A stretch of 64,000 bases of DNA, from assembly GCA_965203555.1 (NCBI GenBank), contig CBDBCY010000004.1, forward strand, positions 1,184,001 to 1,248,000. Direction: 5' to 3'. Below, piece by piece: positions 1 to 64,000 of this stretch. The position numbers and the translations under genes were made by a program. Every line of letters begins with the position of its first letter. The stretch's first letter is position 1. The notes beneath the pieces were generated by a model that worked only from the letters and a program-made list of their open reading frames with translations, was not told where the DNA came from and ran no database searches. The DNA is from Acidimicrobiia bacterium (lineage in GTDB: Bacteria > Actinomycetota > Acidimicrobiia > Spongiisociales > ZC4RG35).

Positions 1-879
1 TGCGTCGACCTGGTCCTGCCGGTTCCTCACGTGCCGGAACCGGACCAGAAAGTGCATACTCCAGAGGCGGTGGTGAGCCCGGGAGGGGTGGCGCTGAATG
101 TGGCCGTCGCCCTGGCGCGGTTGGGTGCGGAGGTGGCGCTTCATGCCCGGATCGGAGAAGACGCCTTCGGTTCGATGGTCCTGGAGACGCTCGAGTCCCA
201 AGGAGTGGACACCGTCGGCGTGGTGATCGATACCTCTATCTCTACCTATTTCACCGTGTCACTGATCACCGACGACTCACCGGAAAAGCGGATGGTGGTG
301 GCGGTGACTCCCGGCCTGTACCCCGAAACGACCACCTTGGGACCAAGCGCCTGGGGTCACACGGCCCCCTTCGACTTGGAGGCTGCGGCAGAGGTCACCG
401 ATCAGTGGCGGTCGCTGGGAGTCCCGTTCTCGATCGATCTCGAACCGGCCTGCATACCAACCGACCCAACCGACATCGCCTCGGTGACCCGGGGCGCCGA
501 CACTCTGATCGCCAACGCTCGGACCCGGGACCTGTTGGCCGACTCCGCCGAAGATGCGCTCGAGGTGCTGACCGGGCCACTGGGAGGTCGGCACGCGGTG
601 GTCACCCAGGGATCCGACGGCATTGTCTTCAGTTCGGAGGGGAACCTCGGACGGATTCCCGCCCACCCGGTCGAGGCGGTCGACACGACCGGCGCCGGAG
701 ACAGCTTCGCGGCCGGATATATCTGGGCGCGCACCACGGGGTCGGGGGTGACCGAAGCGCTCGAGACGGGAACCGTCACCGGAGCGCTGGCCTGCCGGAG
801 CCTCGGAGCATTGGCCTCGCTCCCCCACCGGGACGAAGTCGAACCACTATTGCGGTCCCGGAGAGAGGGCAACTCGTGA
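1..879 (+). CDS. PfkB/ribokinase-family carbohydrate kinase (5' end outside window)
   Basis: N-terminal PGGVALNVAVALARLG and C-terminal VDTTGAGDSF PfkB signatures; frame is open back to base 1. Confidence 0.9.
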   Translation, partial: CVDLVLPVPHVPEPDQKVHTPEAVVSPGGVALNVAVALARLGAEVALHARIGEDAFGSMVLETLESQGVDTVGVVIDTSISTYFTVSLITDDSPEKRMVVAVTPGLYPETTTLGPSAWGHTAPFDLEAAAEVTDQWRSLGVPFSIDLEPACIPTDPTDIASVTRGADTLIANARTRDLLADSAEDALEVLTGPLGGRHAVVTQGSDGIVFSSEGNLGRIPAHPVEAVDTTGAGDSFAAGYIWARTTGSGVTEALETGTVTGALACRSLGALASLPHRDEVEPLLRSRREGNS

Positions 880-1730
880 GTTCCCTGCTACCCCAAAAGC
901 CTGACCCCCTGAAGGCCATATTCGATGGGCCCAAGCCGATCATCGGGATGATCCATCTGGCGCCGCTCCCCGGGGCGCCCCGCTACGACAGCCAACCCGT
1001 CGAAGAAATCTACGCGGCCGGGGTGGCCGACGCCCTGACCATGTCGGAGGCCGGCATCGACGGAATCATCGTCGAGAACGCCTTCGACATTCCCTTTGCC
1101 CGTCCCGAAGCGATCGGACCGGAGACGGTTGCCGCCCTGACGGCGGCGTGTCTGCGGGTACGGGATGCCGTGGACCTCCCGATCGGGATCACCTGCGTCG
1201 CCAACGGGGTGATACCCGCCCTGGCCGTGGCCAAGGCGGTCGGGGCCCGCTGGATCCGAGCGAACCAGTGGGTGAACGCCTACGTGGCCAACGAAGGGTT
1301 CATCAACGGACCGGCGGGCGAGGCGCTCCGTTACCGGTCGGCGATCGGCGCGCAGGACGTTCAGATCTTCGCCGACGTCCACGTCAAGTTCGGCGCCCAT
1401 GCCGTCACCGGCGACCGGCCGATCGCCGAACAGGCCCGTGACGCCGAGTTCTTCGACGCCGACCTGCTGATCGCCAGCGGGCAGCGCACCGGCTCGCCCA
1501 CCGACACCTCCGAGGTCCGCGCCATCCGGGCGGGCACCTCGCTTCCGGTGATCGTGGGAAGCGGTCTGGACGTGACCAACGCAGCCGAGTTGCTGTCTGT
1601 GGCGGACGGCGCGATCGTGGGAAGTTCGCTCAAAGAAGGAGGCAAATGGTGGAACCCGGTCGACCCCATCGTCACCAAGGAACTGATGGAGGTCGTGCGG
1701 AGCGTAAGAAACAGAACAGGAAAGCAATAA
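876..1730 (+). CDS. BtpA/SgcQ family TIM-barrel protein
   Basis: KPIIGMIHLAPLPGAP, VENAFDIPF, ADVHVKF and ADGAIVGSSLK motifs; GTG start overlaps the upstream stop (GTGA). Confidence 0.88.
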   Translation: MSSLLPQKPDPLKAIFDGPKPIIGMIHLAPLPGAPRYDSQPVEEIYAAGVADALTMSEAGIDGIIVENAFDIPFARPEAIGPETVAALTAACLRVRDAVDLPIGITCVANGVIPALAVAKAVGARWIRANQWVNAYVANEGFINGPAGEALRYRSAIGAQDVQIFADVHVKFGAHAVTGDRPIAEQARDAEFFDADLLIASGQRTGSPTDTSEVRAIRAGTSLPVIVGSGLDVTNAAELLSVADGAIVGSSLKEGGKWWNPVDPIVTKELMEVVRSVRNRTGKQ

Positions 1731-1743
1731 TGAAGGAGGAAAC

Positions 1744-3330
1744 GTGAAACATCATCTGCGGTTGCTGACCGCACTACTGGCCATCCTGGCCCTGGTGGCC
1801 GCGTCCTGCGGCGACGGGGATGACGACGCCGCGGTCGCCGACCCGACCACCACGGCCGCGGTCGCCGAGCCGGAACCCGAGCCCGAGCCGGAACCCGAGC
1901 CCGAGACTGCCGATCCGGGCACCCCCGGCAACATCCCCGACCCGGGCACCGCTGCCGGGCGCTTTGACGGGGTCGAGGTCGTGGTGGCCGGACCGGCCGG
2001 CCAACTCGACTACATGAAGGCCAAGGCCGCCGACTGGGCGGCTGAGACCGGCGCCACCGTTCGGGTCGACGAGATTCCGTTCGGCGAGCTCAACGACAAG
2101 GTGCTGGCGGCACTGTCCACCGACACCTTCATCGCCGACATCATCAACATCGGCTCGAACCTGGGCGGTGACCTGATGGGCGGCGGGTTCATGGCTGCTG
2201 CGCCCGAGTGGGCCCAACAGCGGGCCGACTGGGAGGGCATCCTTCCCATCTTCCGGTCGAACCAGTTGTCGTTCGGCGGGGTCGCCTACGGAATGCCCTG
2301 GGACGGCGACGTGCTCATGTACTACTGGCGCGCCGACGCCTTCGAAGCGCACGCCGACGAGTACGAGGCGGCCACCGGCAATGCCCTCCGTCCGGCCGAG
2401 TCCTGGAGCGAGTACGCGGCCATTGCCAAGTTCTTCACCGAGAACGCCTGGTCGGACCAGGACGAGGGATACGGCCTGGTCGAGTTGCCCATGCGCAACA
2501 ACCAGGGTTGGAACGGATTCATGACCCGCGCAGCGGGATATGCCAAGGCGCCCAACGATCCCGGTTTCTTCTTCGATCCCGAGACGATGGAGCCCCGCAT
2601 CAACAATCCGGGCTTCGTCCGGGCTCTCGAGGACTGGGGCGCCGTCATCGAGTACGGTCCTCCGGGAATGCTCAACTTCGGTTGGATCGAGAACGCTCTG
2701 AGCTTCGTGGGCGGCATCGCCGCTCAGGACATCCAGTGGGGTGACATCGGACCCATGTCCAAGTCTCCCGACTCGGTGGTCGAGGGAGCGGTGGGATACG
2801 GCCCCGCCCCCGGCGCCGACGAGTACTGGGATCCGGTGGCCGGAGCATGGGCTTCCGGCGACGGGCCCAACAAGGCTCCCTTCCTCGGCTTCGGTGGATG
2901 GTTCAACCTGGTTCCCACCACGTCCAACAACCTGGCGGCCGCCTTCGACCTGGCCTCCTTCCTGGGCAGCCCGGAAGTCCTGGCCGAAGCGGCTGTGACC
3001 GCCGGCACCGGCGTCAACCCGGGAACCGCCGCCACGCTCGATCCCGCCCTGTGGGTGAGCGCCGGCTGGCCCGAGGACGAGGCGAAGGCCTACACCGACG
3101 CCATCCGGGCATCGCTCGATCACCCCAACGCGGTGTTCGACATGAGGCTGCCCGGCTTCCCCGAGTACAAGGACGCCCTCGAATTGGCGGTGTCCGAAGC
3201 CCTGTCCGGTCAGGCCAGTGCGCAAGACGCACTCGACGAGGCCGCGGAGACGTGGAACGAGATCACCGACCGTCTCGGTCGTGACGAACAACTCCGCATC
3301 TACCGCGAGGCCTTGGGGCTCACCGGCTGA
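1744..3330 (+). CDS. Carbohydrate ABC transporter substrate-binding lipoprotein
   Basis: Lipobox VAASC, EP linker, YGMPWDGDVLMYYWRAD, followed by two MalF/MalG-type permeases; RBS AGGAGG. Confidence 0.9.
   Translation: MKHHLRLLTALLAILALVAASCGDGDDDAAVADPTTTAAVAEPEPEPEPEPEPETADPGTPGNIPDPGTAAGRFDGVEVVVAGPAGQLDYMKAKAADWAAETGATVRVDEIPFGELNDKVLAALSTDTFIADIINIGSNLGGDLMGGGFMAAAPEWAQQRADWEGILPIFRSNQLSFGGVAYGMPWDGDVLMYYWRADAFEAHADEYEAATGNALRPAESWSEYAAIAKFFTENAWSDQDEGYGLVELPMRNNQGWNGFMTRAAGYAKAPNDPGFFFDPETMEPRINNPGFVRALEDWGAVIEYGPPGMLNFGWIENALSFVGGIAAQDIQWGDIGPMSKSPDSVVEGAVGYGPAPGADEYWDPVAGAWASGDGPNKAPFLGFGGWFNLVPTTSNNLAAAFDLASFLGSPEVLAEAAVTAGTGVNPGTAATLDPALWVSAGWPEDEAKAYTDAIRASLDHPNAVFDMRLPGFPEYKDALELAVSEALSGQASAQDALDEAAETWNEITDRLGRDEQLRIYREALGLTG
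1867..1905 (+). repeat. Tandem repeat encoding an (EP)n linker
   Basis: gagccggaacccgagccc present twice plus a partial copy. Confidence 0.85.
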
Positions 3331-4250
3331 CAACCAAAACAGCACGCGCACCGGTCCGTCCCGGCAAACCGCTGGGACGGACCGGCAGTGCGCCACGCTG
3401 GTTCATATCGCCCGCCACCACCGCGGTGCTCGCACTGAGCATCTTCCCGCTGGTCTTCTCGCTGGGCCTCACTTTCACCAACGTCAATCTCTTCCGGCGG
3501 GTGCCTTTGCGCTTCATCGGCCTGGAGAACTGGGCTCGCATCTTCTCGGACGAGGCCCTGCTCGAAACGCTTATCAACACCATCATCTTCGTGGGCGGCG
3601 GCGTGGCCGTCCAATACGTGTTGGGCCTGGCCCTGGCCGTGGCGCTCAACCGGGGCTTTCGGGAACAGCGCCTGATGCGCATCCTGTTCCTGCTGCCGAT
3701 GATGGTGAGCCCGATCGCAGTGGGCTTCATAATCGGCCGCATGGTTTTCAGCGAGGGCTTCGGGCCGATCAACGACATGCTGGAGGCGGTGGGACTGCCG
3801 GCCGTGGCGTGGGTCACCTCGCCGGCCATCGCCAAGGTGACCATCATCCTGGTCGACACCTGGCAGTGGACGCCGCTGATGATGCTGTTGATACTGGTCG
3901 GTTTGCAGGGCATTCCCACCGAACCGCTCCAGGCGGCCCGGGTGGACGGCGCCAGCGAGTGGCAGATCTTCCGCCACATCGTCTTCCCGCTGCTGCTTCC
4001 GGTCAGCATCACCGCGGTGCTCATCCGGGCATTGGAGGCCTTCAAGATCATCGACATCATCCGGGTGGTGACCGGCGGCGGCCCGGGCCGCGCCACCGAG
4101 TCGGTGACCGCCTACGTCTACAACGTCGGCGCCAAGCAGGGCGACCTGGCCTATGCCGCGGCGGCGGCCTATGTCCTGCTGTTCGTGGTTATAGGCGTCA
4201 GTTTCCTGGCGTTGTACATCAGTCGCCGGGTGCAGGAGCGATACGCATGA
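3327..4250 (+). CDS. Carbohydrate ABC permease (MalF-like); start uncertain (CTG 3327 or GTG 3426)
   Basis: EAA-like loop QAARVDGASEWQIFRHI and WQWTPLMML; frame open from a CTG overlapping the upstream stop, giving PRWFISPA before the first TM. Confidence 0.88.
   Translation: MTTKTARAPVRPGKPLGRTGSAPRWFISPATTAVLALSIFPLVFSLGLTFTNVNLFRRVPLRFIGLENWARIFSDEALLETLINTIIFVGGGVAVQYVLGLALAVALNRGFREQRLMRILFLLPMMVSPIAVGFIIGRMVFSEGFGPINDMLEAVGLPAVAWVTSPAIAKVTIILVDTWQWTPLMMLLILVGLQGIPTEPLQAARVDGASEWQIFRHIVFPLLLPVSITAVLIRALEAFKIIDIIRVVTGGGPGRATESVTAYVYNVGAKQGDLAYAAAAAYVLLFVVIGVSFLALYISRRVQERYA
3351..3385 (+). promoter_or_regulatory. 15-bp stem-loop after the binding-protein gene (mRNA stabiliser or attenuator)
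   Basis: ccggtccgtcccggc-aaacc-gctgggacggaccgg with one G-U pair and no U-tract. Confidence 0.6.
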
Positions 4251-5083
4251 AGGGTCGGTTGGTCATCCGGGCGTTCCTGTGGGTGGCGGCGTTCATCACC
4301 CTGTTTCCCCTCTACTGGATCGTTATCACCTCGTTCAAGACCCAGCTCGACATCGGAGTGAACCCCACCTATCTGCCGTGGGTGGACTTCATGCCCACTC
4401 TCGAGGGCTGGCGGTGGTTGCTGTCAGAGGCGAGGTCCGATGTGATCAGGGCAATTGTCAACAGCCTGATCGTTTCCGGGGGCAGCGCTGCAATCGCCAC
4501 CCTCCTGGGAGCGGGGGCCGGGTACGGCCTGACCCGCTACCGGTACCGGTGGCGGTTCTGGCGCAACGAGGACATCGCCTTCTGGTTCATCTCCCAGCGG
4601 ATGCTCCCACCGGTGGCGATCGTGCTGGCGTTCCTGCTGATGTTCCGGTATCTCAGCCTGCTGGACACCCGCCTGGGTCTCACCATCGCCTACACCGGGT
4701 TCGCCATCCCGTTTACCGTCTGGATCATGCGCGACGCCTTCGCGCAGGTGCCGATCGAACTGGAGGAGAGCGCCGGGGTGGACGGCGCGTCGGCGGCCAA
4801 TGTCTTCTTCCGTATCTCCCTTCCGATCGCGGTGCCCGGCCTGGTCGGGTCGCTGCTGTTCGCCTTCGTGTTCGCCTGGAACGAGTATCTCTTCGCCCTG
4901 ATGCTCACCTTCCAGGAAGCCACCACGGTGCCCTTGCTCCTGTCCTCTCGCATCACCTCATTCGGAGCGCAGTGGGACCAACTCTCGGCGCTCACCCTCA
5001 CCAATTTGATTCCGGCCGCGGTTCTTGGGATCATGCTGGAGCGTTTCCTGATCCGCAACCGTACGGAAGGATCTCTCAAATGA
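4247..5083 (+). CDS. Carbohydrate ABC permease (MalG-like)
   Basis: MKGRLVIR start in an ATGA overlap; ELEESAGVDGAS and FVFAWNEYLFA. Confidence 0.9.
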   Translation: MKGRLVIRAFLWVAAFITLFPLYWIVITSFKTQLDIGVNPTYLPWVDFMPTLEGWRWLLSEARSDVIRAIVNSLIVSGGSAAIATLLGAGAGYGLTRYRYRWRFWRNEDIAFWFISQRMLPPVAIVLAFLLMFRYLSLLDTRLGLTIAYTGFAIPFTVWIMRDAFAQVPIELEESAGVDGASAANVFFRISLPIAVPGLVGSLLFAFVFAWNEYLFALMLTFQEATTVPLLLSSRITSFGAQWDQLSALTLTNLIPAAVLGIMLERFLIRNRTEGSLK

Positions 5084-5733
5084 CTGCAGGCGTCACCTTC
5101 ATCGCCGACGGGCTGCGGCTTCCGGTTGCCGGTGGCCTGGGGCGAGTCATGCAGGATCTGGCCGCAACCGGCTGGCTGCTCGACCCACAGCAGATCGCCG
5201 GTCGCGTGGAAGCCGGCACACCCACCATCTACTGGTCCGAGCCCTTCCAGAACGTGGCGGCGTTCGGGCTGTTCGAAGCGCCCTGTGTCACGGAAGCCCA
5301 CCGGGGGATCACCGCACTCACCGAGGCCGGTTGGGGGCAGACGTTCGAACGGACCCAGTGGATAGTCGGCCCCAGGGACCTTCCCCCGTCCCTGGGAGAG
5401 GGACCCTTCGACCAGGGGCTGGGATTCCTGGCCCTGTGGGACTGGAACGACGCCTGGCACGAGGCAACGCCCGCAGAGCGAGCTGTGTACGATGCCGACT
5501 GCGACGTGGCGTTCGAATACGACGTGGAACTGGGAATCGACATCTTCGGACGCTTTGACGTGAGCGGGACTTCGGACTGGGACCATGCGGCGCTGTGGGA
5601 CGTGCCGGACCTGCTGACCCTCACCGAAGCCATGCACGGTCACGAGATCCAGGACGACTTCATGTTCACCACCTCGCACCATCTCATCGGGCGTCCGATC
5701 GCCCTCGACCGATTGGAGGAATGCCTGCAGTGA
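5080..5733 (+). CDS. Hypothetical protein, probably two dimeric alpha/beta-barrel-like (DUF6616/Cld-like) repeats
   Basis: ATGA-coupled start; WNDAWHEATPAERA...DHAALWDVPD pattern resembles ferredoxin-fold barrel proteins. Confidence 0.55.
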   Translation: MTAGVTFIADGLRLPVAGGLGRVMQDLAATGWLLDPQQIAGRVEAGTPTIYWSEPFQNVAAFGLFEAPCVTEAHRGITALTEAGWGQTFERTQWIVGPRDLPPSLGEGPFDQGLGFLALWDWNDAWHEATPAERAVYDADCDVAFEYDVELGIDIFGRFDVSGTSDWDHAALWDVPDLLTLTEAMHGHEIQDDFMFTTSHHLIGRPIALDRLEECLQ

Positions 5734-6047
5734 TCACCTGGATACACACCTACCGGCCACGGCCCGGGTGGTATGAGCAGACCCCGGCGGCACGCCAAGC
5801 GTTGCTTGCCAGTTGGGAGGATGTCGCCGCCGCGTCAATCGAAAACGGCGCCACCTGCGCCGACCCTCTCTCCATCCGAGGCCAGTCCCGGCAAGAGCAT
5901 CTGCAGATCTGGACCTTCCCCGATCTGGAGCGACTGGAGGACCACTGGACCCGGCTCCGCAAACTCGGCTACACAGACTGGCGGGAGTCGGAGAACACGG
6001 TGGCCACCGAGATCGTCACGAGCAGACTTACCGGCCCGGAACACTGA
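5730..6047 (+). CDS. Small hypothetical protein, DUF6616-like
   Basis: GTGA-coupled start; YRPRPGWYEQTPAARQALL...IWTFPD pattern similar to the upstream gene. Confidence 0.6.
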   Translation: MITWIHTYRPRPGWYEQTPAARQALLASWEDVAAASIENGATCADPLSIRGQSRQEHLQIWTFPDLERLEDHWTRLRKLGYTDWRESENTVATEIVTSRLTGPEH

Positions 6048-6096
6048 GTTCTACCGATCAGTGCGGGCGGGGAGGTTCAACTCCTCCCCAGAGGAC

Positions 6097-8409
6097 TCAG
6101 CCGGGGCCGTTTACCCGGTAACCGCGGGGTGGCGTCTCTCCCAACAGGTGCTCTACGAAGTAGTCCCAGCGGCGACGGGTGAAGTAGGGATCTTCGTTCC
6201 AAGTGCCCCAGGTTCCGGAAAAGTCGTGGTTGCGGTTGGGAAGCACCAACAGGTCGAAGTCCCGGTTGGCTTCGATCAAGGCGTCGATCAGTTGTAGGGT
6301 GGCGGCCGGGTTGACGTTGTCGTCGAGGTCGCCTGTTACCAGCAGGAGCCTCCCGCGAAGGTTTTGAGCCAACGTCCGGTTGGCCTGGGTATCCCAGCCG
6401 GGTCCCCCGAAGGGACCGGTCCAGCGTTCTCCCCATGTGACGTTGGTGAGCGCCTGATCGTGATTCCCCGCCGAGGCCACACCCACCCGGTAGATATCCG
6501 GGTACTCCAGCATGGCTCTGACCACCGCGTACGCGCCCGCCGAGTGACCGTAGATGCCCACCCGATCAAGATCGAGGTAGGGCCGGTCCCTGGCCAGTTG
6601 GGTGAGGACCGCCACGTGATCGGCCAACCCTCCGCCCTCCGCGGAGAGGCCGTATCCCGCATCCAGGAAGGCCTTGGACCGTCCCGGCGTCCCCCGTCCG
6701 TCGACGGTGAAGACCACGAATCCCAGGTCGGCCAGCCCGTGGGTGGCCTCTCCCACCACGTCGGTGAAGGCGCGGGGAGTCCTGGTGGCCTGGGGACCGG
6801 GATAGATGCTCTCGATCACCGGGTACTTGCGGGCGGGATCGAAGTCGTGGGGCAGGACGATCATCCCGTACAGATCGGTCTCGCCGTCGCTTGCCTTGGC
6901 CGTGAACCGCTCCGGGTATTCCCACCCGGTGGCCAGGAGCGCCGAGACATCGGTTTCGGCCACCTGTGCGACCATTTCGCCCGTGGACCTTCGCAAGACC
7001 GTCCTGGGTGGTTGGTCGATTCGCGAAAAACGGTCCACGAAGAACCGTCCGTCCGGTGAGAAGTCCACCCAGGGAGGCCACTCTCCGTGCTCGGCGTCCT
7101 CGGGGGTGAGGAGCTTGGGCGCACCCCCGTCGAGGCTCACCGCGTAGAGATGGTGGTAGTACGGATCCCGGGAGGGTTCCCTTCCGGCGCCCATGAAGAA
7201 CGCGGTCCGCGTGTTCTTATCGACCCTAACCAGGTCCGTCACCAGCCAATCGCCGCCGGTCAGTCGCCGGATGGGACGGCCGCGGCCGTCGAGCAGGTAC
7301 AGATGACCCCAACCGCTCCGGGCGGAATACCAGATGATCTCCTGGCGGTCTCCGCTCACCCAGACATTGGGAGCGCCGTAGTAGAGAGCGTTGAGGTCGA
7401 TGGGCGTCTCGCTCTCCTCCTCCACCACCACCGTGCAACGGCCGGTCGACGGTTCGGCGCAGACCAGTCGGACCGAGCGACGGTGGCGATCCCAGTGAAG
7501 GAAGAATATGGCGTCTGACCCTGCGGCCCACCAGACGTGGTTCAACTCGATGGGAGCGAGAAACGGCGAGGCGAGAGGGTCCCACGACAGGTCCGTGCGC
7601 CTGCCGGTCTCGACCTCGAAGCAGACCAGTTGGGCCAGCGGCAACTCGGCGTCTCCCGGCAGGGCCTGGCGATAGGTGTGGATGCGAGGGCGGAGCGATC
7701 CATCCCGGGGGGCGCCCTGGAGGAGGCGCAGGGTCCCCACTCGCCGCTCGTCGAGCCTGTGTGTCAGAAGATGGCGCTCGTCGGGAGACCAGAGCACCCG
7801 GGGCGGTGGGGCGCGGTCTGCGAGACGGTCGGTGACCGCCGAGTTGCGGCCCTCCGGCGACGACCCGTACCCGTAGGCCGGCTCGGCGTCGTGGGTGAGG
7901 GGGGTCGACGTGCCCGCGAGGTGATCGATGAGCACCAGATTGCCGGACTCGACTCTTGCCTCGTATCTTCCCGAAGGAGAGACGCTCCCAAGCCCGGTTG
8001 GCGCCACGGGACCGAGTCCTCGCAGCGATGAGCCATCCAGGGCGCACTCCCATCGGTGGTCGTCGATCTCAAAGCGCATGGGGGCGCCGTCAGAGGTGAA
8101 CTCGAAGTCCTGGAAGGGGAGCCGGAGGGGCTCGATTTCCCTCCCGAGGGCTGCGGACAGCGCCGAGGCCACCGATCGGTGATCGAAGGCCTCGGTCTGG
8201 CGGCCGCTCCCGGCGTCGACCAGCATGAACCGGTGACCCGAGGCCGATTCGGAGCGGTACCGGAAGGCGCGGGAGTCGGCCAGCCAGTGCACCGCCGTCT
8301 CCAGGTTGAACACCAGCGACTTGACGTTTCGATGGAGCATCGACTCGGCGCGCCGGTAGCGCTCCCACATCGGGGGTGGGAGGGGAGGCGGTCTCTGGGG
8401 TTGCGTCAT
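6097..8409 (-). CDS. S9B dipeptidyl-peptidase IV family serine peptidase without a signal peptide
   Basis: GIYGHSAG nucleophile elbow, DDNV and NRNH triad motifs, DPPIV_N propeller (WSPD, RSGWGHLY). Confidence 0.92.
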   Translation of the reverse strand: MTQPQRPPPLPPPMWERYRRAESMLHRNVKSLVFNLETAVHWLADSRAFRYRSESASGHRFMLVDAGSGRQTEAFDHRSVASALSAALGREIEPLRLPFQDFEFTSDGAPMRFEIDDHRWECALDGSSLRGLGPVAPTGLGSVSPSGRYEARVESGNLVLIDHLAGTSTPLTHDAEPAYGYGSSPEGRNSAVTDRLADRAPPPRVLWSPDERHLLTHRLDERRVGTLRLLQGAPRDGSLRPRIHTYRQALPGDAELPLAQLVCFEVETGRRTDLSWDPLASPFLAPIELNHVWWAAGSDAIFFLHWDRHRRSVRLVCAEPSTGRCTVVVEEESETPIDLNALYYGAPNVWVSGDRQEIIWYSARSGWGHLYLLDGRGRPIRRLTGGDWLVTDLVRVDKNTRTAFFMGAGREPSRDPYYHHLYAVSLDGGAPKLLTPEDAEHGEWPPWVDFSPDGRFFVDRFSRIDQPPRTVLRRSTGEMVAQVAETDVSALLATGWEYPERFTAKASDGETDLYGMIVLPHDFDPARKYPVIESIYPGPQATRTPRAFTDVVGEATHGLADLGFVVFTVDGRGTPGRSKAFLDAGYGLSAEGGGLADHVAVLTQLARDRPYLDLDRVGIYGHSAGAYAVVRAMLEYPDIYRVGVASAGNHDQALTNVTWGERWTGPFGGPGWDTQANRTLAQNLRGRLLLVTGDLDDNVNPAATLQLIDALIEANRDFDLLVLPNRNHDFSGTWGTWNEDPYFTRRRWDYFVEHLLGETPPRGYRVNGPG

Positions 8410-8416
8410 TTCCCCC

Positions 8417-9583
8417 TCATCCTCCCAGGATTTCCACCAATCGGTCGGCGATGATCTTCTCCTGGCCCGCCTGCAGCGTGGAGACCCGGATGTCGAGGGA
8501 GTCCCGGTCGGGATCGACCCACAGGTAGTGGGGCCGGAGGATTATGCAGGGATCTCCCTGGTGGAGTTCTTTCACCACCTGCGCCAGGGTTTTGGGTGAG
8601 CGGGCACGATCAAACCTGACGCGTAGGGAGTCCGGTGGCTTGGGATCGGCGGTGGCCGAGCCGTCCTCGTGGGAGAAACTCAGGTACGAGAATACCTCCA
8701 GCCGTGACCGCATGGTGTCCATGAGCCGTCGGTAGCGGCGGAACCGTTCTCGGTGATCCATCTCCAGCCACTGCTTCAGAGCAGCGTAGGCCGCGGCGAT
8801 CTCGCCTCGCCCGACTTTCATGTGCCTCCCGAACGCCTCCGCGTTGGGTCCTTCGAAGGCCAGGTAGCTGTTCTTGCGGGCGGACTCGATTCCGGCGGAT
8901 GTCCCGGTGAGAATGCCGGCCATGGAGCCGGCGCCGAAGAACTTGCCGCTGTAGGTTGCGAAGTCGGCGCCGGCCCGGACGTATCTGCTGAAGTTGTCGA
9001 GCGGATAGACCTGCTCCGCTGCATCGACGATCACCGCCAGATCGTGGCGCTTGGCGATCTCGAGGACCTGGTGGAAGGAGACCACGTTGGGCGCGCCGGG
9101 AGCGTAGAAGAAGATCCCGGCGGTCCTCTCGGAGATGGCGCTCTCGATGTCGGCGGCCGACGTGGAGGTCTCGTCTCCGGCCAGCACTGTCTTGCCGCCG
9201 GCACCCTCCAGGCAGCGATCGTAGAAGGTCCGGTTCCCTGCCTGGACCACGAACTCCCGGCGGAGCCCGGCGGTGTCGGGGATGCGGGCCACCAGGTCGT
9301 CCTCTCCCCCGGTGATGCAGGCGGCGGTGGCCAGCACCGTTCCGGCGGCGGCGCCGGGGGTGACCAGGGCGGCCTCGATCCCGAGCAGGTCGGCGATCGC
9401 CCGGCCGGCCGCGTCGGAGAGGCGCTCGACCTCGATGAAAGACCGGTTGGCAGCCGCCACCGCCTCGAGGACCGGTCCCCGTGGGAGGCTCCCGCCCAGG
9501 CCGGTCAGATCGTTGTGAGCGTTGATCACCGGACCGACGCCCAGGTCCGAGAGGACCTGGTGACCGCTCTCCCGGTTGCTCAC
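8417..9583 (-). CDS. SelA/DgaE-like PLP-dependent enzyme
   Basis: GVGPVINA..LTGLGGS, VIVDAA, YSGKFF (PLP lysine), GRHMKVG. Confidence 0.85.
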   Translation of the reverse strand: MSNRESGHQVLSDLGVGPVINAHNDLTGLGGSLPRGPVLEAVAAANRSFIEVERLSDAAGRAIADLLGIEAALVTPGAAAGTVLATAACITGGEDDLVARIPDTAGLRREFVVQAGNRTFYDRCLEGAGGKTVLAGDETSTSAADIESAISERTAGIFFYAPGAPNVVSFHQVLEIAKRHDLAVIVDAAEQVYPLDNFSRYVRAGADFATYSGKFFGAGSMAGILTGTSAGIESARKNSYLAFEGPNAEAFGRHMKVGRGEIAAAYAALKQWLEMDHRERFRRYRRLMDTMRSRLEVFSYLSFSHEDGSATADPKPPDSLRVRFDRARSPKTLAQVVKELHQGDPCIILRPHYLWVDPDRDSLDIRVSTLQAGQEKIIADRLVEILGG

Positions 9584-9599
9584 CAGCGGATCGTCGCTC

Positions 9600-10421
9600 C
9601 TAGCGGCCGGTGGGGATCGGAGAGTGGGGAATGCACATCGGCGAGTTGGTCTTCGGGTCGGTGACCACCGAGGCTTCGACGCCGAAGCAGCTTCGCAGGA
9701 GTTCGGGAGTCAATACATCGCCGGGAGGGCCGTCGGAGACCACCTCGCCGTCGGACATGGCGATCATGCGATCTGAGAATCGGGCGGCATGGTTGAGGTC
9801 GTGGAGCACCATCACGATGGTCACCCCCCGGTCCCGGTTGAGACCGGAGACCAGCTCCAGCAGGTCCAGTTGGTGCCCGACGTCGAGGAAGGTGGTGGGC
9901 TCGTCGAGCAGCAGAATGTCGGTCCTCTGGGCAAGCGCCAGAGCCATCCAGGCTCGCTGGCGCTCACCGCCCGACAGGGTGTCGATGGGACGGTGGACGA
10001 AGTCCTCGAGGCGGGTCATCCGGATGGCTTCTCCGATGGCCTCGTCGTCCTGGCGGCGGAGCATTCCCAGAGCGCCGACGTGGGGAAAGCGCCCCTGTTC
10101 AACCAGTTCTGTGACCGTGAGTTCCGCCGGGACCTCGTGCACCTGGGGAAGGATGGCCATCTGGCGGGCCACCTGCCGGGTGGGCAGGCGGTTTATGTCT
10201 CGGCCGTTCAGGTAGACAGAACCCGACAGCGGCGCGATCAGGCGCGCCAGGGTCTTTAGGGTGGTGCTCTTTCCCGAACCGTTGGGACCCACCAGAGACG
10301 TCCGGGTCCCCTTTTCGATGCTGAGGGTGAGGTGCGGGGAGACCACATGATTCCGGTAACCGGTGGAGACTCCATCGATGTGAAAAGCGAGACCTCCGGG
10401 GCTCGACTGTTCCTTGGTCAT
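9600..10421 (-). CDS. Metal-chelate (iron-siderophore type) ABC ATPase
   Basis: GPNGSGKST, LSGGERQRAW, LLDEPTTFLD, VLHDLN; start MTKEQ overlaps the upstream stop. Confidence 0.93.
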   Translation of the reverse strand: MTKEQSSPGGLAFHIDGVSTGYRNHVVSPHLTLSIEKGTRTSLVGPNGSGKSTTLKTLARLIAPLSGSVYLNGRDINRLPTRQVARQMAILPQVHEVPAELTVTELVEQGRFPHVGALGMLRRQDDEAIGEAIRMTRLEDFVHRPIDTLSGGERQRAWMALALAQRTDILLLDEPTTFLDVGHQLDLLELVSGLNRDRGVTIVMVLHDLNHAARFSDRMIAMSDGEVVSDGPPGDVLTPELLRSCFGVEASVVTDPKTNSPMCIPHSPIPTGR

Positions 10422-11506
10422 CGCACGCGCTCTCTCATCAAGTAGAGGAAGAACGGCGCTCCCACCAGGGCGGTGAAGGCGCCGACCGGGACGCGGCTGC
10501 CGCTCTCGGTTCGTATGTCCACGAAGGGTATCCAGTCGAGCGAGAAGACGCGGGCCAGGAGGTCGGCGCTGACCAGAATTATGGCGCCCACCAGCGCCGA
10601 ACATATCAAGAGCCGACGCAGGTCCGAGCCCACCAGGGTTCGGGCCAGGTGCGGGCCGATCAGACCCAGGAAGGCGATGCCGCCCACCACCGATATCGAT
10701 CCGGCGGCCAGCACCACCGCGGTCATGAGGATGATGCCCCGGGCCACCTCGGTCCTGAGGCCCAGGCTTACCGAGGTGGCGTCCCCCAGTTGCAGGGCAT
10801 TGGCCAGGGGGATGATCATCACCACCAGTGGGAGGATCAGAACGGCGACCGGGACCAGAAAGACCAGGTGGTCCCAGGTCCTGGTGCCGAGCGATCCGAC
10901 CAGCCATCGCACGATCGAGTCGATATGACTGCCCGAGACCAGCACCAGGAACGAGGTGATCGAAGAGACCGCGGCGGCGACGATCACTCCGGTGAGAATC
11001 AGCCGGATGGGATCGGTGCCGGCGCGGCGGTAGCTCAGCAGGTAAACGAGAGCGCCGGCTATCAGACCTCCTGCGATCGCCGCCAGGGGCACGAAGACGT
11101 TGAGGTCGTCGAGCGCTCCCTCCGTTCCGTAGCTGATGGCCAGCGCCAGGACCGCGCCCAGGACCGCCCCCTGCGTGACGCCGACCGTGGCGGGAGCAGC
11201 CAGCGGATTGCGAAGGACCGACTGGAGGAACGCCCCGGAGGAAGCCAGCATCGCTCCCGCCAGGGCGGCGATCAGGACCCGAGGCAGTCGCACTTCCCAG
11301 ACCGAGATGCGGTGATGGACCTCCTCGGCCTGGTTGATCAGCGCCTTGAAGACCAGGTCGGGACCGAAGAAGACCGGACCGAGCATCACGTAGGCGAACA
11401 TCAGGGCCAGCAGCGCCAAGGCCAGGATCACGAGTATCCGGCGAGATCGAACCCGTGGGTTCACAACGTCGTGGCGGCGGCGGCCGTTGATGGCGGTGGC
11501 GGTCAC
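10418..11506 (-). CDS. FecCD-family permease
   Basis: VRLPRVL, RNPLAAP, FLGLIGPHLAR, GAPFFLYL. Confidence 0.93.
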   Translation of the reverse strand: MTATAINGRRRHDVVNPRVRSRRILVILALALLALMFAYVMLGPVFFGPDLVFKALINQAEEVHHRISVWEVRLPRVLIAALAGAMLASSGAFLQSVLRNPLAAPATVGVTQGAVLGAVLALAISYGTEGALDDLNVFVPLAAIAGGLIAGALVYLLSYRRAGTDPIRLILTGVIVAAAVSSITSFLVLVSGSHIDSIVRWLVGSLGTRTWDHLVFLVPVAVLILPLVVMIIPLANALQLGDATSVSLGLRTEVARGIILMTAVVLAAGSISVVGGIAFLGLIGPHLARTLVGSDLRRLLICSALVGAIILVSADLLARVFSLDWIPFVDIRTESGSRVPVGAFTALVGAPFFLYLMRERVR

Positions 11507-12507
11507 GGGACGGCCTTTCGCCGCAACAGCCCGCGTTGCATGAGCGTCAACAGCACCGGAGCGCCGAAGGCCACCGTCCACAGACCGACCGCGATCTCGT
11601 GGGGATGGAGGGCCAGGCGGGCGGCCATGTCGGCGCCCAGCACCAGAATCGCTCCGACCACTGCGGACAGGGGCACAACGATCCGGGCGTCGGAGGTCCG
11701 CAACAACCTGCGGACTATGTGAGGCGACACCAACGCTATGAATCCGATCGGCCCGGCAATGGCGATCACCGGCGCCACCAGCAGGACCGATGCTCCGAAC
11801 AGCACCGCCCTGGTCCGTCGAACGCCGACACCGAGACCCTCCGCCACCTCGTCACCCAACTTCAAAGCGTTCAACGGCCTCCCGGCCAGGAGGAATACCA
11901 CCAAGAGAGTGATGGTCCAGGGGGCGACCAGGCGCACCTCCTCCCATTGAACGTCGGAGAGACTCCCCACCAGGAACCGGTAGATGACCGAGACGCCCCC
12001 GAAGTTGGGAGCAAGCGTTATCACCGCTATGACCAGCGCGTTCAACAGCGCGGTGAATGCCGCTCCCACCAACAGCATCCGCATGGGGTTGCTCTTGAGG
12101 CTCACCAGCGACAGGATCGCCGTTCCCGTGGCCAGACCGGCCACCAGGGCGGCGATGGGCAGGGCGATGCCCGTGAACGGGAGTCGGAAGGCAACGATGG
12201 TGGCCACCGCCAGGGAGGCGCCGGCCGACACGCCGATCAACTCCGGTCCGGCCAGCGGGTTGCGGAGCGTATCCTGCATGACCGCTCCCGAGGCGCCGAG
12301 CATGGCGCCGGCCACCACTGCGCCGACGACTCTGGGAAGCCGAAGGTTCTGCACGATGAATTGCTGGTTGCCTTCGGACGTCTCCGGACCGAAGAGGGCG
12401 TTCAGTACCTCCGCCACGGATAGGTCAGGCGTCCCCCACATGAGCGACAGGACAGCCACGGCTGCGCACAAGCAGGTGATGATGGCCACCACGGTGGCCG
12501 CCCGCAT
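11503..12507 (-). CDS. FecCD-family permease
   Basis: LRLPRVV, RNPLAGP, GPIGFIALVSPH. Confidence 0.93.
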   Translation of the reverse strand: MRAATVVAIITCLCAAVAVLSLMWGTPDLSVAEVLNALFGPETSEGNQQFIVQNLRLPRVVGAVVAGAMLGASGAVMQDTLRNPLAGPELIGVSAGASLAVATIVAFRLPFTGIALPIAALVAGLATGTAILSLVSLKSNPMRMLLVGAAFTALLNALVIAVITLAPNFGGVSVIYRFLVGSLSDVQWEEVRLVAPWTITLLVVFLLAGRPLNALKLGDEVAEGLGVGVRRTRAVLFGASVLLVAPVIAIAGPIGFIALVSPHIVRRLLRTSDARIVVPLSAVVGAILVLGADMAARLALHPHEIAVGLWTVAFGAPVLLTLMQRGLLRRKAVP

Positions 12508-12545
12508 CCAACGGTTCCGGTAAAGCGAGACTCTCTCCTTAGAGA

Positions 12546-12580
12546 AAGGAGGGACGCCTGGAGCAGCAGCGGCCCTCCTT
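12546..12580 (-). promoter_or_regulatory. Stem-loop between the binding-protein and permease genes
   Basis: aaggaggg...ccctcctt inverted repeat just after the binding-protein stop. Confidence 0.5.
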
Positions 12581-12609
12581 CCTCGGCTTGTCCTGGTGGA
12601 TCAACCGTT

Positions 12610-14625
12610 CTATGGCGTCGGCATCCAGACTGACAGGTCGCCTGGGTGGTTGTAGACCTCAGGCCAACCGGCATTCAGATAGCACTGATAGGCCCATTGG
12701 AGCATCAACAGTCCGTGACCGAACGCACCCGCCGAGTCCTCCTCGCACACCCTGCCCTCACGATGAGCAGTGGTCTGCAACCACACCTCCGCAGTCACGG
12801 TGTCCTTACGAGCACTCCCCGGCCAGGTGATCATCACCCACACCTCAGGATCGGCCTCCAATACGAACTCCCACGAGAACTCACTGTCCGCAGACCCATA
12901 CTCGGAAACACCCTGATCCGGGAACACACACGTCCCCGCACCCTCGGAATGCAAGAACCGACAGAACGACGAAGAATCCCAGATCATCCAGTTGGTGTCA
13001 CCGAACCCAACCGCCACCCTCGTCTCAACAGCACCAGCAGGCAAACTCGCCGACAAAGCCCCAACGTTGGCGTCGAAGCGGGCAATCGCCGCAGCAGCCT
13101 CATCCTCCCTACCGGTCAACAGGCCCACATCGACCCAACCCTCCTTGAGAGTCGCCACACCGCCGATATCCACCAGATACACCGGCGCCACAACCTCCAG
13201 CGCGTCCCGGACCTCTTCCTCACCGACCCGGCCGATGATCAGATCAGGCTCATACTGAGCCACTTCCTCCACCGACATCCGATCACCCAACACCGGAATC
13301 GACGCCGCCCCATCACCGTAATAGGCAGCAGCACTACCCCAACCATCACCCCGATGCATAGCCACCGGCACAATCCCCAGATCCGACGTCAGATCAGTGC
13401 AATTGTCCTGCACACACAAAACCCGCTCAGCCGGACCATCCAACGTGATCTCACGCCCACTCCCATCCGTAACCGACAAACTCACCGGCGCCTCGGTATT
13501 GAACGCTGCATCGGTGCCCGGCATCCAGACTGACAGGTCGCCCGGGTGGTTGTAGGTGTCGGGCCAACCGGCGTTCAGGTAACACTGGTATGCCCATTGG
13601 AGCATCAACAGTCCATGACCGAACGCACCCGCCGAGTCCTCCTCGCACACCCTGCCCTCACGATGAGCAGTGGTCTGCAACCACACCTCCGCAGTCACGG
13701 TGTCCTTACGAGCACTCCCCGGCCAGGTGATCATCACCCACACCTCAGGATCGGCCTCCAATACGAACTCCCACGAGAACTCACTGTCCGCAGACCCATA
13801 CTCGGAAACACCCTGATCCGGGAACACACACGTCCCCGCACCCTCGGAATGCAAGAACCGACAGAACGACGAAGAATCCCAGATCATCCAGTTGGTGTCA
13901 CCGAACCCAACCGCCACCCTCGTCTCAACAGCACCAGCAGGCAAACTCGCCGACAAAGCCCCAACGTTGGCGTCGAAGCGGGCAATCGCCGCAGCAGCCT
14001 CATCCTCCCTACCGGTCAACAGGCCCACATCGACCCAACCCTCCTTGAGAGTCGCCACACCGCCGATATCCACCAGATACACCGGCGCCACAACCTCCAG
14101 CGCGTCCCGGACCTCTTCCTCACCGACCCGGCCGATGATCAGATCAGGCTCATACTGAGCCACTTCCTCCACCGACATCCGATCACCCAACACCGGAATC
14201 GACGCCGCCCCATCACCGTAATAGGCAGCAGCGCTACCCCAACCATCACCCCGATGCATAGCCACCGGCACAATCCCCAGATCCGACGTCAGATCAGTGC
14301 AATTGTCCTGCACACACAAAACCCGCTCAGCCGGACCATCCAACGTGATCTCACGCCCACTCCCATCCGTAACCGACAAACTCACCGGCGCCTCGTCAGT
14401 GGGCTCTTCAGTGGAGGGCGCGGCCGTGGTGGCCGGCGCCTCTTCAGTGGCGGGCGCCGCGGTGGTGGTCGTTTCAGCCGCCGCCGCGGTTGTTGGGGCC
14501 GCCGCTTCGGTCGTCTCGGTGGCCTCATCTCCGCAGGCGGACATCACCAGCAGAAAGACCGCAAGCACACCGATAGAGCGAGTCCTCGCAAGCTTTCCCC
14601 GTTTGAATGCTCCCAGATTGGTCAT
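12610..14625 (-). CDS. Iron-chelate ABC substrate-binding lipoprotein with two tandem binding domains
   Basis: Lipobox MSAC, TA-rich linker, VTDGSGREITLDGPAERV and EPDLII each twice; start placed at ATG 14625 because the longer ORF runs through the Fur box. Confidence 0.88.
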   Translation of the reverse strand: MTNLGAFKRGKLARTRSIGVLAVFLLVMSACGDEATETTEAAAPTTAAAAETTTTAAPATEEAPATTAAPSTEEPTDEAPVSLSVTDGSGREITLDGPAERVLCVQDNCTDLTSDLGIVPVAMHRGDGWGSAAAYYGDGAASIPVLGDRMSVEEVAQYEPDLIIGRVGEEEVRDALEVVAPVYLVDIGGVATLKEGWVDVGLLTGREDEAAAAIARFDANVGALSASLPAGAVETRVAVGFGDTNWMIWDSSSFCRFLHSEGAGTCVFPDQGVSEYGSADSEFSWEFVLEADPEVWVMITWPGSARKDTVTAEVWLQTTAHREGRVCEEDSAGAFGHGLLMLQWAYQCYLNAGWPDTYNHPGDLSVWMPGTDAAFNTEAPVSLSVTDGSGREITLDGPAERVLCVQDNCTDLTSDLGIVPVAMHRGDGWGSAAAYYGDGAASIPVLGDRMSVEEVAQYEPDLIIGRVGEEEVRDALEVVAPVYLVDIGGVATLKEGWVDVGLLTGREDEAAAAIARFDANVGALSASLPAGAVETRVAVGFGDTNWMIWDSSSFCRFLHSEGAGTCVFPDQGVSEYGSADSEFSWEFVLEADPEVWVMITWPGSARKDTVTAEVWLQTTAHREGRVCEEDSAGAFGHGLLMLQWAYQCYLNAGWPEVYNHPGDLSVWMPTP
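12619..14395. repeat. 877-bp direct repeat with period 900 (12619-13495 and 13519-14395)
   Basis: Line-by-line comparison gave 12 mismatches, 11 of them within 12643-12715. Confidence 0.97.
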
Positions 14626-14674
14626 AACGAAGTCATCCCTTTCCTTCGACTCCTTGACTAGATATCCTCGACCA

Positions 14675-14695
14675 TGAGAATGATAATCATTCTCA
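14675..14695. promoter_or_regulatory. Fur-type operator
   Basis: TGAGAATGAT-A-ATCATTCTCA is a perfect 10-1-10 palindrome matching GATAATGATAATCATTATC at 17/19; abuts TATACT (-10, minus strand, 14695-14700) upstream of iron ABC genes. Confidence 0.85.
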
Positions 14696-14920
14696 GTATA
14701 CCCCTCCCGCGGCTCCCGGCGGCCCCTATCCGGGGCGATTTGCAGGATTGCGGGATCAAGGTCGACCGACTCCGTGACGACCGTCATGGCGGACTCTTTT
14801 CCATTGAGACGGTCTGTGCGCCCGAATGGCGCGGCCTGACCTCAATTAATTCCCTTCCTCCCCAGTAAGACCCGCAAGTTGAGGGTTAGCCTTTTTGGCA
14901 AGCCCACGGAAGGAGTTGTA

Positions 14921-16621
14921 GTGAGTTTGTTGAGAAAGAAGGCAGTGTTTGGTGTTTCATTGCTCTTGGTTCTGTCGCTGATCGCGGCGGCCTGCGGAGA
15001 CGACGCCGAGGAAGCACCTGCCACCACGGCGGCCGCTGCAGTGACAACCACCGCTGCCGCTCCCGCCACGACGGCCGCGCCCGCCGCAGAAGAGCCTGCG
15101 CCGGACGATGACATGGCCGACGAGGACATGCCGGCCGAAGAAGACGACATGACGGAAGAGGACGCGGACGGTCCCAAACGGGGCGGAGACCTGATTTTCG
15201 CCCGCCACAGGGACAACACCACCCTCGACCCCGGAGCGGCGGTGGAGACCGACACCATCTATGTCCTCGATCACATCTTCGAGACCCTGTTCGCCACCAG
15301 CGCCGACGGGTCCTCGGTGGATCCCTGGCTCGCCAGCGACTACGAGGTCTCAGACGACGGGAAGTCATGGACCGTCACCCTGCGTGAAGGCGTGGAGTTC
15401 TCCAACGGTCAGCCGATGACCTCGGCCGATGTGAAGTTCTCGATCCAGCGGGCGATCGACGAGGCGGCATTCGGCTTCCTCCTGTCCGCCATAGAGTCGA
15501 TCGAGACTCCCGACGACATGACGGTGGTGTTCAACACCAGCTTCCCGTGGGCGCCGTTCCTCGCCGACCTCTCGGTGTGGGCGGCCGCCATCATGCCCGC
15601 CGACTACGCAGGCATGAGCGCCGAGGAGTTCTTCGAGGACCCGATCGGGACCGGACCCTTCCTCTTCGACGAATGGGTTCCCGGCGAGTACATCCGGCTG
15701 GTGAGGAATGACAACTACTGGCAGGAAGGAAAGCCCTATGTGGACAGCGTCACCTGGACCCAGGTCCCGGACGACAACACCCGCATCCTCCAGTTGGAGG
15801 GCGGCCAGGCGCACATCGCCCAGAACGTGCCGCTCAACCTGTTGGCCTCCCTCAACGAGAAGGATGGCATAACCGCCACCACCTTCCCGGCCACCACGGT
15901 TTACTGGGTGAGCTTCAACACCACCATCGAGCCGTTCAATGACCGCCATGTGCGGCGGGCGATCGCACACGCCATCGACCAGGACGCCATAGCCAACGCC
16001 GCCCTGTTCGGGCACGGCGGCCCGGCGTGCTCGGTGATCTCCCCGGCGGTGCCGTTTCACGATCCCGACACGCCCTGCCTGGAGTCCAACATGGATCTGG
16101 CCCGAGCCGAACTGGCCCAGTCGAGCGTGCCGGACGGCTTCTCGGCCGAGTACCTAGTGGGCGACCAGTCGCCGAACCTGCCGATCGTGGAGATCATCCA
16201 GGGACAGTTGGCGCCGCTCGGCATCGACATCTCGATCCGGACCATCGATCCCGGACAGTTCTACTCCACCATCTTCGTGTTCGACTACGAGATAGCGTTC
16301 ACCGGCTGGACGATGGACATCCCCGATCCGGACCAGAAGATCTCCTTCATGTTCGACCCGGAACTGGGTGGAGGCGACTCCTACAGCACCGGTTACAACA
16401 ACCCGGAGATGATCGAGTTGGTCAGGGCCGGCCAGACGACGTTCGCTGACGCCGATCGCGCGCAGATCTACTCCGACATCCAGGCTCTCAACGCCGAAGA
16501 GGTGCCGTTCATCCCCTTGGTGGTGCTGGACGCACCGTTCGCATGGAGCGACAGCGTCAAGGGCCTGTGGGTGAACCCGGTTGGCAAGCGCCACCTGGAG
16601 GACGTTTGGCTGGACGAGTAA
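14921..16621 (+). CDS. Peptide/nickel (family 5) ABC substrate-binding lipoprotein
   Basis: Lipobox AAAC, LREGVEFSNGQPMTSADVKFS, PIGTGPF; RBS GGAAGGAG before GTG 14921. Confidence 0.92.
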   Translation: MSLLRKKAVFGVSLLLVLSLIAAACGDDAEEAPATTAAAAVTTTAAAPATTAAPAAEEPAPDDDMADEDMPAEEDDMTEEDADGPKRGGDLIFARHRDNTTLDPGAAVETDTIYVLDHIFETLFATSADGSSVDPWLASDYEVSDDGKSWTVTLREGVEFSNGQPMTSADVKFSIQRAIDEAAFGFLLSAIESIETPDDMTVVFNTSFPWAPFLADLSVWAAAIMPADYAGMSAEEFFEDPIGTGPFLFDEWVPGEYIRLVRNDNYWQEGKPYVDSVTWTQVPDDNTRILQLEGGQAHIAQNVPLNLLASLNEKDGITATTFPATTVYWVSFNTTIEPFNDRHVRRAIAHAIDQDAIANAALFGHGGPACSVISPAVPFHDPDTPCLESNMDLARAELAQSSVPDGFSAEYLVGDQSPNLPIVEIIQGQLAPLGIDISIRTIDPGQFYSTIFVFDYEIAFTGWTMDIPDPDQKISFMFDPELGGGDSYSTGYNNPEMIELVRAGQTTFADADRAQIYSDIQALNAEEVPFIPLVVLDAPFAWSDSVKGLWVNPVGKRHLEDVWLDE

Positions 16622-16650
16622 AGACAGTCCTGTAGCAGGCGGCGCGGAAG

Positions 16651-17589
16651 ATGGCCCTTCGGTACTTCCTCCGCCGCCTGCTCAGGATGATCCCGGTGAT
16701 CCTGGGGATGACGATCATCGTCTTCTTCATGATCCATCTGGTGCCCGGGGATCCGGCGCGCACGCTCCTGGGACCCCGGGCGCCCGCCGAGGCGATCGAG
16801 GCATTCAATCTCCGGTGGGGATTCGATCGTCCCCTGCATGAACAGTTCGTCTCGTTCCTGGGAGGCCTCCTGCAGGGAGACCTCGGGACCTCCATGAGCT
16901 ACAACGTTCCCACCACCGAACTGGTGACGGGCCGGTTCACCCCCACGCTCCTGCTGTTGGGGATCTCGGCGCTGTTCGCCATGGTCATCTCCCTGCCGCT
17001 GGCGGTGGTGGCCGCTCTCCGGGAGGACCGCACGCCCGACCACGTGGTGCGGGTGATCCCGATGGTGGGCCTCGGGCTGCCGGCGTTCTGGGTGGGGATC
17101 CTCCTTCTGACGTTCGTGGCCCTGCGGGTGGAATGGCTTCCGGTGGGCGGGTACGGCGCCACCTGGCCCCAGCGCCTGATCGCCATGATCCTGCCCGGAC
17201 TGACGGTGGCGATCGGTATCGCTCCCTTCACCATCCGGAGCCTCCGGTCGTCGCTGATCGAGGTGATGGAAGCCGACTACATCGCCACCGCCCGGGCCAA
17301 AGGCCTCGCCGGAGTACGGGTGCTCTGGGCCCATGGGCTTCGCAATGCGGTGATTCCCACCGTCACGGTGCTGGGGGTGAACCTCGGGTGGCTGGTGGGG
17401 AACACCCTGATCGTGGAGAAAGTGTTCGCCCTTCCCGGCCTGGGGGCGTTGATGATCGACGCGGTCCTGGAACGTGACTTCGCGGTCGTCCAGGGACTGG
17501 CGCTGATTTTCGGGCTGCTGGTGGTGCTGGTGAACCTTCTGGCCGACGTGGTGCGGGCCTCTCTCGATCCCAGGGTGCAATTGTCATGA
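16651..17589 (+). CDS. DppB/OppB-like permease
   Basis: VPGDPA, DYIATARAKGL, VEKVFALPGLG. Confidence 0.93.
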   Translation: MALRYFLRRLLRMIPVILGMTIIVFFMIHLVPGDPARTLLGPRAPAEAIEAFNLRWGFDRPLHEQFVSFLGGLLQGDLGTSMSYNVPTTELVTGRFTPTLLLLGISALFAMVISLPLAVVAALREDRTPDHVVRVIPMVGLGLPAFWVGILLLTFVALRVEWLPVGGYGATWPQRLIAMILPGLTVAIGIAPFTIRSLRSSLIEVMEADYIATARAKGLAGVRVLWAHGLRNAVIPTVTVLGVNLGWLVGNTLIVEKVFALPGLGALMIDAVLERDFAVVQGLALIFGLLVVLVNLLADVVRASLDPRVQLS

Positions 17590-18428
17590 TTGCGGTGTCG
17601 CGGTCGGTCTCCCCGAAGACGGCCCGGGGCCGCCGTTCCTATTCGCTGGTGCTCGGCGCCGGCCTGCTGGGGGTGATCGTGGCGGCCGCCATCCTGGCGC
17701 CCTGGATCACTCCCTATGATCCCCTCGCCCACGACCTGGAGTCGATCCTGGCGCCGCCGTCCTCGGACCACCTGCTTGGCACCGATCACCTGGGCCGGGA
17801 CGTGTGGACCCGCCTTCTTTATGCGGCGCGCCTCGACCTCCTGATCGGGATAGGGGCGGTGATCACCCCGTTCGTGACCGGGACCCTGCTCGGGGCGGTG
17901 GCCGGATACTACGGGGGCAGGATCGACCTGGCTGTCTCCGCCGCCACCGACATGCTGATGGCCTTCCCCTACTACGTGCTGATCATCGCCCTGGTGTTCT
18001 CGCTGGGACCCGGCATCCCGTCCATCTTCATCGCCATGGCGATCGTGGCCTGGGTGTCCTACGCCCGGATAGTCCGGGGGGAGGTGCTCTCGGCCCGGGG
18101 CCAGCAGTACGTGATGGCGGCCAAGACCCTCGGATACAGCGACCTGCGCATAATCGTGCGCCACATCCTCCCCAACGTGATCACCCAGCCGGTGACCTAC
18201 GCCATGTCGGACATCGTGGTGATCATCGTGGGAGTGGTCACCCTCAGCTACCTGGGCCTGGGGGTCCCTCCCCCCACCCCCGACTGGGGATCGATGATCG
18301 CTTCGGGACAGAGTTTCATGACCACCCAGTGGCAGTTGTCGACCATTCCCGGGATCGCGGTGGTGATCGTCGGATTGTCCTTCTCCCTGATCGGAGACGG
18401 GCTGACCCACAGGCTGCGTCCCGAATGA
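17586..18428 (+). CDS. DppC/OppC-like permease
   Basis: HLLGTDHLGRD, RHILPN, LSYLGLGVPPPTPDWG. Confidence 0.93.
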   Translation: MIAVSRSVSPKTARGRRSYSLVLGAGLLGVIVAAAILAPWITPYDPLAHDLESILAPPSSDHLLGTDHLGRDVWTRLLYAARLDLLIGIGAVITPFVTGTLLGAVAGYYGGRIDLAVSAATDMLMAFPYYVLIIALVFSLGPGIPSIFIAMAIVAWVSYARIVRGEVLSARGQQYVMAAKTLGYSDLRIIVRHILPNVITQPVTYAMSDIVVIIVGVVTLSYLGLGVPPPTPDWGSMIASGQSFMTTQWQLSTIPGIAVVIVGLSFSLIGDGLTHRLRPE

Positions 18429-19420
18429 GCGCTCCGGTTCTTCAGGTCCGCGATCTGCAGGTGCGACTCTCTTCGCCCCGGGGCGTGGTGCAGGCCGTCC
18501 GGGGTGTGTCCTTCGACGTCGAGGCCGGCCAGACCCACGGCATCGTCGGCGAATCGGGCAGCGGGAAGACCACCCTGCTGCGCGCCATCCTGGGGCTTCT
18601 GCCCGGAAACGCCGCGGCCGGTGGGACCATTTCGGTCTCCGGTCGGCCCGTCCCCCTGGCCGGGGGGCCCTCCAAGGCGGTGGACGGGGTCAGCATCGTG
18701 TTCCAGGAGCCGATGACCGCCCTCAATCCGGTGGTGAGGGTGGGTCACCAGATCTCCGAGGCCCCCCGACACAGGCTGGGCCTGGGGCGGCGGGCCGCCC
18801 GGGACCGGGCACTGGAACTGATGCGCCAGGTGGGGATCCCCGATCCGGTACGCCGCTTCGACGCCTATCCGCACGAGCTTTCGGGAGGGCTGAGCCAACG
18901 GGTGCTGATCGCCATCGCCCTGTCGGCCGAACCAAAGATCATTCTCTGCGACGAGCCCACCACTGCCCTGGACGTCACCGTGCAGGACCAGATCCTGAAG
19001 CTGTTCAGCAGGATCTCGGAGGAGACCGGGGTGGCGATCGTATACGTCACCCACGACCTGGCGGTGGTGGCCCAGACCTGTCGCACCGTGTCCGTGATGT
19101 ACGCCGGGCAATTCCTCGAGTCGGGGACCATCGACTCGGTTTTCGGACAGTCCCGCCATCCCTACACCCTGGGGCTCCTGGGGGCGGTGCCCGACGTCAG
19201 CCGGGGGCGGACCCCGCTGGTGGCCATACCGGGATCGCCTCCCGATCTGGTCAGTCCCGGCGAGGGCTGTCCGTTCCAGCCGCGCTGCTCCTACGCACTG
19301 GAGGACTGTGCCCACGGAGTGTTCTCCCTCCGGAGTCTCAGCCACCATCAGTCGACGGCCTGCATAAGGTCCGATGCTCTTTCCGGCCTTGTGGCTGCCG
19401 CGGAAGCGGAGGCGTCGTGA
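18425..19420 (+). CDS. DppD-like ABC ATPase
   Basis: GESGSGKT, YPHELSGG, HPYT and GCPFQPRC C-terminal motif. Confidence 0.93.
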   Translation: MSAPVLQVRDLQVRLSSPRGVVQAVRGVSFDVEAGQTHGIVGESGSGKTTLLRAILGLLPGNAAAGGTISVSGRPVPLAGGPSKAVDGVSIVFQEPMTALNPVVRVGHQISEAPRHRLGLGRRAARDRALELMRQVGIPDPVRRFDAYPHELSGGLSQRVLIAIALSAEPKIILCDEPTTALDVTVQDQILKLFSRISEETGVAIVYVTHDLAVVAQTCRTVSVMYAGQFLESGTIDSVFGQSRHPYTLGLLGAVPDVSRGRTPLVAIPGSPPDLVSPGEGCPFQPRCSYALEDCAHGVFSLRSLSHHQSTACIRSDALSGLVAAAEAEAS

Positions 19421-20451
19421 CCGTTCGGCCGATCCTCGAGGCGCGCGGCCTTGCGAAGACGTTTTCGTCGAGACGCTCGGTGGGAGATGTCATCTTCCGT
19501 CGGCCCACCGAGAAGTTGCAGGCCCTGGAGGACGTGAGTTTCCAGGTGGTGCGGGGGGAGAGTCTGGGCATCGTCGGCGAGTCGGGATGCGGCAAGTCCA
19601 CCCTGGCCCGGTGCCTGGTGGGTCTGTACCCACCCACGTCGGGACAGACCGTCTACGAGGGACGGGAATTCGATGAGAAACGGGCCTTCTCGGACCGGAA
19701 GAAGATCCAGATCGTGTTCCAGGACCCCTACTCCTCGCTCAACGCCCGGATGACGGTCGGTCAGGCCCTGCGGGAGGTGCTCCGGGTGCATAAGGTCGTG
19801 GCTTCCGACCGGGTGGCCGACCGGGCAGTCGAGTTGTTGGCGCTGGTGGGCCTCGGCGCCGAAATCGCCAATGTCTACCCCCGCCAACTGTCGGGAGGCC
19901 AGCGACAGCGGGTGAACATCGCCCGCGCCCTGGCGGTGGAGCCCGAGGTTCTCATCGCCGACGAGCCGGTCTCGGCGCTGGATGTCTCGATCCAGGCCAC
20001 CGTCCTGAATCTGTTGGCCTCGCTTCGGGAGCGGCTGGGCCTGACGCTGATCCTGATCGCCCACGACCTGAGCGTGGTCAGATACCTGTGCGACCGGGTA
20101 GCGGTGATGTACATGGGCCGGATAGTGGAGATCGCCGCCACCGAGGAACTCTTCGAAGACCCCCGCCACCCCTACACCCAGGCGCTGCTGGCGGCCGCAC
20201 CCAGCCTGGAGAGAAAGAGCCGCGACGACGCCCGGTCCATCGGAGGAGACCCTCCCAGTCCCTTCGACCTGCCTGAGGGATGCCCCTTCCACCCCCGGTG
20301 CCCGGTGGCCACCGGCCACTGCGCCACGGTCCGACCTCCCCTTGAGGAGGCACCTGGCGACTTGGTTCACCGTGCCGCCTGCCACTACGCCTGGGAACCC
20401 GTGGCCGCCCATCACACCCCCTTGACCCGAGGAGAGGAGAATCTCCGATGA
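19417..20451 (+). CDS. DppF-like ABC ATPase
   Basis: GESGCGKST, LSGGQRQR, HPYTQAL, GCPFHPRC. Confidence 0.93.
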   Translation: MTVRPILEARGLAKTFSSRRSVGDVIFRRPTEKLQALEDVSFQVVRGESLGIVGESGCGKSTLARCLVGLYPPTSGQTVYEGREFDEKRAFSDRKKIQIVFQDPYSSLNARMTVGQALREVLRVHKVVASDRVADRAVELLALVGLGAEIANVYPRQLSGGQRQRVNIARALAVEPEVLIADEPVSALDVSIQATVLNLLASLRERLGLTLILIAHDLSVVRYLCDRVAVMYMGRIVEIAATEELFEDPRHPYTQALLAAAPSLERKSRDDARSIGGDPPSPFDLPEGCPFHPRCPVATGHCATVRPPLEEAPGDLVHRAACHYAWEPVAAHHTPLTRGEENLR

Positions 20452-21644
20452 GCGTGACGATATTGCAAGCAAGACAGGTCCTGACCGGCGGGGACGATCC
20501 CCCCATTCACAACGGCGGAGTCCGGGTGAGGGGATCGAAGATCGTGGCGGTGGGGCGGGCGGATGGCATCCGCGAGCCGGAGGACGAGGTACTTGATCTC
20601 GGCGAGGCAACGCTGCTGCCGGGGCTGGTGGAGTGCCACGAGCACCTCTCGGGGCACGACCGTTACGCGATCGGCGACCCGAGCGTGGTGGAGCCCGACA
20701 TGATGTATGCCCTGGTGGGCACCTACCACGCTCGTCGGCTGGTGCGAATCGGGGTGACGACCGCCCGGATCCCCGGTGCGCCGGGACACATCGACCTGAT
20801 GATCCGCCGGGCCGTCCGGGAGGGATACCTGCTGGGTCCCAAGATGGTGTGCGCGGGGGAACTGATCGTAATGACCGGCGGGCATGGCTCGATGTGGGGA
20901 GCGGAGGTGGACGGTCCCTGGGAAGCGAAGAAAGCCGCCCGCGCCCAGCTCAAGGCAGGCGCCGACTTCGTGAAGATCGTCGCCTCGGGAGGAGTGGGGA
21001 TCACCCGGGAGGGAGAGCTTCCCTCCCAGCCTGAGTTGTCGGTGGTGGAGATGGCCGCCGCGGCGGAGGCGGTGCACTCGGCCGACCGGCGGATCACGGC
21101 CCACGCCGACGGTGTGCCCGGAATTTCCAACGCCCTGGAGGCGGGGGTGGACTGCATCGAGCACGGGATCTACCTGAACGCCGATCAAGCCAAGTTCATG
21201 GCCGACAACGGGGTGGCGCTGGTGCCCACCCTCTCGACCATGCAGGGGATCTACCACCACGGGATCGAGTACGGGATGCCCGAGACCTGGATCCCGATCG
21301 CCGAGGCGATCCTCGAACCGCATCTCGACTCCTTCCAGCATGCCCTCGACGCCGGGGTCCACTTCGCCACCGGCACCGACGGGTTCGGCGACATCGTGGA
21401 CGAGATGATCATCTTCACCACCTTCGGGATCGACAACTACCGGGCCATCCAGTCGGCCACCCGGGACGCCGCCCTGGTCATCTCGCCGTATCCCGATTTC
21501 GGGGTGCTGGAGGAAGGCAAGGCCGCCGACATCATCGCGGTGGACGGCGATCCCCTGGACGATCTCAATGTCCTGCGGTCGGTCCGGTTCGTGATGATCG
21601 ACGGAGAGATACTGGTCTCCGACGGTTCGGTAAGAGAGGAGTGA
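20448..21644 (+). CDS. Metal-dependent amidohydrolase (prolidase-like subgroup)
   Basis: LPGLVECHEH, GADFVK, AHA, IEHG, GTD, GKAADII. Confidence 0.9.
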   Translation: MSVTILQARQVLTGGDDPPIHNGGVRVRGSKIVAVGRADGIREPEDEVLDLGEATLLPGLVECHEHLSGHDRYAIGDPSVVEPDMMYALVGTYHARRLVRIGVTTARIPGAPGHIDLMIRRAVREGYLLGPKMVCAGELIVMTGGHGSMWGAEVDGPWEAKKAARAQLKAGADFVKIVASGGVGITREGELPSQPELSVVEMAAAAEAVHSADRRITAHADGVPGISNALEAGVDCIEHGIYLNADQAKFMADNGVALVPTLSTMQGIYHHGIEYGMPETWIPIAEAILEPHLDSFQHALDAGVHFATGTDGFGDIVDEMIIFTTFGIDNYRAIQSATRDAALVISPYPDFGVLEEGKAADIIAVDGDPLDDLNVLRSVRFVMIDGEILVSDGSVREE

Positions 21645-21648
21645 GATA

Positions 21649-22653
21649 ATGGATGTCGGATTTCCCGAGTTGTTCCAAGCCGCAATGGAATCGGTGCGGC
21701 GCTGTCAGGTCACCGCGGATGAACGGGTGGTCGTCTATACCGATTCGGAGAAGAACCCGGCAATGGTCGAAGCCTGGTACGCGGCCGCGCTGGCCACCGG
21801 CGCCGACGTCACCCTGATACGGGCCACGGCTCGCTTTCCGGAGACGGATCCCCCCGAGGTGGCGCTCACCGCCATGAGATCGGCCGACATCGTGTTCGAT
21901 CTCGCCTCCAACACCTGGCTGTACGCTCCGGGCCTTCCCCCAATCATCGAGGCGGGCGCCCGGATCCTGCAGGTCCTGGTTCCGGAGCGTTCCATCATCG
22001 ACCGGCCCCCCACCGACGACATCCTGTGGAGAGCGGACATCTCCGAGGAGTTGACCGCCGGCACCCAGGAGATCCACATCACCAGTCCCCTGGGGACCGA
22101 CCTCCGGGGTAGACGGGGCGACCGCCCGTGGCACGCCCAGCGGGGTTATGTGTGGGAGTCGCGCCAGTGGGACAGCTACGGGGTGTGCATGATCAACTGC
22201 GCTCCGGAAGTGGAGACGGTGGAGGGAGTGGTCTACTTCAACGGTCCGATGATCCTCTTTCCGCAGTACTGCTACACCACCAAGACGCCGATCCGCGTCG
22301 AGGTCGAGGCGGGACGGATCGTCCACATCGACACCGATCACGAGGAGGCCCGGGTCTTCGACCGCTGGATCCGCCAGTTCGACGATCCCAACCTCTACCT
22401 GGTGGCCCATCTCGGCTTCGGGTTCGACCCCAGGGCCGACCTGGAGTCGTTCGACCTCGCCGCCTGGGAGAGCTACTACGGCGGCGTGGTGGTGGCCTTC
22501 GGCGCCAACACGGCTCCCCAACTCGGCGGAGGCATAAGCGCCACGGGGCACATGGACGGCATCCTCCTGGAGGCAAACCTCACCCTGGACGGCGTCCCGA
22601 TCATCGAAGGCGGGGAGTTCGTGGAGTCAACAGGCCTACGGTCGGCCGCCTGA
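21649..22653 (+). CDS. NicX-like (2,5-dihydroxypyridine dioxygenase / M29 fold) metalloenzyme
   Basis: SPLGTDL, FDDPNLYLVAHLGFGFDPRA, FGANT and GHMD align with my recollection of the NicX C-terminal metal-ligand region. Confidence 0.75.
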   Translation: MDVGFPELFQAAMESVRRCQVTADERVVVYTDSEKNPAMVEAWYAAALATGADVTLIRATARFPETDPPEVALTAMRSADIVFDLASNTWLYAPGLPPIIEAGARILQVLVPERSIIDRPPTDDILWRADISEELTAGTQEIHITSPLGTDLRGRRGDRPWHAQRGYVWESRQWDSYGVCMINCAPEVETVEGVVYFNGPMILFPQYCYTTKTPIRVEVEAGRIVHIDTDHEEARVFDRWIRQFDDPNLYLVAHLGFGFDPRADLESFDLAAWESYYGGVVVAFGANTAPQLGGGISATGHMDGILLEANLTLDGVPIIEGGEFVESTGLRSAA

Positions 22654-22771
22654 CAGAATACGGGGGGTCTCAGCCAGGCACCGGGGAACCGACCGCCCAC
22701 CGGGCCTTGACCGGTCGCCGGGCCAGGTGGGGCGAGTCCGGGGTGGCTTCCAGCCTTTTAACCTTCCGGTT

Positions 22772-24037
22772 ATGACGGCCAACGACCGACCGCGGCAACG
22801 GACCATGGGCGAGTGGGAGTTCATCTTCATGCTGGCCGCCATCACCGGCACCACCGCGGTGGGGATCGACATGACCCTTCCGGCCTTCAGTGAGATCCGG
22901 GTCGGGTTCGGTCTGGCCCCCGACTCGCCGCAGGTGGCGCTCACGGTCACCCTGTACTTTCTGGGTCTGGCCAGCGCCCAGTTGTTATACGGTCCGTTCG
23001 CCGATCGGTTCGGACGCAAACCCGTGCTCTATGCGAGCTTTGGCATCTACGCTCTCGGCGCGCTGGCCTCGGCCCTTGCGCCAACTTTCGGGGTGCTCAT
23101 CGCCAGCCGCTTCATCTGGGGCGTCGGCGCCGCCGGGCCACGAGCCCTCACCCTGGCCCTCGGCCGCGATCTGTATGAGGGAGATCAACTTGCCCGCACA
23201 ATGGCCGTTGTGGCCTCGATATTCATGGCGGTCCCGGCCTTGGCGCCCCTGGTCGCCCAGGCGGTGTTGAGCGTGGGATCGTGGCGTTGGGTCATGGCCG
23301 CCCCCACTGCCATCGTTCTAATGGTGGCCCTGTGGCTCATCCGGCTACCGGAGTCGCTTCCCCGGGACCGGCGTCGCCCGCTCACTCTCGCCCATACCCG
23401 CCGGGCCATCGCCGCGGTCTTTTCCAACCGGTTGACCATCGGGTCGACGCTGGCGGTCATGTTCGAATACGGCTCCCTCGCCGCCTTCCTGGGGAGCATT
23501 CAACTCCTCTTCGACGACGTGTACGACCGAAGCGACCAACTGGCCTACTACTTCACAGGGATGAGCCTGTTCATGGGGGCGGCGGTCTTCGCATTGAGCC
23601 AGCAGGTGAAGAGAGTCGGCGCCGACCGGGTGATCATCGTAGTCCTGCCGTGCCTGGTAATAGTGGCGACCGCGCTGGCCCTGTGGTCGTGGCAGGCCGA
23701 CGGGCGGCCGATGTTCCTGGCCTGGTTCGCCCTGGTCACTTTGATCAACTCTCTCAAAACGGTGATCCATCCACTGGTCCTGGCCCGGGCAATGCATCCG
23801 ATGGGCGACCTGGCCGGAACCGCCGCGGCGGTGATCGGTACGATCGCAATGGGGGGCGGCGCGGTGCTCGCCAGCTTCGTAGACCGCGCCATCGCCGGAT
23901 CGGTCACGCCGTTGGCCGTGGCCTACGCAGGGTACGGTGCGATCGCCCTCACCCTCGTTCTCTGGGCACGGCGGACCCGACCGGTCCCGGTCATCTCAGA
24001 CGCCACCGACGTTAAGGGTCTGAGTGATATGCAGTGA
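22772..24037 (+). CDS. Bcr/CflA-family MFS transporter
   Basis: IDMTLPAF, GPFADRFGRKPV, about 12 hydrophobic segments. Confidence 0.9.
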   Translation: MTANDRPRQRTMGEWEFIFMLAAITGTTAVGIDMTLPAFSEIRVGFGLAPDSPQVALTVTLYFLGLASAQLLYGPFADRFGRKPVLYASFGIYALGALASALAPTFGVLIASRFIWGVGAAGPRALTLALGRDLYEGDQLARTMAVVASIFMAVPALAPLVAQAVLSVGSWRWVMAAPTAIVLMVALWLIRLPESLPRDRRRPLTLAHTRRAIAAVFSNRLTIGSTLAVMFEYGSLAAFLGSIQLLFDDVYDRSDQLAYYFTGMSLFMGAAVFALSQQVKRVGADRVIIVVLPCLVIVATALALWSWQADGRPMFLAWFALVTLINSLKTVIHPLVLARAMHPMGDLAGTAAAVIGTIAMGGGAVLASFVDRAIAGSVTPLAVAYAGYGAIALTLVLWARRTRPVPVISDATDVKGLSDMQ

Positions 24038-24213
24038 TTGTTTGTCGAAAGAGTTGAGCAAGGAAGTGGCTTCCAAAAAGCCCCCGTAACAGAAGCTGTG
24101 GGTTGCGTGGGCAGCCTTGCCTATCCTGCTCTGATTCTGTCCGCCAACTCACCGCTTCAGGTAGGGTTACGAATGGGCAAAGTCTTTGATCCATACCAAC
24201 CTGGGAGGCTGGA

Positions 24214-25527
24214 ATGCGGCTCGACATCGTGAACGGGCACCTCGTTACCGGTGACGGTCGGTCCTTCCTGGAGGACACTTCCGTCACCACCGAAGACGGG
24301 CTGATCATCGATCTCCACCGCATCCGGCACCTCCCTTACCGGGTGTACTCCCATCGGGTCCTCGATGCCGAGGGCGGCCTCATACTGCCGGGACTGATCA
24401 ACATTCATGCGCATGTGGTGAGCTTCGGTCCGCTCTGTCCGGGGCTTCCGAGGGAAGGTGCTCCCGAAGAGAGGATTGTTGCGAACCTCGACAACCACTT
24501 GCTGCAAGGGACGACAACGGTGCTCAGCCTGGACGGATTCGGGTTGCCGTTCGAGAACGACGCCATCAACAAGATTCATCCGGTGAACGTCAAGATGTCG
24601 ACTCTCCACACGCCGAAAAACATCGCCTCAGGAGAAATGGGCGGCAACCGATTGGGCCCTTACCACCGCCGATTCGCCGCCGAGACGGCCGTGGCCTCGG
24701 GCGCGGTGGCCATGGGAGAAGTGGGTTCCTGGGCCACGACCGGAGCAACCTATGAGAAGAACCTGCGGTTGGACCAGCCGATTTCGGTGAGCGACGCGCT
24801 TGCGCTGGATGCTGCCTACCTGTCGGGAGACGCCCCTGCGATGGTTCGCATCATCGAAAGGGCCGGCCTGGGACCGATGACCCTGGATGAAGCGAAAACG
24901 CTGGTCAGGGAGACCAGCGTAGAACCGATGGCGGCGGCCAGGGCAGCGATCCTCGAGAGCATCGACTATGCACCGAGACTGGGCATCCCCGCCCTGTGCC
25001 ACACCGAACCGGACACCTACGACGTGATCGGGGAGGTCGCCAGGGAAATCGGCCACCAGATGGTGGCGCTGCACGCCAACTACCACGCCACCCCCGAAGA
25101 GGCGGTCGGAATCGCCAGGGAGGTCAGGGGTTACGGAGGCTTCGTGGAAGTGATCACCGCCGACCACTTCGGCGCCGGCCAGTTGGAGCCCAGTCCGGAA
25201 ACCGCTTTCGCCCTGCTGGCCGAGGGACTGGTCGACGCCCTGTCCACGGACTACTCCGGCGGCTACCACGATCCCATCCTGCTGTTGATCCAAAAGGCCG
25301 TGGAGAGCGGAGTGGTCTCACTACCGCAGGCCGTGAGACTCGCCACCAGCTCCCCGTCCGGCATTGTCCCCGGCATGGCACCCGGCAGGGGACTGATCGA
25401 ACCGGGACATGTCGCCGATATGGTCGTGGTCGACAGAGACGACATCACCCGGGTGAGGGACGTCATCATCGGCGGTCGAATAGTGGTGGAGAACGGACGA
25501 CGCGTAAGCAGGTCAGGCACTTCCTGA
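24214..25527 (+). CDS. Divergent amidohydrolase-superfamily protein
   Basis: ILPGLINIHAH, LSTDY, RGLIEPGHVADMVVV. Confidence 0.8.
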   Translation: MRLDIVNGHLVTGDGRSFLEDTSVTTEDGLIIDLHRIRHLPYRVYSHRVLDAEGGLILPGLINIHAHVVSFGPLCPGLPREGAPEERIVANLDNHLLQGTTTVLSLDGFGLPFENDAINKIHPVNVKMSTLHTPKNIASGEMGGNRLGPYHRRFAAETAVASGAVAMGEVGSWATTGATYEKNLRLDQPISVSDALALDAAYLSGDAPAMVRIIERAGLGPMTLDEAKTLVRETSVEPMAAARAAILESIDYAPRLGIPALCHTEPDTYDVIGEVAREIGHQMVALHANYHATPEEAVGIAREVRGYGGFVEVITADHFGAGQLEPSPETAFALLAEGLVDALSTDYSGGYHDPILLLIQKAVESGVVSLPQAVRLATSSPSGIVPGMAPGRGLIEPGHVADMVVVDRDDITRVRDVIIGGRIVVENGRRVSRSGTS

Positions 25528-25649
25528 GAGTTCTCGGCCCCTCAGCGCTATTGGGGTCGGGTGGGAAGACGGGACTCGTTTATGGTGGTGTCGGCGACGT
25601 GTTGCGGTGATGGGTTGTTTCGTATGCGACGGTGGAGCCTCGCCCTCGT

Positions 25650-28064
25650 CTAGTGCGCGATCTCCAGGGTTGGTTTGAGTCTGTCGAGGTGGTTCAAACC
25701 CCAGCATTCCACGGTGTGGTCGGGTCTCAGTCCGCAGGTGCGCAGATCACCTGCTCCGATGTCGATGAAGAGACCACCCGGAACCGCCGTTTCGCCCTCT
25801 TCGTCGGAACCCCAACACTCCGCTGTGCCGTTGGGCCGCAGGCCACAAGCGTGGTTCCATCCGGCCTCCACACGGGTGAATCGACCCGGAGGAGGGGTTG
25901 ACTTGCCGTTGTAGTCGGAGCCCCAGCACTCCACTGTGCCGTCGGGCCGCAGGCCGCAACTGTAGAAGCCGCCACTGCTGAGCGATGTGAATTCACCAGA
26001 CGGCGGGAGAGTTTCACCGTGGAAATCCCGGCCCCAGCAACTCACCGTGCCGTCCTCCCGGATCCCGCAGGCGTGCGCCCAGCCGGTGCCGATGGAGGTG
26101 AACCTCTCACTGGGCATCGGGTGATCAATCTCCCTCCCCTTGACTGCTCCCCAACAGTCGACCGTGCCGTCCAAGCGAAGCCCACAGGTCTGTGAACCGC
26201 CGGTGCTTATGGACATGAATTCTCCGCCGGGCGGCGGGGTTCCACCGATGTCCTGGCCCCAGCACTCGACGGTCCTGTCAACTCGAACGCCACAAGCCCT
26301 GTCTCCCACGCTGACCGATTGCATGCTCCCTATCGGCGACGAATCGAAGCCCAACCAGTCCCAACAGACCACGATGCCGTTGAGGCGAGTACCGCATATC
26401 CCCCGCCCCACTTGTATCGAGGCGAATCCACTGGTCAGAGCAGTGGCGTTTACCTTAACCTTGTAGGAGTCATCCAAGCGCTCAACAACCTCTAGTTCGA
26501 AGTTCACAAAGGATCCCCTCCTCTGGTAGAACACGGACAGGTTAGCCGTCCAGGACTCTCCGACACCAAGAACCACGGCGCCGTCGGATCTCGAACCCGG
26601 AGGCAGGAAAACCCGTTTGCAAGGCACCACCCACGGATTGCAGAAATCTATCTCATGTATCTCTATACCTTCATCGGTGATGCTGAGGTCGTATCCCTCC
26701 CTTGTTCTGGCGCCAACGGCAATCACCCTGTCCGCCGTCACCGGTAGGAGCAACAGTTTCTGACCGCTATCCGACCGGGGAGAGGCAAGGAAGTACTCCG
26801 CGCTTGCATCCTGGTGTACCACCACCTCCGAGGGGTCCAGCCATCCGGTGTGAAACAGATTGTGGGCGTGGGTGCCTATCAAACTTCTGCCCATTGCCAT
26901 GACATCCATACCGGTGATCAGTGGCTGGGAAGCGCCGGGTTCGGCAAGGTTATGAGGCCAACCCAGGGTATGACCTATCTCGTGAGCGTAGATTCCGATG
27001 TGGTAGATCCCACCTGCGTCTACCCAGGCGTTTCGGTAAAACTTGCCCTCCCGGGAATCGAATGATCCTTGGAACGCCAACCCGGCAATGCCCCCGCCCA
27101 GGGGACTTCCGACAAAGACATGCGTACCCTCCACACGCCTCACATGTCGACTGTTGTCACCGCACCCCCTCAGAATGGCCGAGACTTCGGGGGTGGGGTC
27201 TTCTCCGTGTTGGAATCGTATCCGGTATTGACCACCCGACAGCCACTCGAAATAGGGGGCGAGTTTCCGGTTCAGGAAGGAGGGCACATCCTCTGTGATG
27301 TTGGCCCTCTCGCACATCCATACATTCCATGGGTCCTCTCCGACGGCGAGGGATTGCACTATGTCGCGGCCGGGTGCGTAGTCCAGAACGGCTTGCAGGT
27401 CCGCGGCCTGCAGCGCTCTGGCCAGAAAGGAGGCCATGGTGTCTCTTCTCACCAGGTCCTCGGGGCAGTAACGGAGAGGATCGACTCCGCACCCTCGGGT
27501 GATTCCCGAGGCCAGAACCGCTTCGGCTGCTTCAAGATAGGAGGCGTCAGGACCCACGTCAGAGAAGGAAGACGAGGTGGTCCCGTCGGGAATGTTCAGC
27601 CGGAAAGCCCTGTGGAGGAAGACCGCCATCTCTGATCTGAGCAAGGGATCGTTAGGTCGGTAACCACCCGATACCACGGTGTCGGTTAGCCCGTTTGCTC
27701 CCATTGCTTCCACGAAAGGCGTGTACCAGGCGCCTTCGGCCACGTCGGAATACACACTCAGGTAGGGCACGGTCGTGTCAAGGCGAAGGGCGCGGGCCAA
27801 GAAAGTGGCAATCTGTGCTCTGGTTACGTGTTGTTCAGGGCAGTAACGAGGTCCCTCGAGGTCACATCCAACCGTCACTCCCCGTTCGACGATGTAGCGG
27901 ATGTCCTCCTCGTGGGGATTGCCTTCAATGTCAACGAACCCGCCTCCGTTCCCAGCAGGGGGGCCCTGAGCCAGAGCCGGCATGCTCGCCACCGCCACCA
28001 ACATGACCAGGGAGGCCAGCGAGATACACCCCTGCATGGTCTGAAACCGCCCCTTGACAATCAT
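25650..28064 (-). CDS. Secreted protein: SLH-like repeats + zincin (HEIGHTLGWPH) + RCC1-like repeats
   Basis: Signal peptide; GC..RYCP..VTRAQIATFLARAL; HExxHxxGxxH; about six to seven CGLRPDGTVECWG-type repeats. Confidence 0.85.
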   Translation of the reverse strand: MIVKGRFQTMQGCISLASLVMLVAVASMPALAQGPPAGNGGGFVDIEGNPHEEDIRYIVERGVTVGCDLEGPRYCPEQHVTRAQIATFLARALRLDTTVPYLSVYSDVAEGAWYTPFVEAMGANGLTDTVVSGGYRPNDPLLRSEMAVFLHRAFRLNIPDGTTSSSFSDVGPDASYLEAAEAVLASGITRGCGVDPLRYCPEDLVRRDTMASFLARALQAADLQAVLDYAPGRDIVQSLAVGEDPWNVWMCERANITEDVPSFLNRKLAPYFEWLSGGQYRIRFQHGEDPTPEVSAILRGCGDNSRHVRRVEGTHVFVGSPLGGGIAGLAFQGSFDSREGKFYRNAWVDAGGIYHIGIYAHEIGHTLGWPHNLAEPGASQPLITGMDVMAMGRSLIGTHAHNLFHTGWLDPSEVVVHQDASAEYFLASPRSDSGQKLLLLPVTADRVIAVGARTREGYDLSITDEGIEIHEIDFCNPWVVPCKRVFLPPGSRSDGAVVLGVGESWTANLSVFYQRRGSFVNFELEVVERLDDSYKVKVNATALTSGFASIQVGRGICGTRLNGIVVCWDWLGFDSSPIGSMQSVSVGDRACGVRVDRTVECWGQDIGGTPPPGGEFMSISTGGSQTCGLRLDGTVDCWGAVKGREIDHPMPSERFTSIGTGWAHACGIREDGTVSCWGRDFHGETLPPSGEFTSLSSGGFYSCGLRPDGTVECWGSDYNGKSTPPPGRFTRVEAGWNHACGLRPNGTAECWGSDEEGETAVPGGLFIDIGAGDLRTCGLRPDHTVECWGLNHLDRLKPTLEIAH

Positions 28065-28271
28065 GTCGGCTTAAAACACCCATGCTGAGTATTGCGGCGA
28101 AGGCCTACAGAAGAAGGTAGGACTCGGAGTTTCGGTCCGAGGCAGTGCGGATCGTGGTCGAGATGTCTGATGATATAAGTTTCTCTGTCTCTTGGCCTGG
28201 ATGCCAAGCCGTCTAGGGAGATAAAGTAGCAAATCGCTCATGAGGCCCTTGAAAAGCCCCCCTGGGCGCCC

Positions 28272-28290
28272 TTGTGATATTTTGTCACAT
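28272..28290. promoter_or_regulatory. Palindromic operator in the hydantoinase promoter region
   Basis: TGTGATATTTTGTCACA inverted repeat just downstream of TTGAAA. Confidence 0.5.
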
Positions 28291-28406
28291 ATCTCCTAAG
28301 ATACGATCCATGTCGCTTCCATCGCTTGATCCCGATCAGAGACCCGGGGTCGTCATTGGCCCGGAGGCAATGGCGAGGCGCAGGCGGAAGTAAGGTCAAC
28401 TTTCTG

Positions 28407-30515
28407 ATGAGCGCTTCCCGCCCCCCGCTGCCAGAGGAGTCACGAATCGGTGTAGATGTGGGAGGCACTTTCACCGACGTTGTGGTCACCAGCGCAGGTG
28501 GCGACATCTACACTTACAAACTGCTTTCCACGCCACAGGACTTCAGCGAAGGAGTCGTCGACGGAGTCCGCGAGATCATCGAATCTGGAGGAGTCGACCC
28601 GGCCGACACCCGCGATGTGGTGCATGGAAGCACCGTGGCCACCAACGCCATCCTGGAGCGAAAAGGCGCGCTCACCGGGCTGTTGACTACCAAGGGGTTC
28701 ACCGATGTCCTCGAATTGCGGAGGCTGCGAGTCCCCAAGCTGTATGACGTGACCTGGCAGAAGCCCGAGCCGTTGGTCGAGCGCGCTATGCGGCTGGAGG
28801 TGATCGAGCGCGTCGGAGTGGACGGCGGTGTGGTTACGACACTGGATCTCGTCGACGCTCGACAGAAGGTGGAGCGCTTGATCGAACTCGGAGCAGAGTC
28901 GATCGCAGTTAGCCTCATCCACTCCTACGCCAATTCCTCGCACGAGACGGCCATCGGGGAGATGCTCGCCAGGGAGTACCCCGAGGTTTGGATCTCGCTC
29001 TCCCACCGGGTGTTGCCGGTCATCCGAGAGTACGAGAGGACCAGCACCACGGTGCTCAACGCCTACGTCAGACCGGTGGTCGCCTCCTACCTCGAGGCAC
29101 TCCGGGGAAAGCTCAACCGGTTGGACGTGACGGCACCCTTGCTCATCATGCAGTCCAACGGGGGCGTGATGACCAGCGAAGCAGCCGCCGAGCGACCGGC
29201 GTATGTTGTGGAGTCCGGTCCTGCGGCCGGGGTGATCGCCTCCAGCGGGCTGGCGCGATCCTTGGGAGAGGACAAAGTGATCACGTTCGACATGGGCGGC
29301 ACCACCGCCAAGACGGCATTGGTAGAGGACGGCGAACCGCATTTCACAGCCGAATTCGAGGTGGCGTCGTCGATGTCGGCCGGAAGCCGTCTGCGAAGCG
29401 GAGGCGGCTATGCGTTGAGCGTGCCGTTCATCGACCTGGCCGAGGTGGGCGCCGGGGGTGGCAGCATCGTGTGGATCGATCCAGCCGGCGCTCCGAAGGT
29501 CGGCCCCTCCTCTGCCGGGGCGCTTCCCGGGCCGGTGTGTTACGGAAAGGGAGGCGAGGAGCCCACGGTCACCGACGCCAATCTGTTGCTCGGGTATCTG
29601 AATCCCGGGGGTCTGTTGGACGGAGCGGTGAAATTGGATGTTGCCGGCGCCCGGACCGTGTTCGAGGAGAAGGTCGCCGCTCCCTTGGATCTGGATGTCC
29701 AGGTCGCCTCCTACGGCGCTCATCTGATCGCCAACGCCAGCATGATCCGGGCGATCAAGTCGGTCTCGGTGCAGCGGGGCCGGGATCCGCGCGACTTCAC
29801 CCTGGTCGCGTTCGGGGGGAGCGGGCCCGTCCACGCGGTGGGGATCGCCAGGGAACTGGGAATCAAACGGGTGATCGTGCCGCCCCAACCGGGGGTCTTC
29901 TCGGCTGTGGGACTGCTGGAGGCCCGGTTGGAATTCCACGCCAAGAAGACCTACCTGCGGCGCACCGCCGGCCTGTCCCCCCAAGAACTTCAATCGGAGA
30001 TCAGCGAGTTGGAGGCGCAGGCGCGGGAGGGGGTGGGACATGGGAGCCTTGAGACCGTCTCCTTCGAATTCGAACCGTGGGTGGAGATGCGGTATGTGGG
30101 CCAGGGGTTTGAACTCCCCGTGAAGTTGCCGCCGTTTTCAGATGACTGGTCGGCATGGTTGGCGGAACTGGACCGGGCGTTCGGCGAGCAGCACCTGAAC
30201 ACGTACGGCCACGTAACCAACAATCAGACCGAGATCGTGCAACTCCTGGTGGTGATACGCGAGTTGAATCCACCCGGCGTACCGGCGGGCGACCGGCCCG
30301 ACTCGCAACCGGACGAGTCGAACGTGAGAGACGTGTTCTTCGGCGAGGCCCTGGGGCTTTTGCCGACCCCGGTGCTCCGTCGCGGCGATCTCACGCTTGC
30401 GCCCAGAGAGGCGCCGCTCATAATCGAGGACTACGACGCCACCACGGTGGTCCCGCCCGGTTACCGGGTCTTCCGGGACCGGTCCTGGAATGTGTTCATC
30501 GAGGAGGGTACGTGA
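28407..30515 (+). CDS. Hydantoinase A / oxoprolinase subunit
   Basis: IGVDVGGTFTD, HGSTVATN, ESGPAAG, DMGGTT, GAGGGS. Confidence 0.93.
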   Translation: MSASRPPLPEESRIGVDVGGTFTDVVVTSAGGDIYTYKLLSTPQDFSEGVVDGVREIIESGGVDPADTRDVVHGSTVATNAILERKGALTGLLTTKGFTDVLELRRLRVPKLYDVTWQKPEPLVERAMRLEVIERVGVDGGVVTTLDLVDARQKVERLIELGAESIAVSLIHSYANSSHETAIGEMLAREYPEVWISLSHRVLPVIREYERTSTTVLNAYVRPVVASYLEALRGKLNRLDVTAPLLIMQSNGGVMTSEAAAERPAYVVESGPAAGVIASSGLARSLGEDKVITFDMGGTTAKTALVEDGEPHFTAEFEVASSMSAGSRLRSGGGYALSVPFIDLAEVGAGGGSIVWIDPAGAPKVGPSSAGALPGPVCYGKGGEEPTVTDANLLLGYLNPGGLLDGAVKLDVAGARTVFEEKVAAPLDLDVQVASYGAHLIANASMIRAIKSVSVQRGRDPRDFTLVAFGGSGPVHAVGIARELGIKRVIVPPQPGVFSAVGLLEARLEFHAKKTYLRRTAGLSPQELQSEISELEAQAREGVGHGSLETVSFEFEPWVEMRYVGQGFELPVKLPPFSDDWSAWLAELDRAFGEQHLNTYGHVTNNQTEIVQLLVVIRELNPPGVPAGDRPDSQPDESNVRDVFFGEALGLLPTPVLRRGDLTLAPREAPLIIEDYDATTVVPPGYRVFRDRSWNVFIEEGT

Positions 30516-32353
30516 TGACCATCCCAACATCCGGAACGGCCGCCATCGAGCGGGAACTGATCCGCGAGGGTCTGGCGGCGATATGCGAGGAGATGGCGGT
30601 GAGCGTCCTTCGGACTTCGCACTCGGAGACGGTGAAGAGCGCCATGGACTTCTCCACGGCTCTGTGTGACGAGAGCGGACAGATAATCGCCCAGGGAGTC
30701 ACCCTGCCCAACCAACTCGGCGCCCTGCCGGAGGCGGTGGCGGCGATTCTGAGGCGTTTTCGGGGAGATCTGCATCCGGGTGACGTGGCGATGGTCAACG
30801 ATCCATTCGATGGCGGTATGCACCTTCCCGACATTTTCGTTGTGCGCCCCGTCTTCTTCGAATCGGAGTTCGCGGGACTGGTGGCGACGGTGGCGCATCA
30901 TGCCGACGTGGGTGGAATGGTTGCCGGGAGCATGTCGCCCTACGCGGAGGAGTGCTTCCAGGAGGGCCTGCGGATCCCGCCCGTCAAGCTCTATAAGCGC
31001 GGAAAGCGGGAGGAGGGAGTGTTCGCCCTGCTCGGCGCCAACACCCGGGTGCCGGACATCGTCCTCGGAGACTTCGACGCCCAACTGGTGGCGTGTGCGA
31101 CCGGCGTCAAGGCTTTCGATCAGATGATCCGCCGGTACGGACTTGCGGAGTTCAGGGCCCATGTGGCGGCTCTGTTGGACTACACGGAGATGCTCACCAG
31201 GCAGGAGATCAGAACGTTCCCGGAGGGGACCTACTCCTACACCGACTATCTGGACGACGATGGCGTCCGCGATGACCCGGTGCCCCTCTCGGTGTCCATC
31301 GAGATTCGCGACGGTGGAGTGACTCTCGACTTCACGGGAAGTTCGCCCCAGGTCCGGTCCTCTTTGAACAACACCCTCTCGTTCACGAATTCGAATACCT
31401 ACGCGGCGATGCGCACCCTGTTGCGGTCCGACATTCCCAACAACGAAGGGTTCTTCCGGCCGATTACGGTCAAGGCGCCGCGGGGATGCATTCTCAACTG
31501 TGTGCTCCCGGCCGCTACCGGAACCCGGGGTCTGACCGGTTTCCGGGTGATGGACGCCATCTTCGGCGCCCTGGCGCCCGCTCTGCCCGACCGGGTGATG
31601 GGCGCCTCCGACGGTGGTCTGTCGCTGGTGACGGTGGGAGGCGTGAGACCGGGCGGCGAGCGGTTCTCGGTGGTGGAATTGATCTCCGGAGCGTGGGGTG
31701 GCCAGTCTCTTCAGGACGGCGAGGACGGCGTTCCGAATGTGGGTGCCAACGTGAGCAATATCCCGGTCGAGATGCTGGAGTCTTCACTTCCCGTGAGAGT
31801 GGATCACTACGGCTACGTTCCCGACACGGGAGGCGCCGGTCTCCATCGGGGGGGCCTGTCGCTTCAGCGCGAGTACACGTTCCTGCAGGAATGCGACCTG
31901 AGCGTTCGCTCCGACCGGGCGACGATCTATCCCTACGGGATCGGCGCAGGAAGGCCCGGCACCCCTTCGATGAACCTTCTCGGCCCGGATGGCGAGGAGG
32001 CGCCCATGCCGTCGAAGTTCTCCCAGCGGGTCACGGCCGGGATGCGTTTGATTCACCGCACCGCCGGCGCCGGCGGCTGGGGTGATCCCCTCGACCGGGA
32101 CCCCGGGCTTGTCGCGGCCAACGTCCGCAATGGGATCCTGTCGGTCGAGCGAGCGTTCACCGAATACGGAGTGGTATTCCAGGCGGATAAGGCCGGAGTC
32201 GATGCGGATGCCACCGAAGCCGAACGGACGGCTCGCCGGGCCAGGTCCCAGGCGGGCACTACCACCCCGGTCTCTTCATCTGAGCCGACACCCTTGGAAG
32301 ACCGACTCAGCGACGCCCTACGAGAAACAGGGAAGATCCTGCCCCACCGTTGA
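30515..32353 (+). CDS. Hydantoinase B / oxoprolinase subunit
   Basis: NDPFDGGMHLPD, HHADVGG, QEGLRIPPVKL, GAGGWGDP. Confidence 0.93.
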   Translation: MTIPTSGTAAIERELIREGLAAICEEMAVSVLRTSHSETVKSAMDFSTALCDESGQIIAQGVTLPNQLGALPEAVAAILRRFRGDLHPGDVAMVNDPFDGGMHLPDIFVVRPVFFESEFAGLVATVAHHADVGGMVAGSMSPYAEECFQEGLRIPPVKLYKRGKREEGVFALLGANTRVPDIVLGDFDAQLVACATGVKAFDQMIRRYGLAEFRAHVAALLDYTEMLTRQEIRTFPEGTYSYTDYLDDDGVRDDPVPLSVSIEIRDGGVTLDFTGSSPQVRSSLNNTLSFTNSNTYAAMRTLLRSDIPNNEGFFRPITVKAPRGCILNCVLPAATGTRGLTGFRVMDAIFGALAPALPDRVMGASDGGLSLVTVGGVRPGGERFSVVELISGAWGGQSLQDGEDGVPNVGANVSNIPVEMLESSLPVRVDHYGYVPDTGGAGLHRGGLSLQREYTFLQECDLSVRSDRATIYPYGIGAGRPGTPSMNLLGPDGEEAPMPSKFSQRVTAGMRLIHRTAGAGGWGDPLDRDPGLVAANVRNGILSVERAFTEYGVVFQADKAGVDADATEAERTARRARSQAGTTTPVSSSEPTPLEDRLSDALRETGKILPHR

Positions 32354-32484
32354 CGGCCCCGTGGTATCCGCAACCGGGCGACTCCGCTGATGGTCCACTC
32401 GCGAAATCATCAAACCGGCGAACCCGCAGATTGTCACACATGACAGTTATAGTCCCAGATGACCACCATAGGGGAGGAGCACTG

Positions 32485-32748
32485 ATGCCGGCCACCATCA
32501 CCCGAGAGGAAGCACGACGGGAGACCCACGACAACTACGCCGTTTTTGTGGAGGAGATGCTTCCAGATCTGCTGGAAAACCACCCCAATGAGTGGGCTCT
32601 GCTCCGTGATCGCCGGCTCGTCGGTGTGTATCCAACGGGCATCGCTGCCAATCAAGCAGGCAGAGAGCGGTTCCCGGATCGTCGGTTCTCACTACAGGAA
32701 ATCACTGATCGTCCCTTGTTCGTGACTTATCACACGAGTGCTCATTAG
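32485..32748 (+). CDS. Small DUF5678-like protein
   Basis: RBS GGAGGAG; LPDLLENHPNEWALL..LVGVY pattern; overlaps the protease gene. Confidence 0.65.
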   Translation: MPATITREEARRETHDNYAVFVEEMLPDLLENHPNEWALLRDRRLVGVYPTGIAANQAGRERFPDRRFSLQEITDRPLFVTYHTSAH

Positions 32749-33139
32749 GGAACCCTACGACTATCTCGTAGGACCAATCGTGAGGGGCGTAGTGATACAC
32801 AATGAAGATTTGACCCGCCGCGTCCTGGTCAACGCTTTCTTTGATACAGGCGCCAAACTCACAGGAGTTTCCCAGCGAGTCACTTCCATGCTGGCGCCGT
32901 TCCAAACGAGGGTCGTTTCCGTAACGACCGCATTTGCACGTTCGGAAAACACCCTCGGCTACACAGCTGTTGTGGAGCTGCCGAACGACGGCGACCCGAT
33001 ACCCGTGCTCGTTTTCGAGGGCGGACCTTTTGGGCAATGCGACGCGTTGCTTGGGAGAGATGTCCTGCGGACGGGTACGTTCCATTTGACCGAGCACTGG
33101 TTTACTTTCGATCAGACGTCACCGATGATCGACCTTTGA
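32738..33139 (+). CDS. Single-domain retropepsin-like (clan AA) aspartic protease
   Basis: AFFDTGA catalytic motif and ALLGRDVL psi-loop motif. Confidence 0.8.
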   Translation: MLIREPYDYLVGPIVRGVVIHNEDLTRRVLVNAFFDTGAKLTGVSQRVTSMLAPFQTRVVSVTTAFARSENTLGYTAVVELPNDGDPIPVLVFEGGPFGQCDALLGRDVLRTGTFHLTEHWFTFDQTSPMIDL

Positions 33140-33207
33140 GATGTGCTGGGACTCGTCAACGACCCAACCAACCAACTGAACCGGCTTCCCCCTCCAAAGA
33201 ACCAATC

Positions 33208-34320
33208 TTACTTGTCGGATTTGTGTAGGGGTAGTAGCCGTGCGGGGTTCTCAACGATGATCTGTCTGATCACTTCGTTCGGTATGCCCTTCTTGCGCAT
33301 GAACGGAACCACGCTTTCCAGGATGTGGTAGTAGCCGTGGCCGCCGTATTTGGTCAGCCGGTGTTTGGTGCAGATATCTTGTGAAATAAGGAGACGAGAA
33401 GCTGTGTCGGCTTTGAGCAGTTTCACCATCCGGTCCAGTCTCTGGCCGTCGCTCGGCATGTCGAAGGGCGTGGCCCCGTAGAAGGAGGACTCGTGACCGA
33501 AGAGATCGAATTGGAGATAGGACTCCAGTTCCAGAAGTTCCCAGAGGATGCCTATGTCCTGTACCCGGAGATCAAGGTGTCCGAGCACCACGCGGCTCAT
33601 GTCGGCGCCGGCGTTGACCAGGACCTCGGCAACCTCCATCGGAGATCTCTGATCCCGGCCGGTATGGGTGGTGATGGCCACGCCGCACTCCCTCTGGACC
33701 TGGGCCGCGGCGGCCAAGACCCGCTTCTCGCGCTCATGCAAGGGCCAGGTGCAGGCGACCTTGATAACCCCTGCCCTGACCGATGTCTCTTCCTGGTGCC
33801 CCTGCCAGTCGTCGTGACCCTCGGTGGCAATCCGGATACCATCCAGGATGTCGGACTTCATCAGGTCCGCCAGTTGCTCTTCATTCAGGTCGAACATGTA
33901 GGAAGGGTGCGTGTGCGCCACGTAGAACCCGGTGGACATGATGATGTGGACGCCGCTTGCTCGAGAAACCCGCGCCAAGCCCACCGGATCACGACCTATA
34001 CCGGGAGGCGTAACCTCGACCACCGCGCCCCCACCCCATTCTTTGTAGAGCCGCATCTCGTCAATGGCTGTCGGAATGTCTCCCAGCAGGAGGTTGTCAT
34101 GGTGCCGGAAGTAGTTCCTCCGGATCCAGGCGAGATTGTCGAGACGTATGGGTTCAAACGCCCGGACCTTCTCGCTGGCTGTTCGAGGCGCCTCGAAGAT
34201 GCCGGTGACATCTGTCAGGATGTGCTCGTGCATCATGGTCGGACCCAACTGATGGGGATCCACCATTCCCAGTACCGTCTGTACCTGCCCTGGCGATGGT
34301 TGGTCTATGGTTTCGCTCAC
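33208..34320 (-). CDS. Phosphotriesterase-related protein (PTE/Php family)
   Basis: TMMHEH, GIGRDP, GVIKV, TTHT, GHLD, ISQDIC, YGGHGY. Confidence 0.92.
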   Translation of the reverse strand: MSETIDQPSPGQVQTVLGMVDPHQLGPTMMHEHILTDVTGIFEAPRTASEKVRAFEPIRLDNLAWIRRNYFRHHDNLLLGDIPTAIDEMRLYKEWGGGAVVEVTPPGIGRDPVGLARVSRASGVHIIMSTGFYVAHTHPSYMFDLNEEQLADLMKSDILDGIRIATEGHDDWQGHQEETSVRAGVIKVACTWPLHEREKRVLAAAAQVQRECGVAITTHTGRDQRSPMEVAEVLVNAGADMSRVVLGHLDLRVQDIGILWELLELESYLQFDLFGHESSFYGATPFDMPSDGQRLDRMVKLLKADTASRLLISQDICTKHRLTKYGGHGYYHILESVVPFMRKKGIPNEVIRQIIVENPARLLPLHKSDK

Positions 34321-34329
34321 AGTTCTCCC

Positions 34330-35484
34330 CTAACCGGATAGATTCAACTGGCGGGCTACATGTTCGAAAGCCGTCAGGATCCGTTCCATCTGCTCTTCGG
34401 TATGCACCGCCGAAGCGATAATACGGATTCGAGAAGTGCCCGCAGGGACATATGGCGGCAGGATGGCTCGTACGAAGATGCCGTTGGCAATGAGTATCGT
34501 CTCGGCCGCCTGAGTCTTGGCATCATCAGCGATCATTACGGGAGTTATCGGATGAACCGTGTCCGGCACCGAGAACCCCATCTGTGACAACGAAGAGTTG
34601 ATCCTGGCGGCATTCTCCCACAGCCGTTCTACACGCTGCGGCTCAGACTGCATGATCCGTAATGCCTCCAATGCGGCGGCCGCTGCTACGGGAGAGGGAG
34701 CGGTGGTGAATAAGAAGGTGCGGGCCACCTCGCTGAGGTAACCGATAACCTCGGCCGATCCGGTGGCGAATGCCCCCGCGCTCCCCAAGGCCTTTCCCAG
34801 TGTCCCCACGATCACATCAGCTCTGTCTGCGCGCTGGTAGTGGCCGCTCGAACCCTTCCCACCGGATCCGATGACCCCTGTGGCATGTGCGTCGTCCAGG
34901 ACCAGCATGGAGTCGTGTGCATCCGCCAGGTCGGCTATCTCATCCACCGGCGCCAAGTCTCCGTTCATTGAGAAGACGCTGTCGGTGACGATCAAGTTTG
35001 CTCCGGAAGCCTGGTCGAGTTGGCGGCTCAGATCTTCGACATCGCAGTGCTGGTAAACCCTTACCTTGGCGCGGCTCAAGCGGGCGCCGTCGATGATGCT
35101 GGCGTGATTGAGTTCATCGCTGCACACCGTGTCTCCGCGTCCGGGCAGAGCGGACACGACTCCCAGGTTGGCCGTATATCCGGATGCGAAGAGGAGCGAT
35201 GACTCGGCTGATTTCAATTCTGCCAGTTCCTCCTCGAGTTCCCGGTGCACCTGCGTGTCTCCTCCGATATGGCGAGATGCCCGTGCTCCGGCGCCGAACG
35301 TGGCCAGAGCGGTCTGTGAGGCGGCTATGACCCGTGGATCGGAAGCCAGCCCCAGGTAGTCGTTCAAACCGAGCGCTATGTAGGTGCGTCCCTCCAGGTG
35401 GATCGTCCCGGGCCGGACTACATCGGAGGCGGGATCGGATGGCGGCCACGCGGCGCTCCGATCGGCGATGCGCTCACGAATCAT
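34330..35484 (-). CDS. 8-amino-7-oxononanoate synthase-like alpha-oxoamine synthase
   Basis: NDYLGL, SGYTAN, DELNHASIIDG, DDAHATG, GTLGKALG; no other biotin genes nearby. Confidence 0.88.
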   Translation of the reverse strand: MIRERIADRSAAWPPSDPASDVVRPGTIHLEGRTYIALGLNDYLGLASDPRVIAASQTALATFGAGARASRHIGGDTQVHRELEEELAELKSAESSLLFASGYTANLGVVSALPGRGDTVCSDELNHASIIDGARLSRAKVRVYQHCDVEDLSRQLDQASGANLIVTDSVFSMNGDLAPVDEIADLADAHDSMLVLDDAHATGVIGSGGKGSSGHYQRADRADVIVGTLGKALGSAGAFATGSAEVIGYLSEVARTFLFTTAPSPVAAAAALEALRIMQSEPQRVERLWENAARINSSLSQMGFSVPDTVHPITPVMIADDAKTQAAETILIANGIFVRAILPPYVPAGTSRIRIIASAVHTEEQMERILTAFEHVARQLNLSG

Positions 35485-35569
35485 GTCACACCTTTTATCG
35501 GCATATGTGGCGTTTCCTCACCGGGTTGTTCCGGCATGGCGCATGCTGACTGATCGATCCGGCTGAGCT

Positions 35570-37135
35570 TCATCTTCGCAGCACCCGCCCGGGCCGGGTC
35601 CCAGTGAGGCTACCCGACCGCAACACCGGTTCGCCGTTGACCAGAACGTGCACCATGCCTTCGGCCAGGACATTCGGCTCGTACCTGGTCGCCTTCTCGC
35701 GAAACCCTGCCGGGTCGAACACCGCGATGTCGGCGAAGGCGCCCGGTTTCAATACGCCGCGGTCACGAAGTCCGAGGCGCTGCGCCGGAAGACCGGACAT
35801 CCGGTATGCCGCTTCGCCCGGTGTCAAGACTCCCTCCCGGTTGACGGAGAAGTTGTAGAAGTAAGAAGCCCATGTGTATGCGCCGTGGAAAGTCTTACCG
35901 GCAAGAGGACCGTCCGGCGCCATGGTGGTGGCGTCGGAGGCCGGCATCGACAGCGGGTGCGCGAAAGCCGTGCGGTGTTGAGCGGCGCTGTGACAGTCGA
36001 TCAGGACCATGAGCGACTCCATCGTCTCGATCGCTCCGAGCAGCAGGTCGTAGATGCAGTCCAGGCCCTCCTGTCCCCGCTCGTCGGCAATCGATCTGAT
36101 GGATCGTCGGCCGTAGTCGGGGTAAGCGTCGTGGTCGAGCAGTACTATGCGCTCCCAGTCGCCGCCCGCGCTGAGAATGCTGCGGAAACCTTTCATGCGC
36201 CGGCGTGCGTCGGCGTCCTCCAGCACGGAGGCGAGTCCATCGAGGCCGTTAGCCATGGCCCATGGCGGGAGCACCGAATAGAGGTAGGTGAACCCGAACA
36301 GGCGGGTATGCAGATCGAAAGCGACATCCAGGTCGCTGTGGTGAGCCTCATCGACCAACTCCAGGCACTGTTCCATGTCCGCATCGCCACTGCGGGGAAC
36401 CAGGTGGGACACCTGCAGTCTCACCCCCGCTGCCCTGGCGGTCCTGATGGCCTCGGCCACCCCTTCGGGCGCCCCGGCGTCCCGGTACCTGGCATGGCAG
36501 ACGTAAAGGTCATCCCGTTCAACCAGCGGCGCGCAGAGCCTGGTGACCTCCGACTCGGAAGCGCCGGCCTCGGTTGCATATTCCAGGCCGGTCGACAGCC
36601 CCCAGGCGCCCTCATCGAGTGCGGTCCGCAGGAGTTGGGCCATCTGGTTCAGTTCCTCTTCTGTCGATGGTCGATCTGTGAGACCCACGACGGCCAGGCG
36701 AAGCTGACCATGGGGGACCATGCTCACCACGTTCAAAGCCGGCGCCGCCTGCTCGAGTCGGGAGAAGTAACCCGAAGCCGAGTCCCAATCCAGATCGACG
36801 GAATCGGAGTATCCGTAGATCGCCTTCAAAGCGAGTTCCCGGTCTCTGATGGGAAAGCACCCGTGGCCACAGTTACCCACGACCTCGGTGGTGACTCCCT
36901 GGTAGATGGCGCTGACTGCCCGTGGATCCGCCAGAAGGGTGTAGTCGGAGTGACTGTGGATGTCGATGAATCCCGGAGTGACGAGCAATCCGGTTGCGTC
37001 CAGTTCCTCACCTTGACTTGAAGCCAGGTTCCCCACGGCAGCGATGCGTTTACCCACAATGCCTACATCGGCCGGTTCGGGCTCGGCGCCGGTGCCGTCC
37101 GCTATGGCGCCGCCACGGATCAAAAGGTCGAACAT
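35570..37135 (-). CDS. N-acyl-D-amino-acid deacylase family
   Basis: PGFIDIHSHSD, GVTTEVVGNCG, GLSTGLEY, ADIAVFDP. Confidence 0.92.
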   Translation of the reverse strand: MFDLLIRGGAIADGTGAEPEPADVGIVGKRIAAVGNLASSQGEELDATGLLVTPGFIDIHSHSDYTLLADPRAVSAIYQGVTTEVVGNCGHGCFPIRDRELALKAIYGYSDSVDLDWDSASGYFSRLEQAAPALNVVSMVPHGQLRLAVVGLTDRPSTEEELNQMAQLLRTALDEGAWGLSTGLEYATEAGASESEVTRLCAPLVERDDLYVCHARYRDAGAPEGVAEAIRTARAAGVRLQVSHLVPRSGDADMEQCLELVDEAHHSDLDVAFDLHTRLFGFTYLYSVLPPWAMANGLDGLASVLEDADARRRMKGFRSILSAGGDWERIVLLDHDAYPDYGRRSIRSIADERGQEGLDCIYDLLLGAIETMESLMVLIDCHSAAQHRTAFAHPLSMPASDATTMAPDGPLAGKTFHGAYTWASYFYNFSVNREGVLTPGEAAYRMSGLPAQRLGLRDRGVLKPGAFADIAVFDPAGFREKATRYEPNVLAEGMVHVLVNGEPVLRSGSLTGTRPGRVLRR

Positions 37136-37241
37136 GAGCCGGCTATTCCATTCGAGTCAAGCTCTCAGCCCGGCCTGGAGGATGGGTGGACAGGGTGTGA
37201 AAAGTCGACACCGGGCGGCGGCAAAAGGTGACGGTAAAGGG

Positions 37242-37510
37242 TTGCCTTTTGTCCCACTCCCGGTGCATATTGAATTCTGTCACGAAAACACCTCCCGGCC
37301 CGTTCCGACGTCACCGCGGCCGCCATACTTCCACGGAGGTCATATATCTGTCGAAGAGGGCGACTCCCGGCGGACCGGCGAAGCGCGCGCTCCGACCCTT
37401 GGCGGTGGTGGCGGGGGTGGGCCCGAAGGGGAGAAAGCGCTAGACGTTTTTCGCGAGACAGGAGTAGGTCTTCGCGACTTGGGGAGGATCCACCGTTCTC
37501 GCCTACCCGC
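37242..37510 (+). ncRNA. Dispersed element copy A: promoter plus candidate structured RNA
   Basis: TTGCCT-18-CATATT followed by ordered sequence blocks shared with 58011-58269 (minus strand); the repeat is seen directly, the RNA call is inferred. Confidence 0.5.
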
Positions 37511-37770
37511 GTTCCTCTTGACAACCTGTATCCCCGCCCTGCCATCAGCGTAGATGGCACAAGTCCGATGCCGGGAAAGGAGAAAAAATATGCGTCACCC
37601 CCTGACCAGAGCAGGGATGCTTCACTACCATGACAGGTGATATGTTACACAATGCATGTTGTGTAGCAGGCAGGAGTCTCAACTTTCGCCAACCATCTGT
37701 GCTGATTCCACAGAGACCCCTTGGGGCGACATGCTCACCCATGTCACTCCTAAAGAAAGGAGCTGAATAA

Positions 37771-38856
37771 ATGCCTAAGAACCGACTACGAATTGCCATC
37801 GCTGTCATCATCGCTTTCTCGATGCTGGCGGCAGCCTGCGGCGAGGAGGAGCCCGCGCCTACCACCGCTGCTCCCACGACTGCAGCGCCCACCACCACCG
37901 CGGCGCCCACCACCACGGCGGCGCCCGAGGAAGCACCCATCCGGATCGGACTGGTGATTCCGGACTTCACACAGAACGAATTGATCCTGGCTCTGAAGAC
38001 CGGCGCAGAAGACGCCGCCGCCGACTATGGCGTCGAACTGCTGGTGACGGGTAGCGGTAGCGCCCAGGATCTGGTGGCAGCAATCGAGAACTATGCGGCG
38101 GCGGGTGTTGACGTGATCGTTTATGACACCATCGACGCCCAGGCCCTGGCGCCTGCGATTCTCGCCCTCAATGAACAAGGCATTCCGGTGGTGTGCACGG
38201 TGGCCTGTGCTTCCGAGGGAGTCAGCGCCATCGAGATAGGTTACGACTATCGGGCTGACATGGGCCGACCACTCGGTGATTGGCTGGCCGCTTATGAACC
38301 CCGCCCGGCGAAGCTTGCCTTCATCGACTCCAACCAGGCTGATGAATCGATTGCCGCCATATACGCGGGAGTCGAAGATGGCCTGGAAGCCGGTGGACTG
38401 ACCGACGTGGAAAGGGTTGTTTCCCCGCCCACCAACTGGGACCGCGCAGCGGGTCTCGACGCAGCCAGGTCTTTGCTGACCGCCCATCCGGATGTGGACA
38501 TCATCGTCGGATTGCATGACCTGCTGGCCGGAGCGACGCTCACCGCCATGGAAGAGCTGGGATACAAGGAGACCACCTTGACCGGTCTCGGTGGCACCTG
38601 CGAAGGGTTGATGAACATTCTCGAGGGCCGCCAGGCGCTCACGGTGATCCAACCGCTCTATCCGGCCGGTTACCTGGCTGTCGAGGCGGCCGTGGAGATT
38701 GCCATGGGAGAGACGCACGACGTGGACTTCATCCCGATCGGAATGGTGGTCGTCGACAAGGCGTTCGCCGAAGGTGTGCTGGACGGTTCGGAAGAACCCG
38801 TGCAGAGCGGTGTCGATCTCAAGACGGCACTGGAAGCCGCCGCGGCGGGCTGCTAA
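37771..38856 (+). CDS. RbsB-like ABC substrate-binding lipoprotein
   Basis: Lipobox AAAC, TTAAP linker, IGLVIPD, NWDRAAG, HPDVD. Confidence 0.9.
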   Translation: MPKNRLRIAIAVIIAFSMLAAACGEEEPAPTTAAPTTAAPTTTAAPTTTAAPEEAPIRIGLVIPDFTQNELILALKTGAEDAAADYGVELLVTGSGSAQDLVAAIENYAAAGVDVIVYDTIDAQALAPAILALNEQGIPVVCTVACASEGVSAIEIGYDYRADMGRPLGDWLAAYEPRPAKLAFIDSNQADESIAAIYAGVEDGLEAGGLTDVERVVSPPTNWDRAAGLDAARSLLTAHPDVDIIVGLHDLLAGATLTAMEELGYKETTLTGLGGTCEGLMNILEGRQALTVIQPLYPAGYLAVEAAVEIAMGETHDVDFIPIGMVVVDKAFAEGVLDGSEEPVQSGVDLKTALEAAAAGC

Positions 38857-38887
38857 ACACGGCAAACCTATAACCAATCAATAAAGA

Positions 38888-38932
38888 TGGCGCCCTCCTA
38901 CCAATCCAAGAGGATGCGGTGGGAGGGCGCCA
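38888..38932 (+). terminator. Long stem-loop after the binding-protein gene
   Basis: tggcgccctcctacc...ggtgggagggcgcca followed by ctgccttt. Confidence 0.65.
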
Positions 38933-39003
38933 CTGCCTTTACCCTGCATTGATTAGAGTCGCCAACGTACCAAGAAACGGTTTGAAAGGTCTGCGGGTTT
39001 TTC

Positions 39004-40032
39004 GTGGTTGACACAGATCACACTACGCAAGCAAACAAGAAACGGTCCCCCAGGGTGCGACTTGGCTTGAATAGATATCGGCAACTGCTGGCGCTCCTGG
39101 TCGCCGTTCTACTCCTTTGGACCGTCCTGAGTTTTTCCAGTCCGTACTTCATGACGGTGCAGAACCTGACCAATATCGCCCTTCAGAGTTCGGTGGTGGG
39201 GATCATGGCGATCGGGTTCACCATCTTGTTGATCGGGGGAGAGATCGACTTGGCGATCGGTTCCACCCAGGCCCTGGCCGGGACCATGGCTGCCCTGCTC
39301 ATCATCCAACGCGAACTGCCGATCTGGGCCGGGGTACTGATAGTGCTGGCCATGGGTCTGATCGTGGGCAATGTGAACGGATACTTTTCTCTGTTCACCA
39401 AGGTCCCGTCCTTCATCGTGACCCTGGCGATGCTGGGAGTACTGCAGGGTCTTGCCTTCGTGATGACCAGCGGACAAACAATTGGCGGATTCCCGGAGGC
39501 GTTCAAGGTACTTGGTCACGGTCGAGTGGGTGTGATCCCGTTGCCGGTAATCATCTTCTTTTCCGTGACCGTGCTCGTCCAATTGGTGCTGAGCCAGACC
39601 CGATACGGCGTGGAACTGTACGCCACCGGTGGTAATCGAGAGGCGGCCAGCCTGGTGGGTATCAGTGTGAGGAGAGTCCTGATGCTGGCCTTCATCGCCA
39701 GTTCGATGCTGTGCACACTGGCGGGGCTGGTGCTGAGCGCCCGATTGAACGCCGGCCACGGGTCATTTGGATCGGAGTCACTGCTCGACGCGGTGGCGGC
39801 AGTGATAATCGGAGGGACATCGCTCAATGGCGGCGCCGGCAACACGTTTGGGACGCTTCTGGGAATCATCCTGATCAGCACCATCAAGAACGGCCTGATC
39901 CTGCTGGGGGTGGACCCGTTCTGGCAGCAGGTGGCGGTCGGTGCTCTGATCCTGGCAGCAGTCCTGGTGGACAAGACGATCAAAGGCGAACTGGCCCTGG
40001 CAGACCTGCTGCCGAGGGTGAGGAAGCGCTGA
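39004..40032 (+). CDS. RbsC-like ABC permease
   Basis: GEIDLAIGS, VPSFIVTL, ATGGNREAA, AAVIIGGTSLNGG. Confidence 0.93.
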   Translation: MVDTDHTTQANKKRSPRVRLGLNRYRQLLALLVAVLLLWTVLSFSSPYFMTVQNLTNIALQSSVVGIMAIGFTILLIGGEIDLAIGSTQALAGTMAALLIIQRELPIWAGVLIVLAMGLIVGNVNGYFSLFTKVPSFIVTLAMLGVLQGLAFVMTSGQTIGGFPEAFKVLGHGRVGVIPLPVIIFFSVTVLVQLVLSQTRYGVELYATGGNREAASLVGISVRRVLMLAFIASSMLCTLAGLVLSARLNAGHGSFGSESLLDAVAAVIIGGTSLNGGAGNTFGTLLGIILISTIKNGLILLGVDPFWQQVAVGALILAAVLVDKTIKGELALADLLPRVRKR

Positions 40033-40819
40033 TGGCTTCTCCTTCACAGAGCATGAACGGACCCAACGGTGGTGCTGGAACGGAAAGAACTCCCCCGCCG
40101 GTTATGGTGGCCAGAGGCGTCCACAAGTCCTTCGGCCAGGTACGCGCTCTCATCAACGCCACGTTCCAGGTCGAAGAGGGAGAGACGGTGGCGATCGTTG
40201 GTGACAACGGCGCCGGGAAGTCCACCCTGGTCAAGATTCTGACCGGAGCCGTGATACCGGACACCGGTTCTCTGGCGCTGGACGGAAGAGAGGTGGTGTT
40301 CCGCACCACCCGGGACTCCTTGCAGTTGGGAGTGACCGCCGTCTATCAGAACCTGGCGCTGGCCGACAACATGACCGTGGCGGAAAACGTGTTTCTGGGT
40401 CGGGTCCCCACCAGATGGCTGCGGGTGGATCGCCGGCGGATGGAACGGGAATCGGCGGAACTGCTTGACTCGCTGGCAATCAATGTGCCTGATGTCAGGG
40501 CGACCGGACCGCCGTGTTGTCGGGTGGACAGCGGCAGGCCGTCGCCATCGCCCGCGCCTTCCGATCCGGTCGAAGGCTGATGATCCTGGACGAACCGACC
40601 GCGGCGCTGGGAGTCCAGGAGGGCCAGAAGGTCCTCGACATCATCGAAGGTCTGAAGGGACAGAGAGTCTCGATCATCGTGGTCAGCCACAACCTCGACC
40701 ATGTGTTCCGGGTGGCCGATCGAATCGTGGTGATGAGAGGAGGCCGGATAGTGGGTTCACGTGCAAAGGAAGAAACGACAACCGACGACATCGTCCATCT
40801 GATAGTGGGAACCCGCTAG
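40032..40819 (+). pseudogene. Single-domain sugar ABC ATPase, frameshifted near 40497-40510 (real or sequence error)
   Basis: GDNGAGKST is in one frame; LSGGQRQ and LDEPT are in another. Confidence 0.85.
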
Positions 40820-40860
40820 GGGGCGCAGAGGTCGGCGGTCGAGAACGCTCGGGGGAACAA

Positions 40861-42416
40861 ATGAATCGATTTGAACGCAATCGCCAGACGGTCCGGCCTC
40901 CCTCAACCGTCGACATCGAAGAAACAGCGGCTCTGGACGGGATCGAACTCGCCGACTCGGAGGCCGAGGACCTGTCGGGCATCATCACCGCCCTGGTGAT
41001 GGCGGCCGGGGAGGCCGACCGGTTCCAGCCGCCGGCTGTATCCACCTTTGCGACTTCCCGCGATGCCGGTCGGCGGCCGTCTGCGAGAGCGAGGACCCGC
41101 TGAACGCCTTCATCCGGATGTGCGAAGTGGCGGGCGCCGAGGATGGCCCCCTGGCCGGTTGGCGCCTGGGTGTGAAGGACAACATCGCGGTGGCCGGCGT
41201 GCCGATGACCAACGGATCCGCCCTGACCCCGTTCACCCCCACGTTGGACTCGGTGGTCGTCGAGAGGATCCTCAAAGCGGGGGGCTCGATCGTGGGGACG
41301 CTCAACATGGACGACCACGGTGGAGGAGCAACGGGGGTGATGAGCGCCTTCGGTCCGGCGAGGAACCCGCTCGACCCGTCGCGAACCGCGGGAGGGTCTT
41401 CGGGAGGGGCGGGCTCCGCGGTTGCCTCGGGCGCGGTCGACGCGGCTCTGGGAGTGGACCAGGGGGGCAGCGGGCGCATACCCGCCGCGTGCTGCGGGGT
41501 GGCGACCATCAAGGCCACTCACGGCCTGATCCCCACCTTCGGGGTGACCCCGATAGACCACTCGATCGACTACGTAACGCCCCTCGCCCGTTCGGTGCGG
41601 GAAGTCGCCATCCTGTTGGAGGTGATCGCCGGAGACGACTGGCGTGACCCCCAGGGGATCCACATTCCCATCGAGATCCCCGAGTACCGGCGGGCCGAGG
41701 AAGACGGCGTCTCGGGGCTGCGGGTAGCGGTGATCGAAGAGAGCATCACAGGTGTCGAATGCGAACCGGTGGTGGTCGAGACGATCGATGAGGCGGTCGG
41801 CGCACTTGAGCAGGCCGGCGCGCATGTTGAGCGGATCTCGGCGCCAATGTGGAGCGACGCCTCTGCCATATTCGGCCCGTACGTGGCTCACCTGGTGGGC
41901 AACATGGTGCGGACCGAGGGCGGCAGCCACGGTCACATGGGATACATCGATGCCGACCGGATGCATGCCTTCGCCACCGGCAGGCGCGCCCAGTCCAGAG
42001 AGTTGAACCCCTACGTCAAGTGCTGGACCATCGCCAGCAGGTATCTGATGGAGCGGTACATGAACGTCCCGTTCGGGCGGTTGCACAATGCGCGGCTGGA
42101 GTCGCGCCGAGGCATCAGCGAGCTCCTGGATGCCTGGGACCTGCTGATCACGCCGACCATCCCCTTTGTGGCGCCCAAGTTGCCTGCGGTCCCCACTCCC
42201 CTGCCAGACCTGTTGGCGGACTCGAAAGCCTCGGTGGCGTTCAACACCTCACCGCTCAACATGTCCGGCCATCCGGCGGCGGCGGTGCCCGGTCTTTACG
42301 ACGCCGACGGCCTGCCCGCCTCGGTGCAGATCGTTGCCTCCCACTTCGACGAGTACACGGCGTTGCGGGCCGCGTTCGTGCTGGAGGACTACTTCTCGGG
42401 GCGCAAGCCCCAATAG
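40861..42416 (+). pseudogene. Amidase-signature enzyme, frameshifted near 41085-41090 (real or sequence error)
   Basis: VKDNI, AGGSSGG, GVDQGGSGRIP; the N-terminus MNRFE...GRRPS is in a different frame from EDPLNAF. Confidence 0.85.
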
Positions 42417-42426
42417 GTGTGACGCT

Positions 42427-43761
42427 ATGACCGCCGGGAGGTCCCTCGAACGACGGGCCCTCGACCATCTGTGGATTCACGAGAGCCCCCGATCCGAATT
42501 CGTGGATCACGACATGCTCAGGGTCTTCGAACGGGGCGAGGGCCCGTGGCTGTGGGACACCCGCGGTGATCGCTACTTCGACCTCTGCTCGTCGATGTGG
42601 CAGACGCCGCTGGGGCATGGTCGCCAGGACATCCCCGCGGCGATGGCCGAGCAGGCCCGCAGGGTCGCCACGGCCGGGCCGATCTTCTTCACAACCCGGG
42701 GAGCGGTGGAACTTGCCGAGCGGCTTGCCGCCTCGGCGCCGGGGGATATGCAACACTCGTTCCTAACCAGTTCCGGCTCGGAGGCCACCGAGACCGCCCT
42801 CAAGCTGGCTCGCCAGTATCACCGCATGCGGGGCGATCACCATCGCTACAAGGTGATATCCCGCTACGGGTCGTATCACGGCGCCGGTGCGGGAGGCCTG
42901 GCCATGTCGGGTCGCCGGCACCGCGATTCGGTGTACTACCCCCTGATGCCGGGAGGAGTCCACGTCATGCCGCCCACGGGAGTCTCGGACCTTCAGTACG
43001 CCGAGCAGATCCGGGACGTGATCGAACTGGAGGGACCTGAGACGGTGGCGGCGGTGATCGGCGAGCCGGTGGCGATCACCGAGTTCCGGATCCCGGACGA
43101 GACGTACTGGCCGCGGGTGAGAGAGATATGTGACGAGTACGGCGTGCTGCTGATCATCGACGAGACGCTGGTGGGGTGCTGTCGGAGCGGGCGGATGTGG
43201 GGAATCGAGCACTGGAACGTCGTGCCGGATGTGATGGTGGTGGCCAAGGCATTGAGCGGCGGATACGCACCCGCGGCTGCGATGATCGTCCGAGAGCACG
43301 TCTTCGCGGCGTTCGGGCACGACACGGGCTCTCCCTCGGTCCAGAGTTACGGGGGTCACGGCGCCACCGCCGCGGCGGCCGCCAAGGCCATGGAGATCTA
43401 CATGGACGGGCGAATGGACCGGGTGGCGGAGTCGCTGGGTTTGGAGCTATTCGAGATGCTGAGCGGGGTCAGGGAGTTTCCGATCGTGGGAGACATGCGC
43501 CGCTTCGGTCTGTGGGTCGGAATCGAACTCGTCAATCCAACGACGGGAGAGTCCTACGCAACGGGGATCCGCGGCACGTTCGAAGTGGCCAGGGAACTCA
43601 GCCGGCGATTGTTGCGGCTCGGCTGTGCCGCCGCCCGGATGTCAGAGGGCATCCTGCACGTGGCCCCTCCCTATGTTTCCACCAGCGAAGACCTGGAATT
43701 CGCCACCGAGGCGGTGGTTTCCGTGCTGGACGAAATCTCCGATAAGCTATCCAAAGGCTGA
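42427..43761 (+). CDS. Class III (omega) aminotransferase
   Basis: ERGEGPWLWD, SGSEATETALK, SYHG, IIDET, AKALSGGY. Confidence 0.92.
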   Translation: MTAGRSLERRALDHLWIHESPRSEFVDHDMLRVFERGEGPWLWDTRGDRYFDLCSSMWQTPLGHGRQDIPAAMAEQARRVATAGPIFFTTRGAVELAERLAASAPGDMQHSFLTSSGSEATETALKLARQYHRMRGDHHRYKVISRYGSYHGAGAGGLAMSGRRHRDSVYYPLMPGGVHVMPPTGVSDLQYAEQIRDVIELEGPETVAAVIGEPVAITEFRIPDETYWPRVREICDEYGVLLIIDETLVGCCRSGRMWGIEHWNVVPDVMVVAKALSGGYAPAAAMIVREHVFAAFGHDTGSPSVQSYGGHGATAAAAAKAMEIYMDGRMDRVAESLGLELFEMLSGVREFPIVGDMRRFGLWVGIELVNPTTGESYATGIRGTFEVARELSRRLLRLGCAAARMSEGILHVAPPYVSTSEDLEFATEAVVSVLDEISDKLSKG

Positions 43762-43791
43762 TAGATAGAGGAAACGAAGGGGACAACGAGC

Positions 43792-44466
43792 GTGCAGCAC
43801 AACTGGACGATTGAACAGCGCATCACCAAGGAATTAAGGGACCTCATAGTCGCAGGGGAACTCGAACCGGGCATCAGGGTGCGATACCGGGATCTCGCCA
43901 AACAGTTCGGAGTCAGCGTCACGCCGGTTCGCGCCGCTCTGCGGGAACTGGCACACGAGGGCCTGATCGACGCCCGCCCCAACGCCGCCAACTACGTGTC
44001 GCCGCTGTCACTTGATGAGGTCGAACAGTTGTACCTGACCAGGATGGGATTCGAATCGTGGCTGGCTCAACTGGGCGCGCCCCGGTTGTCGAGTCGGTCC
44101 CTCCGTCTGATGGAGCAGAAACTGAAGAGGTTCGAGACGGCCGCGGAAAAGCGGGACAGCGAAGGCTTGGTGGATGTCGCATGGAAGATGCGGTTGGTCT
44201 GCTATGAAGCAGCCGATCGTCCCGGCCTGCTGCAAAAGGCGGCGGAGCTTTACGACCGCTCGCGGCGCTATACCCATCGGACACTGATGGTCGCCTCCCG
44301 TCACGATGAGTCCAGTGCGGTGGCCAAAGCCTTTTATGGCGCCTGTCTGGAACACAACGGCGATCTGGCGGCGGAGATCATCCGGAAGGCCCTCGAGGTG
44401 ACCTTCCTGGATCTGAACGCTATCATCGCCTCCTCTCTCGACGGGCGATTCCCGGTTTCGGCCTAA
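43792..44466 (+). CDS. GntR-family (FCD) transcriptional regulator
   Basis: LAKQFGVSVTPVRAALRELAHEGLI HTH. Confidence 0.92.
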   Translation: MQHNWTIEQRITKELRDLIVAGELEPGIRVRYRDLAKQFGVSVTPVRAALRELAHEGLIDARPNAANYVSPLSLDEVEQLYLTRMGFESWLAQLGAPRLSSRSLRLMEQKLKRFETAAEKRDSEGLVDVAWKMRLVCYEAADRPGLLQKAAELYDRSRRYTHRTLMVASRHDESSAVAKAFYGACLEHNGDLAAEIIRKALEVTFLDLNAIIASSLDGRFPVSA

Positions 44467-44718
44467 CCGCAGAAGCGTCCTTCGCCGCTCTGCGCGGCGC
44501 CAGTTTCCGACCACGCCTCGTGCGGCAGGCCATTACGACGCTGGCTCAGTCGAGTTGAGAACCACCGGCCGAACAGGGGACCCAGGGCGCCATCGCTTGG
44601 TCCCTCGGGCTCCGGAGTAGCAGTACAAGGCGTGTAGGGCCGGTCGGCACGCCTGGATTTAGGGACAAGAGATGAGCGATCGTCCGGTTCGCCGGCCGAT
44701 GGTCCGAGGGCTGTCGGG

Positions 44719-45102
44719 CTAGACCTGGTAGAGGTGGATCAGGTTTCCACAGGTGTCGTCGAGGACGGCCTGGATGATTCCCCCTGCGGTTGTCGGTTCC
44801 ATTGTGAACCTCACACCGAGTTGGCTCAATCGTTCGAACTCTGCCTGGACGTCTTCTGTGGCGAACGACGCCTGGGCTATTCCCTGTTCGTAGATTGCCT
44901 GCTGGTAGGTGCTGGCCACGGGGTTGTCGTTGGGTTCCAGAAGCAGTTCGACGTCATCGGGTCCATCGGGGGAGACCACGGTCAACCACTTGAACTCCCC
45001 CGCTGGGAAGTCCTGCTTCTTGACGAAGCCGAGAATCTCGGTGTAGAACCTCAGTGCCTTGTCCTGGTCGTTCACGAACACACTGGTGAGGTTGATTCTC
45101 AT
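44719..45102 (-). CDS. VOC/glyoxalase family protein
   Basis: VNDQDKALRFYTEILGF, DDTCGNLI. Confidence 0.92.
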   Translation of the reverse strand: MRINLTSVFVNDQDKALRFYTEILGFVKKQDFPAGEFKWLTVVSPDGPDDVELLLEPNDNPVASTYQQAIYEQGIAQASFATEDVQAEFERLSQLGVRFTMEPTTAGGIIQAVLDDTCGNLIHLYQV

Positions 45103-45253
45103 TGTCGCCCTCTGCCTTCTCTTTGAGTTGTCCGATGTGCGGGCCGCCGTGAGCACACGTCGGCCACCCGGTGTCAAATGCTAATGCCGACCGATTTGGC
45201 GGCGGGACCCTGGTCGTTAATGTCGCGGCTAGGAAAGCCACCAACCGGACGAG

Positions 45254-46768
45254 ATGAAGAGACGAGCGATCGGGGCCATCGACCAGGGAACGACCAGTAG
45301 CCGGTTCATGATCTTCGATCAAGCCGGTGGGGTGGTCGCATCCGCACAGCGGGAGTTCCCTCAGATCCTCCCCCGGCCGGGTTGGGTCGAACATGATCCC
45401 TCGGACATCCTCGAGAGCGTGGAGGCGGTGGTTGGCGAGGCGCTCGACTCGGCGGGAATGACTGCCCGGGAACTGGCGGCGGTGGGGATCGCCAACCAGC
45501 GGGAGACCACTCTGGTGTGGGACCGCACCAACGGCAGGCCCCTGGCCAATGCGATCGTATGGCAGGACACCCGGACCGACCGGATCTGTGAGAAGTTGGC
45601 CCGCGACGGAGGCATCGATCGGTTCCGGGAGCGGACCGGGCTTCCCCTGGCCACCTACTTCAGCGGGCCGAAGGCGGCCTGGCTGCTGGAGAACGCCGAG
45701 GGCGTGGCGGAGAAGGCGGCTCGTGGGGAGGCGGCCATGGGCACCGTGGACTCCTGGCTGGTGTGGAACCTGACCGGCGCAGTGGACGGAGGGAAGCATG
45801 TGACCGATGTCACCAACGCCTCTCGGACCCTGCTGATGGACCTCGACACCCTCGACTGGAGCGACGACCTGTTGGGAGCGATGGGAATACCCCGCTCGAT
45901 GATGGGCGAGGTGCTCCCCTCGATCGGCAGGGTGGGGATCGGAACCGGGGTCCTAGAGGGGGTTCCCATCTCGACGATTCTGGGAGACCAGCAGGCCGCG
46001 CTGTTCGGTCAGACGTGTTTCGAGCCCGGTGAGGCCAAGAACACCTATGGGACCGGGTGTTTCATGCTGATGAACACCGGAACCCGCAAGGTGCCTTCCA
46101 TCCACGGACTGCTGACCACGGTGGGCTACCAGGTCGCCGGGTCCGATCCGGTGTACGCGCTGGAGGGGTCGGTGGCTGTCACGGGTTCTCTGGTGCAGTG
46201 GCTTCGGGACAACCTGGAGATGATCTCCTCGGCGGAGGAGGTTGAGGGGTTGGCGGCCTCGGTCCCGGACAACGGCGACGTCTACTTCGTTCCGGCATTC
46301 TCCGGTCTGTTCGCTCCCCATTGGCGGGCGGACGCCCGGGGAGTGATCACCGGCCTCACCCGGTTCGCCAACCGGGGGCACATCGCCCGGGCGGTGCTGG
46401 AGGCCACCGCCTACCAGACGCGGGAGGTACTCGAGGCGATGAAAGCCGACTCGGGAGTGGCGCTGACCGAGTTGCGAGTGGACGGGGGGATGGTGGCCAA
46501 CAGCCTGCTCATGCAGTTCCAGTCGGACATCCTAGACGTGGAGGTGGTGTGTCCCCGGGTGAGCGAGACCACCGCCCTGGGCGCCGCCTACGGTGCCGGG
46601 CTGGCCGAGAGATTCTGGACCAACCTCGACGATCTGCGCCGCAACTGGCAGGAGGACCGCCGCTGGTCGCCCCGGATGTCGGAAGAAAACCGGGAAACCC
46701 GGTACGCCCGGTGGCAGAAGGCCGTTACTCGCTCCCTGGGGTGGACCGGAGAAGGTTCAGCGAGATAG
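45254..46768 (+). CDS. glpK: Glycerol kinase
   Basis: [48 protein letters not shown]. Confidence 0.96.
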
Positions 46769-46864
46769 ACCCTTGACTACGTCGGGATCGCGCCTACCGT
46801 CGTTCCCTGTCCACAGCCATCTACCAGCGGCCATTCCAGGTTGGCCTTTAAACATGCTGGCCCT

Positions 46865-47269
46865 TCAGGCCGTCGATGAAGGTCCGTTCGATCCCAATCT
46901 GCGCATTATCGCATTAACTACCGGCACCACAATACCTAGGCTCCCAAAAGCGATGCCGGTAGGGGGATGTCCCAAGATCATCGCCACCAGGGCGACCATA
47001 AGCGCCATGTATGTCACGAGTCCACCCAACAACATGCCAGTTCGCAGACGTCGCTCTTTCGCGGTGTTAGCTTGAATTCGTGCGCCTTGCTCTGTTTGAG
47101 CCATTTGGAGTATCGTCATGGCTGATCCAGGTAAGACATTCTCATAACCCTCGAGATCCTCTGGAGCAGGAATAGGCCCGATCCAATGCCTCTCTACACT
47201 CTGAATCTCTGCGACTTAGGGGTCGGGGGTGGTAGACGGCTGATCTGAAGGCGTCTCAGATAGAGTCAA
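46865..47269 (-). pseudogene. DUF2335-like membrane protein with an in-frame TAA at 47216-47218
   Basis: Reading upstream of the ORF-track start gives WIGPIPAPEDLEGYENVLPGSAMTILQMAQTEQ; TTG start at 47269 overlaps the upstream stop. Confidence 0.7.
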
Positions 47270-47535
47270 TGTTCAATAGTCTCCAAGGACTTCACAGCAT
47301 TGAAGAAGTATTGGCCAACATTGACCCAGTCCCCACGAAGCGCAACAGCATCAGCACGGAAGCCGTTAGGACCAAATAGCATTTCTGCATCTTCATCAGT
47401 TTCGATCCACAGGACCGCCTCCGCAGCCCCATCCAGATAATCATCCATACGATGCCGCCATTGACAAGCAGCAGGTTTGTACACACGGGTGAGTCTCCTC
47501 CGCAACTTCTCCCGTCCTTGCTGTTGTCGGCTCAT
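47266..47535 (-). CDS. Small hypothetical protein coupled to the DUF2335-like gene
   Basis: C-terminal DAVALRGDWVNVG motif; low GC; start uncertain. Confidence 0.55.
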   Translation of the reverse strand: MSRQQQGREKLRRRLTRVYKPAACQWRHRMDDYLDGAAEAVLWIETDEDAEMLFGPNGFRADAVALRGDWVNVGQYFFNAVKSLETIEH

Positions 47536-47731
47536 ACCTTCGAGAGTAGGAAACTACAAAAATGTAAGTTCAAGTTGATTGGGGCTTACTCCAGTCTAGG
47601 CTCTACCGATCCCAAAGAAGAGGTTTCCGCGCCATGAATCGTTCGCTGGAGGAGGACGTCGATTCAAGACCACTAGGAAGGGAGAGCAGCATTCATTATG
47701 CTCTCCTAGCTGCGCTGATCGTAGGAGTACC

Positions 47732-48526
47732 GTGCCGCTGGACTTTCCTGACATCTCAAGGAACCTGTTCGACCTGAGCGGGTATTGCAGCGTGGTGACC
47801 GGCGCCGGCCAGGGCATCGGTCTGTCCCTCTCGAAGGGCCTGGCGCATGCGGGAAGCGACCTGGTGCTGGTCGACATGAACGCCGAGACCCTGGAGAGCG
47901 CCGCGCGGGAGATCGGCGAGATCGGCCCCGGGGTTTCGACCGTCCATGCGGATGTAACCGCGGAAGACACGCCGGAGAGAATCGTCCGGGCCGCGCTGGC
48001 ACTGAGCGGTCGGATCGACGTGCTGGTCAACAACGCCGGGATCATGGGGTACTCGGACATGCTGGACGTCACCGACGAGCAGTGGGACCGCATGTACGGG
48101 ATCAACCTGCGGGCGCCGATGCGGATCATGCGGGCGGTCTTGGGGGAGATGAGCCGGGCGGGCCGGGGAAGCGTGATCAACATCGGGAGTTCCTGGTCGT
48201 CCCGGGCCTCGATCTTCAACCAGGACGGGGGTGGAGTGGACTACTGCTCGGCCAAGGCGGCGTTGCAGGCTCTCAGCCGGGCCGCCGCCCAGGATGTGGC
48301 GCCCTACGGCGTGCGGGTGAACGCCATCGCTCCGGGAGCGGTGGACACACCCATGCACGCCCACCATCGCGAATACCTCTTCTCCTATGAGAAGTACATC
48401 CCGATCGGACGGATGCAGGTGGCAGAAGACCTGGTGGGGCCGGTGATCTTCCTGGCGTCGGACGCCGGCGCGTATGTGACCGGCCAGACCATCCATGTCA
48501 ACGGCGGGATCCTGATGGTCGACTGA
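47732..48526 (+). CDS. Short-chain dehydrogenase/reductase
   Basis: TGAGQGIG, NNAG, YCSAK, VNAIAPG. Confidence 0.93.
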   Translation: MPLDFPDISRNLFDLSGYCSVVTGAGQGIGLSLSKGLAHAGSDLVLVDMNAETLESAAREIGEIGPGVSTVHADVTAEDTPERIVRAALALSGRIDVLVNNAGIMGYSDMLDVTDEQWDRMYGINLRAPMRIMRAVLGEMSRAGRGSVINIGSSWSSRASIFNQDGGGVDYCSAKAALQALSRAAAQDVAPYGVRVNAIAPGAVDTPMHAHHREYLFSYEKYIPIGRMQVAEDLVGPVIFLASDAGAYVTGQTIHVNGGILMVD

Positions 48527-48568
48527 TAATCTCTGCGGTTGGTACCCGTCACTGACCAGGAGGTTTGA

Positions 48569-49399
48569 ATGTTCACCCGCGACCAGGTGTGGCAGAGGCT
48601 GACGGACACTCTTTCGGAGGGAAGGCCCGTCATCGGAGCGGGTGCGGGAACCGGGATTTCAGCCAAGTTCGCAGAACGCGGTGGCGCTGACCTGATCCTG
48701 ATATACAACTCGGGCCGGTACCGGATGGGAGGGCACGGGTCCAATGCCGGTTTGCTCCCCATCGGGGACGCCAACGCCATCGTGATGGAGATGGGTGAGA
48801 GAGAGGTCCTGCCGGTGGTGGAGAACACGCCGGTGATCGCCGGGGTGAACGGGACCGACCCCACCCGGGTGATGGACCACTTCCTGGGACAGGTGGAGGC
48901 GATGGGCTTTTCGGGTGTCATCAACTTTCCCTCGGTTGGGTACATCGACGGGAGGTGGCGCCAGAGCCTGGAAGCGACCGGCTTCGGCTATTACCGGGAG
49001 GCGGAGATGATCCGGAAGGCGTCCGCGCGGGGCTTGTTCACCCTGGCCTACTGCTACGACCCCAGGGAAGCGCCGATGATGGCCGAGGCGGGAGTGGATG
49101 TGATGGTTGCCCACCTGGGCTTGACCACCGGCGGCAGCATCGGCGCCGACGATTCTTTCACCTCTTCTCTCGATGCCTGCGTGGAACAGGCGATCGAGAC
49201 CCGGGAGTTGTCGGAGGCGGTGAACCCCGACATCCTGGTGGTGCTGCATGGAGGTCCACTGGAGAATCCCGAGCAGGTCGACATGGTGATGCGCGCCTCT
49301 GGATGCCCGGGATTCATCGGCGCCAGCACCATGGAACGCCTACCGACCGAGACAGCTATCGAGAACACGGTGCGAGGCTTCAAGGACCTGGCTCTCTAG
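48569..49399 (+). CDS. Tm-1-associated TIM-barrel protein (PEP hydrolase-like family)
   Basis: GAGAGTGISAKF, IYNSGRYRM, GVNGTDP, HLGLTTGG, GASTMERLP. Confidence 0.9.
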   Translation: MFTRDQVWQRLTDTLSEGRPVIGAGAGTGISAKFAERGGADLILIYNSGRYRMGGHGSNAGLLPIGDANAIVMEMGEREVLPVVENTPVIAGVNGTDPTRVMDHFLGQVEAMGFSGVINFPSVGYIDGRWRQSLEATGFGYYREAEMIRKASARGLFTLAYCYDPREAPMMAEAGVDVMVAHLGLTTGGSIGADDSFTSSLDACVEQAIETRELSEAVNPDILVVLHGGPLENPEQVDMVMRASGCPGFIGASTMERLPTETAIENTVRGFKDLAL

Positions 49400-49444
49400 A
49401 GCAGTGGTTCGCATTCGCCGGCAGTCGACCCTCACTCCCCCACC

Positions 49445-50656
49445 GTGAGCCGGGTGGTCGTGGTCGGCGCCTTCGACACGAAGGCCGAACCTCTCGGACT
49501 GCTGGTGGAGACACTCACCCAGATGGGATCTCCTCCCATCACCATCGACACGGGAGTTTTCAGCGGCGACCACGGTTGCCACCATCCCGCCGGGGCTGTG
49601 GCCGAGGCTACCGGGCACTCGCTGGGAGAACTTCCTTCGCTCGGTCGAGCGGAGGCGGTCTCGGCAATGGCGCGGGGAGCCTCGGTGATTCTCCGAGAAC
49701 TGGTCGGAGACGGCCAGGTTGGCGCCCTGGTTTGTTTGGGGGGATCCAATGCCTCAGCGCTGTTCACACATCTGGCGCCGATCGTCCCGTTGGGCATCCC
49801 GAAGGTCCTCATGGCCACCTCTGTTGCCGGGGAGACCCGGCCCCTCGTGGATGGCCGCGATGTCACGATGATCTATCCGATCGTGGACATCGAGGGGGAT
49901 AACAGCATCCTCCGGGCAATGATCGGGCGGTTGGCCCGGGTGACGGTGGCGTTGCGGGGATCAGGACCGCTGAGCGACCCGGAAGGTTCAGCACGGCCGG
50001 TGGGAATGACGATGTACGGGTTAACCAATCCGTGCGTCACCCACTGCCGGTCGCTGCTTTCCGAGGCCGGCCTCGAATCGGTGGTCTTCCACGCCAACGG
50101 GACGGGTGGGCGGTCTTTCGAGTCCTTCATCTCCCAGAGGCTCGTCTCGGCGGTGATCGACATCACCATCTCGGAGATCACCGACGAACTGTTCGGCGGC
50201 CTCTGGCCGGCCGGGCCGGAGCGGCTTCGGACGGCTTCTCGGGTTGGAGTCCCCCAGGTGGTGGCGCCCGGGGCGATCGACATGATCTGCGTGGGCCCTC
50301 TTGCCACTCTGCCCGAGGGTTTCCGAGACCGGACCATCCAGGCTCACAACGAACTGGTGACCCTGGTTCGGACCACTGCAGAGGAGAATTACCGGATGGG
50401 CCGGACGGTGGCTGAACGACTGGGAACGCCGCAGGCCAAGACTGCGGTGCTGGTCCCCATGAGAGGGTTCTCCGGCCTCGACATCGAAGGCGGTCCGTTC
50501 CACGATCCCGAAGCTGTGGAGGCCTTCTTGGAGGGGGTGCAATCCTGTGTGGCGCCGCTGGTGTCGGTGGTGGGAGTGGATCACCACATCAACGACCGCG
50601 AGTTTGCCGAGGCGCTGGCGAGAGAAGCCGTCTCGCCGGTCGTCACCTTGACCTAG
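49445..50656 (+). CDS. Tm-1-like ATP-binding domain protein (UPF0261)
   Basis: GAFDTK, GIPKV, TMYGLTNPCV, FHANGTGG, PGAIDM, HINDREFA. Confidence 0.9.
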   Translation: MSRVVVVGAFDTKAEPLGLLVETLTQMGSPPITIDTGVFSGDHGCHHPAGAVAEATGHSLGELPSLGRAEAVSAMARGASVILRELVGDGQVGALVCLGGSNASALFTHLAPIVPLGIPKVLMATSVAGETRPLVDGRDVTMIYPIVDIEGDNSILRAMIGRLARVTVALRGSGPLSDPEGSARPVGMTMYGLTNPCVTHCRSLLSEAGLESVVFHANGTGGRSFESFISQRLVSAVIDITISEITDELFGGLWPAGPERLRTASRVGVPQVVAPGAIDMICVGPLATLPEGFRDRTIQAHNELVTLVRTTAEENYRMGRTVAERLGTPQAKTAVLVPMRGFSGLDIEGGPFHDPEAVEAFLEGVQSCVAPLVSVVGVDHHINDREFAEALAREAVSPVVTLT

Positions 50657-50666
50657 GAAACGGAGC

Positions 50667-52631
50667 ATGGCGTTCGAGAACCTGCTGCGGCCGGGGCACA
50701 TCGGGCGGATGTACATGCGCAACCGCCTGATCGTGGGTCCGATGGAGAAGTCCCTTGCCAATCTTGACGGCAGTCTCAACCAGCGCTACATCGCCTATGC
50801 CCGCCGACGGGCCATGGGCGGCGCGGCGTTGATCCAGTTGGAGTCGACCTACGTGTCGCCCGAGGGCCGGGGGAATCCCCCCCAGGTCGGATGCCACGGA
50901 GATCATGTCATACCAGCCTTGACCGAGATGGCCGGTCAGCTTCATCGCCACGGCGCCAAGCTGGCCATGGAACTCAACCACGGAGGCCGCCAAGCGGGGG
51001 TCACCGCCCACCATCGGCGCCCGATCGCGCCGTCGGCGATCGGCTCCACGTTCATGGACCCCGGGTCGGTCCCCCGGGAGATGACCCTGGCGGACATCCG
51101 GCGGGTGATAGACGATTTCGGGCGAGCGGCTGAACGATGCCTGGCGGCCGGAGTCGACATGATCCACCTCCACGGAGCGCACGGGTACCTGCTGGGTCAG
51201 TTCCTCTCCCCTCGTTCCAACCGGCGAACCGACCGCTATGGGGGTTCGCTCGAGAACCGGGCCCGCTTCGCGTTGGAGGTGCTGGCCGCGGTCCGCAAGG
51301 TGGTTGGCGACAGGTACCCGATCGGATACCGCATCTCGGCATCCGAATATGTGGAAGGCGGCCTGGAGGCGGAGGAATCGGCGCTCTTCGCGGTGATGCT
51401 GGCCGAGGCCGGGATTGATCTCATCGACGTGGCCGGCGGCACTTATGAGTCGATGTCGAAGATCTTCCAGGGTCCGGAAGCGCCCAAGGGAGGTTTCGTG
51501 GCGGAGGCGTCGGTGATCCAGCGGGCGGTCGGAGACCGGGTGCCGGTGAGCGTGGCGCAGCGGATGAACGATCCGGTGTTCGCCGACCAGGTGATGGAGA
51601 GGGAGGGATTCGAATACGTGACCCTGGCGCGGGCTTTTCACGCCGATCCTGACTACGTACTGAAGCTCATGGAAGACCGCGCCGAAGACATAGTGCCCTG
51701 CATCAGCTGCAACACCTGTGTCAACCTCACCGTGGCCCGAACTCCCGCGGGGTGCGCGGCCAATCCGGTTAGTGCTCACGAGTATTCGCGAACCACCCCC
51801 ATGAAGGCAGCCGTGCCCCAGCGGGTGATGGTGATCGGAGGTGGACCGGCGGGGATGCACGCCGCCCGCTTTCTGGGAAAGGGGGGACACGATGTGACTC
51901 TGTGCGAGGCGACCGGGCAACTGGGTGGACAGCTCCATTACCTGCGTAAGGCCCTGCCCGAGTACGGGACACTGGTCGACTGGTTGGCGCTCGAGTTGGC
52001 CAAGGTGGGGGTGACGGTGGAGTTGGGGCGTTCGATCGGCGTCGAGGACGTGCGGGAGGCGGACCCTGATGCCGTGGTTGTGGCCACCGGCGCGAGGGGC
52101 GGTTATCTGTGGGCCGAGGAGTCCGGTCGCACCATCCCGTTGTTTGACGTCTTCTCGGCACTGGAGCGTCCGCCCGGGAAGTGGGAGAAGACAGTCGCGA
52201 TCCTCGGCGGGGACTATGCAGCCTGCGCGGTGGCGCTCCATCTACGTCGGTCGAGCGTGGAGGTCCACATCATCGAGAGCGGCGCTTCGCTGGCATCCGA
52301 CGGGGAGTTCAACGGACTGTTGATGGAGATGGAACTCGACGCCGACCCGGGAGTGCATATCCACCGGGAAACCACAACCGAACTCATCACCGGCGACCGG
52401 GTTGGGATCCAGACCCTTGGGAAACAGAGTTGGCTGGAAGTGGGCGCGGTGGTGATCGGAGGCCGGGTGCCCAGAAACCGGCTGGCGGACAAGCTACGGC
52501 AGGCAGACCTTCGCGCTTCGGTCTACCCCATCGGCGACGCCGTGGCGGCCCGGGACCTATACGCGGCCGGCCAAGAGGCCGCAGAGGTAGCCGAGAAGGT
52601 GGGCCTGATGTCTCTGCCGGCGTTTATCTAA
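50667..52631 (+). CDS. NADH:flavin oxidoreductase (OYE domain + 4Fe-4S + FAD domain)
   Basis: HGAHGYLLGQFLSP, NRRTDRYGGS, CISCNTC...C, GGGPAG. Confidence 0.92.
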   Translation: MAFENLLRPGHIGRMYMRNRLIVGPMEKSLANLDGSLNQRYIAYARRRAMGGAALIQLESTYVSPEGRGNPPQVGCHGDHVIPALTEMAGQLHRHGAKLAMELNHGGRQAGVTAHHRRPIAPSAIGSTFMDPGSVPREMTLADIRRVIDDFGRAAERCLAAGVDMIHLHGAHGYLLGQFLSPRSNRRTDRYGGSLENRARFALEVLAAVRKVVGDRYPIGYRISASEYVEGGLEAEESALFAVMLAEAGIDLIDVAGGTYESMSKIFQGPEAPKGGFVAEASVIQRAVGDRVPVSVAQRMNDPVFADQVMEREGFEYVTLARAFHADPDYVLKLMEDRAEDIVPCISCNTCVNLTVARTPAGCAANPVSAHEYSRTTPMKAAVPQRVMVIGGGPAGMHAARFLGKGGHDVTLCEATGQLGGQLHYLRKALPEYGTLVDWLALELAKVGVTVELGRSIGVEDVREADPDAVVVATGARGGYLWAEESGRTIPLFDVFSALERPPGKWEKTVAILGGDYAACAVALHLRRSSVEVHIIESGASLASDGEFNGLLMEMELDADPGVHIHRETTTELITGDRVGIQTLGKQSWLEVGAVVIGGRVPRNRLADKLRQADLRASVYPIGDAVAARDLYAAGQEAAEVAEKVGLMSLPAFI

Positions 52632-52706
52632 TCAAACGAAAAGGGACCCCGTGCTTCATGCGGGCCCCGAGACCCGAGGGGAAACAGGGAGGTGAGCCTT
52701 GCAGGG

Positions 52707-52748
52707 CGGGTCAGGGGCCTAAGACCCCTGACCCGACTCGCTTTCTTT
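52707..52748 (+). terminator. Intrinsic terminator-like hairpin between convergent genes
   Basis: cgggtcagggg-N7-cccctgacccg followed shortly by ctttcttt. Confidence 0.7.
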
Positions 52749-52764
52749 ACAGACTGTGTCCTCT

Positions 52765-53178
52765 CTAGCCGCTTTTCGCCATCGCCATGTCGCGCAAGAT
52801 CACAAGGGCTGCGAGGGCATGACCGAAGACAATGTGGCCATAGAAGCTGGTCCCTATTCCAAACTGGAACACGTCGCCGCCAGCGATTAGCGGCATGATG
52901 AGGTTGGCGCCCATGACCCACCAGAGAAGGCCGTAGATCAGACCACCCACCACGATGTCCACCAGCCGGTTACCCAGCTTCACGATCCGCGTGAAGAATG
53001 CCGTGTACACACCGCCGATGATGGCGCTGAAGACAACGTGCAGGATGAAACCTACGAAGTCGTTGGCATTGATCATGCTACCGACCATGTCCTGCATTCC
53101 CCCGCCGGCGTAAGCGAGGAAAAGATATCCGGCCATGATGCCAGGGATGATGCCCCTGACAAATGTGTTGTTTTGCAT
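52765..53178 (-). CDS. Small four-helix membrane protein
   Basis: Four hydrophobic segments with GFILH, GLIYGLLWW and GHIVFG; lower GC; RBS-like AAAGGG. Confidence 0.75.
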   Translation of the reverse strand: MQNNTFVRGIIPGIMAGYLFLAYAGGGMQDMVGSMINANDFVGFILHVVFSAIIGGVYTAFFTRIVKLGNRLVDIVVGGLIYGLLWWVMGANLIMPLIAGGDVFQFGIGTSFYGHIVFGHALAALVILRDMAMAKSG

Positions 53179-53464
53179 GTTGCCCTTTCTCGGGGAGACT
53201 GCTACGTGTCAAAAGGCTACCCAGGAAACCGTCTCGCAGGACGGAACTCCACCACTGAAGTCGGAAGTTGGCCAGGATACCTTTCATGCCCTGTTGGCCT
53301 AGCCGTGCCGCCGTTTAGTGGTTTTTCACAGGTTACCCAAGCCCATCTCAACCATCCAGCGCCACCCAACGGGGGCGGTCTGTTCTTCCCGTTCCGAGAG
53401 GCCAGGCTCTATCAGACTTCGCAGTGAGCAGGATGGGCAGGATAGGGAATGTCGGGATGGGCCG

Positions 53465-55579
53465 TTAGTTCAAGGGGATGGTGAATGAGCGCGGCCCATT
53501 GGGGTCGCTGGCCGTTTTCCCTCCGATCGCTATTTCAAGTCCTGCCTCATGTTGGCGCACGGCGAAGTTGGCGCAGCTCGGCGTTCCGGGATTCCACGGG
53601 TCGTCGGGTCTTATGCCCAGAGACCCCTGCGACATCTCGGGGAGCGCCACCCACTCGCCGTCGATCCAGGCTCTCGGGCGGCGGATCGCCGCGCTGCGGA
53701 CCTGGCGGGCGAGACAGTGCGGCGCCTTAACCGTGAAGTCCTCGACGAACATCCCAAAGGAAGTGAAGTTTGCGCGCCTGGCGAAGCGTATGGTTCCTAC
53801 GAAGCGCCTGTGTCCCGACGCGAGATCGGTCACGTGCAGGGTTATCGCGCTACCCCCGTTCATCTCCTCCTCGGTGACCTCGAAGCGATAGGCCGACCCC
53901 ACCGCCCACGGATAGTGCATCTCGCAGTTGATTCCCGTTCCTTCGCCCCCGAAGGGGGTGCACAGGACATCGCTTGCGTTGTCGATGAGTTCGGCATCGC
54001 CGTACCCGGGGGCGTTCCAAACCGAGAACTGAAGCTGTCGGCCGAAAGGGATCCCGCCGCTCTGCAGGCCCGTATAACCCCCGTCCCACTGGATCGCGGC
54101 GTAATAGGTGCCCGCCGGGTCGGTCAGTGGGGTCATGTCGATCGAATATCCCGCACTGGCGGTCCGGTTCTTGATCCACATGTAGGCATGTGCCGCCGGA
54201 GGGTTGCTGTGGGTCGTGGACAGCGTTGTCAACTCCTCGCTCACCCGCGAGTACTGGTTCTCGACGGTGACCGACAGGGCGCCCTCCCCCGGCCAGCCCG
54301 CCACCCAGGTCGCCTGGAAGCGGCCCAGGGCGTCCGTAGCGCCCTGAGGAGGGTAAACCCAGCCCGAGTGCCGGTCGGTCGACCACCGGTACCTTGCGTT
54401 GACGACCGGTGACCCTCGGCCGTCCAAGGCTGTGGCCATGATTGTGTCCGCGCCCTGCGTGCCCGCCTTGGCGGACCTCAGGGCCGCAGGTTCCACCGCC
54501 ACCTCCGCAATCTTCTGTGCCACCGCCACCGTAGCCATGGTTGACGCAGACCCGGCAGTGGCGGTGATCGTGGCGGTGCCGTTGCTCACCGCCGTCACCA
54601 GTCCGGTGGCGTTCACCGTGGCCACCGTGTCGTGGCTGGACTCCCATGAGAACTTCGCGCCTGCCACCACCTTGCCGCTCTGATCCCGCAACTCGCCTAT
54701 GAGTAGCACGGTCTCGCCCAGCGCCGACAATTCAACAGTGGCGGGCGTGATTGTTTGCTGGACGGCGGCGATCCCGAGAGCCCGGGCCAAGAAAGTGGCC
54801 ATCTGCGCCCGAGTCGTAAGGCTATCAGGACAAAAGCGGGCCGGTTCTGTAGCACAGCCCGCGGTGATCCCCGACGCCGCCAAGGCGCTGATATCAGCCA
54901 GATGGGAATTCCCCTTCAACACATCAACGAACCCATTCGCAGGCGCCGGCTCCAGTTGGAAAGCTCTAACCAGAAAAGAAGCCATCTGCTGGCGGGTAAC
55001 CGGATCGGCAGGACAAAAACGAGCCGGCTCGACCGCACAGCCCAGGGTTATCCCCAGATCAGCCAAACGCTCCACATAAGGCAACCACCACTCCCCCGCA
55101 TCCACATCCGAAAACCTCGAGGACCCCGCCGGATCAGGTTCGGCATCGTCCACGGCCCGCACCAACCATACAGCCATCACCCAACGCTGGATCGGTCCCG
55201 CCGGACAGAACTCCTCCGGGCCACACTCGGTTCCCTCCAAGACGCCCCTCTCCAAAAGCGTCTCAACATTCCGCCGGTGCACACCCGCACCCGCTATATC
55301 CGAATACCCCTCCTCCGCCACCAAAACCCCCTCCACACCCGACAAAACCGCAAACTCCTGTACCACCCCCGAAACGGGACCCACCCCGCCAAACCCCAGT
55401 CCACCAGCGACAACCATGACCCCCACCACGCCCGCCACACCACGAACGGCTCTCCATCGTAAGATAACAGCCCTAAACACAGCAATCCTCAAACTCGGAA
55501 CCACACAACAGGTCACCAATACCACGGCCAAAGGACCGCGCCTTTGCCCCACTGTAATAAGTGACTCTGCCAAGGCCAC
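53465..55579 (-). CDS. Surface protein: SLH-like repeats + Ig-like (Big_2) + DUF3472-like domain; start uncertain
   Basis: FCP..VTRQQMASFLVRAF; WESS..VATVNATGLVTAVSNGTATITATAG; TYY..IQW.GGYTGLQ..FSVW..FVEDF. Confidence 0.8.
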   Translation of the reverse strand: MALAESLITVGQRRGPLAVVLVTCCVVPSLRIAVFRAVILRWRAVRGVAGVVGVMVVAGGLGFGGVGPVSGVVQEFAVLSGVEGVLVAEEGYSDIAGAGVHRRNVETLLERGVLEGTECGPEEFCPAGPIQRWVMAVWLVRAVDDAEPDPAGSSRFSDVDAGEWWLPYVERLADLGITLGCAVEPARFCPADPVTRQQMASFLVRAFQLEPAPANGFVDVLKGNSHLADISALAASGITAGCATEPARFCPDSLTTRAQMATFLARALGIAAVQQTITPATVELSALGETVLLIGELRDQSGKVVAGAKFSWESSHDTVATVNATGLVTAVSNGTATITATAGSASTMATVAVAQKIAEVAVEPAALRSAKAGTQGADTIMATALDGRGSPVVNARYRWSTDRHSGWVYPPQGATDALGRFQATWVAGWPGEGALSVTVENQYSRVSEELTTLSTTHSNPPAAHAYMWIKNRTASAGYSIDMTPLTDPAGTYYAAIQWDGGYTGLQSGGIPFGRQLQFSVWNAPGYGDAELIDNASDVLCTPFGGEGTGINCEMHYPWAVGSAYRFEVTEEEMNGGSAITLHVTDLASGHRRFVGTIRFARRANFTSFGMFVEDFTVKAPHCLARQVRSAAIRRPRAWIDGEWVALPEMSQGSLGIRPDDPWNPGTPSCANFAVRQHEAGLEIAIGGKTASDPNGPRSFTIPLN

Positions 55580-55629
55580 TACCAGCCCTCCGAGCCGCCG
55601 GGTGAAGCATTGGAGAGAGGAAAAACCAC

Positions 55630-55929
55630 ATGTCCGGATATGTCATTGTGACCGCAGAGGTCGGAGACGAGCCACTGTACGCAGAAGTTGTCAAACGGGC
55701 ACCTGAAGTTGTTGCCCAGCATGGAGGAAAGTACCTGGTGCGGGGCGGAAACATCGAGCAGGTTAGCGGAGGCTGGACAACCAACTGGGTGGTTGTAATT
55801 AGATTCGACAGCCTTGACCGAGCCAGGACTTTCCTCGATTCACCCGAACAGTCGGAGATCCTGTCCGAGATCAATAACATTGGCGATGATTTGGCCGATG
55901 TGAAGATCATCCTGGTGGAGGGCCTGTAA
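55630..55929 (+). CDS. DUF1330 domain protein
   Basis: HGGKYLVRGG, VVVIRFDS, IILVEG. Confidence 0.9.
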   Translation: MSGYVIVTAEVGDEPLYAEVVKRAPEVVAQHGGKYLVRGGNIEQVSGGWTTNWVVVIRFDSLDRARTFLDSPEQSEILSEINNIGDDLADVKIILVEGL

Positions 55930-56133
55930 GTCGCCTGCTCTCTACTATGTGCTGCGGAAGCGACTGCTCAAAGCCCCCGGTCCCCCAAACAAGACACCGA
56001 AACACCGCAACTTCGCGACAGCCCTGAGACAATCCACAAGGTCGCTACATCTCAGAAACAGGACACCTTAGGGGCGCTGCTACTTCTACAATTTCTGTCA
56101 GCCCGCTATCTCAACAACGAAGAGGAACAACAG

Positions 56134-56286
56134 ATGGCCGATCAACGGGAAACAAACGAAGAAGAGCGGCTACATGCGCTCTTCGACAAGTGGCACGCTC
56201 AAGCCCCGCCGCCGGATCGAGTCTATGAAATAGTGCGCAACCTGTTTGACAAGTGGCACGCCGAGGCTCACCAACAGTCAGACTGA
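56134..56286 (+). CDS. 50-aa small protein with a duplicated LFDKWHA motif (absent from the ORF track)
   Basis: GAGGA RBS; MADQRETNEEERLHALFDKWHAQAPPPDRVYEIVRNLFDKWHAEAHQQSD. Confidence 0.6.
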   Translation: MADQRETNEEERLHALFDKWHAQAPPPDRVYEIVRNLFDKWHAEAHQQSD

Positions 56287-56355
56287 TCCGCTACCAGTAG
56301 GGGACGGCTGCACCCGATCTTCGAGAGAACGAGAGCGCTCGCTTCGATCCAATAC

Positions 56356-57990
56356 TCAGGCGGACCGGGCTTGGGCGGCTAAGAGTTTGCGGTTGAGTTT
56401 GCCGGTTGAGGTCTTGGGCAGGTTTTCCACGTATTCGACCATCCGGGGGTACTTGTAGGCCGCCAGTTGGGTCTTGACCTGGGCCTGGAGTTCCTGGGTC
56501 AGTTCATCTCCCGCCCGATGCCCGTCGGCCAGCACCACCATCGCCTTGACCACATGGCCCCTGATCTGATCGGGAGCAGGGATGACGGCCACTTCTGCGA
56601 CTGCAGGATGGCGGACCAGGGACTCCTCGACCTCGGCAGGGCCGATGCGATAACCGGCGCTGGCGATCATGTCGTCGTCGCGACCCAGGAAGCGGATGTA
56701 GCCGCTGGCGTCCAGGGTGGCCTGGTCGCCGGTCATGATCCAACCGTCTCGGCGCATGCCCGCAGTTGCCGCCGGGTTGCCCCAGTACTCGAGCATCTGG
56801 GTGGGATCGCCCGGCCGCACCGCTATCTCGCCGATCTCGCCCGGGCGGATCTCCTCTCCACTCTCGTCCAAGAGGGCCACCTCTCGGCCCGGGTAGGGCA
56901 GTCCCATCCATCCGGGCTGGCCGGGCCACAGGGCCTCGCATCCACCCACCAGGTGGTTGACCTCGGTGAGCCCGTAGAACTCGTTGATGACCGCTCCCAG
57001 GTCCCGTTCGCTCCACCGGTGCAACTCGTCGGCCACCGACTCTCCCCCGCTGGCTATCACGCGGAGATCGAGGTCGAAGCGAGGACCGGGGTCGGGCACC
57101 TGCGCCATCACCTTGAGGGCGGTGGGGGTCAAGAAGGCATGGGTGACGCCGTTTCGACCGATGACCTCGAAGGCCCGCTCGGCGGAGAAGCGCTCCTCGT
57201 CGGCAACAACCGGGCGGCCGAAGACGAGAGCCGGAAGCAGTATATCGAGGAGTCCTCCCACCCACGCCCAGTCGGACGGGGTGTAGAACACGGTGGACTC
57301 GTCGAACTCCACGTTGAAGAACAGCTTGAAAGTGAGGAGGTACCCCTCGAGGATCCGGTGAGCATGGAGAGCGCCCTTGGGATGGCCGGTGCTTCCCGAC
57401 GTGTAGAGCAGCAGCGCCGGATCCTCCGACCACGTGTCGACCGGGTCGAAGTCGGACGGGTAGCCGTCGGCCTCGGACAGCGACCGCTCCCCCTCTCCGG
57501 GCTGTCCCGAGATGACCACCGTACCCAGAGCCGGCAGATCAGCGCGGACCGATCGGATCGGGTCGGCGTAAGGCTCCCCCACCACGATGACGCCGGTCGC
57601 CGAATCGGACAGGATGTGCCGGTAAGAGTCGGGACCGTACAGAATCGACATGGGAAGGGCGACAGCGCCGACTGAATAGACCGCCAGATGGAGAGCTGCC
57701 AACTCGGCGCCCTGCTGCATCACCAGCGAGACGCGGTCACCGGGCTGTACTCCCAAAGACACCAGGAAATTGGCGTAACGCTTGGCCAGTCTGATCAGGC
57801 GCCAGTAGGACCAGGTGTCCCGGCGCCCATCGCAGTGTTCAACATAGATGGCGACCCGGCCACGATCGTCGCTCCAGCGGTCGAAGACCTCCGAGGCCAT
57901 GTTCATCCGTTCGGGGATGTCCCACTCGAAGCCTTCCACCAGCGCCCGGTAGCCGCCGAAACCGAGCAGGTCTGTATCTGCAATTCGCAT
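56356..57990 (-). CDS. AMP-forming acyl-CoA synthetase
   Basis: YTSGSTGHPKG, EFYGLTE, GRDDD, GYRIGPAEVE, PKTSTGK; start set at ATG 57990. Confidence 0.93.
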   Translation of the reverse strand: MRIADTDLLGFGGYRALVEGFEWDIPERMNMASEVFDRWSDDRGRVAIYVEHCDGRRDTWSYWRLIRLAKRYANFLVSLGVQPGDRVSLVMQQGAELAALHLAVYSVGAVALPMSILYGPDSYRHILSDSATGVIVVGEPYADPIRSVRADLPALGTVVISGQPGEGERSLSEADGYPSDFDPVDTWSEDPALLLYTSGSTGHPKGALHAHRILEGYLLTFKLFFNVEFDESTVFYTPSDWAWVGGLLDILLPALVFGRPVVADEERFSAERAFEVIGRNGVTHAFLTPTALKVMAQVPDPGPRFDLDLRVIASGGESVADELHRWSERDLGAVINEFYGLTEVNHLVGGCEALWPGQPGWMGLPYPGREVALLDESGEEIRPGEIGEIAVRPGDPTQMLEYWGNPAATAGMRRDGWIMTGDQATLDASGYIRFLGRDDDMIASAGYRIGPAEVEESLVRHPAVAEVAVIPAPDQIRGHVVKAMVVLADGHRAGDELTQELQAQVKTQLAAYKYPRMVEYVENLPKTSTGKLNRKLLAAQARSA

Positions 57991-58010
57991 TAGGGCGATT
58001 CTAGAGAGCC

Positions 58011-58269
58011 GGCGGGTACCGTTTACCGAGCGGAAACCCGCGAAAATCACCCTCTAAATCGCGAAAATCCGGGACGCTTTTGCCGCTGGGCCCACCCCCC
58101 GCCGCCACCACCAGGAGAGGGACGCGCTCGGGTTGTCGGCCAGAAGACGCGTTCCGTAGACATATGACCTCTCTCGCAGAATGGATCCTGCACGGCCCGA
58201 GCGACGCCGGAAGGGACCGGGAGGTGTTTCGACTAAATCCAATATGCACGGGCGCCGTGACGAAGTCAA
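58011..58269 (-). ncRNA. Dispersed element copy B: promoter plus candidate structured RNA
   Basis: TTGACT-17-CATATT (58269-58241) followed by blocks homologous to copy A. Confidence 0.5.
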
Positions 58270-58356
58270 CACTTCACCGCCGTCTTTTTTCGCGCTTTTC
58301 CACAGGAACGTATATGCGCCGACTCCATGGGCTCCGTTCGTTGAGGTCGACCGCCC

Positions 58357-59265
58357 TCAAGGTCGCGGACGAGAGCGGGAAATGCAGCGGAATCCGATGT
58401 GGCTGGTGGATGTGTCAACGGTCTGGGGCTGGCGGGCAGCGGGACGGTATCGGAAGCAGTACTGGATAGTGCACAGGTGCGATCCTCCTTTGATCACGCC
58501 AGTCGGCAGGGAATCGTCGGAGGCGGGCTGCGGGGCGCAGCAGGGCAACGCCGACGCTTCGACTGAAGGATGCCGGTAGGGATCGCAGGTCCATTCCCAC
58601 ACGTTGCCGGCCATGTCGTGGAGGCCGTAACCGTTGGGTGGGTAGGCGCCGACCGGGCTGGTGTACGTCCATCCGTCCAACTCGGTGTTCTCATAAGGGA
58701 ACCGGCCTTGCCAGGTGTTGGCCAGGGGCGCTTCTTCCTGTGGGTCGTCATCACCCCAGGTGAACTCGGCGCCGTCCAGCCCGCCCCGGGCGGCGTACTC
58801 CCACTCGGCTTCGGTGGGCAACTGCATACCGGCCCAGTGTGCGTAGGCCTCCGCGTCCGGGTAGGCGACATGCACAACCGGATGGTTGTCGAGACCGTCC
58901 AGGGATGATCCCGGTCCGCGGGGATGGCGCCAGTCGGCGTCCGGGGTCCAGGCCCACCAGCGCCAGAACTCCCCCAGGTTCACCGGCCCGGGTGTCATCC
59001 GGAAGACAAGCGATCCGGGAACCAGGTCCTCGGGTTGGACGTCCTGGTATACAGCAGGGTCGGGAGGCCGCTCCGCAAGAGTTGGATAACCGGTGGCCTC
59101 GACGAACCGCCGGAACTGGCGGTTGGTGACCGGGTGAGTATCAACCGTGAACGGCTCGACCGTTACGGTTCGAACGGGGCTCTCTTCGGGATAGTGGTGA
59201 TCCGACCCCATCGAGAACTCACCGCCCGGGAGCCGGACCTGCCGATGATCGGGCGAAGTTATCAT
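58357..59265 (-). CDS. Formylglycine-generating enzyme (FGE/SUMF1)
   Basis: LPTEAEWEYAARGG, DMAGNVWEW and catalytic KGGSHLCTIQYCFRYRPAAR. Confidence 0.92.
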   Translation of the reverse strand: MITSPDHRQVRLPGGEFSMGSDHHYPEESPVRTVTVEPFTVDTHPVTNRQFRRFVEATGYPTLAERPPDPAVYQDVQPEDLVPGSLVFRMTPGPVNLGEFWRWWAWTPDADWRHPRGPGSSLDGLDNHPVVHVAYPDAEAYAHWAGMQLPTEAEWEYAARGGLDGAEFTWGDDDPQEEAPLANTWQGRFPYENTELDGWTYTSPVGAYPPNGYGLHDMAGNVWEWTCDPYRHPSVEASALPCCAPQPASDDSLPTGVIKGGSHLCTIQYCFRYRPAARQPQTVDTSTSHIGFRCISRSRPRP

Positions 59266-59331
59266 CCAACAGGCAAATTACACGTGCCCGGTGAACTCCG
59301 GATCACCCAGGCCCGGCAAGAGAGGACAGAG

Positions 59332-60219
59332 ATGAGCAAGGTCGGTTTTGTCGGCGTGGGAGTGATGGGCATGCCCATGGCGCTCAACCTGATGGCAGGG
59401 GGGCATCAGGTGCGGGTCTTCGACATAGCCCCTTCCGCTGTGGAAGCCGCCGGGCGAAGCGGGGCCGAGGTGGCCATCTCTCCGAAAGATGCTGCGCAAG
59501 GGGCCGATTTCGTCATCACGATGCTGCCAACCGGCAGGCATGTGGCGGACGCAGTGTTCGGCGCTGACGGCATCGCCGAGTCACTGGGCGAAGACTCTCT
59601 GCTGATCGAGATGAGCACCGGGCTCCCCGGTGACTTCGATTCATTGGCGGACCGGTTGAGGTCCCAGGGAAGACGGGCGATAGACGCACCGGTCGGGCGA
59701 ACCTCCAAGGAAGCCGAGGAGGGAACCCTCCTGATCATGGTGGGAGGTGAAACCGAGGACGTGGAACGGGCTCGCCCGATATTGGACTGTATGGGCGACA
59801 CCATCGTCCATTGTGGCCCCGCCGGTGCGGGGATCCGCACCAAGCTGGTCAACAATTACCTTTCGATAGTCTCCAACGTGGTGGTGGCCGAGGCGTTGGC
59901 CATCGCCGAGGGCGCGGGTCTCGACCGGGACACCGTGATTGAGGTGCTGATGGGGACCACCGCGGGGCGGGGCCATCTGGGTACCACCTATCCGGCCAAA
60001 GTCCTCGCCGGCGACGTGGAACCGGGTTTCATGATCGACCTGGCCCGCAAAGACCTGGGCCTTGCCCTGCAAATGAGCACCGGCAATGGCTCGCCGGTGG
60101 TGATGGGAACTTGTGCTCTGCCGGTCTATGACGCCGCCCACCACCAGGGCATGGGTCGTTTGGACTGGACCGCCGTATACAGCATGGTGAGCGGCAAGGA
60201 TGCGAGACCGGGCGGGTAG
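59332..60219 (+). CDS. yihU: Sulfolactaldehyde reductase-like beta-hydroxyacid dehydrogenase
   Basis: GVGVMG; DAPVGRTS (GRT sulfonate pocket); KLVNNY, GRGH..TYPAKVL, FMIDLARKDLG. Confidence 0.78.
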   Translation: MSKVGFVGVGVMGMPMALNLMAGGHQVRVFDIAPSAVEAAGRSGAEVAISPKDAAQGADFVITMLPTGRHVADAVFGADGIAESLGEDSLLIEMSTGLPGDFDSLADRLRSQGRRAIDAPVGRTSKEAEEGTLLIMVGGETEDVERARPILDCMGDTIVHCGPAGAGIRTKLVNNYLSIVSNVVVAEALAIAEGAGLDRDTVIEVLMGTTAGRGHLGTTYPAKVLAGDVEPGFMIDLARKDLGLALQMSTGNGSPVVMGTCALPVYDAAHHQGMGRLDWTAVYSMVSGKDARPGG

Positions 60220-60275
60220 GATTCCCCTCCAGCCGGTACGCCCGTGTCGCATCCCATATCGACCGGGGCGTGGTT

Positions 60276-62696
60276 CTACAGGGGGCGGACGGTAACCCTG
60301 GTCACCGAGCCCAGAGGAGACGCGCCGGGTTGATTGAAGGGAACGTATACGACCCTTCTGTGGAGGGAGGCATCTATATCGGCCTCGACCTCCAAGACGC
60401 CCTGAGACGAAGCAACCCTGACCCGGTCGCCGGGCGCCACTCCCAAACCTTGCGCGTCGGAGGGATGCAGATATACCGCCGTCCCCGGCGCCAGAGGGCG
60501 CAATGAGGGGCTTTCTCTTATCATCACCCCGTCGTCATACATGGTGCGGGCATAGTGCAGGGCCATCTGGCCCGGTCCCGGAGGAGAACCGCCGCCGTTC
60601 CCGTAGACCGGGATGTAGCCGAGATTCCCACCCACCATGATCCCGTCCCGATCTTCCCAGTCGAGCCGGTCCCAGTTCACGCCCCGGTAGATATCGGCGA
60701 ACTCCTCGATCTCCTCACTGATCTGCTGAGCGGAGACAAGACCGAGATCCACCCCCAGCCGGGCGGCCAGATCGGCCAGAATGGCCCAGTCGGCCCTGCT
60801 CTGACCCGGGCCTGGGGTGAGGCGGTTCACTTTGAGGACGCGGCTCTCGATGTTGGTGACGGTGCCTTCGACTTCGGCAAAGCCCATCGCCGGGAACACC
60901 ACATCGGCCATTTTGGAACTGTCGGTGAGAAACTGATCTATCGCCACCACCAGACCCGCGTTCTCCAAGGCTCGACGGGCCTGGTCCCCGTCAGGTACGT
61001 CGCGCACCGGATCAGCGCCCATCAGGATCAAGGCTTCGATCTCCCCGGACTCCAAACCATCCAGTATCCCCCGGCAGTCTTTCCCCGAAGCTGCCGGGAA
61101 TTCGCCCCATCGCTCGGCCAACATCTGGGCGGCCAAGGTGCCCCGCTGGGCCCTGCCGGGCAGCAGAGCGGGGCTGAGGCCCATGTCCAGGGCGCCGAAC
61201 ACATTCCCGCGGCGGGCCAGGGGCAGGATGGTTGCCCCGGGAAGGGTACGGACGAAGGCTGCCGCCGCCTCGGTCAGATCGGGGCTCTCACCATATCCGG
61301 GCCTACCCAGAAGAGCCACCACCGGACCCCGGGACAGGACTTCTTTCGCTTCGGCCATCCTTCCCTCGCCGGCGATCAGTTCGGAAAGCACCTGTCCGCC
61401 TGTTCCGGGCTGATAGGTGATCTTCACGGCAGCGCGGTCGTCCAGTCCCGTGCGGCGGGGATGGATCACCACCAGTCCTGCTCCCAGTTCCTGGGCCGCC
61501 CGGCGCACCCGCAAGTACAGGGTGGGGTGCTCCTCTTTCAGGTCCGGTCCCCACACCAGAATGGAATCCGCCTTTTCCAGGTCACTGATCCTGGCCCTGT
61601 CCACCACTCCCGACAGCAGCCGGGGATCGAGCCCGTCGTCCATCTGGCAGTCGACGTTGTTGGTGCCCACTGCGGACCGCAGGAACTTGGAGAACGCGTA
61701 GGCATCCTCATTGGTCGAACGGGCCCCTCCCAATCCTGCCACCGCCCTCCCTCCCGCACGCGCGAGAACCTCGCCAAGAGCCCGGCCGGCATGGTCCAGA
61801 GCCTCGCCCCAGGTAGCCTCCTCCAACTCGCCCTGTTCGTTCCGAGTCAGGGGAACGGTGAGCCGCGCCGGGGAGGATACGTACTCGAACCCGAAGCGGC
61901 ACTTGTCGGAGAGCCAACCCTGGTTGGTGGGTTCAGAGTCCACACCCAGGATCCGCAGCAGCCGGTTCTGGCTGGACTGGAGATTTATACGGTCGCCGCT
62001 CGAACAATGCTGGCAGGTGGACTCGACCGCGGTGAGATCCCAGGGACGGGCCCGAAAGCGATAGGGGGTGGCGGTTAGAGCGCCCACCGGACAGATCTGG
62101 ACCGTGTTGCCGGAAAAGTAGGAACGGAACGGCTCGTCGGGGAAAGTGTTGACTTGGGTGTAGTTGCCGCGGTCCTGGAATTCGATCAGGGGATCTCCCG
62201 AAACCTCCTCGGAGAAGCGGGTGCACCGGGCGCAGAGAATGCACCGCTCGCGGTCCAGCATGACCAGTTCGGAGATCGGGATGGGCTTTTCGAAGTGGCG
62301 CTTTTCCTCCACGAACCGGCTCTCGCCCGGTCCGTATGCCATGGTCTGATCCTGGAGAGGACACTCCCCTGCCCGGTCGCACACCGGGCAGTCCAGCGGA
62401 TGGTTGATCAACAGGAACTCCAGCACGCCCTCCTGGGCCTTCTTTACGGTCGGATTGGTGGTGTCCACCGTCATGCCGTCGCTGACCGGCGTGGTGCAGG
62501 AGGTCACCATGAGGGGGCCCCGAGGGGTCTCGATCTCCACCAGGCACATGCGGCACATTCCCACCGGATTCATGCGGGGGTGCCAGCAGAAGCGGGGAAT
62601 GTACACGCCGTTGTCCTGGGCGGCCTTGATGAGCATTTCTCCGGGCCGGGCGCTCACTTCCCTGCGGTCGATGGTTACGGATACCGGCTCAGACAA
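60276..62696 (-). CDS. nuoG: NADH-quinone oxidoreductase subunit G
   Basis: IPRFCWH, GMCRMCLVE, NHPLDCPVCD, RCILCARC. Confidence 0.95.
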   Translation of the reverse strand: MSEPVSVTIDRREVSARPGEMLIKAAQDNGVYIPRFCWHPRMNPVGMCRMCLVEIETPRGPLMVTSCTTPVSDGMTVDTTNPTVKKAQEGVLEFLLINHPLDCPVCDRAGECPLQDQTMAYGPGESRFVEEKRHFEKPIPISELVMLDRERCILCARCTRFSEEVSGDPLIEFQDRGNYTQVNTFPDEPFRSYFSGNTVQICPVGALTATPYRFRARPWDLTAVESTCQHCSSGDRINLQSSQNRLLRILGVDSEPTNQGWLSDKCRFGFEYVSSPARLTVPLTRNEQGELEEATWGEALDHAGRALGEVLARAGGRAVAGLGGARSTNEDAYAFSKFLRSAVGTNNVDCQMDDGLDPRLLSGVVDRARISDLEKADSILVWGPDLKEEHPTLYLRVRRAAQELGAGLVVIHPRRTGLDDRAAVKITYQPGTGGQVLSELIAGEGRMAEAKEVLSRGPVVALLGRPGYGESPDLTEAAAAFVRTLPGATILPLARRGNVFGALDMGLSPALLPGRAQRGTLAAQMLAERWGEFPAASGKDCRGILDGLESGEIEALILMGADPVRDVPDGDQARRALENAGLVVAIDQFLTDSSKMADVVFPAMGFAEVEGTVTNIESRVLKVNRLTPGPGQSRADWAILADLAARLGVDLGLVSAQQISEEIEEFADIYRGVNWDRLDWEDRDGIMVGGNLGYIPVYGNGGGSPPGPGQMALHYARTMYDDGVMIRESPSLRPLAPGTAVYLHPSDAQGLGVAPGDRVRVASSQGVLEVEADIDASLHRRVVYVPFNQPGASPLGSVTRVTVRPL

Positions 62697-63984
62697 GAGA
62701 ACAACCTCTCCCGTGGATGTGCTCCATGATCTCGTCCTTGAAGTAGGTGGTGATAGCGAGGATAGGCGAGACCGCCGAGGGACCCAGCGGACAGATGGTG
62801 GTCATCCGGGGCGGCCAGGCCAGCCCCGGAGAGATGTTGTCGGAGATGTCGAGCAGCATGTCGATGTCCACCTCCCGCCCGGCCCCCTCCCGGATGCGAC
62901 GCAGCACGCGCTCCATCCAGGAGCATCCCTCCCGGCAAGGTGTGCACTGCCCGCACGACTCGTGGGCGAAGAACCGGACCACCCGTTCGGCGGCCCGCAG
63001 GACACAGGTGGTCTCGTCCATGATCACCACTGCTCCCGACCCCAGCATCGACCCGGCCTTGGCTGTGTCGTCCAAAGTAACCGGTAGATCGAGGTGGAGA
63101 TCCGGAACGAACCACGGCGCCGAGGCACCCCCGGGGATCCAGCATTTGAGCGCCCGGTCGCCGGGTATCCCCCCCGCCACCTCGAAGATCAGTTCTCTCC
63201 AGCTGAGTCCCATCACCAACTCGTAGTTGCCCGGACGGCGCACATGCCCGGAGATGGAGAAGAGCCGGGTGCCCCGGGAGCCGTCCGGTCCGATCGAGGA
63301 AAACGCCTTTCCTCCGTTCTCGATGATCCAGGGGATGTTGGACAGGGTCTCCACGTTGTTGACGATGGTGGGCTTCATGTACAGTCCCTTGGCCGCCGGA
63401 TAGTAGGGCGGTTTCAACCGGGGTTCTCCCCTCCGCCCCTCCAGACTGTTCAGAAGCGCCGTCTCCTCACCGCAAATGTAGGCGCCCGCTCCCAGATGCA
63501 CGGTGACATCCAGGTCATATCCGGTCCCCAGGATGTCCGTACCCAGGTAGCCGGCGGAGTAGGCCTCGTCCACCGCCGCCTGAATCCGCCGCGCCGAGCG
63601 GGGGTATTCACCCCGGATGTAGATGAATGCATGATGGACATCGCTGGCGTAGGAGGCGATGATGGTCCCCTCCAGCATCTGGTGGGGATCGCGTTCCATG
63701 AGTTGACGGTCCTTGAATGTGCCGGGCTCGGATTCGTCCCCGTTCACCACCAGGTAGGCAGGTTTGCCCGGCGCCAGGAATCCCCATTTGACCCCGCAGG
63801 GAAAACCCGCCCCGCCCCGACCTCGCAGGTCGGCGCTCCGTACCTCTCCGGTCACCTCTTTAGCCGACATCCCCAGGGCCTTGGGGAGCGAGCGGTATCC
63901 ACCCGTGGCCAGGTAACGGTCCAGGGTGTGGCTGTCGGCCGGAAAACGGTCCATCCGGTCGGTGATGATGCTGGGTGCGCTCAC
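62689..63984 (-). CDS. nuoF: NADH-quinone oxidoreductase subunit F
   Basis: LRGRGGAGFP, GAGAYICGEETALL, ESCGQCTPCREG. Confidence 0.96.
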   Translation of the reverse strand: MSAPSIITDRMDRFPADSHTLDRYLATGGYRSLPKALGMSAKEVTGEVRSADLRGRGGAGFPCGVKWGFLAPGKPAYLVVNGDESEPGTFKDRQLMERDPHQMLEGTIIASYASDVHHAFIYIRGEYPRSARRIQAAVDEAYSAGYLGTDILGTGYDLDVTVHLGAGAYICGEETALLNSLEGRRGEPRLKPPYYPAAKGLYMKPTIVNNVETLSNIPWIIENGGKAFSSIGPDGSRGTRLFSISGHVRRPGNYELVMGLSWRELIFEVAGGIPGDRALKCWIPGGASAPWFVPDLHLDLPVTLDDTAKAGSMLGSGAVVIMDETTCVLRAAERVVRFFAHESCGQCTPCREGCSWMERVLRRIREGAGREVDIDMLLDISDNISPGLAWPPRMTTICPLGPSAVSPILAITTYFKDEIMEHIHGRGCSLV

Positions 63985-64000
63985 CGTTTTATCCGTCTTG

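Follow-up and report, generated by a model that had tools for sequence, protein, structure and literature searches.

Two intergenic elements in a 64,000-nucleotide stretch of an Acidimicrobiia genome (the window) probably belong to a family of small-RNA gene cassettes, each about 290 bp long, that is restricted to certain lineages and reaches high copy numbers. Copy A lies at 37242-37510 on the + strand and copy B is the reverse complement of 58011-58269. The first-pass annotation, made from the sequence alone, described an element of ordered blocks that is present twice. All of its listed blocks are found in both copies, and both copies are real, but twice is an undercount: a whole-genome search with an nhmmer profile finds 37 full cassettes in the 3.4-Mb genome (E<=2e-11), and partial copies besides. 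All share a conserved anatomy. Copy A and the reverse complement of copy B have a mean column identity of 76% over 391 alignment columns, and BLASTN links them at an E value of about 1e-11, far beyond chance.

How far does the family extend? With covariance model R1, all 16 other species of the genus that were searched carry 20 to 72 copies each, none of eight other genera of the same taxonomic family has a match, and one of 16 genomes from other families of the order (G033) carries 65 copies. Model R2, built solely from 17 copies of a distant genome of another family, gives no match at E<=1e-4 in 150 other genomes of the class (20 candidates scored per genome, under strict filters). Among public sequences, 80 of 111 pattern-selected stretches were examined and 30 are full-length members; the record titles of all 30 read Acidimicrobiia, Acidimicrobiaceae, Candidatus Spongiisocius or unclassified 'bacterium' bins. 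The proposal that the element matches no known family is borne out by Rfam 15, which returns no match at the gathering score over the 64-kb window and, in E-value mode, two matches at chance level (E 3.1 and 8.1). Among the papers listed on PafBC and small RNAs, and on repeats, MITEs or non-coding RNAs of Acidimicrobiia, no relevant prior description of the cassette was found; PMC11077062 merely touches on PafBC.

Organization of the cassette

The cassette has an A-rich upstream motif. A promoter that fits the actinobacterial PafBC motif of RecA-independent DNA damage, tGTCnn-N10-nA(N3)T, follows, together with a -35-like TTGACT, and then the region of the predicted RNA. The features of the two copies are as follows.

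Copy A
37171..37509, + strand: segment missing at the orthologous site in relatives (boundaries +/- a few bases)
37195..37228, + strand: upstream A-rich motifs GTGTGAAAAG and CGGCGGCAAAAGG; counterparts in other copies are TCGCGAAAAAA / GTTGTGAAAAAA
37242..37271, + strand: promoter (family regex, published motif)
37242-37247, + strand: -35-like TTGCCT
37250-37255, + strand: PafBC-type -26 element TGTCCC (GTC at 37251-37253), then N10
37266-37271, + strand: -10 element CATATT; predicted start near 37277-37279
37279..37292, + strand: predicted P0 5' strand (GTC ... CACC), read by hand
37296..37322, + strand: predicted hairpin P2 (CGGCC/GGCCG); self-complementary loop core GACGTC at 37307-37312
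37336..37348, + strand: conserved junction motif GGAGGTCATATAT (AGGGATCATAT in most copies); its GGAGGT may pair with ACCTCC at 37290-37295
37351..37395, + strand: predicted variable hairpin P3 (base TCG..GAG / CTCCGA), read by hand
37401..37421, + strand: G tract GGCGGTGGTGGCGGGGGTGGG; predicted P0 3' strand GGTG..GGC at 37404-37412, then GGGGGTGGG
37422..37430, + strand: predicted small hairpin P4 (CCC-GAA-GGG)
37447-37456 and 37469-37477, + strand: 3' motifs TTTTTCGCGA and TCTTCGCGA, inverse of the upstream TCGCGAAAA-type motif

Copy B
58284..58295, - strand: upstream motif GCGCGAAAAAAG
58241..58269, - strand: promoter; predicted start near 58233-58235
58269-58264, - strand: TTGACT; -26 element CGTCAC at 58262-58257, N10, and CATATT at 58246-58241
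58223..58233, - strand: predicted P0 5' strand GTCGAAACACC (R2 alignment)
58193..58219, - strand: predicted hairpin P2 (CGGTCC/GGGCCG, with U.G); self-complementary loop CGGCGTCG at 58209-58202
58113..58192, - strand: middle domain with an extra hairpin, the GAGAGGTCATATG junction motif and variable P3
58082..58112, - strand: G tract GGTGGTGGCGGCGGGGGGTGGG at 58112-58091; P4 GCC-CAGC-GGC at 58091-58082
58038..58067, - strand: 3' motifs TTTTCGCGA at 58067-58059 and TTTTCGCGG at 58046-58038
57990: start of an AMP-binding enzyme gene, 3' of copy B

A predicted structured RNA

Does the cassette encode an RNA? We regard this as reasonably likely; the predicted transcript would be about 190-230 nt long. 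The predicted fold, a three-way junction, has the support of covariation on the strand read from the promoter. P0, formed by the RNA 5' end and the GGN-repeat tract, would enclose P2 and the variable P3; then come a GGGGGNGGG run and the small hairpin P4. Model R2 matched 47 of 54 loci of this genus. In the resulting alignment 81.6% of cells pair (shuffles, 70.5+/-0.7), 24 of 29 pairs are altered on both sides (14.2 in shuffles), and there are 139 compensatory cells as against 48.5, a number that none of 500 shuffles reaches. Slid controls score at most 0.075 against 0.232. A second, independent set has 25 of 29 pairs changing on both sides, again with 0/500 shuffles as high. Alignments A4 and A5 were fitted to the model structure and their pair counts are inflated. 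In a plain MAFFT alignment P2 pair 32-54 is UA in 15 copies, UG in seven, CG in six and other in four, with no shuffle among 500 matching the score. The U.G pairs of P2 are compatible solely with the promoter's strand. No useful signal came from RNAalifold or from averaged pair probabilities on MAFFT alignments, where mispairing of the G tract and variable spacers drowned it, and covariance models were used instead.

The first-pass annotation had seen an inner helix around a TTCCGRCGTC loop, and this helix, P2, stands; the covariation it called for is strong. Its pairing of the G tract with a 3' TACCCGC is not supported. In the copies at large the partner of the tract is the RNA 5' end. The covariation of P0 itself is modest, with the outermost pair unpaired in 9 of 43 cells and an A.C mismatch frequent, and model R2 placed copy A wrongly in its alignment. 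Two partners are open to CACC in copies A and B, GGUG to form P0 or, within ACCUCC, GGAGGU; this makes the fold of their subfamily ambiguous. The ACCTCC/GGAGGT helix is confined to this one subfamily. A terminator scan found no canonical terminator. The central proposal of that annotation, a multicopy, self-promoted cassette for a structured RNA, is nevertheless upheld by the 37 copies, the covariation and the lack of Rfam matches.

If transcribed as predicted, the cassette would be unusual among bacterial small-RNA genes for its copy number, at 20-72 genes per 2.3-3.5-Mb genome.

Could the element instead be a type I toxin-antitoxin locus, or encode a small peptide, with its Shine-Dalgarno sequence sequestered? 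The first-pass annotation had compared an SD locked by an anti-SD to toxin-antitoxin leaders. GGAGGT is pairable with ACCTCC in copies A and B, and copy B has an ATG at the right distance, as have a few other copies after GGAGGT. The start position is unconserved, however: it is ATA in copy A and TTG, CTG, ACG, AAG and others elsewhere. Spacer indels of any length break the frame, so that no reading frame outlasts the length variation between junction motif and G tract, and most copies carry AGGGATCA, without an anti-SD partner. With the ACCTCC/GGAGGT helix limited to one subfamily, a leader of this kind is hardly credible.

Two known RNA classes were also tried and rejected. For a Y RNA with Ro60, the genome has no TROVE match (a Deinococcus control was positive), and 6C RNA, considered with a sponge role in mind, was not found in the genome.

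The promoter and a predicted link to the DNA-damage response

Both copies were initially said to begin with sigma70-type promoters. A promoter scanner calls copy B (TTGACT-17-CATATT, 9/12) sigma-70-like, whereas copy A (TTGCCT-18-CATATT, 8/12) falls under the scanner threshold. The sigma-70-like hexamers are there, but the assignment was incomplete: a PafBC, or RecA-NDp, DNA-damage motif had been missed. The PafBC consensus is tGTCgg(N10)tA(N3)T with GTC strictly conserved, and such promoters are described as lacking a -35 element (PMC8635444). Copy A, with TGTCCC+N10+CATATT, and copy B, with CGTCAC+N10+CATATT, both have the 22-nt PafBC geometry. At a single offset 32 of the 37 loci match the family regex, GTC being present in all 32, and the copies in G033 carry a promoter of the TGTCAC+10+TAGGTT type. 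Most copies also have a -35-like TTGACT, TTGCCT or TTGAAA 17-18 nt 5' of the -10 element.

Is the regulator present? The genome has pafA (Pup_ligase, E 2e-164) followed by two adjacent WYL genes. Its recA carries a LexA box and TTGTCACAG-N8-TAGCTT, and its DUF222-HNH genes carry TGTCAC+N10+CATACT. Relatives of the latter in M. tuberculosis are damage-induced and hold RecA_NDp, according to PMC3381160. RmuC, DnaB, two DNA methylases, a Cas3-like gene and DUF4007 also carry the motif in this genome.

These motifs suggest a hybrid promoter that would join a -35-like TTGACT to the PafBC -26 element (invariant GTC, N10, nA(N3)T), with transcription predicted to start 6-8 nt past CATATT. Since it combines the two, the RNAs are expected to be damage-inducible via PafBC, presumably along with recA and the DUF222-HNH genes. 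With a -35-like TTGACT present, the cassette promoters may, on the other hand, be constitutive, or merely modulated by PafBC. In one metatranscriptome run 8% of the words of positions 36000-39000 are found, with contigs on the adjacent genes and none on 37212-37514, at a depth that is uninformative; two sister RNA runs give no coverage, the contig data being too shallow to bear on expression. If transcribed as predicted, the cassettes would be the first non-coding RNA family linked to the PafBC (LexA-independent) DNA-damage regulon. For annotators they are also a warning, as dozens of strong damage-type promoters lie unannotated between genes in sponge- and coral-associated Acidimicrobiia.

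A promoter of this kind might act in cis, as a damage-inducible promoter or leader module for the downstream gene. Some 20 nt separate the end of copy B from the start of the AMP-binding enzyme gene, one copy stands directly 5' of pafA-pafB-pafC, and a crude gene caller places a co-oriented gene downstream of 20 of the 37 copies, a figure that changes little when overlapping calls are corrected by hand. In the other 17 the downstream gene is called in the opposite orientation. The 16 co-oriented downstream genes examined have unrelated functions (downstream genes include an aminotransferase, a sugar-binding protein, an amidohydrolase, an aldehyde dehydrogenase, PIN, a transposase, the Pup ligase and Mfd), and the orientation bias favours the upstream gene, with 26 of 37 copies behind a co-oriented one. 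We consider a cis-acting module improbable. A role as an R-loop or replication primer was also considered and dropped; 19 of 36 copies are co-directional with replication, which is no bias.

Gain, loss and mobility

Copies of the cassette are gained or lost at orthologous sites. The site of copy A is empty in all five related species compared (G002, G003, G004, G005 and G007), where its flanks (82-86% identity) are separated by no more than 18-45 bp. Copy B is missing in G004 and reduced to its 3' 127 bp in G007. The earlier suggestion of a mobile cassette fits these differences in presence among relatives.

Are the cassettes then MITE-like selfish DNA repeats, with hairpins that serve transposition as DNA or ssDNA, and a promoter that is incidental or disturbs neighbouring genes? 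Besides the filled and empty sites and the decayed remnant, such a reading can call on the 20 to 72 copies across one genus and on inverted 8-9-bp motifs, TCGCGAAA(A)/(T)TTTCGCGA, that flank the core in 8 of 31 copies and bound the similarity between copies (-33..-45 to +53..+65). At copy A, however, the segment absent from relatives overruns these motifs on both sides. No target-site duplication was found, the single resolved site, that of copy A, offering at most an imperfect AGCCCG/ACCCG pair, and a scan for terminal inverted repeats of greater length turned up no recurrent one. Nor does a transposase track the family: of the two protein families tested as candidates, TnpB and DUF222-HNH, neither has a distribution that follows the cassette, TnpB being found in 7 of 17 genomes of the genus (G000 included) and not in G033. 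The copies are also old. All pairs but one are at most 80% alike, and with a single pair more than 90% alike, active transposition is not demonstrated. Compensatory changes that include U.G pairs, and invariant unpaired motifs common to two bacterial families, suggest that selection acts on an RNA. As a full account a selfish repeat is rather unlikely, though it is compatible with an RNA gene and does not exclude one. If transcribed as predicted, the family would be a natural case in which to study the genomic spread of a structured RNA gene that stays under selection.

Might the RNA be the guide or partner of a nuclease, either like the omega-RNA of TnpB or as a cofactor of DUF222-HNH (REP13E12-type) proteins? 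One diverged copy lies 75 nt past the only full tnpB gene. Of the 23 full-length DUF222-HNH genes, five have a copy no more than 200 bp away, where chance would give an estimated 0.2 or so, and the DUF222-HNH genes have a promoter type and a TTTTCACAAC-TTAGTG motif in common with the cassette. The genome distributions nevertheless do not match. DUF222 is found in 40 of 41 genomes of the order, with or without the cassette RNA, and the numbers of DUF222 genes and RNA copies diverge (2 and 29 in G004, 2 and 65 in G033, 12 and 0 in G036). TnpB, found in 8 of the 41, is missing from G033 and, within the genus (17 genomes), from 10 species rich in the RNA. The arrangement relative to DUF222-HNH genes is inconsistent, the copies being before, after or convergent. 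The search for a nuclease or transposase neighbour that had been proposed therefore leaves a partnership with TnpB or DUF222-HNH unsupported, and we hold it to be very unlikely. As the right end of an IS200-IS605 element with its TnpB omega-RNA, the cassette was rejected: 1 of 37 copies is behind tnpB, and it has its own promoter 75 nt past the stop.

The P2 loop and possible function

The apical loop of P2 carries a palindrome, CGACGUCG. Its 6-8-mer varies in sequence by lineage and self-complementarity is retained, with GAGCUC, CCGAUCGG or CGGUACCG as alternatives in other lineages. Self-complementarity of at least 6 nt is found in 45/47, 17/17 and 32/35 copies in three sets, the shuffled means being 0.57, 0.48 and 0.54. 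Among 64 loops, the two variable positions of CG[R]CG[Y]CG are A/U in 33, G/U in 25, G/C in two and A/C in none, and four have no motif. These counts are model-aligned, a regex count of the motif over all loci being too noisy. Kissing-loop dimers are predicted on the ground that the palindrome is kept though its sequence differs among lineages. The loop would form an intermolecular kissing duplex, and the RNAs might exist as homodimers or as heterodimers of paralogs. The palindrome could instead be a DNA site for a dimeric protein.

What might the RNA do? Our best guess is that it takes part in the DNA-damage response as a trans-acting structural RNA. Its invariant single-stranded motifs, with AGGGAUCAUA in the junction and GGGGGNGGG past P0, may be offered to a protein or nucleic-acid partner, and the cassette would spread as a selfish or semi-domesticated unit. 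A bolder and quite speculative proposal, which we doubt, is a damage-induced RNA that self-assembles through kissing-loop dimers, and perhaps to higher orders via the G run, and acts on the damage response itself. For example, it might bind the Sm-like WYL domains of PafBC as a mimic or competitor of an ssDNA signal. If that were true, a bacterial stress regulon would have in the cassette a feedback module made of RNA, mobile and present in many copies.

Comparison with known systems

The promoter resembles the PafBC (RecA-NDp) promoters of Actinobacteria in its invariant GTC, N10 spacing and nA(N3)T -10 element. As with the mycobacterial promoters of recA and the 13E12 genes, the motif also stands 5' of recA and of DUF222-HNH genes here, and pafA-pafB-pafC is encoded in the genome. 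It differs in preceding a predicted non-coding RNA within a repeated unit, and in having a -35-like TTGACT or TTGAAA, where the PafBC type is described without one (PMC8635444).

This genome also has many copies of the REP13E12/DUF222-HNH family (26 matches), which shares the promoter type of the cassette and is enriched beside cassettes. Its unit of about 1.7 kb codes for protein, however, and its distribution among genomes is independent of the cassette.

Kissing-loop dimerization elements and self-assembling natural RNAs are known, as in the HIV-1 DIS and the OLE, ROOL and GOLLD complexes. A palindromic 6-8-nt core in an apical hairpin loop, with self-complementarity that outlasts sequence change between lineages, is the common feature. 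There is no relationship in sequence or in Rfam, and dimerization of the cassette RNA is a prediction only.

Qrr, LhrC and csRNA are multicopy 'sibling' small RNA families of 2-7 copies. Like them, the cassette comprises several paralogous genes with their own promoters, predicted to be regulated, and common conserved single-stranded motifs. The cassette differs in its 20-72 copies, in a longer three-way-junction fold, in the gain and loss of copies from species to species and in the lack of a recognized target-pairing seed.

Correia/NEMIS elements are promoter-bearing bacterial MITEs. The cassette is similarly short, intergenic, repeated and dispersed, with an internal promoter, insertion sites that vary between relatives and, in 8 of 31 copies, short inverted motifs at the ends. 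Neither a target-site duplication nor a cognate transposase was found for it, and, in contrast to these elements, its RNA covariation is specific to one strand and its unpaired motifs are conserved in two bacterial families.

A family of repeated cassettes

The element that the first-pass annotation took to be present twice belongs to a genuine family of promoter-bearing structured-RNA cassettes, lineage-restricted and previously undescribed. Two members lie in the window:

37242-37510, plus strand: copy A
58011-58269, minus strand: copy B

Copy A (compared over 37200-37560) and the reverse complement of copy B (57960-58320) have 76% mean identity over 391 alignment columns, with all the shared ordered blocks first noticed in place. 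Two was an undercount: BLASTN of either copy against the genome (3.42 Mb, four contigs, 62% G+C) returned the other and many further matches, and an iterated profile search (ten copies as input, one iteration) gave 37 copies at E<=2e-11 as well as partial copies. The closest pair, 94% alike over 281 bp, is the only one above 90% in the genome. Is the family known? Infernal with Rfam 15, as the first-pass annotation proposed, matched no known family in the 64-kb window at the gathering score, and with permissive filters gave only two chance-level matches (E 3.1 and 8.1); no prior description was found in Rfam 15 or in narrow literature searches.

Judged by the extent of similarity between copies, the unit is roughly 290 bp. 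Similarity starts at an upstream TCGCGAAA-type motif and stops past the last TTTCGCG, with limits at -33 to -45 relative to the promoter GTC and +53 to +65 beyond the G tract.

Parts of a cassette, 5' to 3'
A-rich motif, most 5' part: TCGCGAAAAAA or GTTGTGAAAAAA
Promoter core, 3' of the A-rich motif: TTGACT, 1-3 nt, TGTCAC-type element, N10, CATATT
RNA 5' segment, 6-8 nt past CATATT: G[U/C]C-(N)AAA-CACC
Hairpin P2, after the 5' segment: GGUCCG/CGGACC, loop UUCCGRCGUCG
Motif after P2: AGGGAUCAUA, reading GGAGGUCAUA in the subfamily to which A and B belong
Long hairpin, after that motif: variable in length and sequence
After the variable hairpin: GACC(C)..AAGG, then GGUGGNGGC-GGGGGNGGG
Small hairpin, after GGUGGNGGC-GGGGGNGGG: (G)CCC-loop-GGG(C)
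3' end: one or two UUUUCGCGR motifs per copy

In G033, a genome from another family of the same order, the 3' motif is CGCGA-UUU-UCGCG followed by UUCUU and resembles a short terminator, a form that the window copies do not have; at four G033 loci (L121, L128, L132, L138) the 3' motif TTTTTTCGCGTTCT is found also about 25 nt upstream of the promoter.

Distribution

A covariance model (R1) made from a MAFFT alignment of 32 copies gave 20 to at least 72 matches per genome in 16/16 other species of the genus, some counts being minima. It had no match in eight other genera of the family, and among other families of the order matched one of 16 genomes; it was R1 that picked up the family in G033. 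A second model (R2), seeded with 17 G033 copies only, had no match in another 150 genomes of the class, searched with strict filters and with 20 candidates per genome scored. A pattern scan of public genomes returned at least 111 stretches. Eighty loci were examined, and 30 of them are full-length members scoring >=45 bits; every one of the 30 comes from a record whose title is Acidimicrobiia, Acidimicrobiaceae, Candidatus Spongiisocius or an unclassified 'bacterium' bin. Short matches in other phyla score lower and owe their score to the G tract by which they were selected.

RNA fold

P2 covaries in the plain MAFFT alignment of 32 copies, where 0/500 shuffles attain its score; pair 32-54, for example, is UA in 15, UG in 7, CG in 6 and other in 4. 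The 65 copies of G033, of the same architecture and low sequence identity, made the fold legible. There the RNA's first nucleotides, ACCGUAAUUACC, and the GGN-repeat tract, GGUGGUGGCGGU, pair at 11/12 positions to form the closing helix P0. After its 5' strand comes P2; the base of hairpin P3 covaries (UCGAGGC/GCCUCGA versus UCGGGACG/CGUCCCGA), and hairpin P4 is GCCC-NNN-GGGC.

R2, annotated with these four helices, was applied to unseen sequences, and the resulting alignments are fitted to the model. It matched 47 of 54 loci from the source genus: 81.6% of cells pair (70.5+/-0.7 in shuffles), 24/29 pairs changed on both sides (14.2+/-1.6) and 139 cells are compensatory (48.5+/-6.8), with 0/500 shuffles attaining any measure and slid controls at or below 0.075 versus 0.232. 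Of another 43 loci (from public MAG records and non-seed G033 copies) 35 matched, with 25/29 pairs changed on both sides and 102 compensatory cells versus 32.2, again at 0/500 shuffles. The covariation of P0 is modest, and copy A is misaligned by R2. In the A/B subfamily the ACCTC(C)/(G)GAGGT helix drawn initially can form, but only in place of P0: CACC either pairs with GGUG (P0) or takes part, as ACCUCC, in a helix with GGAGGU. U.G pairs, which the opposite strand would have as C.A, are frequent (e.g. CGGUCCG/CGGGCCG); the structure therefore belongs to the strand read from the promoter.

A self-complementary loop

The core of the P2 loop, CG[R]CG[Y]CG, is palindromic. Its R/Y states in 64 model-aligned copies are A/U 33, G/U 25, G/C 2 and A/C 0, with no motif in 4, as expected of a base pair that changes by way of a G.U intermediate; the two positions lie too near each other to pair inside one loop. 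A self-complementary stretch of at least 6 nt is found in 45/47 genus copies, 17/17 of the G033 seed and 32/35 of the third set (shuffled loops: means 0.57, 0.48 and 0.54, at most 0.77). In diverged lineages another palindrome takes the core's place: GAGCUC in three diverged copies of the source genome, CCGAUCGG in one subfamily of G033 copies, and in certain public MAGs CGGUACCG or GGUACC. Could the palindrome instead be a DNA site for a dimeric protein? The frequent G/U state and the switch of palindrome between lineages make this less likely. We read the loop as a probable kissing-loop contact between two RNA molecules, from the same gene or paralogs, through which the RNA would dimerise.

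Promoter and the PafBC regulon

The consensus reported for PafBC from ChIP-seq is tGTCgg(N10)tA(N3)T, with a GTC triplet that is invariant among actinobacteria; the element, at -23 to -28, is named the '-26 element' (PMC8635444). The promoters of copy A (TGTCCC+N10+CATATT) and copy B (CGTCAC+N10+CATATT) fit it, and the family promoter pattern matches 32/37 copies at one fixed offset, with GTC in all matches. As a control, recA of the same genome carries a LexA box (TCGAACACATGTTCG), with TTGTCACAG-N8-TAGCTT further downstream. The genome contains 125 matches to a strict form of the motif, reversed-sequence controls 31. Apart from those at cassettes and HNH genes, sites lie upstream of RmuC, DnaB, two DNA methylases, a Cas3-like helicase-nuclease and DUF4007. 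The regulator is encoded too: after pafA (Pup ligase, E 2e-164) come two WYL-domain genes, as expected for pafABC. A cassette lies directly upstream of pafA, slightly overlapping its gene call (contig C4:2616403-2620200), and its promoter may read into the regulator's own operon.

PafBC promoters are described without a -35 element (PMC8635444). Most copies depart from that definition, having a -35-like TTGACT/TTGAAA at 17-18 nt spacing. Of the sigma70-type promoters claimed for both copies, a sigma-70 scanner called that of copy B (9/12); that of copy A fell below threshold (8/12). Because the -35-like hexamer is present despite the PafBC motif, the cassette promoter appears to be a hybrid of the two elements, and its sequence suggests that the cassettes are induced by DNA damage via PafBC.

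Further PafBC-type sites were seen at three places:

Window 32430-32748 (C4:1216432-1216748): PafBC-like motif TGTCACACATGACAGTTATAGT, ending at window 32453; an 87-codon ORF, no Pfam match, begins 31 nt 3' of it
C4:1513538-1514138, plus strand: TGTCAC-type promoter, common stretch ccagcacaaacatcg, then a 185-codon ORF, no Pfam match
C4:286900-287513, minus strand: the same arrangement, with a 175-codon ORF, no Pfam match

The two ccagcacaaacatcg loci may represent a further small repeated family within this regulon.

Gene context and candidate partners

A crude ORF caller places a co-oriented gene shortly upstream of 26/37 copies, copy B being a 27th by hand reading; the downstream call is co-oriented in 20/37 and opposed in 17/37. 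Of the co-oriented downstream genes, 16 were examined; their functions are unrelated, which speaks against a leader acting on a common target. There is no bias with respect to replication, 19/36 copies running with it. Near copy A, about 100 nt at the start of a periplasmic-binding-protein gene (37771-38856), window 37830-37930, match many unrelated places, with 72-97% identity in related genomes, and attracted extra contigs in the read lay-out; this is probably a signal or linker segment common to solute-binding lipoproteins.

Do the copies lie beside a nuclease or transposase gene? One diverged copy is preceded by TnpB, and 5/23 full-length DUF222-HNH (REP13E12-type) genes lie within 200 bp of a cassette, in varying arrangements and far above chance (five copies beside full-length genes, six with one beside an HNH fragment). 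The genome has about 26 such genes at roughly 60% mutual identity, others being on C1/C2; examples outside the window are:

C4:1390757-1391983: DUF222-HNH gene
C4:2092747-2094000: DUF222-HNH gene
C4:2820355-2821590: DUF222-HNH gene

A conserved block, TTTTAGTG-TTTGTTTTCACAACT-TAGTGATA, lies upstream of each gene; the promoter is TTTTGTCACACC-N8-CATACT (TGTCAC-N10-CATACT), its core as in the cassette, with a leaderless ATG 7 nt on. Promoter type and a TTTTCACAAC-TTAGTG motif are common to genes and cassettes. Their relatives, the 13E12 genes of M. tuberculosis, are reported to be DNA-damage induced, with RecA_NDp (PMC3381160). Neither neighbour, however, tracks the RNA across 41 genomes, a set whose tallies take in unpublished G027 and/or G038, both without RNA match. 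DUF222 is near-universal (40/41) and its copy number independent of the RNA (genes/RNA copies: 2/29 in the relative G004, 2/65 in G033, 12/0 in G036); it was rejected as partner. So was TnpB, found in 8/41 (one match being in G038) and absent from G033 and 10 RNA-rich species of the genus. The sole full-length TnpB (C2:86581-87918, locus L031 1082-2419; OrfB_IS605 and Cas12f1-like TNB) shows no adjacent tnpA; C4 carries two short fragments (375261-375568, 2043367-2043573), and related species have 0 to 15 matches. Ro60 and 6C RNA were likewise rejected, as neither the Ro60 gene nor a 6C RNA was found in the genome.

Gain and loss of copies

Cassette copies are gained, lost and eroded, as empty and cut-down orthologous sites of A and B show. 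Window 37171-37509, with copy A, is missing in five relatives with complete or near-complete genomes, where the flanking genes are 82-86% identical and 18-45 bp apart. The copy B site, for which G002 and G005 lack usable flanks, is empty in G004; in G003 the 3' part adjoins the downstream gene, with flanks 3.5 kb apart; and G007 has the 3' 127 bp only, from the G tract to the end. This G007 remnant (C1:599763-599891, L148; orthologous to window 58000-58130) keeps the G tract, P4 and two TTTCGCG-like motifs, with promoter, P2 and P3 gone, an example of 5' erosion. At the copy A site no clear target-site duplication was found, at most an imperfect AGCCCG/ACCCG pair, and the copies have no terminal repeats beyond an 8-9-bp TCGCGAAA(A)/(T)TTTCGCGA pair, present in 8/31 copies. 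Among known systems, the cassette family is best placed between multicopy sRNA genes and promoter-bearing MITEs.
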